A stretch of DNA of 63,989 nucleotides, the filler included, from Porpidia crustulata (Eukaryota): NCBI GenBank assembly GCA_964255105.1. It is 4 parts of 4 records of this genome, joined end to end, with 100 filler letters (N's around TTAATTAATTAA, not from the genome) between each part and the next. Parts side by side here need not be neighbours in the genome. Positions count along the whole stretch, not along the records: positions 1 to 16,433 come from CAXUWE010000259.1; 3 more parts are not named here. The stretch is one strand, 5' to 3'. A model generated the notes under the pieces. The model searched no databases and was not told the DNA's origin. It saw only the letters and a list, made by a program, of their open reading frames with translations. Below are positions 1 through 63,989 of the stretch, piece after piece. The position numbers and the translations under genes were made by a program. How positions within the stretch are numbered: position 1 is the first letter of the stretch; each line of letters starts with the position of its first letter.

Positions 1-1142
1 CCACATTCCTGACGCCATTCCAATCCCTCGGCGCCAGCACCCCCTGCACCTCCTCCTTGCACAACCAGCACCAATCCGTCCAGACGAGCGCGTTGCCTGC
101 GAGGTTCGCCTGCCCGGCCATGATGCGGCCCTTCATGTAGAAGAGCTTTTCGCCGCGGCGCTCCGGGTCGAAGGCGGTGTGTTGGGGATAATTGATGGTG
201 AGGTGGGCGGCGGGGACATTGCCGACGATCCAGGTGTTCATGTTGGGGCCGCAGGATTGGATAAGGGTGCGTTCGGCGGCCTGTGGAGGGGTTTGTTAGC
301 GGCGTTAGTTTCATGAAGTAGGATTTTGAGGGGGAAGACTTGCGGTGTGTAGGCTTTCCTTGCCGACCATGAAGCTGCTGGGGAACACCCAGCGGTCGTT
401 CTTGTCGGATTTGACGAGCAGATATAAGGTTCGGTGTAGTAAGCGGTTCAGACTCCTGAGATCTCCTTTCTGGTCGGCTTCCGTGAGTCTTGGGTACGGC
501 CGTTCGATATCCTGCTTTTTTACAATGGAACTCTCTTCGCCTTCTTTGACTTCGACCTGTGCATCTCGGATCAGTGCTTCAATCTGCTCTTCTGGCTCGC
601 TCTCGCGGGATCCGTTCAGTAGCTCATCATTCCAGCCGTCTTGCGAGTATGCGTTGTAGACCCCGATATCTCTCGCCGCCGTGTGGCGCTCCTTGATTTT
701 CCGTTTCCATTCGACGTCCCCCGGCGTGCCTTTTTGATAGTAAAAGTAGCGGCTGAAGGGCAGGGCGAGGCGTTCATTGAGTCGTCGTTGGTAGAGGTAG
801 AAAGCTTTTTCAAACGGCGTGAGGTCGCGGGTTATGAGAGGGGGACGGGAAAGGAGAACGGCGGATTTGATTTTGTAGGAGGTGTGGTTGGAGCTTGAAA
901 GGGTACTGGTGGGGATGGCGCGGTCGGTGGGAGAGGACTTAATTGGGGAAGATGCAGGAGCGAACGCGATGGCGGAGGAGGCGAGGCGGCGATGGGAGAG
1001 GGTGAGGAGGCAGATTTGGCAGATTGATGGGTTCGGTTGGGGTTCTTGGGATGAATTAGTGGATTGCTTTGTCTAAGTGAAAGGGGAGTCAAGTACTTGG
1101 TTGTGGGGCAAGTCGCCGAAATACATTGTGGCCCCTAGTCAT
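1..1142 (-). CDS. MRPL17: Mitochondrial large-subunit ribosomal protein mL46 (MRPL17), 3' end outside window
   Basis: Manual minus-strand translation (missed by ORF track): ATG 1142, short intron, then YKIKSAVLLSRPPLITRDLTPFEKAFYLYQRRLNERL...RLTEADQKGDLRSLNRLLHRTLYLLVK...ESLHT, intron, AAERTLIQSCGPNMNTWIVGNVP...KLFYMKGRIMAGQ; typical fungal mL46 motifs. Confidence 0.85.
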
Positions 1143-1326
1143 TGCAATCACCGATTATGCATGGATGCACGGTAAAGTTGAGCAGGTTGGAAGCTTTTGT
1201 TGTTGGATGTGGATGTCCTGGAATTAATTTCAGGCTAAACCCTTTTGGTCAACTCTCCGCAGGCTTGCCGACATATTGCAGCATCTCCTGCCTCTTACTT
1301 TGACAGCGTAAAATCACTACGATGAG

Positions 1327-2945
1327 ATGCGAAGAGTTGTTGTCACAGGACTAGGAGCAGTAACACCACTGGCAGTTGGTATACTAACCAAATCAATGTG
1401 CCCGCATGAGTGCTCACCATTCCCAGGTGTCCGACGCACATGGAAACGTCTGCTAGAGGGCCATAGCGGAATCGTATTTCTCAGCGATTACCCAACCCTC
1501 GACCCAACAGCCCAAGCATGGACGCTACAAAATTGTATGGTCGCCGGGCTTGTACCACAGGAGGAACGAAGCAAAGATGGCGGATGGAAGGCTAGTGACT
1601 GGCTGAAACGTGATGTGAGTATATACTGCCAACGCTACTTCGGCGGAGCAGAGTGTTGACACTTACTAGGACGAACGCCGAATGTCGAAATTCATGCAGT
1701 ATGCAATAGCTGCTACTGCCGAAGCGCTCAAAGATTCCGGTTGGCTGCCAAAGAATGATTATGAGCAGGCAGTAACGGTGGGCATAGCTGCTGAAATCAC
1801 CTATGAGCTCACCCAGCTCACGAAATCCAGGGCGTATGCCTAGGCTCGGGTATTGGTAGCTTTGAAGAGATCTTTGATACTTCGATTAAATACGACAAGC
1901 ATGTGAGTCTCCGACCCTGTTCTCGCAACAAGCTACAAACCTCCTGACCTCGTTTCAGGGTCCCAAGAAAGTCTCCCCCTATTTCGTCCCTCAACTCCTC
2001 ATCAACCTTGCCGCCGGTCACATCTCCATTAAACACGGCTTCAAGGTCCTTCCCCCCACCCTCTCGCTATTGCCCCTGCAGTCTCTCTTCTGCCTAGTTG
2101 CACCATCCTGAATACGCTGCAAACCCTAGGGACCTACCCACGCAGTGACAACAGCCTGCACAACTGGCGCCCACTCTATCGGCGATGCCTCCCGCTTCAT
2201 CGCCTTCGGCGACGCAGACGTCATGATAGCCGGTGGCTCCGAATCCTGCATCCACCCCCTCGCCTTTACGGGATTCGAGCGATCACGCTCTCTCACCACT
2301 TCTCGTTATCAGAATGCGCAGCACGCATCTCGGCCCTTTGACAAGACTCGCGACGGTTTTGTTATTAGCGAGGGTGCTGCTGTGCTTGTGCTTGAAGAAC
2401 TTGAGCATGCACTCGCGCGGGACGCACCCATATATGCTGAAGTCGCCGGTTATGGCTGCTCCTCTGACGCTCACCACATTACCGCTCCTACGCCGTCCGG
2501 AGACGGTGCGGTTCGCGCTATGCGTCTTGCGCTCAAGAACGCCAATTTGCCGCCTGCCAAAGTCGACTATATCAACGCACATGCTACCTCTACGCCGCTG
2601 GGGGACGCAGCGGAGAACAGAGCAATCAAAACCCTAATGTTGAGCAGTCATGAAGGCAAACTCGCTCCCAGCGAAGTCAACGTGAGCAGCACCAAAGGCG
2701 CCGTTGGACATCTCTTGGGTGCCGCTGGGGCGCTGGAGGCAATCTTCAGCGTCTTAGCCATCAGGCACAATATACTCCCTCCGACGCTGAACCTGAGGCA
2801 GACGGACGGCGACGATTTTGACCTTAACTACGTACCGTTAGAGGCGCAGGAAATGCAGGTGGATGTAGTATTAACTAACAGCTTCGGCTTCGGCGGGACC
2901 AATGCGAGTTTGTGTTTTAAACGGCTCGGTGTTGCGCGGCATTAA
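1327..2945 (+). CDS. CEM1: Mitochondrial 3-oxoacyl-ACP synthase (KAS II-like), multi-exon
   Basis: [10 protein letters not shown] start, TTACTTG catalytic Cys, [33 protein letters not shown]; several GT-AG introns (e.g. 2046-2129). Head-to-head with MRPL17 across about 185 bp. Confidence 0.93.
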
Positions 2946-3220
2946 ATCACTGTCCTAGATTCAAGTAGCTGCCCGTGCTGTCGTGTTCTTTCTCGTCCGA
3001 AGCTGAAATCGATATATCGATATCTACGAGAAGGTGGACAAGAGCGTGCCGGACATCTTCTGAGACCCACACAAATGTTGTGTCGTACGTCGATCCGCAT
3101 ACCCGTAGAATTCAATGCACTACCAACATTCTGTCACAAACATCTCTGCAGCCCAATAGTCTCATATTCACATACCAATATCATGACACCAAGCTCAACA
3201 TGTACCAAGAGGTGAACACC

Positions 3221-3494
3221 CGCAGGGAGTGCCAAAAGTCAGTGGAGTCAGCCCTACCCAGGCATCTCCAGTCCCATCGACACATTGAATAGCTATTTAC
3301 ATGAAGCCATCATCATAAATCGACTTTCAGAGGCCTATCATCAAATTTAATTAGACGAGTGCATCGCCAGGGCATTCTTGAATGCGTGCCCGTATTTCCT
3401 TCATGTTAATTTAGTCTCATTCGAATTCGATATTTTATTGAGACTGAAGATGCCTGGGTAGGGCTGACTCCACTGACTTTTGGCGCCCCCTGCG
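3221..3494. mobile_element. MITE-like foldback element, 274 bp, 56-bp terminal inverted repeats
   Basis: 3221-3276 matches the reverse complement of 3439-3494 at 52/56 positions, with a perfect 37-bp core (GCCAAAAGTCAGTGGAGTCAGCCCTACCCAGGCATCT). Flanked by ACC on both sides (possible 3-bp TSD). No transposase. Confidence 0.75.
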
Positions 3495-3676
3495 ACCCAA
3501 CGTAACAAGATTAAGTAAACATTTTCATATTATACCCGATACAGCGTTTTTTAATCTGTAATTTATTTTTAGGTGTTTTGGTATTCTTTTCGGGCCGAGG
3601 CACAGTTGCCATGTGTATCAACAAATAACAAATACAAACAGCAACAACTTCTGTTCTCCTCGCTTTCACCCTCAAC

Positions 3677-4340
3677 ATGAATATTCAACCTAACTTTGAG
3701 CGGGTGTCCGAGGCATTTTCAACCGCCTCACAAGAGATCGTACGTATCCCAAATGTTCCAAGCTTCGATAACGGGCAGCGTATTCTCGAGGCAATTGAAG
3801 CCTTGACCAGAGCTGTTGGGAGCCTCCGATCAGACATGATCAGTCTTAGAACCGATGTGAACGGCCTCCGAACTAATATGAACGGCCTTCAGACCGATAT
3901 AAATGGCCTTCGAACCGAAACGAACGGCCTCAGAACCGATATGAACGGCCGCTTTGAGCTACTCGAACTTCGCATGAACGCAGAGTCAGTTTATTGTCTG
4001 CTCTGATCTAACCTTTTACTATACTAACATTGCTCTTATAGTGCGATCAACACGACAGCTAGACTCCACAACTCCTATATCACAAGCCGAGAGACTCCGC
4101 TTCATGCATTGCGCGATCAGCGTAACAGGACTATAAATGAGTTTCCCTCGAACATCTCTGAGCTGATGCGGTTGACAGGTAGATACAACCCTAATGGTGG
4201 GATTTTTCTGTCGAATTAACTGAGTGATAGGCCCTGCTCTTTCGAATCTGCTCGACCGTTACGGATTATCCACTGATGGAAATGCTGAAGTCAAGAAAAG
4301 AAGGCTCAAGCAGTCTATTGGGATCATTATCGATATCTGA
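3677..4340 (+). CDS. 184-aa coiled-coil protein with Mug135/DUF1773-like C-terminal domain (Tdk1-like architecture)
   Basis: Exons 3677-3984, 4042-4178, 4231-4340 (introns GTCAGT..CTAAC..TAG and GTAGAT..TTAAC..TAG) join in frame, 555 nt. C-terminus ARLHNSYITSRETPLHALRDQRNRTINEFPSNISELMRLTGPALSNLLDRYGLSTDGNAEVKKRRLKQSIGI. Confidence 0.8.
3827..3952 (+). repeat. Coding 21-bp tandem repeat, about 6 units (heptads)
   Basis: RSDMISL RTDVNGL RTNMNGL QTDINGL RTETNGL RTDMNGR; DNA unit approximately MGA ACC GAT ATG AAC GGC CTY. Confidence 0.92.
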
Positions 4341-5219
4341 GAAATTAAGAATTTGCTTGAGCATAGACAAAGACTCTAGATTTAGCGGTCGAAACCTCAG
4401 AAAGCAGATTAAGTGTGTAGATAATGGGATTAGAGAGCTTGCTACCACGCAGAGCGTTGCCTCAGGGCCATCAGCAACTGGGCCGAACATAATCGACTGG
4501 AATCTCGATCCGCGACCTGAGGGGCAGAAGAAAAGGGGCCAGATGCACATTCTACTTGGAGTTTTGGTTACAATGAAATAAGAATAACGCTAATGACACT
4601 TTCTGTTTGCATGGACGGTTATGTACACCACATTGGACTACAATTCTTTGAGAGCCGGATTATGCGATATGATCGGTGATGAGGGGTGATCTCTAGGTAG
4701 ATCTTCTAAAGACTTCGCTGAAACGCGAGGACCATTCATATTTGAAAAGGGAGACAAAAGGTATTATGATCTATCTTCCCCCTTAGCCTACTCCCAGGTC
4801 CGCTTCCTTTACGCTTGCCCTTTGACTAGCCCGCTGACTCCGAAGCTTGTCCAGCGAACCAAGTACCCTAGACCCAAGGAAAGTGACGAGGACAAAAACA
4901 CCTCTGTCAGTGATGGCGGCGGAGAGAAATCTAGATCTACGCGTTCCCGTTGGCCAAAGCTTTTTGTTTTCCCGTTCCTTGTCTGCCCAAAAAGTAAGAA
5001 AAGGTAGCTCGGCAGACTACAACATTTGCGCCCGGGCACCAATAACGCCCGCAGCTTAGCTTAGACGCCTGAGAACTTTCTGGTACATAAGAAAGCTATC
5101 AAGGAGAAAGTCTATCACGAGAACACCCAATGACACCATATCCTTTTAGTCAAAGTCGTAATGTCGTAGCGTAGAAAAAGTCATCATGATGAACTGCTTG
5201 GCATGGCTTTGTGGCCACC

Positions 5220-8200
5220 CTAAGACGTATGATATTCATCGCTCGTTGGGCTGGTCGGAGACTCCACGGTAGGAGCGGCTCGACGAGCTTCCTCAAAGTT
5301 CTCTCGGGGTGGGAGACTCTTCGTTGTCGTCGTACTCACACTGATGGCCGACGTCGGTCTAGCATTGTCTGCATTCACAGAACCGTAATCTATAGACACA
5401 TTTTCGTCTTCAATCGCTGACGGTACTGAAAGCTTCGACTCATCCCCAATCGCCGATCTCCGGACCTTCAATCGCTCTTCTGGGGACATGCCGTGCCATT
5501 CGGCTCCAAACGTAATCACCGACGCTTTTTTGCCATGGACAGTAAAGCTTCCGGCGCCTCTGGATAGACCTTCGTTCTCCGTCACAGATGAAGCACCATC
5601 TTCGGTCAGACCAGCGCTAGAGGCAGAGTCTCTGCCCTTTTTGCTTCGGTGGGGGGCTGGGACGTGGGACTCTCGGAGGGTACGATGTAGGCTGCGGCGA
5701 ACCTTGTTTCTACTTTCATTAAACTCATTATCGAGTGATCTGGCGATTTCTCGCCCGTTATCTTTTTCTGCGTCGCTTGACGTCTCAGGACGCTTTCCTT
5801 TTGGTGAAGGAGTATCTGGCGCTACCAAGCCAGCTTCTTTGAGGACTTTCTGTTCATCGTCATCGACACTTGGAGTTGGTGTTGCGAGCCTTGTTGCCAA
5901 CTCAGAAACTTTATCATTACCTCGATCACTGATCAAAGATGATTGATGTGTTAGAATATTTTCGGGGGAAGACGCCAGGCCATGGCTTGATCCTGATTTC
6001 CGCGATGTCCTCGTCGCTTCGAATGTCAGTGGTGGAAGTTCCCAAGAGCCTTGTTTCCGGTGGCTCCCAGCAGGCGGAGATTGCAGAGGCTGGAAGAATC
6101 TGTCTATGTCAAAACTCTTGGCCTGCGATGGCTGAGTAAATGGGCGAGCGGCAGCGTCTTGTTGCTCTCTCAGCTCGAGGCTACCCCTCTGGTCTAGAGC
6201 AGATTCATTCCTAACCAGTTCTTGTTTCCGAGGTCTCATATCCGTTATAGTCGTGTCCGATGGGGTCGGGGATTGGAAAGAGCGCTCAGTCTCGTTCTTC
6301 ATCTCTTCTTTAAGGTCCATGGCAAGAATATCCCTATGACATCGCGTCCGCCACAGCTCTACCCGGACCCATTTGATTCTTGCAGCCATGCCCCCAGCGG
6401 CAAGCACGACCTGTTCCCTCGTCTTGTTCTGAATAGGAGCAAGGATTTTTAAATGTCTTGCATTCCTGAGTTGGCCATCCAATTGTTTACCAGCTTCAGT
6501 GAGTAATTCGTCTGCTTCTGCTATTTTCTGGCGCATTATCTGTCGTCTCGCTAACTGTATCTCGCGAGCAAGTTCAATGCTGATCCCATTACTTTGTATG
6601 ATGACGTCGCCTGTTGCAGTCTGAATGGATTCTGCGGTCCTATCGGAGTCCATCCGTCGTACACCCCGAGCCCTCTGCCCTTCTTGACCCACCCCAACTA
6701 GGCCTCTCATACGGACACCAGCACTTCGAAATGCAGAAGCGTAGTTCAACTTTGCAAGCCAATCATTCATCTCTCCCTCAGTATCAGCAAGGATAATCTC
6801 TTCAAAGCCGCCATGACGAACGAAGATAAAGGCGTTCTTGTGCTTCTTGTAGGTACCGTCAACCAAGGCTACAGCATCTTCCGTGGATATCAAAGCGTCC
6901 GGCTTGAACTGTTCCAGCGGTGGCCTAAAGACAACGGGCGTACTCGCAAAGCCTAGTCGATGGTGTGAATCATGCTGGTACATCAGGGTCTTGACCCACG
7001 CAGTGTTGCGAAAGAAGTAGAGCTGAGAGCCGGTCAAGACTGCTCCCCACTCTTGCCAAGGGGATCGAGCTTTCTTTTTCTTCATATCCTTGCGCCAAAG
7101 AATACCTACCTTTGTGACTTTAATATCAACAACTCCATGGTGAGCTTCAGCAGGGTTTGTTGTGGTCTCGGGTGATTTGAATGCATCTGGTCGGGATCTG
7201 GAGGATACAATCTGAAGGACACCAGATTTGAAGAAAGTTTTGTGCAGATCAGCAAGATTCAAGGAGGGGGCCGTGCCAAGATAGCTATAAGGGTCGTCTA
7301 AAGTCATGGTGTCTTTGAACGATGGTCTAAGAGTCTCCAACTTGTTATCCAGGATAAGCGTGTAAGGGTCAACAGGTTCTCGAGATCGTTTCTTCAAAGA
7401 ATCCGTGCTAGCTTTCGCGAATACTTTCTTCCTTTGTTTATGGGCGATGATACGCTCACCATTTATGTCGACATCGTCTTCGACATGAATGAATGGAGTG
7501 TACGAAATGTTGTCATAGAAGCATTCAAGGATTTCATCAGCGACTCCTTGGCCCTTGGCATTTTTGGTATAGTCATTTTTCTGCATTTTGTGTTTGTTGT
7601 TCTTATTGAATACATCCGTATGAAGTATCAATATAGAGAAGGAGATGAAGTATGCCTCGTCTAGAAAACATGAGTACATGTCATGAAGGGTAAGGATTGC
7701 ACTGACCTGGGGAAGCGTATATGCCAGGATTACACTCATGATACCGATTTGCAAATGCCTGGAGAACCCGATCAATCTGCTGCGTTTCTTTAGGGAGCTC
7801 GACCTCCATTAAGAGCTTTCTGATAGACATATCCAACGGGTCTCCGAAAAAAATGAAGCTGCGCATGTAGCTACGTAAAACGTTCCTGGAAAATTCATCG
7901 TCCGACTTCGATAGGATAATCGCAACAACACCGCGGCTTACAGCTTCTTCGAGACGTGCCAAATATTTGGCTGGAGTATCTCCTTCTTGTCGTTCTGGAA
8001 CTACGGCAGGTTCTCTAGTCAGGCTGAACGAATGGTGCTTGGAACCACTATTCGAGATTGGCGTACCAGGGGCACCTGTCTGGCTCGAACTTTGCCTAGT
8101 GTAATTGGGTTCAGATCGCAAACGTGAAAGGTTGAAAAGACCCCCAAGACTTGCTCTCCCAGTAGTCGAAGAAGACGTCCTAGCTGACTGAGGCAGAGGC

Positions 8201-9465
8201 GGAGTGGGCTGATCCTCGTCACCAAACTTCGAATTCTTGGTTGAGGATCTACCTCGCTGACCAAGACGCGCTGGGGGATTCAAGACAGGCGAAGATCTAC
8301 CAGATCGTACGGATGTGGTGGAGTCCCTTCTAGTTGCGAAAGCTAAGGATGAAGGGAGATGAACTTTATGCGACGGTGACGGTAGTGGTGAGGGAAGTCC
8401 ATTAGATCCGCTACCAACGGGATATGGAGAACGAGCTGCTGTGACTGGACACGTTCTCGTGGGAGAATGACGACTTGGTGAACCTGAGGGTCGACCGCTT
8501 GTCGATACGCGAGGAGTCAAAGTCGAGCTGTCCAATGGTTCTGAAGGCGGAATCTTTACTGGTAAGGGAAATAAAGGTCCTTTCTTTTGTTTATTGCGCC
8601 TTGGAAGGCGGAAGAATGTCGTGGTGGTAGAGACAGTGTGGGTCGTTGTAGTTGTCGCGTACAGCCCATGTTCCCCGACACTCCCCTCAGACCTGGATGA
8701 CTCTGATAATCTTGGAGGAAAGATAGGCAATGCCAATGTAGAGTTTATGTCGTCACCGTAAGCTGGAGGATCGTGTGTATCTCGAGATCGTTTAAGTTGA
8801 TCAAAAGTCACCCTGGATGCTCGAGCGCTCTCAGTTGCGGCATTGGAATCGGAGAGCCTAGGTTGAGAACCCCTATCTGAAAGTGATGCCCGGGGTTCAG
8901 TCGAAAGTATTTGCAGCTTTTCTTGGGTCTTCCGACGGCGAGGAAAAGTGAACGTTGATTTTTTCTTCGAAGGTTTTTCGAAGGGGTCTATAGTTGGTGC
9001 TGTCGGTGCTGTAGTAATGATCGCAGGTGCTACGCTCAGTTCGTTAGTATCAGGATTTCGGTCGTGCAGGACTATTGTCAACGCCGCGTCAGAGAGATAC
9101 TCACTTCCAGGCATGGGATGTGTAGGCCTATTTGCTTGTTCCCTGGCGGTTTTTGAGAGCTGTGAATCCGAAGCATGTCTGAATTTGAGCATACTGAACC
9201 GCTGCTGTCTTGGATTACGCTCTCGTAGTGCTGGACTTGACGGTCTCACGATTGACGCACCGTCTACCGAGACATTGGTCGGCTCAGCAAGTCCTTGAGC
9301 AGTCGGAGGAGGCTCTGGAGTTGGAATGACGTTCATCACCATCGCATTGGCTTCATGAGCAAAGTCATTCACACTTTGGCCCCTAAGTTGGATAGGATCT
9401 ATTGTGCTGTGCCTGCGGAGGCTCCCGTCGGACGATCTGTTGACACGAAGACGGCTCCAAGGCAT
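5220..9465 (-). CDS. Sec7 + PH domain Arf guanine-nucleotide exchange factor (Syt1-like)
   Basis: Sec7 motifs ELPKETQQIDRVLQAFANRYHECNP and YFISFSILILHTDVFNKNNKHKM; PH domain KVGILWRKD...WQEWGAVLTGSQLYFF...WLAKLNYA. Intron 7661-7706 joins the two ORFs; a probable in-frame intron lies near 9030-9103. Confidence 0.9.
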
Positions 9466-9901
9466 ATTGATAGAAGGCTTGTGGGAATGTCATTGGGAAC
9501 GAGGCTGGATTGATAGATAAATGTTGTATACGTGTTTGCGATGAGATCATCTGTGTAAGAGTAGCTCGCAGGGCTGACGACTGGTGGATAGGGACATAGA
9601 AACGAACGGTAATGAATGACAAGGTTGAAGACAATGGTCACGATATTGAAAGTACTATTCCGAGCTTGCTGAAGGATCAGCTCTCAAAGAGACTTCGTAC
9701 TCAAAGAGTAGATATCTCTTTCCCAGGACTCCTTACGGACATCTTCACCGCTAGACTCAGCTGGGTTGAGCTAGTTTTTTGTCCTGAAGAGCTCTAAGGC
9801 AACAATATCAATATCTTATTGTCCAATCTACTACATCTAGCTAGGTAGCGTGGTAGCTACCTAAATGTTATGATTGTGAAACAGCTTCTCAAGAGATCAT
9901 C

Positions 9902-11788
9902 ATGCGCTGTCTATATAACCTATTGACCCTTTCATCATCCATTCTTATATGGACTTTGAAAGCCACCTCCGCAAGGTCCGCTATCGTGCCCGATAACCTA
10001 CAACAACCTTTCTCCCTACCTTTCCCAATCCCCCACGTCCCACAGTATGCGCACGTCGAAAAGTCTCACAATGACAGACGATTACTCGTACGAATCAGGA
10101 ATCGCGTCGTTCAAGCCCTTTGGAAGATACCTATACAGCAGCGGCTGAGCTCAGGTAGCCCTGAATCAGCCTTGAGAAGTAGCCCTCCTGCTCACCTCCT
10201 AGCAAGATATGGAGAAGATCTTGTGCTTCGATTCAAGATCCGTTCGGTTGAGGAAGCAAAAGCTCTTGCTGACGCAATCAATGTCCTTTTCTTGGATGTA
10301 TGGGAGTTCACCACGGAATGGGTTGATATCAGACTGGCGAAGGATGTTGTAAGACTTACACCCAAACAATGTGGTGCTTTGAGCTCTTCTGACTTTCCCT
10401 AGGTTCCTTCCTTACTTGGCCTACTGCCGACATCGCTACAGCATGCACATTCTCCATTGATGCACAACCTAGCCCAAGCCATCTTTGAATCGTACCCATC
10501 CCTCACCATTGTTGACCCTTCTCCACCATCCCACGATGACCGCAATGCCTTCAGCCCAACTCTCCGCCCCTCAAGCTCACAAACGAATATCTTCTTTCAA
10601 AACTATCAACCCCTCTCAGTCATAATACCTTGGATGCGCCTGCTCCAATCTCTCTTCCCTTCCCATGTCCGTATGATCAATATCGGCCTCTCGTACGAAG
10701 GTCGCGATATCCCGGCATTTCGTGTTGGCGTCCATCCCACCAATGCTGAAAGACCTTCTACACCGCGAAAAACGGTCATCATCGCTGGCGGCTCTCACGC
10801 CCGTGAGTGGATCAGCACGAGCACTGTCAACTACGTTGCGTACTCCTTTATCACTGTTTATGGAAAGTCGAAGTCTATGACTAAGCTTCTCGAGAACTTC
10901 GACTGGGTGTTCATTCCCACACTCAACCCAGATGGCTATGTCTACAGCTGGGAAACCGACCGCCTTTGGCGAAAGAACCGCCAAGAAACGTCGCTCCGCT
11001 TTTGCCGTGGTGTGGACCTTGATCGAGCCTACGGATTCGAATGGGACGCCGAGTCCACTCGAAACAATCCCTGCTCCGAAAGCTTCTCCGGCGATGGACC
11101 CTTCCAAGGTGTCGAGGCCCGACGCTTCGCAAACTGGGTGCGCAACGAGACCGAGCACAACAATGCCCAAATTGTCGCCTTTCTCGACTTTCATAGTTAT
11201 TCCCAGCAAGTCCTCTACCCGTACTCATACTCCTGCACCTCTGCGCCGCCTTCCCTCGAAAACCTTGAGGAATTGGCCACAGGGCTTGCAAAAGCCATTC
11301 GCCTCACTAGTGGCGCGGTTTATGGTGTCACATCTGCCTGCGAAGGCAGTGTCAACGTCAATGACCAACTCCCTCCAACACATTCAGACTCCGCGGGGAC
11401 CAAAGGCTCCAACGCCGTTCTTCCGCGCATGGAAAGCGGCGGCGGCAGCGCCCTCGACTGGTTCTATCACGAGTTCCGCGTACGCTACGCCTACCAGATC
11501 AAATTACGGGACACTGGGTCGTATGGGTTTCTGCTACCGAGCGAGAATATTGTGCCAACGGGCAAGGAGGCACTTGGGGCGGTGGAATATTTGGGGGAGT
11601 TTTTGTTGGGAAATAAGGGTATTGAGAAAGAGAAGGGAAAGACAGAGGAGGCGCGTGGTAGCAAAGAACTTGCGAAGACTAAGGCATTGGAAGACAAGGA
11701 AGCAGAACTGAACGGGGATGCAGATCCGGATGCGAATCTAGGTGCTGAGGATCGGGGCCAGGAATCGAGGAGGCGGAAGAGGAGATGA
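9902..11788 (+). CDS. ECM14: M14 zinc carboxypeptidase-like protein Ecm14 (pseudopeptidase)
   Basis: Signal peptide and propeptide, intron about 10349-10402, motifs [38 protein letters not shown] has Lys where active enzymes have the catalytic Glu. Confidence 0.92.
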
Positions 11789-13286
11789 GATGGATGGTTA
11801 TGCAATTCAGTAAATTTTATATATAATTGGAATCGGATAGGAGTACGGCCAGGTAAGGGGTAGGAATGGGAAAGGAGTCAGGAATTGATTGGATGGCCAT
11901 GGTGCAAACTTACCACCAGCGTTGAATGAAGGATGTGGATGGACTCTAACATGTGTAAAGTCTGTTTGATGTACCTGAGTGATTGATAGTCGGCAATAGC
12001 AAAACCCTATATACGAGAGCCATGCCCCGAAGGACAAATTCGTAACACCTGCAAAGCATAATGTATCAAGAACAACTTTGTAGACCTTATGATGGAGAAT
12101 GTGACAGATGGATTCTAATGGTGCTAGAGCGCATACAGGCAATTCTGAAAGACTAAAGGGGTTGATCTTGTGGTTCCTAGGGAGTTGATGCGGCAGCCAA
12201 TGAGAGAAGTGGAAATTAGACGAATCTAAACAAGGAAATTGGCACTGTGGCAGCACATGACATTTTGGCTAATTCGGCTAGCGTCAGGTACAATTACAGC
12301 ATGCCGCCGCCGCTGAGTCTTTGACCGACTTTGACGCTTGGAGGCTGCGACTGTCATGACATGACACGATCAGTAAGTAGGTAGTACAAAATCCAACGGT
12401 TCGTTATTGGTGTGATATGAAGCATATTCCAATATCATGATTAGATAGGCTGAAACATATGAATTTGGATTTCCTGTGACCACCCGTGTAAATCAATCAT
12501 CGTACTCCCTACAAGGCTGATGGGTAAAGGGGTTCATTTCTCCTGATCCCGGCAACAATTTTGATTTGCCCGAGATCCACCTTCTCTTTCCACCCTCTAC
12601 TCTAGCTCCACGCTCTCTCTCACTCTCTCTTTCTCTTCGTCTTCTGCCTGCGACCACTACCGTCTTTACTTTCTACATCTTCAGCTTCTGTACTTCTAAT
12701 AAAGGCTTCTGTTTATTCACATTTAATAATTCCGCCTTTGCTGCCGCTGTCTCTACTGCAGACCACCTCATCCTTTGTTGATTCAACACCAGCCTATCCG
12801 GCATTCCAGCGTTTACCACCACGCCGAAAGCAGCATTATCTACCATTACCATACCGCCTCTCCTTCAGCAGCAGCACTAGCTTCGTACTTTAATCTAATA
12901 ATTGAGATCGAAGCAGAGTGGGAACTTGGTACACCGTTGTGACTGCCCTACCCAATATCAATCGTTCTTCGCACGCTTTGTTGGTCTCTATCGGCAAGTC
13001 CTATTAACCGGAAGGTAACGCAATTCATCTTCAACTACTGTAGGCTAGAGCAATTTGTTTGGTCATCAGATACGTGATACTAATTATCGCAGGAACTACT
13101 TTCTTTGAAAATCCGACCTCGAATAAAACAAACTTTCAGTAGGAGCTATTATCTTCACAGAATAATTATACTCTATCCTTTTACATAAGTCCGGAGCTAT
13201 ACAGCCGGACACCTACCTCCGCAACAACGGCTGCTTTAGTATCGACAGTGCAGGACAGTCTTGTCTTGCCTCCTCATCTTCTCGCA

Positions 13287-15854
13287 ATGCAGCAACAGGA
13301 ATCTTCAACGGAAGACTCGATATTGAATTCTGCTGGCCGCTATCCGAACTCTTCGCCATCATCGAATGTTAATAATGGCCACACAGGCTTTTCCCACGGC
13401 GCTTACACCTCGAACCAGCAGAGTGCAGGAGGGTATGCCGATAGGCACCCGCGCCGGGCCAACATGTCAATCAATACCGGTGCATACAACCGATTACCCC
13501 ATCAGAGTAATGACATGAGTACCCCAGGGACAGCATTTGACATGAATTTCACACCGCTTCTACCGTCCCAATTGCTACTCGGCAGCCCATTCCAAACAGG
13601 AGCACCGTCAGCTTTCGCATCTCCTCAATTCTCCAATTTTGGCGGCTTCCAACAACAGAATTCGACGGCACACCAGCAGAATCAACAAGCTCCCATGGGC
13701 AGTCCGATTCAGGCTCAACATACCGGCTTATCCCCTCAGTTGTATCAGAGCATGATTTCGCCGTCGAACTATGGTGTACAGCAATTCATGAGTGGGCCAC
13801 AATCACCAACCGGTTCATTCGGCAACATGGGAAATCAAACGTTCGGTGGAAATACGGCACAGATGCAGATGCAATCGGGGATGGCGAATTTGAGTAGTCG
13901 GACCGTGTATTTAGGGAATATACCGCCTGAAACATCGGCTGAAGAAATTCTTGGACATGTCCGCAGTGGACAGATTGAATCTGTTCGCCTTTTGCCTGAC
14001 AAGAACTGCGCTTTCATTTCTTTCCTTGATGGCAGTTCGGCTACTCACTTTCACTCCGACGCGATATTGAAAAAACTCTCCATTCGTGGTCAGGATATCA
14101 AAGTGGGCTGGGGAAAGCCTGCTGGGGTACCAACCTCTGTGCAACTTGCAGTGCAGCAATCTGGTGCGTCAAGGAATGTATATTTGGGGAACCTGCCGGA
14201 AAACGTCACTGAAGCTGAGCTTCGAGAAGATTTGGGCAAATTTGGGCCTATCGATACCGTCAAGATTGTCCGTGAAAAGGCAATTGGCTTTGTTCATTTC
14301 CTTTCTATTGGTAATGCTATCAAAGCTGTCTCTCAGTTGCCTCAAGAACCCAAGTGGCAAGCACCTCGACGAGTATATTATGGTAAAGATCGCTGTGCCT
14401 ATGTCTCAAAAACCCAGCAACAGAACGCGGCTCAGTATCTGGGCATTGCACCCGGCTATGCGCATGTGCTCAACGGTGCAGACAGAGATCTGATATCGAA
14501 CGCGCTAGCCCAGCAATCAGTTGCCGCAGCAGCTGTCGCAACAACGGCTGGAGGAGTGAGTAATCTTGGTAATCGTACTGTGTACCTGGGCAACATCCAC
14601 CCAGAAACGACAATTGAAGAAATTTGTAACGTCGTCCGTGGTGGCCTTTTGCATCATATACGCTACATCCCTGATAAGCACATCTGCTTTGTCACTTTCA
14701 TCGATCCTACCTCTGCCGCATCATTCTATGCGTTGAGCAACTTGCAGGGACTCATGATCCATAATCGTCGTTTAAAGATTGGTTGGGGCAAACATTCTGG
14801 TGCGCTTCCACCAGCGATCGCTCTGGCTGTTAGTGGTGGTGCTTCTCGCAACGTGTACATAGGGAATCTGGACGAGTCGTGGACCGAAGAGCGTCTTCGT
14901 CAGGACTTTTCGGAGTATGGCGAGATCGAGCTTGTCAACGCTCTTCGAGAAAAGAGTTGTGCTTTTGTCAACTTCACCAACATCGCCAACGCCATCAAGG
15001 CGATCGAGGCAATGAGAGGCAGAGAGGAATATTCACGGTTCAAGATTAATTTCGGCAAGGACCGTTGCGGAAATGCTCCCAGGCAAAACAATCATAATAA
15101 TACGCAATCGCCACAACCTCAGCAACAACAGGCTGGTATGCAAGGCCGAGAGCGTGTTGACTCGCCACAAAATAGCAGTATCCAACAGACATTGAGTCTC
15201 AATAGCTCCGTCAGCCCTACTCGACAGATGCCGCCTTCGGGGCCAGCATCGACTGGTTCTTCTTCATATAACGGCTTACAAGCAAGCCAGCAGATCCATG
15301 CGCCAACTCCGTCTGCGATTCTCAATGCCGGAAGCAATAATCCTCTTACCATGTTCCTCAACCAGGTGTCAGCGCAGCATGTTCAACAACAGCAAGACTC
15401 CCAGCAAGCAGACCCTTATTCCATTGCCACTCTCCAACAGCAGCAGCAACAAGTCTTGGCCAACCAACAAGCAGCTTTGTACGGAACCTCGAGCAACGAA
15501 GTCAACAATCCGATGCTCGAAGCGTCTCAGCAAAGCCACAGGAGCTCCTTCGGTCAAGGCATGAATGGCTTATCTACTGGAGCATCGACCGTTGGTGGAC
15601 TGCTAGCCCCAGCAAACGTACGTGCCCAACACGCTCGTACGGTCAGCTTGCCAGTATTCTCGCAGGAAAATCAAAATAATGGCCAGGCCCAGGGCCAGGG
15701 TCTGAACCACAACCAGCATCAACAGGGCCAATCTCAGCAAACCCATCGTCACCAGCAAAGCAGCTTCTCCGGCATGACTGGCTTTGGTGGTTTTGGTAAT
15801 GTCGCATGGGGCTTGAACGGTTGGGCCGAGGAGGAGATCCCTGGGACTCAGTAG
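13287..15854 (+). CDS. Four-RRM RNA-binding protein, S. pombe Nrd1 / S. cerevisiae Mrn1 family
   Basis: Four RRMs ([42 protein letters not shown] and FGKDRC ends) with Q/N-rich flanks. First in-frame ATG near 13287; probable 5'UTR intron about 13015-13092. Confidence 0.9.
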
Positions 15855-16433
15855 TTTTTAATTGTTCGGTAGCTTCATCTCCTCGCGAAGCCTCGCCAAG
15901 CGTCGCTCTATGGTTTTTACTTGTACTCTAATACCCCCTTTTTTTTGTGTCTGGATACTATGGGCTCGTTAGATTGCGTTCTGCTTGTTTGCATCCCACC
16001 CGATTGAGCCGGTTAAATTCCTTGTACCTTGTTTAATTCCTCGTGTTAAACATTTCTTTCAATTATTGTCTTAATCCTAATAAGTTTCAGAATTTGGGAA
16101 CTCGTCTTGTGTTGATTGAAGAGATTGAAGGGATTGTGCGCGGCCCTGATCCTGGTGATTACCGTTGGCTAGGAATAGTGTACATATCACAGACTGGACA
16201 GAATGCGATGGGTAGACTAGGATGGAAAGATTGCAAGACAGCAGACCACTTTGCGCTCCACAAAGGCGGACTCTTGAATGTAATCCTTGACACAATTCCC
16301 TTGATGTTTATTCTTTGTCTCAGTTCTCAGACAGTGTCGAATTCGATTAAATTTCTTCGAGTTAATCGATTCGTTAAGTTTTGTTACGATCAGACCTTCC
16401 CCAACATCCCCAGCAGCCCACCGGATCAAGGTG

Positions 16434-16533
16434 NNNNNNNNNNNNNNNNNNNNNNNNNNNNNNNNNNNNNNNNNNNNTTAATTAATTAANNNNNNNNNNN
16501 NNNNNNNNNNNNNNNNNNNNNNNNNNNNNNNNN
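16434..16533. other. Scaffold gap with artificial TTAATTAATTAA linker (also 32934-33033 and 49340-49439)
   Basis: Identical 12-mer centred in N runs three times; encodes stops in all six frames. Confidence 0.95.
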
Positions 16534-16585
16534 GAACACCACCGTGGACGCGCATTCGAAGCCTCGATAGCTCGATATGCAGAAA

Positions 16586-17209
16586 AGATAACAGCAGCAG
16601 CTCTCTTCGAAGAGAGCGCGCGCGTTCTTTTCACTCTTATATGATTCGTCGTCGTTAATGAGACGGAAATACTCGAGACTCGCGGTAGCTGCGATTCATT
16701 TTCTCGTTCTCTTTTAAAAGAAAGAAAGTAACCGCGGTGCTCTGACTTATGATGTACGGATCCCGCCGCTCATCCCGAGAGCAGGATCCGGACTTGTGAA
16801 TTTGAGGAGCGGGAATGTTGTGGGAGGTATGCGATCGAAGAAACGAGTAGAAGAAACGAGTAGATGACGACGAGGTAGCAGCAGCCCTGTCGACAGAGCG
16901 CGCGTCCTCTTCGCTCTCGTTCGTGTCACTACGATAGATGTAAGTTTCAGGCCCACGAGACCATCTTTTTTTTCTCTCTTACCCTTGGCCTAGTCACACC
17001 TCCCATCCCGCCGCTCATCACGAGGGCAGGATCAGATAGTGCGACGACATCTCAGCGCGAATATTGTAATGAATGCGCGATCGAGATCTTAAAGATTAAA
17101 AACGAATAGATAACGACGAGGTAGCAGCAGCACTCTTCACAGAGCGCGCGCGTCTTCATTTCTTGTTCCGTTGTTGAGAATATCTCAAGGCCCGCGGTAG
17201 CAGCGATCC
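16586..17209. repeat. Degenerate direct repeat, about 245-bp period, 2-3 copies, next to a scaffold gap
   Basis: TCCCGCCGCTCATCnCGAGrGCAGGATC at 16761 and 17006; TAGATrACGACGAGGTAGCAGCAGC at 16861 and 17107, partial copy at 16586; CGCGGTAGCwGCGAT block near 16681 and 17193. Confidence 0.75.
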
Positions 17210-17531
17210 GTAGCGCGTTTTGCGTCCTGTGTGTATCTCGAACCGTCTGACACTAAATGCGAAAATTCATCCGGCCTTCCGTCCGAAGACTGTTGCGACG
17301 AAAACGAACGCGCTCGCCGAGAAAGAAGGAGAGGAAGCTGAAGGACACGCCACAAACAAATTTACATACAAAGATGACATCACGGGTTTCACGTGGCACG
17401 CGGGAATCTCAAAAGGAAAAAATCCGAAGATATGGAGCACAATGATATTCGTGATTTTACTGCTTTTTGTTTTGGCCTCCCCCAAAACAGTCCAAGGTTT
17501 GCATGTCAAAATCTTTAGAAACACGTGACGG

Positions 17532-19772
17532 CTAATACTTCTCAACTTCCCCGTGCGAGCTCGTTCGGGCATGATTGCCATTGATCTGGCCTGGATCCCT
17601 CTCCCCCGCAAACCCCAACTTCTGGTCCTGCCATTCACCCTCGTCATCATCCACACGTGGTGCGTGTCTCGCCGCCAGTCCCTCGGTCGGGAACGTCGCA
17701 AAGGGATTTGCGCGCGGGTTTTGCGGCGGCTCGTATGCAGGCGCTGCGTCTGCTGGCTCTGGGGCGTGACGAGGTTCGGACCGGCGAAAGGTGTTCATGG
17801 GCATAGCTCCGATGGGCAGCACGGCGCCGCCTTCGCCTCGTAGCTTACCGCGCTTGAAGCCGAGGAAGAGGGCACGGGTGAGGCCCATGACCAGGACGAC
17901 GACCCAGAGGCAGACGATGACGGTGGCGATGATGGCTTCGGTTCTGATGGCGTCGGCTAGATGCTTGACGACCTTAGTCACAGCGCGGGTGATCTTGTCG
18001 GTGGCGTCTTGGGTCGGATTGGCGAGGAAGGCTTGGTTCTTATCTCCGAGGACATTGGCGGCGTGGCTGAGGGTGAAGGTGTTGTTGGCCAACAGCGGGA
18101 AATCAATGTGAGCGTGATCAGAGACCCATGTGAGGCCCTTTTCAATGCCGGCGATTTTGAGACCAATAAGACAGTCGAAGACGCCTTTGATGGGGTCGTA
18201 AAGGATGGTGCCACCAAATACGTCTTGAAGAACTTTGGTGGTCTCGTCGACAAAGACGTTTAGAGTGTGATTGAGGGCGCCGGTGGTGGTGTTGACCCAG
18301 CCGAAGACGTCATGATTGATATCCGTGTTCGTCTTGGTGATAAGGTCATTGGTGCCGTGGGCCCAGCTGGCGGAGGCGTTGTCGATGGTGCTGACAACTT
18401 TGCTGGCAAACTCTCCAACGTCATGAGCGAGGACGGGGATTTCTTTTTGGACAGCGCGGAGAAGCAAGTACTGACACAGGCAGGCGAGCAGTCCGGTGAT
18501 GCCGAGTGAAAGTACGACGAGGGCGGGTTCGGAGGTGCAGTAGGCAATGACCCATCGAGTTAGAATTTGTCTTCTGCTGCCTTTGAACGCTTTTTCGGAC
18601 ACGGCGATGCCTGCGCCAGCGGTGTATGGCCGGGAAGCAATGTACACAACATCAATGGGGTCCCGGGATTCGTCACTGACAAGTCTGGCTCGCTTCTGCA
18701 GTGTACGCCAGCGTCGAATTTCGCGATACGTCATAGGAACACACATGAGCATGGCAGTGATGATCAGCACGACGATGAATGCTTTGCGAGCCGTGTTGGC
18801 GAGGTGTCCAAGACCATCGAAGAAGTCGGTGATGCCGTTGTTGTCGGTACAAAAGGTCAGCTGTTCCTTTTTCGGCACGGGGAAGAGAGATCGGTTCATC
18901 GTAAAGACGTGCATCGATTCATTGATGAGTTTCTTAACTTCTTCAAACGGTAGGCGAAGGGCATTGTTGGTGAAATTATTGACTTCGGCAAAGTTCGGAA
19001 TCGAAGCGTTGAGTTTAGCCACACCTTCATCGAGGTTTCCCGGAAGCTGTAGGGTGTTGAGTTTATCCAAAGAAGCACCGACGTCCAGTTTTGGAATGGC
19101 GCCCTTTTTGTCTCCGAATATCTGAGGGATGCTGTTCAACGCACCAGTGAATTTGTTCAGATCATTAGTGAACCCATCGATGCCTGCGTGAAGGTCTTTC
19201 CCGATATCTCCGAGTGTCTTGTTGAGGAAGTTTCCAACATCGTCTGCGACCTTCAATGCCACGTGCAAACTCCCGCTGACAGCGAGAGTGATGAGGCAGA
19301 CATAGGTCGAGGTCAGCATGTTGATGTAGAAAACCACAAGCTCTTCGACGCCGGTGATAGTTAGGAAAAGCATTGACATGAGGCCGTTGATGGCCTTTTC
19401 AACCCCGGACGCGGCGAGTTCGTTCACACCGCCGGCCATGTAGTGAGGCATTGAAGCCATGGTGCTGCCCATATCTTCGACGCTGGTGCATGCTGCCATA
19501 GCTTCGTTTTTGGCCGAAGCGAGGTCGTTGTTCAGGCCGGCAATAGCGATTAGAACTCTGACGAGAACTAGCAATATCAGAATAGTCCATCGGTTGATCC
19601 ATACTTGCGAGAGTCGGGAACGGAGTCCGAGGTACGGTGTAATGTCCGGGTCTGTATGCGGTATTCGTGGAATCTCATCGTCTTCGGCGGCGTAGTGATC
19701 TCGCGTCCCATGATCGCCAGCAGAGAGAGATGGAGGCACTGCCGGGAAGGTCGCAGGCAGTTGGAAGGGCAT
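17532..19772 (-). CDS. PRM1: Plasma membrane fusion protein Prm1
   Basis: 746-aa single ORF; TPYLGLRSRLSQVWINRWTILILLVL, CTSVEDMGSTMASMPHYMA, CLIGLKIAGIEKGLTWV; multiple TM segments and N-glycosylation sites. Confidence 0.93.
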   Translation of the reverse strand: MPFQLPATFPAVPPSLSAGDHGTRDHYAAEDDEIPRIPHTDPDITPYLGLRSRLSQVWINRWTILILLVLVRVLIAIAGLNNDLASAKNEAMAACTSVEDMGSTMASMPHYMAGGVNELAASGVEKAINGLMSMLFLTITGVEELVVFYINMLTSTYVCLITLAVSGSLHVALKVADDVGNFLNKTLGDIGKDLHAGIDGFTNDLNKFTGALNSIPQIFGDKKGAIPKLDVGASLDKLNTLQLPGNLDEGVAKLNASIPNFAEVNNFTNNALRLPFEEVKKLINESMHVFTMNRSLFPVPKKEQLTFCTDNNGITDFFDGLGHLANTARKAFIVVLIITAMLMCVPMTYREIRRWRTLQKRARLVSDESRDPIDVVYIASRPYTAGAGIAVSEKAFKGSRRQILTRWVIAYCTSEPALVVLSLGITGLLACLCQYLLLRAVQKEIPVLAHDVGEFASKVVSTIDNASASWAHGTNDLITKTNTDINHDVFGWVNTTTGALNHTLNVFVDETTKVLQDVFGGTILYDPIKGVFDCLIGLKIAGIEKGLTWVSDHAHIDFPLLANNTFTLSHAANVLGDKNQAFLANPTQDATDKITRAVTKVVKHLADAIRTEAIIATVIVCLWVVVLVMGLTRALFLGFKRGKLRGEGGAVLPIGAMPMNTFRRSEPRHAPEPADAAPAYEPPQNPRANPFATFPTEGLAARHAPRVDDDEGEWQDQKLGFAGERDPGQINGNHARTSSHGEVEKY

Positions 19773-19927
19773 TTCGTAGGTGATGTCCGGTCAAGATCTG
19801 GGTGGTTCAAGGAGTGGTCTGATTAGTTGGAATCCGTCCGGCGGATGAAATAAGATAGTCAAGAGCTATGTGCAAGACGAAGGAAAACAAGAGCGTGGCC
19901 ACCGGTCTATGGAGCAGAACAGCAAGG

Positions 19928-20046
19928 ACAAAGGAGAGTGGTCAGTCATACAAAGTGCATGGAAGAACAGTGGAAGTGCATGGAGGAGGACAAAGAAAGA
20001 ATGATATCAACAATGGACGCGGACAATAGGCGAGGGACAAAGAAAA
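19928..20046 (-). promoter_or_regulatory. Cluster of HMG-box-type binding motifs upstream of PRM1
   Basis: ACAAAG at 19928, 19950, 19990, 20037 and ACAAT near 20010 and 20023, all in the same orientation, 155-270 bp upstream of the ATG; two read TTTCTTTGTCC on the minus strand. Confidence 0.55.
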
Positions 20047-21531
20047 GTTGAGTCAAGAATAGCAACGTTGTTATTGAAACTCACGAGTGAATAGTGGTGG
20101 GTCCATCGCCAGTTGACCAGCCAGTGTGAATATGACCATGACTTTCGAAACTGAGGCTCTTGTTGAGTGAAGTCGTTTCAGTATGGCTGGTGAGTCGATT
20201 TCTTCAGATACTGATTGATGCCGCGTTCTGATTGGGTCGAGCCGGTGCCTCGTAGGCGCGCTCTCACAACCAGCCGTGCCAGCCAAATCGGCCCACGACC
20301 ACTCACTCGAATTTCTCCTTGTTTCGCATGCTGAGTATGACTTGTACACTACCAGTGCAGACAGTCCATCGAGGATTTGATGATTTGATGGAATGCCTTT
20401 CACCTGCTATTTCGTGACTATGCTTGACTTGCGAGTCTTGCGTCGAACGTACGCGCATCGCCAAGAACTCCAAGCTCACGATCCTTTTGCTCTTGGCGTG
20501 GATTCACTATATTGCGCGATTTTGATAATCGATGGCATCACCTCGCAAGGGAACACCCCGGAGTCTATCGACGAGGTGCCCGTCTTACGAAGAGGCGAGT
20601 ATTACGCAGTATATAGGTATTTCTGATGCAGAGATGACAATCTAGCCGGAATCATTTGGGCTGCCAAGCCATAATCTGATTGGCCCGCACGAAGATCAAA
20701 GTGCAAAAAGCCTGTTTTGGTGTTTAGGTATTTCTTGCTTTGATCGATCTTACGACTTCGGTACAGTGCAATAGTACTACTTTGCGACCAAGTGGTCTTT
20801 TTGCCATCGTCGCAGTGACCTAGGTACATCCAGCAAGTCTTTAACAGCTAGCTACCCGAGTTCTTTGTTCACGTTCGACCTACTTACGTAATTGCCTCTT
20901 TGTCCACCTCGTCGGGCTTACATTGCTCCTTAGAAAACGAACGAAAAATCAGTAACAAGGCCTAGAAAGCGGTTGCAAGGATGTGGGGAAATCCAGCGCC
21001 AGCCAATCAGCGCCAGCCGGCCACTGCCGCCGAAACATTTCCCCAAACTGCCAGTGATCACAAGATCTCAAATTCGAAACCGTAAAAAAGTCAGTCTCGT
21101 ACAGCCGCAGGTAACGGTGGCAGCATACCACGATGCAGCAGAACGCCGTGGTACGGTACCTGAGAGACACGGTTTCGCTACATCACATCAGCATGAGATT
21201 AGATTGGTCGCACAGCGACAACCAAATTACACTTCTTGGATTATAAAAGTCTTCTTATTAGAGCTACAAGTGAATAGAAACAACCGCCTGTCTCAATCGT
21301 TGCTCTAAAAGGAAGTAAAAAAGTCCCAATAAAATGCTGACTTGATGAAATACTCGATTCGTGGTATCACAAATATGTAAAGACAAGACATATGAAAGGC
21401 GCCCGCCCCGGGAACCCCCCATGCCTGCACCGTAGCAATGCCGCCACCCAAAACGAATGTATCAATCAGCTGTCAATAAACGACACAGGAACCGTCTCCA
21501 AGTCAATTTCCCTCGACTGCGGCATTGATCA

Positions 21532-23724
21532 TCACCGATACGTCGGTCCACCATACGGCTGTTGGGTGTAGTCGTAACCATTGCCCGCGCCCCTTCCGGT
21601 GGTGGCCCGATAGAAATCTTCATCCGTGCCCATGAACGAAGCACGCGGAGGAGGTTCGTATCGCGACCTGGTGCCCGGGCTTTCGCCGTAGCTGCGCGCC
21701 TCCTCGTCGGCCTGTCGTCGTGCTCGGTCGCGCACGTACCTGCGGCCGTCATCGTCGTATGCATCCGGTGCAGGTGACGCTTGGTATGGAGGTGGGTAGT
21801 TGCGGATGTCGCCGTCCGACCGGCGGAAATCGTTGCCGCCTCCGCTGAACGACGGGCTCCGGTGGCGCCGGACGTTGCTGGGTGCTCGGTAGTGCTGGTG
21901 TATTTCGGGTTTGGGGAATTCTGCAGGTCTAGGGGCACTCGCCCCCATCGGTATTGGACGAGCTCTTGCTGTAGAATCCGATCGACCAGGTTTGACAGCG
22001 GTGGAATCGGAGCGTGGCTTCCCTGCCTCCCTGGCTCGGATTTCGTCTTCATAGGTCTTTCCACCCCCTGGCTGTGCAGAGTATGGCTTCCGTTCCCTCT
22101 CAATCGGTTGAGGCACCGGGATTGGGTTAGTATCATCAATTGCCGACTCGGATGGAATATTCGAGTACGGTTTTCTCTCTCGTTCAAGATGAGACGGAAT
22201 GGGCGGCGGTGGACCAGGAAGGTTTGGATTTGTATCGTCAGTGATAGGCTCCTGTGGAACATTCGAATAGGGTTTTCTCTCGCGTTCTAGACCCGACGAT
22301 ATGTACGAAGATGTTCCTGTTTCGAGAGTGACACTCGGCTCCCGTTTATGGGTCGGTGGCACATATTGAGGCTGAGGCTGGGATTGAGATTCGCTGACAC
22401 TCTGTCGATGAACCGGTGAACCTTGGTCTGACCGATGCGGCAGGTCAATCTGGGCATGCTCAGAAATCGCCCTTTCCATTTTCTCGCGTATTCGGCCATC
22501 CTCGCAACCTGGGAACAATCTTCGTGAAATCTCTTTTGGGAATCGCTCTTTCTTGTCATCAGGATTACTGATCGGCATAGCCAGTACTGCCTTTTGAAGT
22601 CTCTCGTACTCGTGCTCGGGATGAGCTTGGATCAGTAATGTGACCCATCGTTCAAAGCCCACAGGCGTCAAGCCCGGTATATCTGGTCTTTGGTCAAAAT
22701 GTTCTTGGACAAGGTGATGTTGACATTCGAGCTCTCGGTACATGCGAGATATTGATGAGCGCTCATCATCGAAGATAGCTAGCGTGAACATCAGTATTTA
22801 CGTTTTAGACCTCGCCTGATTGGAACCTACTTGACCAAGGATAGATTTCATGTGGAAGTTTGACAGCATCGTAGTACTGAACCATTTTTGTAGGCGTAAT
22901 GACGATACTATGGTGAGGCTCATAGTCTTCGATCTGCGATTGGCACAGTCAACAATCGCCGGCCGAGATTAGACCTGTCGTGAAAGAAACATTGTACATA
23001 CAATATGTACCGCTAAACCTCGCAAGAATTGCCCAAGCCTCGCAGTTGGGTGACAATCTTCATCAAAGAGCTGTCCCCAAATCTTCTCGAGTGTTGTTTC
23101 TTCCTTTCCTGTCGAGAGCCTCACTGGACCCTTTGGTCTGGTGTAGCTTGTCTCGCTAGTTTGACTCAAGGGTGACGAAGCTCTCCTCTCGCCAAAATGT
23201 GCGACAGGGGTTTCACGAGGGCTTAAAGGTGGCGGGTAAACCGAGGATGGTGGTGGAGGAGAGCTATGACCCGTGTAGTCCGAGTGCTTTTGTGGTGAAG
23301 GAGGTGTATAGACCTTTCGATTTGCCATTGGCGGCGAGGACCCAGAACCGGTTGAGGGCGATAGAGGAACAGGTTGGTGAACTAGAGGTGGAGCATAGTT
23401 GCTTTGTCCTTGTGGAACAGGAGTTGTTCCAGTCTCACCAATTCCAGTCGTCTTAAGCTGCTTGATGACGTTTTCTGTAATCTGTGCGATCAAGTCGGGA
23501 GGGACATAGGTCGACGGATCGGCTGTGTTGAATGCTGAAGTGACAGCCTCGTCAATTGGTTGCTGACTGCGTGAGTAGCGAGCTTGATCAACGACGTTCC
23601 GATCAGCATGCGAAGTAGACGAGCCCCGAGGTCTGGGTCTTTGCGCATCTAGGTGTTCGTGGCTAATAGAGTATTGTGTTCGAGGATCAGATGTATAGTC
23701 ATAATTGGGAGATTCGTAAGCCAT
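21532..23724 (-). CDS. Conserved proline-rich fungal protein (DUF7514-like central domain), 3 exons
   Basis: ETTLEKIWGQLFD...RLGQFLRGLAVHI / IEDYEP..IVITP..YPW / IFDDERSSISRMYRELECQHHLVQ...PGLTPVGFERW; three internal LERERKPYS-like repeats. Confidence 0.8.
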
Positions 23725-25001
23725 CGTTGGTCGCGAGGCACGATGGCCTTGGACTTGAGTCGAGGTAATGTTATTCGGCCAAGCTCTGGTCCTTGTGGCC
23801 CGTGACGAAGCTGGGCTAGTTGATCAACTTGCGTGCAGTAGTGGATGGCTCGATGTCATGCAAAGGTCGACATGACGGAGACTTCTCTGGCCAGTGCGAG
23901 ATGCAAAGCAATGAGTTTGTACGAGGCTTTTGGCTCTTTGAAGTGTGCTCTATACTAAGCTGAAAAGGTAGCGTCTTTCGAGTTTCGGAAGGTGGCTGAG
24001 TATCAGATTCCAACACTTGGGGGGGCTTCTTGCCAGATAGGACTTCTGCGACGGGGTATGACGCTATGTTCGCAGATCAGGCAAAGGGACAAAATAAGTG
24101 GTAGCTTCAAGTCGAGTGAGAGTTATCCTTTCCGACTTTCGCATGGAAGTAGAGCATGTCGAAAGATTCTCTCTCGTTCAAGATTAGAATGCGTAAGTAG
24201 GTTTTTAAAGCTAATTCTACGGTTTTGACATAGCTGATGGATTCAGTGTCAATTGAGCTGGTAGTGAACTGCCACTGATTTCGACCCATGGGACCATCCA
24301 CTCCATCCCATCCCGACATTAAGCGACGCGTTTCAACCATCAATTGACATTTCTTACCAAAACAGGGCGTCCTGCAAACAGCCTTGGAGGACACAACGTC
24401 TGAATCCAATCACTACTTCGTGCAAGCGTCCTTCACTGTCAATCATGTCCATTTCATCTTCCTTCATGTCGGCTGACAAATTATACAAGAATAGATGGCC
24501 GATCGGTTCATTGGCCGGCATCCACTCGCCCGTTCTGTTACAATTGATGCTGACTTCTCTAGATCCGATGAAGCGAGTCTCTGACAACTGAACAGCTCCT
24601 TCGAGCGCATGGAAAGTCTGAAACGACTTTTGTATTCTTAGAATGACAATTGCGTATTCCCCTCTCTTTGAGTAAATCGTGTATGTCTCGCATGTGCCTA
24701 GTTCATCGAAATATTGAAAGTGCTGCTGCAGGTTATTTCTACTTTATTGAAAGTTCTATGCAAAGGGGATCACGAATCTCTATGACCATGCGGCTAAATC
24801 AAAGAATTCTCTATTTTCGCTATTTCACTAAGTCTCAAAGCTCAACTTTGAAGGAAGATATCCTAGGTGAACTACCATTCACCTTGCACCTCTCCTCTAC
24901 ATTCTTCAGCTACCTTAACGGACAATTGCTATTGAGAGAACCTAGGCCCCAGCTCTACAGCTCACCTGTACGGGTCTCAATTCTCCGAGACAGATGAAAA
25001 T

Positions 25002-26178
25002 TCAGCCAATAGTTCCAAAGTCGTCATCACTGCTTTCACTATCATATTTGACCTGGCGACTAGAACTCGCCACAGCCGAGGATCTAAGGCTCTGAGGTGG
25101 GACAGGACGTTCAGCCGGAACTTTGGCAAATTTACCTCCACGAGTTTCCTGGTTATATGTAAGCAAAGTCCGACGTTTTAGGCATACGGAAAGTATTTCA
25201 CTTTGCCCATCTTGAATTGCAATGAGTCGGGCATGTCATCAAACTGTGGGGCTCTACTTGAAAGAGTAGATGGAGCCTTTGTACGTGGATGACCGACGGC
25301 ACGAGAGTCGTAACCAGTATATGAAGCTCCCTTGGCGTTTCGGTCGGCAAAGTGTGCCCAATCATTTTGACTGTTGTTGGCATGATAATTCTCCTTTCTC
25401 CCGCTTGATGGTCCGTCGCGGGTGTTGACATCGTCCCCGCCTAAGGCTGCCCCACCGTTATCGTCCTGCGATTGAGATCAGTCTTTAGCCTTCGTTCAGT
25501 AGCTTGATCTCACGTACATCATCATCGGAGTGTGCGTAGCCATCGGTTCCCCCACTCGTGACTGTATCTCCCTCATCCTCATTTTCATTCTCATCATCGT
25601 CTTCGTCTTCAACGGATGGGTTGGTGTACAGATGGTCGTCAACACAGGCGAGGCATCGAGCGGCGTCAGGATTACGACGCTGTGCCTTGCTGAACTCCTC
25701 AAGGCCCTTAGTCTCATCGCAAATGAAGCAAGTCATCTCATGTTTTTGAATCCCAGTGCATTGGCGACATTCAATCAGCATGGCCCAGTCGGTGATGGTT
25801 TCCCCCAAGGCGAGATAATTGCGTAAGTCTAGGAGCTGCTTGTTAGAGAAGTGGGCGGTCTTTTTCAGTCTTTTGCAGCCTTTGCAACGGGTTCTGCAGA
25901 TATCTCTTAGCTACTCAAGGCACCATGGGATTGCCATGTATTGGAAGACTCACTGGCTGGGTATTTCGACATTTTCAAGCCTGGATCTCGATCAGCTTTG
26001 CCCAACGGTCATCATGGTAGTATGATTTTCAGCGTTGCAAATATCAATGGACAAACGCCTGAAGGGTGCACATCAATACTCACTTTCTCTTTTTTCCCTC
26101 GTTGTACCCACTGCCATAGATAGACTTTTGAGAGGCTTGCACAAGGTAAGGCTTCTTCGGAGTGTGGTTACTCGACAT
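25002..26178 (-). CDS. Stc1-domain (LIM-like zinc-binding) protein, multi-exon
   Basis: Spliced model MSSNH...YGSGYNEGKKRK/LENVEIPSQ/TRCKGCKRLKKTAHFSNKQLLDL...CRQCTG...CFICDETKGLEEFSKAQRRNPDAARCLACV, then an acidic tail; four CxxC pairs; stop at 25002-25004. Confidence 0.8.
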
Positions 26179-29092
26179 GATGACGAGAGGTATGAGTCAG
26201 AAAATTCAAGAGGCTGGCGTCGAGGGAGTATAGCTTGAGGGTGGAGGAAGGACGAAAGCACAAGAGGGCGGGATTTTACCGAGTGAAGCAACAGTGAAGG
26301 CGTGTAGGGCGTGCCCAAGAGAAGTGAAGTGGTTCTCATACAATAGACCTTGTAGGCCCAGAGAACGTGTTTTGGACAATGAACCTCAGCGAGGACTTCA
26401 ATATGCGCATTTAATTTTATAAAGAAGCTCTATAAACGGCCTCAAACAGTTTTGCAAGGCAACGGACTAGCACTATCCAGACTCTTAGCTGCTTAGAGTG
26501 GGAATCCTGTTAGAGTAGATACGGATTGCTGCTGCTGTTTTTGACTGCCATAGTATTCACTCTCGATTGTTTGCTCACCATCTTCACGATGTTTTGCCAG
26601 GTCTCCAAGCATGCATGTGCAATGCGAAACGTATACTCATACAGATACAAATTAGGGTCTCTTTGTATATGTCGTCCATCAAAAACCAATGAAATTATAG
26701 ATTTTGAAAATCAGAATAGATACACTTGAGTACGAATTCGTTGTCACATTGTAGTTCAAAAGTACTCTCCCACCTCCTTCGATCCAAAATCTTTGTCGGC
26801 AGGGGGTAGAGTAGGGTATGTCATATCGCGCAGTCTACAGTACCTTCGGATTAATAGTAAATGTCAATTCGTTCCCACAATTAATTCTGGGTATTGACAA
26901 TAGAGCAGATCACGTGCGAATCTTCCGTGAAGGTTTTTGGATCACACAACTGCAATTTTGGTAGAATTTTGTTTTATCTGATTACAACCCATATTTCTGT
27001 CCGTTTCTGATACATCACTACACAGCAATACTGCTAATTTCAAATTCATTATCACGCATTCGAAATTGTGAGACCATTGGAAGGAAACCAAATTGGAAGG
27101 GTACGTACTTTTACTTCTGGAGATCTGCGAGAGCTCTCATTGCCAACTTTGTTTTTACGTGAGTTTGACGTACTGATTGCGGCATTTTGTATCTACAACT
27201 GATAATTGTCCAGCAGGTATGGGAAAATCTCCCGACGCCATGACCTGCAATTGAATTCCCTTAAAGTGAGGCAGGAAAGTGTGTCTAAGCAAAATGTTTC
27301 CTTGAGAGACGCAATTATCGCGAAGCTTATGAAGGCAGTAAACACTTTGTATACCCTCTAGAGAGTCGCACTGCACTTAGAATTTGAATGATGGGTAACT
27401 GCATACCGAAAGCCCACTGCTCACACAAGAGTTGGGCAGTGCCTCTGGCCGTTCCACGATAGCAAAGGGCTGCAGCAGCCGATCAACGTCAAACTCCACG
27501 GATCAGCACATCTCGTGGCTCCAACATCCAGAACTTCGGGCTCCCGCTTTCCCCGGCGTTATCCTGGCGCTATCAAGCTTTTACACCAATCATGCTCTGA
27601 TCCGGCCCCCCCACGGCTGTCCCGCCAATTGGATAGTCAGGGACGAAATGATTCGGCAGGGTTGATCGGCACCGCCAAGGACAGGGGGGCTTCCTTGATT
27701 AAAGAGGGAGTTTAGTGCTTAGTAGCATAGGTACTCTAGTTCGGCTCGGGCCAGGAACGGCAGTGGTTGGAATTAAGGGGGCCGACGTATCCTTATGCTG
27801 TCACTGCATGCACGAGAGCTGCATGCAATGAGGCTTTTCAGGCTTTAGGCTTCAGGCTCTAATCCTAATAATCAAGTTCGCATCAGCTGCCGTCAACCTG
27901 CTTCCCGCCAAACACTCACATTACTCGTCTTGCTGGAACGCCAGAAAATCATTACGATGGATTCGTGAATTCATAAATTTATAATATATTATTAATTCAA
28001 TGAGTGATTCAGGGGCGAGCTGTAGAGCTAGGGCTGTTAATAAAGGCTAGCAGCGTGGACTAATTCTCCGCAAGGGATAGGCCGGAGTAGCAAGGTACAA
28101 TGAGACGGCCTAAAAGACGCGCGAAAACAGGAGAGAAAGTATAGAACTTCATAGTTTGAGAAGTACCGGTAACTTCCTAGCTCTGAGCCACCTAGAAATT
28201 AATGCCATAATCAATAAAAATAATAATAATAATAACAATAATAATAACCCCCCTGCTGGTCTGTTCTCCCTAGTCACCACTTACCTCTAGTGCTTAACCA
28301 CGTATCCATGGGGGCGCGCTGCTCTTTCTCCACCACTACCACTACGAGTCACTCCGCATCTCAACTTCGTCGGATGGTGCCCTTACTTCATTCGACATTA
28401 CCACTATTAGTTTTCATCGATCTTTGGATCTCCGACTCTCCTTCCGCAATACACCGCTCCTTTCCGTTTCGCTCTTTGACTCGTCAGTGCCTCCGAGGAA
28501 TGTGCCAAACCATTTAACGCATGCTGACAGGTCAGCTCCGGATCCAACAAACAGCGCACCTATTCACACAACGATTATTCTGAAATCTACAATCTAGTCC
28601 TCCAAACATCCTCGATCCTCAGAGTCCAAACAATCCCGTTCGTGGTTTACCAAATCATATGGTAGGAACGAGCGACAAGCACGGCAATCGGGAATAGTCT
28701 ATAATCTCCATTCCTGGGCACGTAGGGAAGTCGGAACGAAAGACAACAGCACGGCTACCATCAATCAACTCAGTCATAATATTCAACAATCGTCTTGATA
28801 GTGTTGACAAATCCTAATTTAATCCTGTTATCCTAACTTCTAGTCAGAAGTGGAGCCTCCGTCCGACTTGAATATCAACTTCAATGATCGTTGGAGTCCA
28901 CGATTATATCTAGACAAGAGCAGCTATAATTTGGAAGAAAGCAGAAGGCATACCCACAATCTATCGGAATGAATACTGTTCGCTTATAGAACTGCATCTG
29001 CAAAACAGCCGGCAGGTCTGTAGAATTGGCAGCGTCAAGATTTGTCATACCTCGGAAGCACGATTACACAGAGATAGCCTGTCGAGGAGAAA

Positions 29093-31665
29093 ATGACAGT
29101 CATGCACGAATTTCCTCCACGAGGCTCGTCCTACGCGGCCGTTTCGAATTGTCTCGAAGACAAGTTCGAGATCATCAAGGATATTGGAGACGGGAGTTTT
29201 GGCAGCGTCGTATTGGCACGTGTCCGTACAGCTGGCGCCCACGTCGCAAGGAGAGGGAGTGTGGTATGTGGTCTACGGTTCCCTAATACCGACGAAGACT
29301 AATTATATTTTAGGTCGCCATCAAAACGATGAAAAAGACCTTTGACTCCTTTCAACCATGTCTGGAACTTCGAGAAGTCATCTTTCTCCGTACACTGCCT
29401 ACACATGTTCACCTTGTACCGGCCCTCGACATCTTCTTGGACCCGTTGTCCCACAAGCTTCATATCTGCATGGAATACATGGATGGAAATCTATACCAAC
29501 TGATGAAAGCTCGAGACCATAAGTCCTTGGACGGCAGCAGTGTCAAAAGTATCCTGTTCCAAATCCTCGCTGGCCTGGATCACATCCATGCTCATAACTT
29601 CTTCCATCGCGACATTAAGCCTGAAAATATCTTGGTATCAACATCTGCGCCTCATGAATCTGGCACCAGCTTTCGCAGATATTCCTCTCTCGTAACGCCG
29701 CCAAGTACGCCACCAGTGTATGCCGTCAAGATCGCTGATTTCGGTCTGGCACGCGAAACCCACTCCCAGCATCCGTACACGACCTATGTTTCCACACGGT
29801 GGTATCGTGCCCCTGAGGTTCTTCTGCGTGCAGGTGAGTATTCCGCACCGGTGGATATTTGGGCCATTGGTGCCATGGCGGTCGAAATAGCAAATCTAAA
29901 GCCGCTATTTCCCGGAGGCAATGAGGTCGATCAAGTATGGAGGGTATGCGAGATTATGGGTAGTCCTGGAAATTGGTACGACAAGGCCGGCAACAAGGTC
30001 GGTGGAGGAGATTGGAGAGATGGTACCCGACTGGCGCAGAAATTGGGGTTTTCTTTTCCCAAGGTAAGCTACGTCAACTTCCAATTCCCTCACCATTGGT
30101 TTCTTACATATCTGCAGATGGCTCCTCATTCAATAGAGACGATCCTCCGACCACCCCAATGGCCCGTGGAATTTAGTGATTTCGTCACTTGGTGTCTAAT
30201 GTGGGACCCTAAAAATCGACCTACTTCAGTTCAAGCAATGAGCCACAATTACTTCGCTGATGCGGTTGATCCGTTACGGCCGAAGTCCTCCACGACCCGA
30301 TTACTAGGGAGAAAGCACTCCAGCATTGAGTCTAAGCCGCAAAGAGAGTCGATTGAAAGCACAGCAATTCCCTCCAAGTCGTCTTGGTTTAGGAAATCAT
30401 TGATCGGGAAGGACATTTCGCCAAACGTTTCCCTACAAACCACGAAAGTTCAAAATGTGTCACCACGTCCATCACCCGTACATGCGAGCACCATATCTGA
30501 GATGACAGTTAGCAATAAACCTAGGCCTTTTGCCAGCAAAAGAGCTACATGGACCAACGGAATAACGCCCAACGTTGGTGCACCAATGCCGATTCTTCCA
30601 ACTATACGACCCATTTCCCCTTTTTCCGATGCCGTAAATGCACAAGCACATAGCCGACTGACGGGAGATATTACGGGCCAAAATAGTGGTTCCACTACCG
30701 CCAATGGGAGTAAAGCCTCGAAGAAAATAGGCCGTCAACTCTCAGTCGCCTCCAACGGTAATCACTATGCCGATTACCATCGCCAGGAAGCGGAGCGGGC
30801 TCTGAACGGGAACCGAGATATTATCTCCCCCACAGGAGGACAAAAAGAAGGCTTCTTCTCACACCTTCGCAAGCGAGCACGTAGATTATCAGGACGTCCC
30901 CAGGCACCAATGTCCCCCAATTCGGATGACATCGAAGCTAGTGCAGGTTGTGGACCGTGGCAGAGCCAACGCACATCAATGGCCATTGACCCTTCAATGA
31001 TGGACGCAGCACTGAAGAAGAATACAAACGATCTCGATAGAGCATTGCAAGGTGCTCGTTATGTGGAAGCCTCGCCCTCCCCTAGCGCCCCGGTGTCCCG
31101 AAAGCCAAGTCAGACAAAAGTCATGTCTTCTGCGACCACGCTGGAGCGCCATCACTCGCTGTCGCATGAGCACATTTCTCGCCCCGTGGAAACCTCAAAT
31201 ACGGCGCCGGGCGCTCCCATATCCAGTCGGACGAGACGTGCCCTACACTACACCACGAATCCGACTCAGCGCTATGAGACTCCTGACGAGGAGGAAGAGT
31301 TACTCGACGAAGCTCTGCACAACATCCAGAAAGCAGAAAGAGGCTTGAATCGAAGGCAGCCGAAGACTGAAGACGAACCCTCACGCTTAGCCCAAGGCAA
31401 GGATTTCGTCCGACAGCCATTGCAACCATCGACTACCAACATGGCCTCTCTAAACCCTTACCCTACTCCATCTCCATCCGCCAAAAGGAATGGCGTGCTT
31501 TTCAACGACGAGATCGCTGCAGAACCTTCTATGACCGAGAACGCGAAGCCGGCCCGACCGAAGGAAGATATTGGCCAAAGATGGCCTACGCCACCGTACG
31601 AGGAGAACGATTGGGCCGCATCTGCAGCCGCAAGCATTTTTGCAGCCAGCTCAGTATTCCGTTAA
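29093..31665 (+). CDS. IME2: Ime2/ImeB-type MAPK-related Ser/Thr kinase
   Basis: IGDGSFGSV, VAIK, HRDIKPEN, DFGLARE, activation loop YTTYVSTRWYRAPE (TxY); introns about 29263-29313 and 30064-30117. Confidence 0.9.
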
Positions 31666-32611
31666 CATTTCCTAGTTGGCCTCGTGTTCCGAACCTACTC
31701 TGCATGTCGACTGTACCATCATCTTCGCGCTACGACTCATATTCTACCTCACCGCTTGTCTAGTACTCGGTGATACAAAGATCTCGTGGCGCCACTCACC
31801 GTCTGGCACGGGACTAAAAAGGGGCTACTTGGTGGCAGAACCAAGCTCAGCTCAAAAATTTTGTTTGTCAAATCTCGACCACTTATTCTTAACTTTGATT
31901 TTTAAGCTTCATACCCCCAGCGGCCTTCAATAGACTTTGCCAGGCCTCGCGTTGCCAGCTTCTTTCGATTTCTACATCTATCCTCAGCTTAATCAGATAA
32001 TCTTACAACACTTATGGCTTCCTAGAATGGAGCTGCCACATCTGCCATGCTACGGTTTCTACTTTTCTTTTGTTTGAAGAGGTTGCGCAACACATTCGCT
32101 ACTAGTGTGGCTTACCTAGGCTACATTGTTTTCCCTAGGAATGGGGACGAGAGGGAGATGTATCATATGTATTCATACGATCTTTTGGACCCCCCGGTCG
32201 AAGGCGAGGCTTTTGCGATTGCTGGCGCTGAGGTTGGTGGAGAGGGGGAGGTTGTATATAGAATGAGAGATTTGTTAATACTACCATCTACAACTTGTTG
32301 CAAAATTTGTATCCCTTTTCAAAAACGCTGATATTGCCTCACTGACAGATGCTCGCGAACAAATCGACTTACTTACGAATTTGGTTCGAACGGAGCAGTT
32401 TCGGGCTCCTCATACCTCAGACCGCTAGCTCCCACCTCGATGTTTTTTTCTTTCAATTTGGTAAACGATTCGATATAGTATTTTTGCTTTTTAGTTTTTG
32501 CGTACAGCGGCAACCGCGATACCCCCCACCACTGAATCACCCCGCCCTCCACACCATTGTTCAACCACAACCAGCAACTCTCGGTCCTCTTCCACTCCAA
32601 TCCCTCCCGCA

Positions 32612-32805
32612 ATGGCCACCAGTGCTTCTCCTTCTCAAGGACATTCCCACGACGGCCTCGCGCCCCACTCCCACGCCTTCAGCGCCGCCGAACATGGCCA
32701 CTCCCACGAGATCCTCGACGGGCCCGGCTCCTACACCATGCGCGAAATGCCCGTCATCTCCGGGCGAGATTGGAGCGAGCGCGCGTTTACGGTCGGCATT
32801 GGTGG
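32612..32805 (+). CDS. ureG: Urease accessory GTPase UreG, first exon only (remainder lost in gap 32934-33033)
   Basis: His-rich N-terminus ...AAEHGHSHEILDGPGSY..REMP...RDWSERAFTVGIGG followed by a GTAAGC donor just before the expected PVGSGKT P-loop. Confidence 0.88.
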
Positions 32806-33472
32806 GTAAGCTCCCATTTGTTCATGGAGGCACTCAAAGGTCCGGCTTCTTGTGAAGGTCGAGGGGGGGAAAAGGCTCCATAAAGAGATGGAGATGTAGA
32901 GGAAGAGAGTAGAGACGCAGTGTCTTAGCACGANNNNNNNNNNNNNNNNNNNNNNNNNNNNNNNNNNNNNNNNNNNNTTAATTAATTAANNNNNNNNNNN
33001 NNNNNNNNNNNNNNNNNNNNNNNNNNNNNNNNNATCGGGTATAGCCAAAAGCCACCTACTAACAATTATTCCCCCGGATACCGTAGTATACATGACCAAT
33101 TACACTGCACTTTTACTCAATGTTTACACAACCCAAGTCGTTGACTTCTCCCTCCTTAACCTGGCATGATCATGCCCACTCCGTCTGATTGCTCGTGTGC
33201 CTTACAGATAAATGATACTTCCCCCTCTCGTCGGGGCGCGCCGAAACCTCCAGGACGGCGATCCACGCAGGGTCAATATGGATACAGATGTAATACTTGT
33301 GGAGGAATGCATGAACGATGAAACTGCGCTACCCAATACCACATCTTCCGCTACCCAAACCCCTGCGATGCTTTCCGCGGTAAATGCTCGCTCAAAGCTG
33401 TTCATATGCATTGTATAAGATGTTGTATATTCGTGATAGTCGATTTCTCCCTGCTCATTCACCCCCGTTTCA

Positions 33473-36177
33473 TCAAAAGTCATCGTTGATGCCCTCGTCC
33501 CCAATCTGATCGAGCCGCTGCACCAGCTCCTTCGTTTCCCGCGCCACCTCGAACGCGAGCGGTGGGAGCTTCTTGGAGAAGTCTTTCCATCTGGTTGCGT
33601 CCCGAATGCTGTCACCCTCGACGCCGGCATCCAGTAGTTTGGATTGGCAGCCGGCGAGCGTGAGCACAATCGGCTCCGCCCGATCGCGAAGCAACTTGCT
33701 GTCAGTCTCGCTGACGGTGTATTGCGTCTCCGTCACCAGTTTGCCCAGGATAGAGGCCACCTCGTTAAGGTGCTCCTTCACAATGGCCGGATTGTCTTCC
33801 GCGCGGATACTATCCACAAATGACTGGATTGTTCGCACCAAGCCTTCGGTCTGATCCTCGAGGAAAGCCTGGAATGATTAGCATGAGTAGCGCATGTAAT
33901 CGTTGAGGAAGTTACCTTTAGCTCCTCGACCTCGCCACCATGTCCCCGAGTTGCATTCCCGGGCTGCAGAGCGGATCTAGCATAATTATTGCTTGAACTA
34001 TCGTTTAATGGAATTTGCTTTGGAGCAGTGTGCGTGTTCCGGTTGCTTTGTGGTGGGAGCGACGGCGGGGGAGAGCTCATAGAGCTGTAAACCGATTCAC
34101 CATAGCCACTCGTTCTTCCAATCCCATTGTAGTCTGCGGGAGATTCGTTGATTAAGCTATCCTCGTCGTCATCGTCAAGCTCTTCAACCGGGGTTGGGCG
34201 GATTTTGACCACGGAGATAAGCTCTACCACGGCAAGAGTCAAGTGTGACGCCGCAGCATCAAGTAGCGAAACAGGCGAAAGGCCCTTCGAGACAGCAAAA
34301 TTCTTCGATGCCGTGATGAGGTTATTTGCAGTAGCCGAAACCTTGCTGAGAAGCTTCATTCTTTGCTGTGTCAAGCTCTCGTCATTTGTTGGGTTGACAC
34401 CAACGTCCTGGGTTAGTTCACGAACTGTAACAACGACCGACTTTACATTTGCAAGTACAGACTGAGGTTCGCTGACTCGCGCTGCTCGGAGTAGCTCGTC
34501 AATGGAAACCTGGAACTTTGTGACATGGAAATCCCTGATGAGACCATCATCTTGGGTGAAGCCGCCTGCTTTGCCAAATTGTCCCATATCTGGCTGTTGC
34601 ATTGGGATCCCCAGCGATGAAAATCGCGCGGTCTTCAGCTGGGCTCGCGTTCTGGCATATCGATTCTTCCATTCTTTCACTTGATACTCTAGCTTATAAA
34701 CCTGAGCAATTAGCTCTTCCTCACGTTCGCATGTCTGATCGCTTCGCTTAGAAAGCACTTTCATCTCTTCCAGAAACCTTGCCGCTTCTCGCTTAACCTC
34801 GTTCGTGACTGTTCGCTGCTGCTCAAGTTCTATCCGAAGCCCCTCATGAGTTTTGTTCAGGTCGTCGTATCGACGCTTCCATTCACTGTTATTGTCGTCC
34901 CCTCGCGTAGATCTCTGTCCTATTTCGGACTGAAGTTGGTGCTTGGTATCCGCGTGATCGGCTCTGACTTTGGCGATTTCTGATTCCAGGTTGTTATTTA
35001 GATTGAGAGCGTTGGCCAGCTTACTTTCGAGATCCGTGCGCAACTCGGCCTCTTTGTTACTACTACTCTCCTGGAGCTTGCCCAACGCCAGGTCTTTCTC
35101 CCTGACCACACGCTCCAGCTCGTGTACTTTTCCCTGTAAATCAACGAGCTGTAATCTCTCGGTACCCCCAACATTACTATACGTATTCCTAGTGTCTCTT
35201 CTACTTCGGCTGTCGTCAACGTCGATTGGCTCATCGTCGTCCTCCACAAGAGTGCTCTTATTCGGCACAATCGTGTTGCTCTGGAATGTTTTTGGTGTTG
35301 GTCTGCCATAAGTTCCATCAGGACCTTCGGGTATACCAGCTCCTGCGAATACTTGACTTCCCAACGATGCATTTCTTGACCCATATCCCGTGCCGGGCCC
35401 AGGTCCTCCCCTTCCTCTCCCGCCTGGGCCTTGTCTCGTACCATTTGGCGTCACAGGCCTACTGCCAGGGCCTCGCATACTAGGAGCAGGACTACCATTC
35501 CGATATATATCATTCCCTACAAACTTTGGGAATCTACGTTCGAGCTCGTAGAAGACGTCTGTCGCTAGGTCTCGAAATCTTGGAGGGGGAAGGGTGGCCA
35601 GCTTTTGACGCGCTTGGTTGCGCTTCGGGTGAAAGTTGTCCTTCGGCGTCAAAAACGCAGGCACTTGGCTCGGCCCATTTTGCTGTTGACCTGCCGAACT
35701 TGCGCTTTGTCTTCGTATCAACTCGTCGTAGACATCGGTGCTTAATTCTTGAAACTGCACAGGCGATAGTCTCAGTAGCTTATCCCTCGCTTTGTTCGGC
35801 TTCGGGTTCCCCTTTTCGTCCCGTAGAGACTGCGCCAGGTATCTTTTGAGCACGATGTAATGTTGAGCGAGACTCTCTTCCATCATCAACGTCTTCCGCC
35901 TCTGCCCATCGGAAGAAAGGTTTGTGCCATAGCTTGAGCGGCCGACTGAATTGGGCGGTGAAGGATTGCCTGGGTTGTCGCTGGGTCTACGGTTCATCCC
36001 ATTCGACATGCGACCTGGACCACCATTCGAAGATCCGGATATTGGCGGCGTTGCAAGGTTCCCTCGGGGAAGTATGGGCGAGTAAGCCGCTGGCTCACTT
36101 AATTGGTATTTGGATATGCCCGACCATTCACTGCCATCAGCAGACACGGGCGAAAAGGTCCCGGAGCGACCATTCAT
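33473..36177 (-). CDS. SPA2: Polarisome scaffold Spa2/SpaA
   Basis: Two GIT/Spa2-homology repeats (KARDKLLRLSPVQFQELSTDVYDELIRR; QARQKLATLPPPRFRDLATDVFYELERR), coiled coil, C-terminal helical domains; intron about 33869-33915. Confidence 0.9.
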
Positions 36178-37026
36178 AGTAGAGAAGTCGTGATGAATCA
36201 AAGGTCACACCGTTGAATGACCGGAAGTACTACAACGAAGCTTTATAGCAATATGGTGTCCAACGACAGAAGGCTGGGGATTCAGGATTCGACGAAACGC
36301 CTACTGTATAGAATGCGTCCTGTTCAGAAATGCTTGGAAATCCAAAGTGCAGTAGCGACGGACATCGAAAGAGCAGGACGAGAATGAGTGGAAAATATTA
36401 TACTATCAGTCGGCTTGTCGTTGCGATTGAGTCGCCAACTCCTTTTGTATATTCAATGGAGCGCTTTTTTGGGGCTATTTAGGTGAGATTGCTCGGAAGT
36501 GACGGACGACCAATCAGGAGGCAGCCTCATAAGGCACAGTGATTGGGCGACGGTCAAGGTAGCGTGCTTTTAACGTACCTAGTAGACTATTGACAAACAC
36601 ACAAACAAGCAATTGCAACTTTCTTTGACCAATTGCACTGTGAAGTTCTTACGTCTCGATTAGCTGACTTGTAGTGTAATGCCTATTCTACGTGTCCAGG
36701 GCTCATTCCGAATAGGCATACATGTAGATCACCGGCTCGTGGGGCGGCAACCCCGTATTGCCTGGTAGAGGTGACTTCGTGCTGTCCTCTTCGCGCTCTC
36801 GTCCTCTGCAAATGCATCATTCTACTTACATTGTTGAACTCAGCGCACCCGGAAGCTACATGTTTGGGAATCTGCTTACTGTTTAGAGAAGTCGAACACG
36901 AGTCTGATCTTGATGGCATTGACTCGGAATTCAAGGCTCAGCTGCTCAGTGTAATCTGGTCTATCCGCTCACTCATTGTGAGCTTGTGGCGATCATATAC
37001 ATCTTATCTTTACAATGTAGCCAAAA

Positions 37027-40000
37027 TCATGTATGAAATGTTTTGACTTGAGCAGACTCTAGGCGACTTTCCCCTTCCGCTGCCAGCTTCTCCCTCCTAA
37101 TTCGATAGAACTTATCCAGGCAATTCCTCCGTTGTGCTTGTGTCCAGCCTTCTACAACCAACGCAAATTCAGTTGCGTCTGCAAACCCAAACGTTTTGGC
37201 CATTGTACATAGCTGTCGTTTCATCACTTCGTGTGGAGGATGATATCTCCACCGTACCTCACTTTCCCCGTCACTGCTGCCGTCGTCCAACTGCCGTTTG
37301 CTGCTACGCTCTTGGGTATCTGCGAAGACATGCTGATCACAAATATCTATGTCATTTCCAGCTTCCTGCGCTCTTCGACTTAGATTGGCTTCGACGCTCG
37401 AGGAGCCAACGACCTCGCTATTTTCGTGAGTATATTCTATGCCAGCGCCAGCAAGAATGGCCTGGACGGGGTCACTTTTCTTTGAGCCTGGGCTGACCTT
37501 TCGTCTCTTTACGCTTCGTTCTGCTTCACCTTCTCCTACAACGAGCGCGGCCAATTGGCTCATTGCGCTATCTTCTCCATCTCCATCACCTAGCAACGGA
37601 TCACTCCCGACTAGTGACGGTCCATCTAGGTTCGTGCCAACAACAGAAACGCCGGCTTTCGATTCGGCGACATTTGTTTTATTGACAATGTCTCTTAGGA
37701 CGATATTGTCTCCCCTGAATGCAAATAGGTTGGCAAGGCCAAAGATTTCGCCCTTCTGTTCCGTTTTCTCCTGTACCCCTTTGAAGTACCTTCGCTCAGT
37801 GCTAGCTGTGTAGGCTATGTTCGCTTGCTGTTGCTTGTATATTTGTCTGGCATAAACAATCTCCTCAATCGTGCCCGCAGAAACTAGTCGGAAGACTTCA
37901 ACATCTCGGACTTGTCCTATGCGGTAGGCACGGTCTTGAGCTTGCAAATCGTATGACGGGTTCCAGTTCGGATCCACCACCACAACCTTATTTGCGGAAG
38001 TGATATTAAGACCTACTCCGCCAGCCTTCGTGGAAATGAGGAATACAAATTGGGCAGGGTCACTATTGAAATCGTCGACTACCTTAGCACGATCCCCGTA
38101 AGACATCGCACCGTCAAGATAGGCGACATTGTAGGATGTATGATTGAAAAGCATTTGTAACATCTTGAGCAGGCGTACACTGTGCGAGAAGACCAGAACT
38201 TTGTCGCCATTACCGTGCCAGAAACGAAGCAGTTTCTTCAATATCTTCCACTTCCCACAGAATTCAGGATTTGAGTAGTTCAAGATGGAGTCACGGCTCC
38301 GATAGAGAGCGCGCCATTCCGATGGAACCGCAATTTGCAGCATTTCGAGGTCTTTATCTTGTTTGTCCTTTGGATCAGTGCTCTGTGGGATCAATATCGC
38401 GAGATGATTGCTGAGCTTTTGTAGGTTCGAAATGGCAGGGAACACATACGATTGCCATTTGACGCCATTGGGTAGTAGTGCATAGCAACACCAGCCTCTT
38501 TTCTTGCCTAATCCACAATCACAGGACTCTGAGGCTGTCTTAATATATTGCATAACCTCGCCATCGATGATGTTCTCATATGCATCGGACTGGGTATCGG
38601 TAAGTGGACAAAATACAACTCGATCACTCTTCTTCGGTAGCTGATGGGCAATAATGGTCTTCATGCGGCGAAGAAAAAATTGTGGAAGAAGGTTTTCGAC
38701 GAGAGCCTTGGCAGTCTTTCGAGCTTTACTCAGCTGGTGGATTGTAGCATCATGAGACTGTCCCATCTTGAGAGGCTCACTAATGCTGGCTTTCCAGGTT
38801 GATATGGGGCCGAATTTCCCCGGATTGGTCCAATTCAGGAGTGTCCAAAGCTCGTCGTACGAATTCTGTATGGCAGTACCGGTAAGACCTATCCTACACA
38901 GTGCGTTGACTTCATTCATAGCCTGTGTAACCTCGGTATTTCTACCTTTGATTTGATGACATTCGTCTGCGATGACGCAATCCCACTCCACCATATTGAT
39001 CGCACTTTTGTTTGTCCTATATGTTGTGTAAGTAGTAATCATGATCTCGAGCTGCCCTGCTAGCGCGGCTTCGATTGCAGTCTCCTTTGTGCTACCATGA
39101 TAGACGTCTATGTGCCACCAACCCCATCGATTGAATTCAGTCTTCCAATTTTCTATCAACGTACCAGGGCATACTATAAGAACTTTGGGGTACCATCCGG
39201 CTTTGGCTCTTCGAAATTTTCGCATACGCTTTGCGTCTCGCTCATCACCAGTCTTTCCGAATGCTGCAGTAAGGAATGCAATCACCTGTACTGTTTTTCC
39301 CAAGCCCATATCATCTCCAAGGATGCCCCCTTTTTGGTAGACAAAAAGTCGATGGAGGAATGCAGTACCCTCTACCTGATACTCTCGGAGCCACTGTGCA
39401 ATTGGAGCTGGGATTAGCCCAAGAGAAAGCGCCAGTTGCATGTCCTTATACTTTGCAGATTGCTTTGTCAAAGGAAAATCGGGCTTCTCTCTCAGGTGCT
39501 CCAGGCTCTCATCGTCCGAGAAGTCAACGTCGTCGTAGCTTGGCGGTAACCTCAATCCTGACGTTTTCAGAATGCTCATCCGCTTGTCGAAGTTTGCACG
39601 CCTAGTCTGTAGGTAATCTGGTAACGTGTATTCCATCATGTTGTCATCAGAATCGGAGCCCCAATTCCGTAGCTTCTTAGGCGGACCTTTTCTTCGGGTT
39701 CTTCCATCACGCCCCCTAGAGTTCTTAGTGGAGCTATCATTTCTTTCCACTGCCTTAGCCTTCCTAACGCTTGCAGCGACTTCTTTCCTTTTCAAGGTCT
39801 TGCGATTCTTGAATCTGCTAAAGGCTTTGTCTCCATCGCTGTCCGACCAGAGTACCTTCTCCCCTTCCGCATAGACTCTGCCTCTCTGTACCTCTACCAC
39901 ATCATCCTCGGTCCTGTCGGTCTCGGCCCCAGTCTCTGAGTCAAATGGGTCTACTCCTGCCAAAGGTGGTTAGTATATACCACAAGGTATCCATTTCTGC

Positions 40001-40112
40001 CCCCGTTTGACAGCTAAGGAGACTCACTGTCCGCGCAGGTTTCAGTGTGCAATTTCTTTGTGATAGAGTTCACAACATCTAAATCATCGTCGCTTTCGGT
40101 CAAGGCCGTCAT
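37027..40112 (-). CDS. SNF2-family helicase, ERCC6L2/Rad26-like
   Basis: GGILGDDMGLGKT, DECH, LTGTAIQN, STKAGGVGLN, QAQDRAYRIGQ; YTHENSEVVGSS resembles the VIGSSK motif. Short first exon from ATG 40112. Confidence 0.9.
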
Positions 40113-40711
40113 GACTCGTCAGGTCCGTGCATCCAAAGTCATCGCTCGCATGGCGTTGCATGGCGGGGTGACGTGGGGTACGCTACCGTTTGTCGCGTCA
40201 ACGGGAGCTAGCATGGTACTTGTATACCTGTATTGTACGTGTGATTGAAAGATTACCTAGCTACTCAAGGAGACTGATATCTCAGCCCAATCTCGTATGC
40301 CNNNNNNNNNNTCATCAATCATACTGCGCTTCAATCGAGGTAATGAACCGAACATTTCTCAAGAGCTCATGGAATTCAAGCACATTTCAGTGAAGTCAAC
40401 AAAAGGGTCCCAACCGACCCTTGCGGGCCAATTCAACAGCCGAGATCTACTCCAAAGAGTCCCATGAGATCAACCGATACGATGACTCGGCACCATAAGG
40501 ACCCTTGAGACCGAGTCAGATGTTGCTCTGGCCGGATTAGGGAAAGGGCGAGTCGCTTCTACGGAGGTTTGAGGATTATGCGCCTTTCCGCAGCTCTCGC
40601 CCATCTCGATGATTAGGAATCCTGTTCAGTTGTGTATGATTTCAATGCAGATATCGCCTTGATGTGATCCTGCTTTTGCAGGGAGGACGAAAAAAGTTGG
40701 CAGACGTCGCT

Positions 40712-41327
40712 ATGATCTGTTCGGTACTTTTCTTGAGCGTCTTCCTCCTCCACTCCGTCTCAATCCTTGCTTTACCCTCAACGCGGGACTTGTCGTCTTT
40801 CAACGTCAGCACTGACGATGAGGATTGCTTTCGACCGCAGCCTCACTTGAAAGAACTCACTGAAACGGACTGCAAAGCCGCAGTGAACAAAATCTTCCTG
40901 GCGCCTGAGTAAGTGTAATGTCAGAAGTCTCTTGGCTTAGGGTGATAAAGGGTTGGGGCATCTTCTCGGGATCCTGCTGGAGATGCGTTACAAGGCTGTT
41001 AGTTTCAATTAGCAGGAGCGTTGCTAACGAGAGATTTTTGTCAGTGTCATGGCTGATAAAACGTGGTCGGTTCCTGCATCGCGAAGGCTCTTGCTAGGCT
41101 CATGGGTTTCTGGCAATTGCGCGGTTGAACTTGTTGGGTTTGATCTTGCAGCAGAGGATACCTTCTCGGCATATTCGGTGTCACAAGAAGCACAGATCCT
41201 CATAGAAGAGTGTGTAACAGGAAGGATAAAGATTGGAGGAAGGAAAACAATCGGTTCGAAGGGACTATTTCGCGTCATAGTCTGGCATGAAGACTATAGA
41301 CGGCCTTTGGTGCTTGGGATTTTATGA
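40712..41327 (+). CDS. Small secreted cysteine-containing protein, 159 aa (candidate effector)
   Basis: Signal peptide MICSVLFLSVFLLHSVSILA; intron 40909-41044 (GTAAGT..GCTAAC..CAG) joins two ORFs in frame; four Cys in the mature part. Confidence 0.75.
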
Positions 41328-42095
41328 GCTATTGTTTTGAGGATGGTCAAATATTTGAGATCAGATATGCCTTTTAGGGGCATGCTTTGGAGACTTTTAC
41401 AGGGTGGAACGCCATGGATACAATGTATTCTTCATTTGATAGCTCAAGAACTGCCTATATTCTTCAGAGAAATTGTTGTAGAAAGAAGTCGTCTAGGAGA
41501 TACCAAATTTCGGATGCTGCCATAGTCAAATTGAGCATCTAGTAGCCAAACCTGGCTGCGCGATCATCGAATGAGCTCCAATAACTATTCGCGCCGGAGC
41601 AAGCACTAGATGAGAGGTTCCGCAATGGATCAAGGTCGCGCTGGACGGATCCAGCTTCGTTGATAGCGTGAGAACAAGCTCACTTGTACAGGGACTAGAC
41701 ATACTATGCTGCATTTGAACGCCAGCCATTCAGATACCATGTCCAGTGAGCGAATGACGTCCCATGCGAAAGGTCCTATTACAGCTTCACTAACCTGAGA
41801 TGGAAATCATTTTATGTCCAGATTACTTCGAATCTCAGCCGATCACTTTCTCCTATAAAGAATTACACTGGACAACCACTGCTTTCCTTGGGTAGAAAGA
41901 GTAAGTGATGGTCACGGTCTATTAATAGAATCGCATTGCTGCGTAAGCACCGTATTTCTAAGGTACCTATCTATTCCAACGTCCCGTCTCATATGCAGAG
42001 CTTTCCGTCTTTTGATAAGTAATCTTGGCCCCGTTTTCATGATCATGAGTATCGGAAAGACTTTCAGTGACATATAGTAGTACCAATTTGTTATC

Positions 42096-43074
42096 ATGCT
42101 CTGGCAGCCTTCCCATACGCTAAATGCTTTTCAAATATGCTCCATCCTGTTGTATTTCCTTCTTTTCAGCTCACTACTCTTCTACCTACGTTTAAGCCAC
42201 GAGCATCGTATCAACCACCCGGTAGAGCCTCAGACCCCCGATTGTGCCCCAATTCATGTTTTCGCTGCTAGAGGCTCAGGAGAACCGGTTGGCCCTGGCG
42301 CAATGGGATACTTAGCAACGTTGATACAGATTGACCATCCGGGCACAACATCAGAAGCCATCGATTATCCAGCCTTGCTAGATCCGAACGATCCTACCAA
42401 ATATGCCTTCTCGACCCATGTCGGGGTTAGTGCCATTATGTGGCAAGTGACCAGTTACTACAATCGATGTCCAGATTCGAAGATGGTACTGCTAGGTTAC
42501 TCGCAGGTACTGGCTCTCCCTATTGCTATGGGAAGTCTTGTTGACGCGAGTAATAATAAAGGGTGCACATATCATTGGCGATGCCCTTTGCGGTGGCGGT
42601 GGTTGGGAGCTCTACCAAGACCAGAATGCTCTGGGGCCTTCAAATTGCCCCATGAATCAGACAGTTGGTTCTCAAGGTTCGTATCCATTCATGAGATACC
42701 TTGTTCCGGATGGATTGGATTTTTATGATTGTTTGACAGTGGCCGCGATAATTCAAGCGGGTGATCCTCGCCACGTCGTCGGACAACCATATGATGTGGG
42801 AACTTCAGCCCGTGATGGAGTACGTTGCCTCTCCCCCAATTCCCTCTCAGTCTTTGGAGTTCATGGAGACCATGGTCTAAGAAGACTCTTTCAACAGATT
42901 ATACCTCGGTTTTTACCTTCCCAAAATTGCGATGCATACGCATCCAGAATTCAAAGCTATTGCGACTTTGATGACTTCTTCTGTGACAGCGGAACTAGCC
43001 TAGATGTTCACGAGAGCTATGCAAAGTACGTGGGAGATGCACGCACATTCATTAATGATATGTTGCAATGCTAG
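42096..43074 (+). CDS. CE5 cutinase/acetylxylan esterase-like protein, multi-exon
   Basis: C..IHVFAARGSGEP, IDYPA, CPDSKMVLLGYSQ/GAHI (GYSQG across an intron), GDPRH, SYCDFDDFFCDSG, VHESY; hydrophobic N-terminus. Confidence 0.85.
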
Positions 43075-43449
43075 ATAGCTCACTTTGGACAAGTCCATTT
43101 CTGCGATAGAATAGATAGGTAGAGTTTCTGGTATAGATACCACGATCTAGTAGAGGTATTTAAAAATATAATACACTATCTCGAACTGTGCACCATGACG
43201 CGCTATCATGTGAAAACATAGTGCATCTACATATACCTGCCTTACCTTTCAAAGCTCGATTCTGTAGAGAAAACCAGTAGACATCTCCGAAACGTCCGAG
43301 TCTGAGGTCTTACTCCTTTCTTCTTGCCTTTCTGCTCTTTTTCCCTTAATTTCCCTAATTTTCGTCTACCTAAATTTTCTTCTCCCTACTTTCTTTCCTC
43401 TGAACCTCTGATATTCGGATCAAATTATATATCCACTGCCTTTCTACTA

Positions 43450-44323
43450 ATGCCCCTCGATACTTCCACTTACTCGCTCGCGCTCCTCCGCCTCGATGGA
43501 CGGCGCTGGAATGAGCTTCGCCGCATACATGCCCAGATATCCACCCAAGCTGCTGCCGATGGCTCTTCTTACTTAGAAATGGGTAATACGAAAGTCATCT
43601 GTACGGTTTCTGGGCCTGCTGAAGGGAGAAGAGGAGGAAGTGGGGGTGGAGGCTGGGATGACGGTGCGGAGATTAGGGTGGAAATCGCGGTTGCGGGCTT
43701 TAGTGGAGTGGACAGAAAAAGAAGAGGGAGGGCGGATAAGTAAGTTTCTTGTGGCTGGTGGTGGTCTGGGTTGCATTAGGAGAGATTAGTATAGAAAGTT
43801 GATGATCTTTCTATACAACAGGCGAACTCAAGAAATGCAATCCACCATCTCCTCAGCCTTCGCCTCCACCCTCCTTACACATCTATACCCCCACTCCACC
43901 ATTGTTCTGACTTTACATGTGCTATCGCAAGACGGATCCTTGCTCGCTGCTTGCCTCAATGCGTCTACACTTGCTCTAGTCGACGCTGGAGTACCTATGA
44001 AGGACTACGTCGTTGCCTGTACAAGTGGTTGTCTCTCCTCATCGATATCATCCTCTCGGAACAGCGGTAGTGGAGAAGATGGAGGTACCGACCCGCTTCT
44101 CGACCTCAATGGGCAAGAGGAACAGGAACTGCCATTCTTGACAGTCGGGACTGTTGGTGCGGGAGAGAACGTGGTTGTGTGTGTGATGGAGAGTAGAGTC
44201 CACGTGGGGAGGCTCGAAGGCATGTTAGCAGTCGGAGTGGATGGCTGTAAGCAGGTAAGGGAGATTCTAGATGGGGTAGTGAGAAGGCAGGGGAGGAAGG
44301 TACTGGACAGTGTGGCTGGGTGA
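43450..44323 (+). CDS. RRP41: Exosome core subunit Rrp41/Ski6 (RNase PH fold)
   Basis: LRLDGRRWNELRR, ADGSSYLEMGNTKVICTVSGP, HVLSQDGSLLAACLNASTLALVDAGVPMKDY, DPLLDLN..EEQE; one intron about 43740-43821. Confidence 0.9.
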
Positions 44324-45420
44324 AAAAATAAGGTATCACCATCTGGAAACCCGTCACCGGACGTAAGCTTTTCTACAACAGTAGCAGAATACGATGACCA
44401 GAGGATCAAAATCTCACCAAACAACGCGACTTGCTCCTTTGCTACTATAAGAAATCTGTCAGCCTTGTCAAGATCATCAAAGTCACAACGGATCCTATTC
44501 ACAACAATCGTCCTTGCAGCAAGCCAATTATCTACGGTTCAGCTATTTAGCCACTCAAGTCATCGGTATCCCCAAACTCCATATCCTCCGGACTAAGCTC
44601 GGTAGCTTTCATACCTTTGTCTATACAATACTCGAGTCGCTCTTGGCTACATACTACTAGCAAAGTATCGGTATGGACGGATTCAAAGTCTTTATTAGTC
44701 ATTGTGGAAGTCTTTTTACTACTAAGAGACCGTTACGGGCGAAGGACGCCGGCCCGTCACTTCCAGGTCAACGATTCATTCTCAGAATGCCAGCAACTGT
44801 GTCGTGGCTAGCCATTCATTTTCTCGGATTCCCACCGCTGTATTCCGTATGGAACTGGATACCAAAGGACACAATTTCCGAAGCCGTATGGTCGGCAGGA
44901 AGAGTTGCAAAGACCTAGAAGATAAAATTTCCTCGAACGGATCTATGCGTTTGGATTGGCCTGCATGTTGAACAAATTCCGAAGATGGTCTACGAGTTCG
45001 GAGTACTATGACTGTAGGGTTACTTGGACTGCAAAGGTCATTCACGGGTAGAACAGTAATTCCAGGCGACCCGGCCCGGGTTTTAGTGGGCTTTGGACTC
45101 CTTGATCCCTACTCTCGGTGTAAGTATAAGAAACCTCAAAAGCATGTCGCTTGGACGTTGTAGATGCCCTCCCGTCATCGAAAGACCATCAGATGCTACA
45201 CCCTGTGCGGACAAGCAGCAAAAGAGCCAGGAAGGATGACGCAAGGGGAACACTCAGATGCTTTTAAATGCGCAAAAGTTCTGGGTATCCTACAAAAATC
45301 CACCGCCACCGCCTTTTCGTCCCCAAGCCAGGACATCCTGCACTAGAACGCCTGATGCCGGAACCATACACTTCGCCCACAAAAGCTATCTTACATATCA
45401 TTACTCCTCCACGGCACACC

Positions 45421-47169
45421 TCAACCCCTCCCAGGCGGCGCCAGAAAACCCCCTTGCGGTCCCTTGTACCCCGGCGGCGGCCCCTGCGGCGAATGCGCCC
45501 CGTACTCGAGCGGAATATCGTTGTGAAACTCCGGCGCAATATACGTCTGGCTGAGGTTTGCCTGGCTCAGGTTGCCCTGGCGGAAGTTTTGCGCTGCAGG
45601 GGTCTGGTAGGCGCCTCTGCGGCGCTGGCGGCGGGATTTCCAGAAGAGGGAGGCGGCGATGAGGAGGGCGGTAACGACGACGATGATGATGTAAGGGATG
45701 TTGAGGTTGGAGGAGGAGGCGAAGTTGAAACCGCTGAGTGGCGAGAGTGGGAGATTAGTTGGGAGTTTCTAGGTGCGGGGAGGAGAGTGAGGTGGTTTAA
45801 ATAGGGGGCTTACAAGGAGCCGTTGATGATTCCAATGCAGATGACGGCGGGGCCGAGGAAGCGGTGGATGTGGGACATGATGGTGGGTTTCATGTTCTTT
45901 TTGTAGACCCGGTGGTGGAGGAAGCCAAGCGTTGCTTGCACGAGCACTAGGAAAAGGACGGTCAAGCCGATGATTTGATGCTTATCATTGTAGTGCTTAG
46001 ACTGTCAATGGCGTCAGTTGGTTTCTTGTCAGAGCACGACTCGCCTCCGTGTAAAAACTTCTTACCCTGTTGTACGTATTACTCAGACTCATTCCGATTC
46101 CAGACCCCACGATAACGATGAGGCCGCCCAGCGCCTGCGCCATCCAATGGAAGCGTACGTTCTCGAATATGCGGAGTATGGCGGCCCCGATCGGGAACAG
46201 CAAGACGAATGTTCCGCACATGGCGAGAGCGTGCAGCGCAGAAGCGTAGTCGTGGTCTCTTTTGGGGCTGCCAATGACTGTGGCGTTGTGGTTCTGCGTG
46301 GTATCGCCGGGGAAGTCACCAGGATAACCGGTTGCAGACTGCATGTCTATAGTGAAGGAGCCGTCTAATTGAGCTCAGAATTAGCACTGCTACGATAGAC
46401 CTAAGTGTGATGTATGTCCAGGTCTATTACTTTCATGGGTCGTTTGTCCGCTCGAAGTAGGCGGGAGGAAAGGCGAAAGGAAACTTACAGAACTCATGCC
46501 TCCGGAGCCCTGCGTCGATCGCGTTGCTCTTCAACTTGTTCCCGGGCCCGATAGCGTAGATCATGTTTTGAGTCCTGGACTTGAAGTCGAGCGAGCCCCC
46601 GTCCCAGTATCGACAGTCGTGGCAGATCCCGTTGACGATGTAATGATTACCATCGACACCCGAGTCCGGTCGACGAGTGATTGTTATGTTGGTATCAGCG
46701 ACGGGTTCGGAATTGCCCCTGCTTATCCTGGGGCTGACGGTAAAATCTGGAACCATTGTTGGTCAGTATACTTGGATGCCATCTATGTGCCTGAGGGTCA
46801 TCTTACTTTTATCGTATTGATCGGGATACACAATGAGCATCAATGAATTTTTCATCTCCTTACCGAACCCAACCCCGATCCATGAATTGCCATATGGACC
46901 TTTTATTTGGAATTCAATGTCGTCGACATGAGGCGGAACCATGGGGATGTTGATCGAAAATGTAAAGTTCTTGTCCCCGCCGGCAGAGACGAAGGTGGAT
47001 TTGGCCGACGAGGCTGCGTCTGCGCTGACAAGACTCGCCAATGTAGCTATTATATATGTTAGATATGTATAAGTGGAATCCAATTGTCTGAGCGATTGAA
47101 GGCTTGGCAGGACGTACTGAGATAAGCCGCAAGGGTTGTTAAGCAGAGCAGTGTCCTGAATGGTCCCAT
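45421..47169 (-). CDS. Membrane protein with DOMON (CDH-cytochrome-like) and cytochrome b561-like domains
   Basis: Signal peptide MGPFRTLLCLTTLAAYL/TTLASLVSA; SWIGVGFGKEMKNSLML, SPR...GICHDCRYW..LRRH; TM His residues (LHALAM, FHWMAQ, KHQIIG, IHRFLG); stop at 45421. Confidence 0.85.
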
Positions 47170-48282
47170 CGTGGGCGTGTGTCTGATCCGACAGTAGAAC
47201 TGTAGTTCTCCTGCACTATTCGCCTTGCTCGCTGAACAGGAAAGTGTAGACTCAATCCTAAAGCGTCGAAAGAAAACGAAGAGACGAACACGCTGACAGG
47301 AGGTGCCGAAATGTTCTTTCAGCGATTGACGGTGTGTGGATCGAAACGGAAACCGGAGCCGCGTTGACGTGAAACCACGCGTTCTGTTTTCAGGGGTACT
47401 CTAATAATCTCCCGGCAGGATACAGTGGAGGCTAGAGTACGGGCAACTACTGCACGTCAACCTGTCCTAATTCCTAAACTCCTCATTGTCATGATTATGT
47501 GTATAAGTCAGATACTATAAGGACAAAATGTAGTAAGCTTCCTTCGAGATTCTGATACAACAAAGAACTTGATGGGGCCATCTCCAAGGGTCCAAATACG
47601 GCCTTGTCTGTGGCCCTTGTGAAATGGCCTGGAAAACATGCCTTCAATTATAAAGAACGAAGAGTAATTGATTGCCTCGATAATCGATCTACTGAGCAAT
47701 AGATGTGATCTACAACCTCCAAAATTATGCTACACAAATCATGTTCCGAATTTGAGGACTTATTGAATAGGCGCATGGCTCCTGGAGTTCTGCCCTTGGA
47801 AATTTCAATCCAAGGAAATCAGGACTTAAATTTCCCTCAAGCTCTGACCATGGACAATCACACAGTTCCAGGATATAGTTCTGGATTTTTGTTCATTTCC
47901 AAATCGATCTTCTCATTCTAACTTCGTAACCCTTCTTTGCTTTAGTGGACCCAATAGACTCCCGTATCATGTAAATGCTTGTTTTACTAGGCATCCTACG
48001 AAGACATTTTCACAGTACGCCTCGGACGCCAGCAGGCTCTGTCCTGACAAGGGACTGAGAAGCACTCCAGAGAAGGAGACGTTGATGCTGGTAAAGGGCT
48101 TCCATAATTGTTTCTTATCTTACAAACTCCATCATCCTGAGACCAGCAATACAAAGAAAAACTTTCGTCAGGCCCGTACTTATACTCACTCTACTGAAAT
48201 CCAACCCACACAAGTCAGCCTCCCGGCCTACGATCCATGCCCTCCGAAGTTTTCCGCGCCCCCAATTCCTCTCGAAGAACCA

Positions 48283-48840
48283 TCACCACCTCCCTTCGGT
48301 CCAACAACCTTCGAGAACAGCTTTCTTATCGTCCCCCTCCCCTTTTATTCGAGATTCATCCGACTTGAAGCTCTTCAGCTCAGGCCTACGTGGCGTGTAT
48401 GCAGGAGGATCTTCCAAAGCACGGCTTGTGTGGCTGCTCAAATTTGCGCGCGCCTCTGGATAATGGTTTTTATAATTGGCTAAACTGGGGTGAACCTTCG
48501 ACGGTAGTCCAAACTGTGCCTTTTCCGACAGAATGGAGCTGGTGGGGAGATGCTCTGTCGAATTCGAGACGGGGATTTTGTCTGACCACGATGGGGCTTT
48601 TCCGGGGTTGGGTGGCGACATGTTGGTGGGAGGTGTGGTAGGTTCGGCCGTCGCGTCGGCCGCTGTGTTGGGAAGACTGTTGCTAGAGGCAGAAGAGGTG
48701 TCATTGTTAGACACAGACAAAGATTCGGGCATCTTGCTGATTTCTCTCGGTGTGTGCTTAATCTTGAGTCCTCTGGACGAGGCTGTGGAGGCTTTGATGG
48801 CGTCTTTTGCGATTTGAAAATCAATGGTATGACTTGACAT
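48283..48840 (-). CDS. Hypothetical low-complexity S/P/T-rich protein
   Basis: ATG-initiated 185-aa ORF; no recognisable domain; the 3' end may be affected by a G-homopolymer frameshift. Confidence 0.4.
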   Translation of the reverse strand: MSSHTIDFQIAKDAIKASTASSRGLKIKHTPREISKMPESLSVSNNDTSSASSNSLPNTAADATAEPTTPPTNMSPPNPGKAPSWSDKIPVSNSTEHLPTSSILSEKAQFGLPSKVHPSLANYKNHYPEARANLSSHTSRALEDPPAYTPRRPELKSFKSDESRIKGEGDDKKAVLEGCWTEGRW

Positions 48841-49699
48841 GATGTTTGTATTTTCCCAGTGTTATTATGGAGATGGTTCAGATTCAGGTTTATAAGGGAG
48901 TTGGGAAAGAGCACTGGAGAGCACTGCCCGGTAAGTTGTCATTTGCCTTCACCACATTGATATTGACTCCATTGTGTTTCATCATTGTATAAGAATCTCA
49001 GGTCCATTCACTGGAGCACAGACTTCCTGTGGCGACATTCACATCTCGTTCGGTGTTGTCTTCATGGCTTCAATGCTTTTTAAATTGTTTCCCCCCTCAT
49101 TGACTCTCAATTTACAAAATTTCTTGATTATTCACTACCTTGCAGTTGTCCTGACGTCTGTTACCCGAATGAAGCACCAGCGCGACGTCTGTCACATTTT
49201 TTTCAAGCTCATTTCTTCATGTATTGAACTCTGAATATACTCAAAGACTCGCTCCAACTCCGAAAGACCTTTCAATAATCTATAATACATCCGAAAATTT
49301 TCAAACTCTGTTTCCCCCTTTTCACCTTCTCCCCCTACCNNNNNNNNNNNNNNNNNNNNNNNNNNNNNNNNNNNNNNNNNNNNTTAATTAATTAANNNNN
49401 NNNNNNNNNNNNNNNNNNNNNNNNNNNNNNNNNNNNNNNTGGTTGGATATTGATATGGATATGGTGTTTAGGATAGGGGTTTGTTTGCGCTTAGATTGGG
49501 TAACGTTCCGTGTCGTGATAAAAGCATTAAGATTACTGGTGAAAGGCATCCATCGAGATATTTGAGTTTGAATGCATTGTCATAGCTGAAAGAATTCCTC
49601 GTGTTTTTCTTTTTATGTGGATCTACTGATTGTGACAAAAGTCAGACGCTNNNNNNNNNNNNNNNNNNNCACGACCTTAGCGCAATTACCCCCTATTAT

Positions 49700-51298
49700 C
49701 TAGTTCATCTGTTTAATCAAAGCATTGATCTTATCCTCCCGGTTCCCCAGATCACCCCCCTCGACGAAATGCTTAAACTTCCTCGTCCGGAAGCCGCCGG
49801 TCGGATTGCTCAGCTTGAACGGCCACAGGAAATTGCTGGCCTGCTTGAAATTGGGCCCGACGGTCAGGATCTCGTGGATCAGGTCCTCCATGCACACGAC
49901 GCCGTACTTGCCCAGGTTCTCCTCGATTATCTGGTTGTCGGTGAGGGGGATGCGCTGCTTGTCGATTTTGCCGTAGCCGCGCTTGTAGATGAGGTCGCGC
50001 ACGGATTTGAGGGAGGGGTAGCCGTAGGCGATGTAGGGTTCGACGACTTTGAGCATTTCGAGGGTGGCTTTCGTGAGGCGGACGAAGACGCCGTTGTTGA
50101 TTTGCAGGAGGCGGAGGAGCTGAAGGATCTTACGGGGTTTGGGGGCGATTTTGTTGATACTGGGGCGTTTGATGTTAGCGATGCAGGACCGGCGAGGTCA
50201 AGGAAGGGGGGAGAAGAGAGGAATTTTTACCCTTTGATACGGATGACGAAGACGAGCTTGGCTTCAGCTGGGACGTAGTAGGTGCCTTCCTGCTTGCTCA
50301 GGCGAGAAAGGCGGATCTTCTCACGCTCTGCATCGCGATACTCTTTGACGTAGGACTCGGCACGCTTGAAGATAACACCACGTTTCTCTTTGTGAGCCTA
50401 CGTTAATATTAGGTCAGCATACGTTCAATCGCTGATGAGATTCTTGTATCCTCGCTCATGGACGATTCAGACCCGAAAGATGGTTAATATAAGCGACAGC
50501 ATCGACCTGAAGGTCTAGTCGCAAGTGTGATGGTTGTCATCACTATCGTCCATGACTACCCTGGGATTGATGTCGATGCATGAGCGAAATATTTATATGG
50601 TTTACCTTCTTTTTCTTCTCAACCTCAGCCTGGCGTTCTTCGCGCTGCTTCTCCTGGCTCTTGCGCTTTTTCAGTAGAGTTTCCGGGACGAGGATTTGGT
50701 CTTCAGTCGGCACACTCCTGTAGGTGGCCAAGAACGGCAAGGTCAGTATAGTCTGTCCACAGAAGCGATCAAATAAATACGTCGAGTATGGAATTGCAGC
50801 TGAAGCGCTGCATTCTCGAGCTGGAGCATGAACTCGACGAAATGAATTTAACCGGCGAGACTGAGATGGCTGCTACTAAACCAGCTTCGGCTGAAGTCGA
50901 GGCAATTCGCGATCAATTCAATACGTCTCGTCCGACAAGACCTCAAGTAAAGCTCGAGAAGAATACGCGCATGTACGTACGAGCCTTCATTGAGCAGCAG
51001 CGAGCAATGGACAAGCTGCTGTCGAAGGTCGAATGCGGTACTTGATTTCAAGGGGAAAACGCGAGTCTTCGACCTCAAGACCCCACAATTTGCCAACGGC
51101 AAGTCAGCCACGATTGACTGGCTTGTCGCTGACAGTCTGCGGGAGATATCGAGCTGGCGCTGATGCACTTTGAAGTGTAACAGCCAGTCCAGCGAGAGAG
51201 ACAGGCTACACGGCCAAGGGACATGAGGGGTTTAGGCGAAAAAAGCGTAAAGGAAACGCATACGTCTTCACCGTCGCTTGGTGCTTCTTAGGAGGCAT
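49700..51298 (-). CDS. RPL7: 60S ribosomal protein L7 (uL30), 4 exons
   Basis: [35 protein letters not shown].../...[12 protein letters not shown]...[35 protein letters not shown]...[19 protein letters not shown]; introns about 50720-51263, 50398-50605 and 50161-50230. Confidence 0.96.
50456..50555 (-). ncRNA. Intronic box C/D snoRNA, snR39/snR59/snR39B-type, in RPL7 intron 2
   Basis: Box C GTGATGA (50543-50537), box D CTGA (50470-50467), perfect 11-bp terminal stem TCATGGACGAT/ATCGTCCATGA, guide ACCATCTTTCGGGT complementary to conserved LSU rRNA ACCCGAAAGAUGGU. Confidence 0.92.
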
Positions 51299-52355
51299 TG
51301 TGACTGTTGTGGTCGTTGTCGGATGCTGGAAATGTCGGTCGTTGAGGTCCTTCAAGTTCTTGTTTGATTGTGGGAGCCGCTAAGCGAATTTCGCGAGTAT
51401 TGCGCTAGGCTGTTCTAGGGCTAGATATGATCTTTGCTAGTCACAATCATCCATGACATGAGAGGTGTTTGAGGCGCAACAATTCCTGTAGTCACGAAAT
51501 TTGCAATGCGACGACCTGTAAAATTTCCACGTTGCTGTTTCAGGGTCACAAAATCATAAGCTAAGATTGATGATCTAGGTCCGATCACTATGAGCATGAG
51601 ACTTCTCCATTAGCATCTGACCTAACCCGTGCTCACAACTTAGGAAGACAAAACAGGCTTGGACATGATTCCCTTTTTAGAGAGAAGTCCACAGGTCCAC
51701 GCTCCCACAATGCTACACGGTCCTGTCGATCGAATCTTCGACTTCGGGCCCATCCGTCTTCAAAGTGTTATCTCGCGCCTCTCTTACCTTATAAATTCGT
51801 TGGCCATAACCGAACTGCCTCGTTTCTTCTCTCAACGTGCATCAGGTGTGATATCGGCATACACCAACCGCGCGCTTTGAAAAGCATTTGCAAGTATAAT
51901 GGTCCTGCCTACATCGTGCGAAGTAACAGTCAACATGGCAATGTTGTCTTGTAGATGGCCGCTGTAGGCACGCGTCGAAGACGGTCTCTTGTCCGTGCTG
52001 GTCGGCTTCTCACCAAGGATGGATAGTTATTTATTTATTGTAGATTGAGAATAGACTTATCGGCTTGTGGAAGAACAAGGGGAGTCGGAAATCAAGCTTG
52101 ATACGTTTCTTTCCAAAGGAACGGAAGAACGAGGATATGATATAGGAGCGGGTCTCAGTGTACCAGCTGGTACTTGCTTGATCATTGCAGTAGTGACTTG
52201 ATAGGAAGATGTACATGATATTGTAAGAACGCGGTCAATATCTGCAATTAAGGAAATTAGAAGAGAAGAGGGGAATTTCCACGATGTTATTTGTCGACAG
52301 ATATCGCTGCATCTAAGCAAGACCAAGTTCGGATGGGATACTCAAACCCCTGAGG

Positions 52356-53431
52356 TCATCCACATCCACAATCCATTCCCCTATCTTTCTCCAGATCCAT
52401 CAAAGTCTGTCCTACGACCTGCTCTAGGCTTTTCCGGCCCTCAAGATCGATTTTCTGTCGCTGCCAACTCTCCACGTCGTCTATTTCGCCGAACAACATA
52501 CTTCTTTCCAATAATACCATTGTCCCATCTAAGAATCCTTTCTCCATCCTCACCTGCCCCTCTCTCAAGGCTTCTTCTACATCCGCCCTCCCAACAGTCC
52601 ACTTTTTGCCACTGCACGTTTCCAATGCCTTTAATATTTCATTTTGGCAAGTCAGAAACCTCGCTGCGTAGAGATATTGATTCTTTGCTTCCTCACCCAT
52701 ATCTAAGGCTTCCACAACCGCTTTTGCCACTCCTTTCAGTGTACTGCACGCAAATCTTTCTTCTCCACTTCCGTAGACCGTGGCACTCGACCAGCATAAA
52801 TCGAACCCGAGCAAACCTCCTCTCAGTCCTTCATCTATGAGACAGCCAGTTGCCAATCCAGTCCAGCTGAACCCGGGACACTTCTTGGTCTGATCCCTTA
52901 AATATTGCAGAACCTCCGCTCGTGCTTGACATGGAGGGAACCTTTCACGGACCCGTGCATTTAAAGTGTTATGATTGAATTCATTAGGGACGAAACGACG
53001 CACACCAGCGGCTATGGCAGCATCAATCAACAGCTTCTGAAAGGGCACGTCGCCGGCGTGTATGGTGCTAATCACTACATCTTGATTTCTGAAGGCGCTT
53101 GCCAGGGAGGACAGATCGAATGTAGCTGTAACATGGGTGATGATATGAGGGTTCGAAGGGGTCTGGTTAAGGCGAGTGAGGAGGGTGATCTTATACGGTC
53201 TTGCTGGAGAACAATTGACGTGATTATGGTTATTTCCGGAGCCAGCAGCGCCATTGCTGTACAAATGAGAGTCGTCAATATGGGGAAGGGCGTGACCGAG
53301 GGCGTTTGATAGAGGACCTTTTTGCACTAGACTTTAGTATCGTGGTTTGAGCCTTAAAAAGTCGGGATTGCACTACACCTACTTACCCCTACGAGGAGGA
53401 TATTTTGAACATGATGAGCTTCGTGGTGCAT
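52356..53431 (-). CDS. NmrA/isoflavone-reductase-like NAD(P)-binding protein
   Basis: Exon 1 MHHEAHHVQNILLVG; AFRNQDVVISTI...QKLLIDAAIAAGVRRFVPNEF...WTGLATG...LLGFDL. First splice junction uncertain. Confidence 0.8.
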
Positions 53432-54426
53432 GAGGCAATAGATACGCACGGGCCACCTTTCGGAACTAGTAGGTAGATATCTTTTCTCTGTGTTTGGACA
53501 ACGCTCGATCATGTAATGATTGATATAGAAGTCATGGAAGTAAGAAAGCTTTGGAATTCTCCCCTCATGGTTGAAATATCCTTGATCCTCAGGCTTTGTC
53601 CTTTGCGCTCAAGGTCATGAGAAAGGAGCCATTGCGCTGGTCTCCGCTCGCCCGCTTCGCTGTCATAGATGGGAATGGCAAGGAGTTCCTCGAAAACGTG
53701 GGTATTTGGCTATCGACCTCTCCCTAAGCTTATAGAAAGCTTATGCCGCTGGATAATTCGGAATGCTTTGGAATCCTGATATCAAGTCGTCCATCTAATG
53801 AATATCCCTACTTCGGATCTGTGAAAAAGACGAACTATCCTCCGGATACAATCCGAAGTACAACCGCAGAGAATCTACCCATCATCTCAGTCACGTTGAT
53901 ATATGTCCGTTTTGCGAACGAATCAAACGTTATTTTTCTACTTCTAGGACGTTCCAGGACAATGTCAAGCCGAGCAAGTCGCGCTGCGTCATTTTACCAC
54001 TTGTTTCCTATTCCGAGTATTCAACCCCGCTATCGTTTGAATTCCTTTGGGTTCCGGGAGTGTAGAGAACGGTGTACATGTTGAGATGTTGCATCTAGTG
54101 TCACGACTTATGAGGTATGGAAAACATGCAGCCTTTCCCACAAGGCGGCGGGCCTAATGCCAGCGGTACCTTAGCCAACCTGTGCATCGCGGATGCGGGG
54201 CAGATCTCGGATTATTCTTATTATTCTTATTATTATTCTTCGCATTCATTTAGATACTTACTTTTACGTACCTATCATGTATTGCGGGGTAGCATGGTGA
54301 GGATATTCCACAGTACGCGTCGTCTTGGGCATTTCCAAAATCTACTACTTCCCTTCTTCCCCTACTCACTTGCTCCAACGTGACCTACTGCCGTCAATAT
54401 CTAAACTTACAAGTACTTCATTCAGA

Positions 54427-56714
54427 ATGGCTACTGCGGCAGTCCAGATACCCTCACACAACCGACTTGAACCAGGATCAAGCAAAATCCAAGCTATACC
54501 GTACCCAAAGGCATACGCCGTTGGTGAGGTAGATGTGAAGGCAGTTGTGGCAGAATGGACAAACAAACTCAATGGCGCTCTCTCAAACAGGAACTATGCA
54601 TTGCTTAACGACCTATTTCTCAAGGACTCTTGCTGGCGGGATCAGCTTGGTTTGTCGTGGGATTACCATACGCTGCATGGTCCTGAGAAGATGATCTCGT
54701 TTCTTCAAGAATCTGGGTCCAATGGTAGCCGTATTAGATCTCTCGTAGTCGATAATAGCAACGCGACTCGTCAACCCACTATCTCAGCCGTCGATCCTGG
54801 CGGGAAGGTCAAATGTATTGCGTCGTTTATCACTATGGAGACAGATGTGGGTAGGGGTAGGGGTTTGATCAGACTAGTACAGGACCCAGAAGATGATGGT
54901 AAATGGAAAGGATTTACACTCTTCACTGCCATGCACGAGTTGAGAGGCCATGAAGAGACGGTCAAGGCAAACCGACCGCAAGGGGTCGATCATGGGGGAC
55001 AGCCGGGGCGGAAGAATTGGCAAGACAGAAGACATGCAATGGAAAACTTTGAAGATGGCAATGAACCCACAGTTCTTGTCATTGGTATGTCTCGAGTGCC
55101 GTATGGAGTAAGTATCGCAAGCTGACTGCTGCTTTCTTATTCAACCTAAAGGAGCCGGACAAGGTGGCCTTACTTCTGCAGCCCGTCTCCAGCAGCTGGG
55201 GATTCCGACCCTGATCATCGACCGGAATCCACGTATTGGGGACAATTGGCGGAACAGGTGGGTTCTTGCTGGGTCATACGTACCTTTAGCGGTTTTGCGT
55301 CCCTACTAAATGAATTGTAGATACCACCAGCTCGTGCTACATGATCCTGTCTGGTATGACCATTTACCCTATGTTCCTTTTCCTCCTAATTGGCCCGTCT
55401 TTACACCAAAGGATAAGCTCGCGGAATGGTTTGAATCGTATGCTCGCCTTCTCGAACTCAATGTATGGACTCTTACCAACCTCAAATCCGCGACTTGGGA
55501 TGAACGCCTTCGTCGATGGACAGTCGTCTTGGCCCGTCAGACCTCCGAATCGGGTGCTGTCGATGTTCGTACGTTGTACCCACGTCACATCGTTCAAGCC
55601 ACAGGTCACAGTGGTGAACCTTCTTTTCCTTCTATCAAAGGTATGGATAGCTTTGCCGGTGATCGTCTATGCCACTCCAGCCAGTTCAGAGGCGCTCAAG
55701 AGTTGGCACCGAACATGAAGAAGCACGCAGTCGTTGTAGGTAAGATCATCTATGAGCTCCAGATACAATACAAAGCTATAGGATTTAATGCGACTCAGGC
55801 TCATGCAATTCCGGGCACGACATTGCACAAGATTTTTTTGAACATGGATATGATGTTACAATGGTCCAGCGCTCATCCACTTACGTTGTCACCTCCAAAT
55901 CCGTCATAGATGTGCTTCTTGCTGGAGTTTACATGGAAAACGGCCCTGATACCGAGGATGCAGACCTTATGTTTATGAGCGTACCTAATAAGATACTCAA
56001 GCGAATACACATGGATGCGACAGTCGAAATTGCACGGCGAGACAAAGCTTTACTTGATGGTTTGGAAAAGGCAGGTTTCAAACTTGACGATGGGCCAGAC
56101 GATTCAGGTATGGGCGTCTCATTTCTGATCGATACTACTATCTCAAGTCTACATCATCGCTTATAGTCAATACCAGGCTTCTTCATGAAGTATTTTCAGC
56201 GTGGTGGAGGATACTACATTGACGTCGGTGCTTCGCAGCTCATTGTCGACGGCAAGATCAAGATCAAACAAGGGCAAGAAATCACAGAAGTCACGCCGCA
56301 CAGCCTAATTTTTGCGGATGGGACTGAACTGCCTGCGGATGAGATTGTTTTTGCGACTGGTTACGAGAACATGCGGGGAACAGCAAGAAAGATGTTCGGA
56401 GATGAGTTGGCAGATCGGGTCAAGGTAAATGAGCCGCTTCCAATAAAGTCATCAAAGTTGATCGTTGTTTGGTAGGATGTCTGGGGCTTTGATGAAGAAG
56501 GCGAGTTGAGAACCATGTGGAGGTAAGTTTCTCACCCCATTAATCTATCAAAAGTTTAGGAAGACACTAAAACTTTATGTTGCGTAGGAGAACCGGCCAT
56601 CCAGGTTTCTGGTTTTTCGGAGGCAACCTGGCTCTATGTAGATATTTTTCAAGGATGATGGCACTCCAAATCAAGGCGTTGGAGAAGGGTATTATGAAGT
56701 ATGAGGACCGCTGA
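54427..56714 (+). CDS. Flavin-containing monooxygenase with N-terminal SnoaL-like domain (type II FMO-like), multi-exon
   Basis: VLVIG/AGQGGL FAD motif, GDNWRNR/YHQLVLHDPVWYDHLPY, ATGHSGEP, F.GDRLCHSSQF, VVG/SCNSGHDIAQD, GGGYYIDVG, FATGY, VWGFDEEGE; stop 56712-56714. Confidence 0.9.
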
Positions 56715-58117
56715 ATATTTCAGGGGCAAAGGAAATATCTTACCTACGCGACCTAAAAAAGTCGGCTTTACATAGCATTAGGGGTTTGAATGACCATAAC
56801 TGCTGTCCGGGCTAGCACAATCCATTTGGAGGGCCTCTTGTAGGCTGTGGATCAGGGCACGCAGGGTAAACCTACGACCCGGGAATGCGGCGCAAGCCCT
56901 AAGATACACACAAAACACATGTAAGGCTCATTAAGCGAATTGATGTTGTGCCGCTAAAGCGTCCAATCATGGGAGGGCTCATGCATTATTCGCTGCACGC
57001 TGCACGGCAGAGTACTGCCTTATCATTGCTGATATCAAATCAAAGGCGAATGAATGCCCTTTGCTACCAGATATAAGACTCAGCAAATAGGGCAAGATAT
57101 GACTGCCCCGAAGCACACGACAACAGTGACTCACTTCGGAGAGCGGAGGACACCAGTGAGCCACGATTGGTCGCTTAATCAATCGTTCCTGTTTGCTGCG
57201 CCTGTTTAGCTAATGATTGTTGGAGGAAGAAGATGACGGTGCATTGTAACCCAACATAAAAATAAACGTCGTGTGACACAGAACATGACAGTTCAGATCT
57301 CTTTGTTGATTGATCCCAAAGAAACCTGATACCGAGGGGTTTGTAATGGTATAATCTACTCTAGGAGCTCGAAGTGAGCAAGTGAGCGGATTCGGAAGGG
57401 GGGCTTTCGCATGGTGGTTCGCCCGTACTCACCTAGAATCACAATGGCCTGCGTATCTAAGAGCTTGGGCATATCGAGCTGCTAAACATCATTTATCTAC
57501 CTTGATAGACAAAGAGCAAGGAGAAGAAGTAACTCAAGCCGATTAATACATACACAATAATAATATAAAACACATTTCATCTGTGATTGTTGTAATGTTG
57601 GTTCGAACTAAGCCCGAAATTGGTATTTTTACGAGAGAAACGGTTTGAATCGCACTAGCCCGAGCTAAACTATATTGGTATTAGATTTTTCCAAAAATTC
57701 CCTTTTGCTCAGCAACCTCGACGACTTTTCTTTTACTTCCACAATCCAATACAACCACCAACACCAAAGTCACATCTGCTGCGAGTCCACAAGGATCATC
57801 GCAGACACTAACAGCTGACTTTAAACTGCCTCTATATCACTCACGTTCGCTGAGTGCACGATCCTTCCAGGTCAAGGGTTGCCCGGCCTGTAAGGCTTTG
57901 CTTCCTCAGCCAGTACTGAGCCAATCTTTTTCGTTACTGCGACAGTTTCAAGCAGTTCAACACACCCACAAATCTCCACTCCAAAAGCTCAAAATTCATC
58001 CGTGCGCTCCGGATTTGATATTCGGTTTTAATACAGACGAACAATCTTGTAATTTGCATCTACATTCTCGGTCGAAAACCAAACAGACACTTCGTCAAGA
58101 TCACTGCCAAATTTCAA

Positions 58118-61100
58118 ATGACAAGCATTTCTCAGCCAGTTCTACCACCGCAAGCACCTACCAACCCATCGCAAAGCATCGCGCAGGCGCATCAATCGTC
58201 GGGTTCGATCAGCGGCAAAACGACACCTCAAGCCGTTGGTACGGCTCCTGCCACTGTCCGAAGCTACGCCAGCGCCACCAAGAAGGCGTTCTCGCCCACG
58301 TCTACGCCAGGTACCACGAATCTACTGGTGGCAGCGGGAGGTTCTGTGCCAGCGCTCCATAGCAGGCCAGACTCTATCTCCGCCGCAAATGGCAAGGGAC
58401 CTATTCCACCAGCCGTTCCAGCCGTTGGAACACCAACCATAATCAATGGCAACACTGCTGCGAGCTCGAGTTCGGGTGCAGGCGACCATAGTCGAAAACC
58501 GTCGGTCACAATCAGCGCTGCAGGGGCTACTGGGTACAGGCCAAATGGAGGTCCGGTCGTTGGAAAGCTTCCAGGAGGGAACTCGATTCAATTTGGCTCT
58601 CGACCCGCTGGCGGCTCACCTACAATGGCGAATAGCGTACCTCAACCAACCCAGTCATCGAACTCCTTAACTGTGAATACACCGATCAATCCACGGATAA
58701 TCTCACCGTCAACATCTCCTTCTCCAATTCCACAGCCACCTGCAAGTGGCGGCCGGCCACCATCGAGTCTGCAAGGCCAGAGCAATGGTTTGAATTTTGG
58801 CGGTTTCGGAGGTGAAGATGCAAATGTGAGTCTACTTCAGCCTGGTTTTTGTGAAACACTGACTCTGAAACAGTGGCAGCCGAGACCGCAAGGTATGCCA
58901 CAAGGACCTCCTACCGGCCCGCAACCTAGCCACCTTCGTCGCGAGTCATCACAGTCTACCCATAGCGACTTGAGCAATGCTGGAATGAACCCCGGTATGG
59001 GCCAGAATCCTGGCAGAGGAGGCTACCAGCAAGCCGGTCGAGGGAGAGGATATGTGGGTCAACACGCACAGCAACCTCAGCAGATGGCGTACCCTCCAGC
59101 GCCCAACAGCTATCGACCGACGCCCCATCAAACTCGCGGTGGACAAAACGTGGTTCCTCCGTTTCAGCAGCAGCAGCCGCGCTCACTCTTTCCGAATTCT
59201 CCACACCAGGCCGCCCGTAGCCCAGCATTGTCAAACTCACAGCCTGCTCACCCCCAACCTGGGCAAGTTCCCATGGGAAACCCCCAGATGTACCAAGCGT
59301 ATGCCGGCTATGCTCCGCAGATGGGAATCCCACAAGTAAAGCCTCAATCTTCTTCACCATCTTTGCCCCCCATATTTCCTACTTCAAGTCAGAACATGAC
59401 CCAGATTTCCTTGCAAAACGTCGTTGACTTTCGACAAACCCCCGACCTTTCTCCTAGCAGTGACTTTTTTGCACGGTATCTGACATCTAGATCCCAGAAT
59501 TATGGCATGACTCAACAAGGTTACGATCCAAACTATGCTGCCTGGTACCAACAGCAGTACGGCATGCACCAGCAATCCATGCCGCCATACATGCCCCCTG
59601 CCTCTCCACGCCCAAGTTACCAGACTCCTCAAAATGGTCAATACAGTTCTGGCCAGTACAACTCCAATCCTAGTCAACCACATCCGATGTCCCGTACGCC
59701 ATCTGGTATATCGGCATCCGACCGACCAAGCTCCAGCTTGAGCAAACCGCAACATATAGCACCGACTCCTACCCAAAGCCATACCCCGGCTACAAACCGT
59801 AACGCAAACAGTCCGGCGCCAGCCAAGAAGAACGACTTTCAAATCCCAGCGCGAAAGACCGGAGGCATCGTAATCAAAGATCCGAATACTGGTGTCATCG
59901 TTAAATCGTTCGACAAGCCCCCTGCATCGCCTGCACCATCCAGCCAATCTCCAGCTGTAGTATCTTCGACGCCAACCCCTCCGCCTCGCTCACTAAGTTC
60001 TCAGCACCAGCGCACCGAGAGTAAAAGTGTCAAGACTGATGAAGAAAAGAAGAATGATATGAGAGACGCGATCGCTAGGAAAATTGAGGCTGACAAGGCT
60101 GAAGAGAAGCGCCTGAAAGATGCGGAGGAAGCAAAGCTCGCTGAAGACAAGAAAGACGCTGAAGCGAAAGCCTTGAAGGACAAGAAAGAAGCAGAAGCAA
60201 AGGAGTTGGAAGCTGCCAAGGCTCAGATGGAAGCAGATGAGGCGGCAAAGAAAGCTCAGAGCGAAGCTGAAGAGGCCAATAAAGCTGCTGCCAAAGCTAG
60301 CGAAGAAGCTGAGCGGCTCAAGAAGCAGCAGGAAGAGGATGAGGAGATTGCGCGCATGGAAGCTATCGATCGAGAAGAAGCGGAAGCAGAAGAACGGTAC
60401 CAGAAGAAGAAACAGGCGGAGAAAGATGAGAAGGCTCGTAAGGAAGCGGAAGCCGCATCAAGGGCCGACGAAGATATGAAGAAGGCCGAGCGAGAGGCTG
60501 AACAAGCCGAAGAGGCCCGCTTACAGAAACTCGAAGAGACCGAGGGAGGTGCTGCGCGGAAAGAGCAGGGGGACATGTTTGCAGCCTTGAAGAAAAATGG
60601 GAAGGCCCCTACATCTGCTGAGACAACCACTGCCACCGAAACCCCTGTTGAGAGCGGCACCGTAACTCCTGCATCTGACTCTTCAATGGCCCCTCCGTCG
60701 CGCCCAGCAGTTCCTGGCAAGCAAAAGCCAGCGGCTCTTAACCTCGTGACCACCAAAGCCGTGGAGCCCGCCCAACCCAGTGCGCAGCTCATGTCTCTCC
60801 GTTCAGCAAGACGTCTTACATCTATAAACGATCTTTCGTACCCTGCCTCCATTTCATCACCTAATCCGGCGCTCAATACCTCAGCACCAATGGGCAAGTT
60901 TAGGTACGATAAGGACTTCCTAATGCAATTTCAACGCGCCTTTATCGAGAAACCGTCCGAAAATTGGGCAGAGAGAGTGAAAGAGACTGTGGGCGACACT
61001 ACAGATCCCTCGTCTGCTCGGGTCACATCTGCCCGGGGCGCTCCGCCATCAGCCATGGGCGGACGACAGGCCTCGTTAGGTCGGCAGAACACACTTCCAG

Positions 61101-63078
61101 CAATGGGTTCATGGGAACAACCTAGTGGAAGGCCGCTTGCTCCTGGCTCAACCTCGGCATTACGGTACCAAGAATCAATCAATCGCCTGGGCCAGCCGCC
61201 ACGCCCCCCAATGCAGAATCCATTTGCTGGGCTTGTACCGCCACCACGAGCAACTGGTTTCCCCAGTAATAAGGCTTCACCCATGGAACAGGGTTCACCC
61301 TCCACTTCGTTACCATCTCATCTACAGTCTCCACGCAATAATCCTAGTCAGCGCGGTACATCTAATCGGGGAAGTAGAGGAGGCAGAGCACCACGCGAAA
61401 GTGAAAAAAATAACTCGGCTATGCCACTTACGGACGGCGCTGTCTTAAAGCCAATCGAAAGAACTTCCAACGGCTGGAAGCGTACCACGGATGTTACGAA
61501 TGCGACTGGCATGGCCGGTCCAGCACCAGGAGGGGACGGGCACATGGCTCCTGACATTGTGCAACGAAAAGTCAAATCAAATCTGAATAAAATGACGCCG
61601 CAGAACTTTGAGAAAATATCCGATCAGATTCTCACCATTGCTGGCCAGTCTAAAGACGAGACCGATGGAAGGACATTGAGACAGGTCATTCAGCTGACTT
61701 TCGAAAAAGCCACCGACGAAGCCCACTGGGCAGAGATGTACGCGCAATTTTGCAAGCGTATGTTGGAGTTTATGAGTCCTGAGATTAGAGATGAGAGCAT
61801 CATCGACAAGAAAGGTGACGTAGTTGTTGGAGGCGCTCTGTTCCGGAAGTATCTACTCACCCGATGTCAAACCGAATTTGAGCGAGGTTGGAAGACGGAT
61901 CTTCCAGAGAAACCAGATGGAGGTACTGAGGAAGCTGTTATGCTCTCGGATGAATACTACATTGCTGCCGCAGCGAAACGACGGGGTCTTGGTTTGGTGC
62001 GGTTCATCGGTGAATTGTACAAGCTCCAGATGCTTACTGAGCGTATCATGCACGAGTGTGTAAAGAAGCTTGTCGACTACGAAGGTGTTCCGGACGAGGC
62101 TGAGGTTGAATCTCTGACAAGTTTACTGAAGACCATTGGTGAAAACCTGGACGGTAACGAACGTGGTCATGGTCTAATGGACGTATACTTCAAACGTATC
62201 GGCCAGATGATTGAAACGCCCGGACTTCCAAGTCGGTTGAGTTTCATGCTCATGGTAAGTTTCTCTATTCCTTGCCCGCTCGTCGGCGTGTCTAATAATC
62301 CTAGGACATTGTCGATTTGCGGAAAAAGAATTGGCGGTCAAAGGCTGGTGCCGTCAAGGGTCCTACTACACTCGACCAAGTCCGAGCTCAGGTATGAAAT
62401 TAGAATCTCCTGGTTCGTTACCAAGCTAATTGTACCTCTTCTAGGCTGTTGCCGCCGAGCGTGAGAAGGAGTTGCAGCGCAATATCGACAACGCATCGCG
62501 GAGAGGCGGCGGTGGCGGTGGCCGCATGCCTATGGGTCGTGGTGATGCTCGTAACTTCTCAGGTGGAGGCCAGTACGGGATGCAGCCACCGCCTGATTCC
62601 CAAAAGAACCTTGTGGCCATGGATGATCTTCGGAGACTTGGAAGTAAAGGTGGATCTCGGCAAGTGAGCTCTCAAGGCAACACTGTTTTTGGTCCTACAT
62701 CCATGTTTGGCTCCAGAGGATCAAACACCCGCAAGACATTGGGTCCAAGTGGTATGGGTAGAGGTGGAGACGACTCTGGCGCTTCAAGTAGAACGGGCAC
62801 ACCACCAGCACAGAAAGACAAGAAGGAGAAGGAAGAGAAAGATGCGGCAAAGCAGAACGCTTTCAGGCAGGTTTCAACATGTCTGAAAATTGCTGTGCGC
62901 AAGCTAATCTCTACGTAGTGCTCTCGCAGGATTAGAGTCAAGTGAACCGGCCGACACAATTTCTCCGCCATCAACCGCATCATCTCCACCAACTACCAAG
63001 TCCAAGCCTACCGTTGAGCAACGCTCGCAATCACCCCCCAAGGACAAAGCGGACGGCAAAGAAGACGCGACATCATAG
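58118..63078 (+). CDS. TIF4631: Eukaryotic translation initiation factor 4G
   Basis: eIF4E-binding motif FRYDKDFLMQF; MIF4G domain VQRKVKSNLNKMTPQNF...IQLTFEKATDEAHW...RRGLGLVRFIGELYKL; several introns; last exon ends TAG 63076-63078. Confidence 0.95.
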
Positions 63079-63989
63079 CATGGCACACCGTACCCGTTGG
63101 TCTATAGGCCCTAATAATAACAAATCCTTGTGTATACCACCACAACCACCTCCATCCCGAGAGTACCTTCGATTCGAGCATCTGCAAAACAGACTACTTC
63201 CTTCACTTAGACCGTGTCGTTAGAAAAAAAAGGCTGCAAACTTATTCCTTATGTGAAACGGCGTTTGACAATATGAAAGGGGGGCTCTCGTTTTTGGTGT
63301 GTTTTTGGGCGCTTCCGCACGCGTGCATACTACTGGCACTACTCGCATCCGGCATCTATTTCTTTACTTTTTCTTGGCTTGCGCGCACTCTTCTGGGTCA
63401 AGGGGCGGGGCCTTGGGCTTTTCCCCATCTTTGAGATCTTTTCCACGGACGCTGCATGGCGACTGGGCTCGATGTGCGGTTTCTTTTCCCATTTCCCTTG
63501 GTCCGGTTTCGAGTGGTTGGGTGGGAGAAGTGGCTGTCACGCCTGAGGTGGAGAAGAAGAAGAAGATGAGATGAGAGATGAGAGATTTAAGGGGTTTGGT
63601 GAGTGGCGAACGCCGAGAGAGAGGGAGAGGCAGTAGAGAAAGACGAAGATTTTTCAATTTGCGGCGAGGATTTTTTTTTAATCAAGGCTACTCTGTATGC
63701 GGTAGCCGTTTTAGTATGTAAAAATACCCGTGTCGAGAAATGCGAACTGGCTGTTTCAGAAACGTTCTGTACACCTACCTTTGGATGCTCGTGAGTGAGT
63801 GGTTGAGAGGGTCTGGTCGGGGCAGAGCTTAAGATTTCTTCGTGCAAGCGCTTCCATTGTGTCGTGTAACTCCCGTTCTTCTCTCTTTCCCCCCTTCCTC
63901 TTTTCCAACCCCCCCTATCCTCCCTCATCCTTCCTTCCAAACCCAAGCATCCTCCAACATCTCAAACCATCCCCCTTCCCCCCCTCCTC

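Follow-up and report, generated by a model that had tools for sequence, protein, structure and literature searches.

What does a small gene with tandem heptads, lying in a lichen-forming fungus, have in common with the Schizosaccharomyces pombe driver Tdk1 (formerly Mug135)? The gene in question occupies positions 3677-4340 (+ strand) of a stretch of Porpidia crustulata DNA that we refer to as the window, meaning the whole 63,989 nt analysed. Two 2024 papers on Tdk1 and a 2025 preprint on the tdk family propose that genes with IPR013902 may form an ancient superfamily of fungal drivers, and the published InterPro surveys record this entry in none of 832 species of Pezizomycotina. Our analysis indicates that the gene is real and intact, and that its product of 184 aa is probably a short and divergent representative of the superfamily of fungal proteins with the stalk and C-terminal domain of Tdk1 (Mug135_C, DUF3294). 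We read it as a short, divergent Tdk-like variant.

An earlier note on this DNA had described an intact gene of 184 aa in three exons, and translation, splice signals and alignment with the family all agree with that description. From the ATG at 3677, the spliced coding sequence comprises 555 nt (184 codons plus stop). Splicing is required, because intron 1 contains an in-frame TGA and the length of intron 2 cannot be divided by three; relatives that read through at this point share the position of intron 2. Splicing yields a C-terminus that is the conserved family sequence (E 4e-36 against the relative P0010 and 3e-34 against P0018), and the 184-aa protein retains every strongly conserved family position in the alignment with relatives. 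The C-terminal pattern noticed before is present in translated exons 2 and 3, where it reads ARLHNS..TPL..L..FP..LMRL..L..LL..YGL..G..KKRRL..IG. The case for splicing and expression is made from sequence signals, with donor, branch and acceptor all canonical, and from homology. The window holds one copy, and in the source run X1 no second contig covered the gene at a likeness of at least 80%.

The genomic setting also proved to be as first described, with housekeeping genes on both sides (a KAS gene upstream and a Sec7/PH gene downstream) and a MITE-like element whose end lies 182 nt upstream of the ATG. The arms of this element share a perfect core of 37 nt. The element is multi-copy in X1, where its depth is 132.6 and that of the flanks about 10; loose ends occur at 3223 and 3492. 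The coordinates of all features are collected in the table.

Table. Position of the candidate gene, its parts and its neighbours in the window.
Feature	Position	Strand	Description and evidence
MRP-L46 gene	311-1072	-	Neighbour annotation
Beta-ketoacyl synthase (KAS) gene, 3' part	2130-2945	+	Upstream neighbour; PF02801 at 2e-38, PF00109 at 2.3e-25
MITE-like element	3221-3494	.	70-nt terminal inverted repeats; arms 3221-3290 and 3425-3494, 86% complementary
Exon 1	3677-3984	+	N-terminal segment (QPNF...NVPSFDNGQRILEAIEAL) and heptad stalk; ends in phase 2; translation, splice signals, alignment with relatives
21-nt tandem repeats	3822-3968	+	About six heptads xD[V/M/I/T]NGLR; repeat searches, translation
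Intron 1	3985-4041	+	57 nt; GTCAGT...TACTAAC...TAG; in-frame TGA at 4004-4006
Exon 2	4042-4178	+	End of stalk helix and first half of C-terminal domain (ARLHNSYITSRETPLHALRDQRNRTINEFPSNISELMRLT); translation
Intron 2	4179-4230	+	52 nt; GTAGAT...TTAAC...TAG
Exon 3	4231-4340	+	Second half of C-terminal domain, SAP/LEM-like helix-extension-helix element (ALSNLLDRYGLSTDGNAEVKKRRLKQSIG), stop codon; translation
Sec7/PH-domain gene	5220-9489	-	Downstream neighbour, convergent; PF01369, PF00169

The middle of the protein is repetitive, and the claim of about six tandem heptads was confirmed by reading the motif about six times in the translated sequence, with V, I or M at position a and L at position d. 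Tandem Repeats Finder reported a period of 21 nt with 4.9 copies (3849-3950), and a second repeat search found five registers from 3822 to 3968. In relatives, the length of the stalk between two anchors equals 25+7n in 16 of the 21 rows compared; P0024 and P0025, which are 98% identical, lie one heptad apart. When P0010 was modelled as three copies, the score was 0.88, compared with 0.55 for the best of three controls; of the proteins with solved structures, 21 of 30 same-chain pairs came up to this mark, and none of 23 single chains did (in eukaryotes 17 of 29 pairs, one of seven pairs with no older solved relative and none of 30 single chains), a calibration made on two copies, whereas the model has three and left the alignment unused. 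The trimer runs agreed in at least 96% of contacts, with a partner pLDDT of at least 89 and contacts in register. A parallel coiled-coil trimer is supported by this one model of three chains. In designed coiled coils, heptads with I or V at a and L at d favour dimers.

Sequence profiles gave no proof of a relationship to Tdk1. The family name given in the earlier note was correct: PF08593 is Mug135_C, and this is also the accession used in the Tdk1 papers. The accompanying statement that the C-terminal pattern matches this family did not hold at the Pfam threshold (gathering scores are 23.8 bits for PF08593 and 20.6 bits for PF07957, DUF3294). None of the three exon pieces in which the window protein was scanned, in place of the whole spliced 184 aa, matched PF08593 at E≤10; they returned only sub-threshold coiled-coil families and DUF7722 (E 0.034). 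The best relative was P0017, whose top Pfam match is PF08593 (E 0.032, 14.9 bits, sub-threshold) and which also scored against PF07957 below the cut-off (12.9 bits, E 0.093). The other 12 of the 13 relatives with full Pfam tables showed no match to PF08593, which was likewise outside the 25 commonest families over 40 family rows (E≤1) and was precomputed for none of 34 family-profile matches. When the PDB was searched at E≤10 with family profiles from two alignments (A1 and A2), Tdk1 was not among the matches. What the A1 profile matched there was dismissed as coiled-coil noise (apolipoproteins, tail fibres). Weak profile matches in the PDB were obtained for LEM domains of emerin (E 0.28-0.55), and Pfam SAP was not matched by the window pieces or by the relatives scanned.

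The structural models are AF2 predictions of two relatives and not of the window protein itself: P0010 is 46.8% identical to window residues 64-184 (pLDDT 92.8) and P0017 is 32.6% identical to the window protein (pLDDT 86.9). Searching 350,542 chains with Foldseek, P0010 found the Tdk1 tetramer first (9ja6_A; E 0.033, prob 1.00, TMq 0.68, 117 columns) and the Tdk1-Bdf1 complex second (9ja5_A; E 0.13), and the same two chains ranked first and second for P0017, with E-values that are weak across both models (0.03-0.6). VIA superposed 123 of 124 residues of P0010 on Tdk1 217-344 of 9ja6_A (Z 9.6, rmsd 4.5), followed by the second Tdk1 chain (Z 8.3) and the next match at 5.2, values to be read knowing that a Z below about 13 can reflect a common arrangement for long helices. 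In an independent scan of 48,161 representative chains with P0010, a Z of at least 8 was obtained only for the two Tdk1 chains, the next match (5.7) involving the helix alone. P0017 aligned with Tdk1 from residue 227 (Z 9.1, rmsd 3.5, 112 of 140 residues; Z 8.0 for the other chain), and its next match (Z 7.1) covered only the N-terminal hairpin. The layout put forward earlier, in which a short N-terminal segment leads into a heptad stalk and then into a C-terminal domain, is correct, and the predicted structures of both relatives have their best fit in the PDB with the stalk and C-terminal domain of Tdk1. DUF1773 lies at Tdk1 residues 268-340, and the models of both relatives show the predicted fold of this head with an alpha-helix directly before it, as in the Tdk family domain. 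As for the Tdk1 reading of the earlier note as a whole, the part concerning fold stands in the two relatives' models, and the part concerning the PF08593 threshold does not.

The ESM Atlas pointed in the same direction. By features, the best named cluster scored 0.92 and 0.90, and 18% of its 253 members carry PF08593. By structure, the head of P0010 fell among DUF3294 and Mug135_C clusters (TM by query 0.73-0.92, with PF08593 on 10-18% of members), and SAP clusters reached only 0.48-0.54. The part aligned to P0010 residues 45-123 corresponds to PF07957, DUF3294 (TM 0.84/0.85, which meets the bar of the tool). SAP domains (3'hExo, DEK, Tho1, PIAS1, Hcc-1) superposed on residues of about 52-122 of the P0010 model with Z 3.0-5.2 over 42-65 residues. 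The likeness to SAP, and to the LEM domain of emerin, concerns the last two helices of the head (exon 3, L..LL..YGL..G..KKRRL); it is confined to some 35-65 residues, leaves out the stalk and the head's first half, and is far below the match to Tdk1.

Could this resemblance be convergent, in a family unrelated to Tdk1, Mug135_C or DUF3294? The arrangement is simple, a long helix that ends in a small helix-extension-helix head, and convergence would agree with a structure-based identity to Tdk1 of 11-12%, with Tdk1 lying beyond every sequence profile, with Z values (8-9.6) inside the range in which the tool warns about helical proteins, and with Foldseek E-values above 0.01. We nevertheless consider it improbable. 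The match takes in nearly all residues of one model and most of the other, extends over the non-helical stretch that links stalk and head, and leads the next match by 3.9 Z units for P0010 and 2.0 for P0017. Moreover, two relatives with a mutual identity of 40% arrive at the same two top matches, P0017 has PF08593 as its top Pfam match, though a weak one, and the Atlas neighbours carry PF08593 or PF07957 whether they are found by features or by structure.

The likenesses to Tdk1 (PDB 9JA5, 9JA6; IPR013902) are a predicted long alpha-helical stalk running straight into a small C-terminal head, a predicted parallel coiled-coil oligomer and internal repeats in both stalks; those of Tdk1 form a dispensable region (residues 120-226). 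There are also differences. At 184 aa, the window protein is about half as long as Tdk1 (357 aa), it contains no PP dipeptide, the motif of the tdk family, and no Tdk1-type NLS is predicted in it; the sub-threshold Pfam score, the low identity and the origin in lichen-forming Pezizomycotina also set it apart. The Z-shaped N-terminal domain of Tdk proteins, which lies outside the solved chains, has no recognisable counterpart here; the N-terminal part of the window protein measures about 45 residues and is modelled in P0017 as one helix and a loop. Tdk1 depends on its N-terminal region both for autoinhibition and for the formation of foci. Tdk1 binds the BET protein Bdf1 in a groove between stalk helices, but according to the tdk preprint the active drivers tdk210 and tdk203 do not need Bdf1, and this dependence is not family-wide.

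We then considered how the family is distributed. A search with exon 2 in 1.84 billion representatives retrieved 12 relatives at E≤0.001, and against longer proteins in a word-indexed collection it gave one candidate, which did not score. Family members, of about 140-230 aa, were found in lichen-forming Pezizomycotina and in Arthrobotrys. Related loci, searched for with the 13 closer rows of the family alignment, numbered two to three in each metagenome sample, and the neighbour genes of the window were present at none of 11 metagenome loci. Scanning of the ORFs flanking L003, L005, L007 and L010 revealed mostly different neighbours, except that L007 and L010 are orthologous loci, both with a tRNA U5-methyltransferase downstream; the identity of L007 to L008 is 100% over 6047 nt. 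Only two of seven translated copies are intact, the five disrupted ones including tandem pairs. On a contig of a related organism (X3, organism C), pieces of MRP-L46, KAS and Sec7 are colinear with the window, and the interval measures 2338 nt in place of 4393 nt, with a joint from 2741 to 6509; a KAS-Sec7 interval shorter by about 2 kb is too small to accommodate the gene at the syntenic site. In a further data set (X2), pieces of the stretch lie on different contigs, and neither these nor the parts lacking cover in X2 and X3 enter the evidence. A conserved single-copy syntenic orthologue, named beforehand as the case that would speak against a driver, was not found in this material, in which copies are dispersed and the site in organism C is empty. 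The genomic habit of tdk genes (several genes, many pseudogenes, local duplication and loss) was thus observed in the relatives in which it was tested, and it resembles what the tdk literature describes, with multiple copies, frequent pseudogenes and pairs of pseudogenes in tandem. The family behaves as a fast-turnover, dispensable gene family.

How such a protein might work can be outlined from the models. The conserved segment of about 45 residues would form an N-terminal helix and loop (partly modelled), followed by a single long helix whose middle consists of tandem heptads that change in number by whole heptads among relatives, and finally by a compact head, whose last two helices would make up a SAP/LEM-like helix-extension-helix element with a basic patch. 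Stalks may zip into a parallel coiled coil, and the clustered heads so presented could bind a nuclear or chromatin partner, like the C-terminal part of Tdk1. The leading specific hypothesis for the biology is a Tdk-like, single-protein toxin-antidote spore killer, a proposal that we infer from these likenesses and regard as rather unlikely. It is with similar reserve that we suggest that the genes of the family might all be killers of this type, that heptad number might fix the register of the oligomer and in this way decide which alleles can neutralise one another, and that the window gene might be an element of this kind, inserted between its two housekeeping neighbours. In wtf4, a change in repeat number is reported to alter compatibility. 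The likeness of the window gene to wtf, Spok, Spk-1, het-s and rfk-1 is limited to the idea of a compact single-locus killer, since no relation to them in sequence or fold emerged from our searches; a connection with Spok, het-s, wtf or NLR systems was dropped for lack of a match of any kind.

Two other explanations bear on function. To see in the window gene a relic without function, or an ORF that arose by chance and is not expressed, would fit the disruption of many relatives and the presence of the MITE within the presumed promoter region, but it is very improbable given three open exons with canonical splice signals, and splicing that produces the exact conserved C-terminus and keeps all strongly conserved positions. 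An ordinary host protein, which would share the ancestry and fold of Tdk1 and have a normal role, for example as an oligomeric coiled-coil tether, is a serious possibility, only somewhat short of an even chance. Its SAP/LEM-like head would bind DNA, chromatin or a nuclear-envelope partner, and its turnover would be that of a dispensable, lineage-specific family and not of a selfish one. This agrees with SAP domains being the next structural matches and with the weak matches of emerin LEM. Good conservation of the head sequence in Lecanoromycetes, Candelariomycetes and Arthrobotrys would also be expected under constraint over long times; the gene in the window is intact among housekeeping genes, and only a few of the 44 intact Schizosaccharomyces tdk genes have been shown to be drivers. 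On the other hand, most translated copies are disrupted, some as tandem pairs, the loci do not have the window's neighbour genes in common, the syntenic site in organism C lacks the gene, and near-identical alleles differ in repeat length. Disruption, dispersal, absence and repeat-length change are the driver-family signatures listed in the tdk preprint.

Pezizomycotina is the largest ascomycete group, and in fold and architecture the family fills the gap reported there. It also shares the genomic habits of tdk genes (internal repeats, several copies, pseudogenes, presence/absence differences), and together fold, architecture and habits provide a concrete set of small spore-killer candidates (about 140-230 aa) in fungi whose sexual genetics is almost unexplored. 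With a minimal version, made of stalk plus head, the role of the Tdk head can be studied apart from the long N-terminal region. Should the family prove to have a host function, this would inform the origin of Tdk drivers.

Within the family, L003 and L001, the latter frameshifted, differ at 17 of 517 exon and 8 of 111 intron nucleotides; their codons show 5 synonymous and 12 non-synonymous changes, too few to call selection. Precomputed Pfam identifiers among the relatives include PF28217.1 (P0018) and PF27742.1 (P0021 and P0022).

An ATG-started reading frame in three pieces was recovered by translation, and its spliced product ends in the conserved C-terminus of the family when compared with its relatives. 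Together with fungal splice signals, this upholds the intact three-exon, 184-residue gene proposed in the earlier note; its estimate of about six tandem heptads is likewise borne out by a 21-nt repeat, and the description was right on every point that could be checked.

Features of the gene and its surroundings, and neighbours of family copies at four metagenome-contig loci
Sequence	Feature	Position	Strand	Remarks
Window	Inverted repeat, MITE-like	3221-3494	.	70-nt arms; end 182 nt before ATG
Window	Reading frame in three pieces	3677-4340	+	ATG-started
Window	Exons joined	3677-3984, 4042-4178, 4231-4340	+	555 nt = 184 codons + stop
Window	Tandem repeat, 21 nt	3822-3968		Codes for about six heptads xD[V/M/I/T]NGLR
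Window	Intron 1	3985-4041	+	57 nt, GTCAGT...TACTAAC...TAG, fungal signals
Window	Intron 2	4179-4230	+	52 nt, GTAGAT...TTAAC...TAG, fungal signals
L003	Neighbour			THO2
L005	Neighbour			GH3 glycosidase
L007	Neighbours			Tfb4, asparaginase, tRNA U5-methyltransferase
L010	Neighbours			DUF3435, AAA_12 fragments, same tRNA U5-methyltransferase as L007

With exon 2 (45 residues) as a query, a search of 1.84 billion representatives yielded 12 proteins with E ≤ 0.001; exon 1 retrieved one 61%-identical protein and DFL_005762 of Arthrobotrys flagrans, and of 743 candidates tested with a C-terminal domain profile, 34 proteins matched at E ≤ 0.01. The named relatives belong to lichen-forming fungi (Candelina mexicana, with two paralogues, Lepraria finkii, Gyalolechia fulgens, Gyalolechia sp., and Caloplaca ligustica), A. 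flagrans being the sole exception. The spliced protein is 46.8% identical to the relative P0010 over residues 64-184, and 37% and 33% identical to P0018 and P0017, respectively. Precomputed Pfam identifiers are attached to P0018 (PF28217.1) and to P0021 and P0022 (PF27742.1). Many relatives are prokaryote-style gene calls running through one or both introns, which confirmed the intron positions. Intron 1 (19 codons, hydrophobic 'SAYFSPFSNFIIMTFYSS') is open in frame in many of them, often together with intron 2 (P0023-P0028, P0012, P0031-P0042), and these open introns look as conserved as exons, in a sample biased by the fact that gene calls yield a long ORF only where the read-through stays open. 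Judging from such sequences, retained-intron isoforms are conceivable in those relatives; in the window, intron 1 is interrupted by an in-frame TGA, and reading through intron 2 would shift the frame, so that removal of both is required.

Structural models were built with AlphaFold2 and a 40-row alignment for two relatives of the window protein, P0010 and P0017 (pLDDT 92.8 and 86.9). Both show one long helix from the heptads through ARxYNS, followed by an extended stretch and three short helices. Among 350,542 PDB chains, Foldseek ranked first for P0010 the tetramer of the S. pombe spore killer Tdk1 (9ja6_A; E 0.033, probability 1.00, TMq 0.68) and second the Tdk1-Bdf1 complex (9ja5_A). The aligner VIA gave these chains Z 9.6 (rmsd 4.5, with 123 of 124 residues aligned to Tdk1 217-344) and Z 8.3, and the match ranked after them 5.2; when 48,161 representative chains were scanned without Foldseek, the two Tdk1 chains alone reached Z ≥ 8, the next match being 5.7 on 41 helical residues. 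For P0017 the Tdk1 chains again took ranks 1 and 2, with Z 9.1 (rmsd 3.5, 112 residues aligned on Tdk1 227-344) and 8.0. Identity in these matches is 11-12%, E-values are weak, and Z lies in the tool's warning zone for helical proteins. Because the match spans stalk, linker, and head, is unique in the PDB, and was replicated in two relatives 40% identical to each other, the predicted folds make it likely that the family is a remote homologue of the Tdk1 stalk and head. In the ESM Atlas, 18% of the 253 members of the best named cluster by features (0.92 and 0.90) have PF08593. The structural search matched the head of P0010 to DUF3294 and Mug135_C clusters (TM 0.73-0.92 by query); in one of these, a basidiomycete cluster labelled 'meiotic expression up-regulated', 58% of members have PF08593. 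For SAP clusters, TM was only 0.48-0.54.

The match of the C-terminal pattern to PF08593 (Mug135_C, DUF1773), also claimed earlier, fails Pfam's own test. None of the three window exon pieces, searched separately, matched PF08593 at E ≤ 10. Among 13 relatives with full Pfam tables, it is the best match of P0017, below threshold (E 0.032, 14.9 bits; cut-off 23.8), and is absent from the tables of the other 12; it also falls outside the 25 commonest families across all 40 rows of the family alignment. Family profiles searched against the PDB by sequence did not reach Tdk1. Since formal membership fails and the window protein differs from Tdk proteins in lacking their N-terminal features, we file it as related to the Tdk/Mug135_C/DUF3294 kind rather than as a member.

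A three-copy model of P0010, made without an alignment, scored 0.88 versus 0.55 for the best of three controls. The mark used was calibrated on two copies: of 30 proteins solved as pairs of one chain, 21 attained it, as did 0 of 23 single chains; for eukaryotes the figures are 17 of 29 pairs (but only 1 of the 7 for which no older relative had been solved) and 0 of 30 single chains. Runs agreed in at least 96% of contacts, with partner pLDDT of at least 89, and contacts, some of them in the head, were in register, recurring on I/V and L at intervals of 3-4 residues. A parallel coiled-coil oligomer is supported by this model, whose three copies do not alone fix the copy number. The last two helices (exon 3 in the window) superpose on SAP domains (Z 3.0-5.2) and gave a weak profile score with the emerin LEM domain (E 0.28-0.55). 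This helix-extension-helix element, together with a basic patch (KKRRLKQ), suggests nucleic-acid or chromatin contact.

In 16 of 21 rows the stalk, taken from one conserved anchor to another, is 25, 32, 39, 46, 53, or 60 residues long (60 in the window); the other five rows have 42 and 63-71 residues. P0024 and P0025, 98% identical, are one heptad apart, P0036 and P0037 three; repeats are lacking in P0017 and P0029, and the P0018 group carries another heptad, RFEQVDK. According to the literature, Tdk1's own stalk also holds a dispensable repeat region (120-226; PMC11551426), and internal repeats are noted in tdk genes too (PMC12930445). Near-identical LRTDVNGLRTDVNGL heptads occur without the family head in the otherwise unrelated-looking P0005 (205 aa) and P0007 (545 aa), one of which JGI names 'chromosome segregation ATPase'; they probably reflect convergent repeat composition.

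No second copy of the gene was found in the 64-kb window. Scanning metagenome contigs yielded 11 family loci, none carrying the window's neighbour genes (flanking ORFs were scanned at L003, L005, L007, and L010), with two or three loci in single samples. Translated in three frames, seven copies at L001, L003, L005, L007, and L010 comprised two intact (L003, L005) and five disrupted ones. L004, L006, L008, L009, and L011 are 97-100% identical to their partners (L007 and L008 are 100% identical over 6047 nt in two assemblies). The L001 copy has a frameshift in exon 1. L007 and L010 each hold a tandem pair with both copies disrupted and, as these loci are orthologous, the five disrupted copies represent three independent disrupted genes. 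Upstream of the L010 pair are DUF3435 (tyrosine-recombinase-associated) and AAA_12 helicase fragments (3635-4150 and 8032-8622). The tandem copies of L007 and L010 stand near 10001-11002 and 14861-15162, and those of L007 have about 4 kb more between them. Upstream of the intact L005 copy, some 7.5 kb (2440-9917) contain no ORF of at least 130 aa in any frame and may be degraded repeat DNA.

The gene's neighbours in the window are an MRP-L46, a beta-ketoacyl synthase, and a Sec7/PH gene. A related organism in sequencing run X3 (organism C) has one 10,980-nt contig with MRP-L46, ketoacyl synthase, and Sec7 pieces in the same order and orientation, spanning 2338 nt versus 4393 in the window (joint 2741 -> 6509). 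Taking off the 2118 coding bases of the two neighbours leaves about 220 nt, so that only with a far shorter Sec7 tail could this syntenic site accommodate the 664-nt gene and the MITE.

On these models and loci, we read the gene as encoding a short and divergent stalk-and-head protein that resembles Tdk1 in structure, from a family with rapid turnover in lichen-forming fungi. Tdk1 is described as a tetramer with a role for its N-terminal region (PMC11551426), and its DUF1773 (PF08593) as residues 268-340, a domain absent in Pezizomycotina; the Tdk1 structure given there is PDB 9JA5 (PMC11551393). The preprint PMC12930445 counts 478 IPR013902 proteins, spread over 150 of the 1,430 reference proteomes surveyed, with no case among 832 Pezizomycotina, reports 49 pseudogenes among 93 tdk loci, some as tandem pairs, ascribes a Z-shaped domain and a PP motif to the family, and finds tdk210 and tdk203 independent of Bdf1. 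The literature searched (portions of main texts) contained no description of a Tdk-like family in Pezizomycotina or lichens. By analogy with Tdk1, it is reasonable to propose that the gene might work as a spore killer, which we nevertheless consider unlikely; an ordinary chromatin-associated role in the host is at least as likely.

The MITE, which the earlier note places 182 bp from the gene, was confirmed by its inverted repeat, and the gene's position between housekeeping genes by the domain assignment of the neighbours. Its arms share a 37-nt perfectly identical core, and the window holds one copy. Contig depth in sequencing run X1 is about 13-fold above the flanks, with loose ends at both borders, and the element is therefore a multi-copy, MITE-like one. 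Shorter variants also occur in this run (joint 3269 -> 3458), with many loose ends at the borders.
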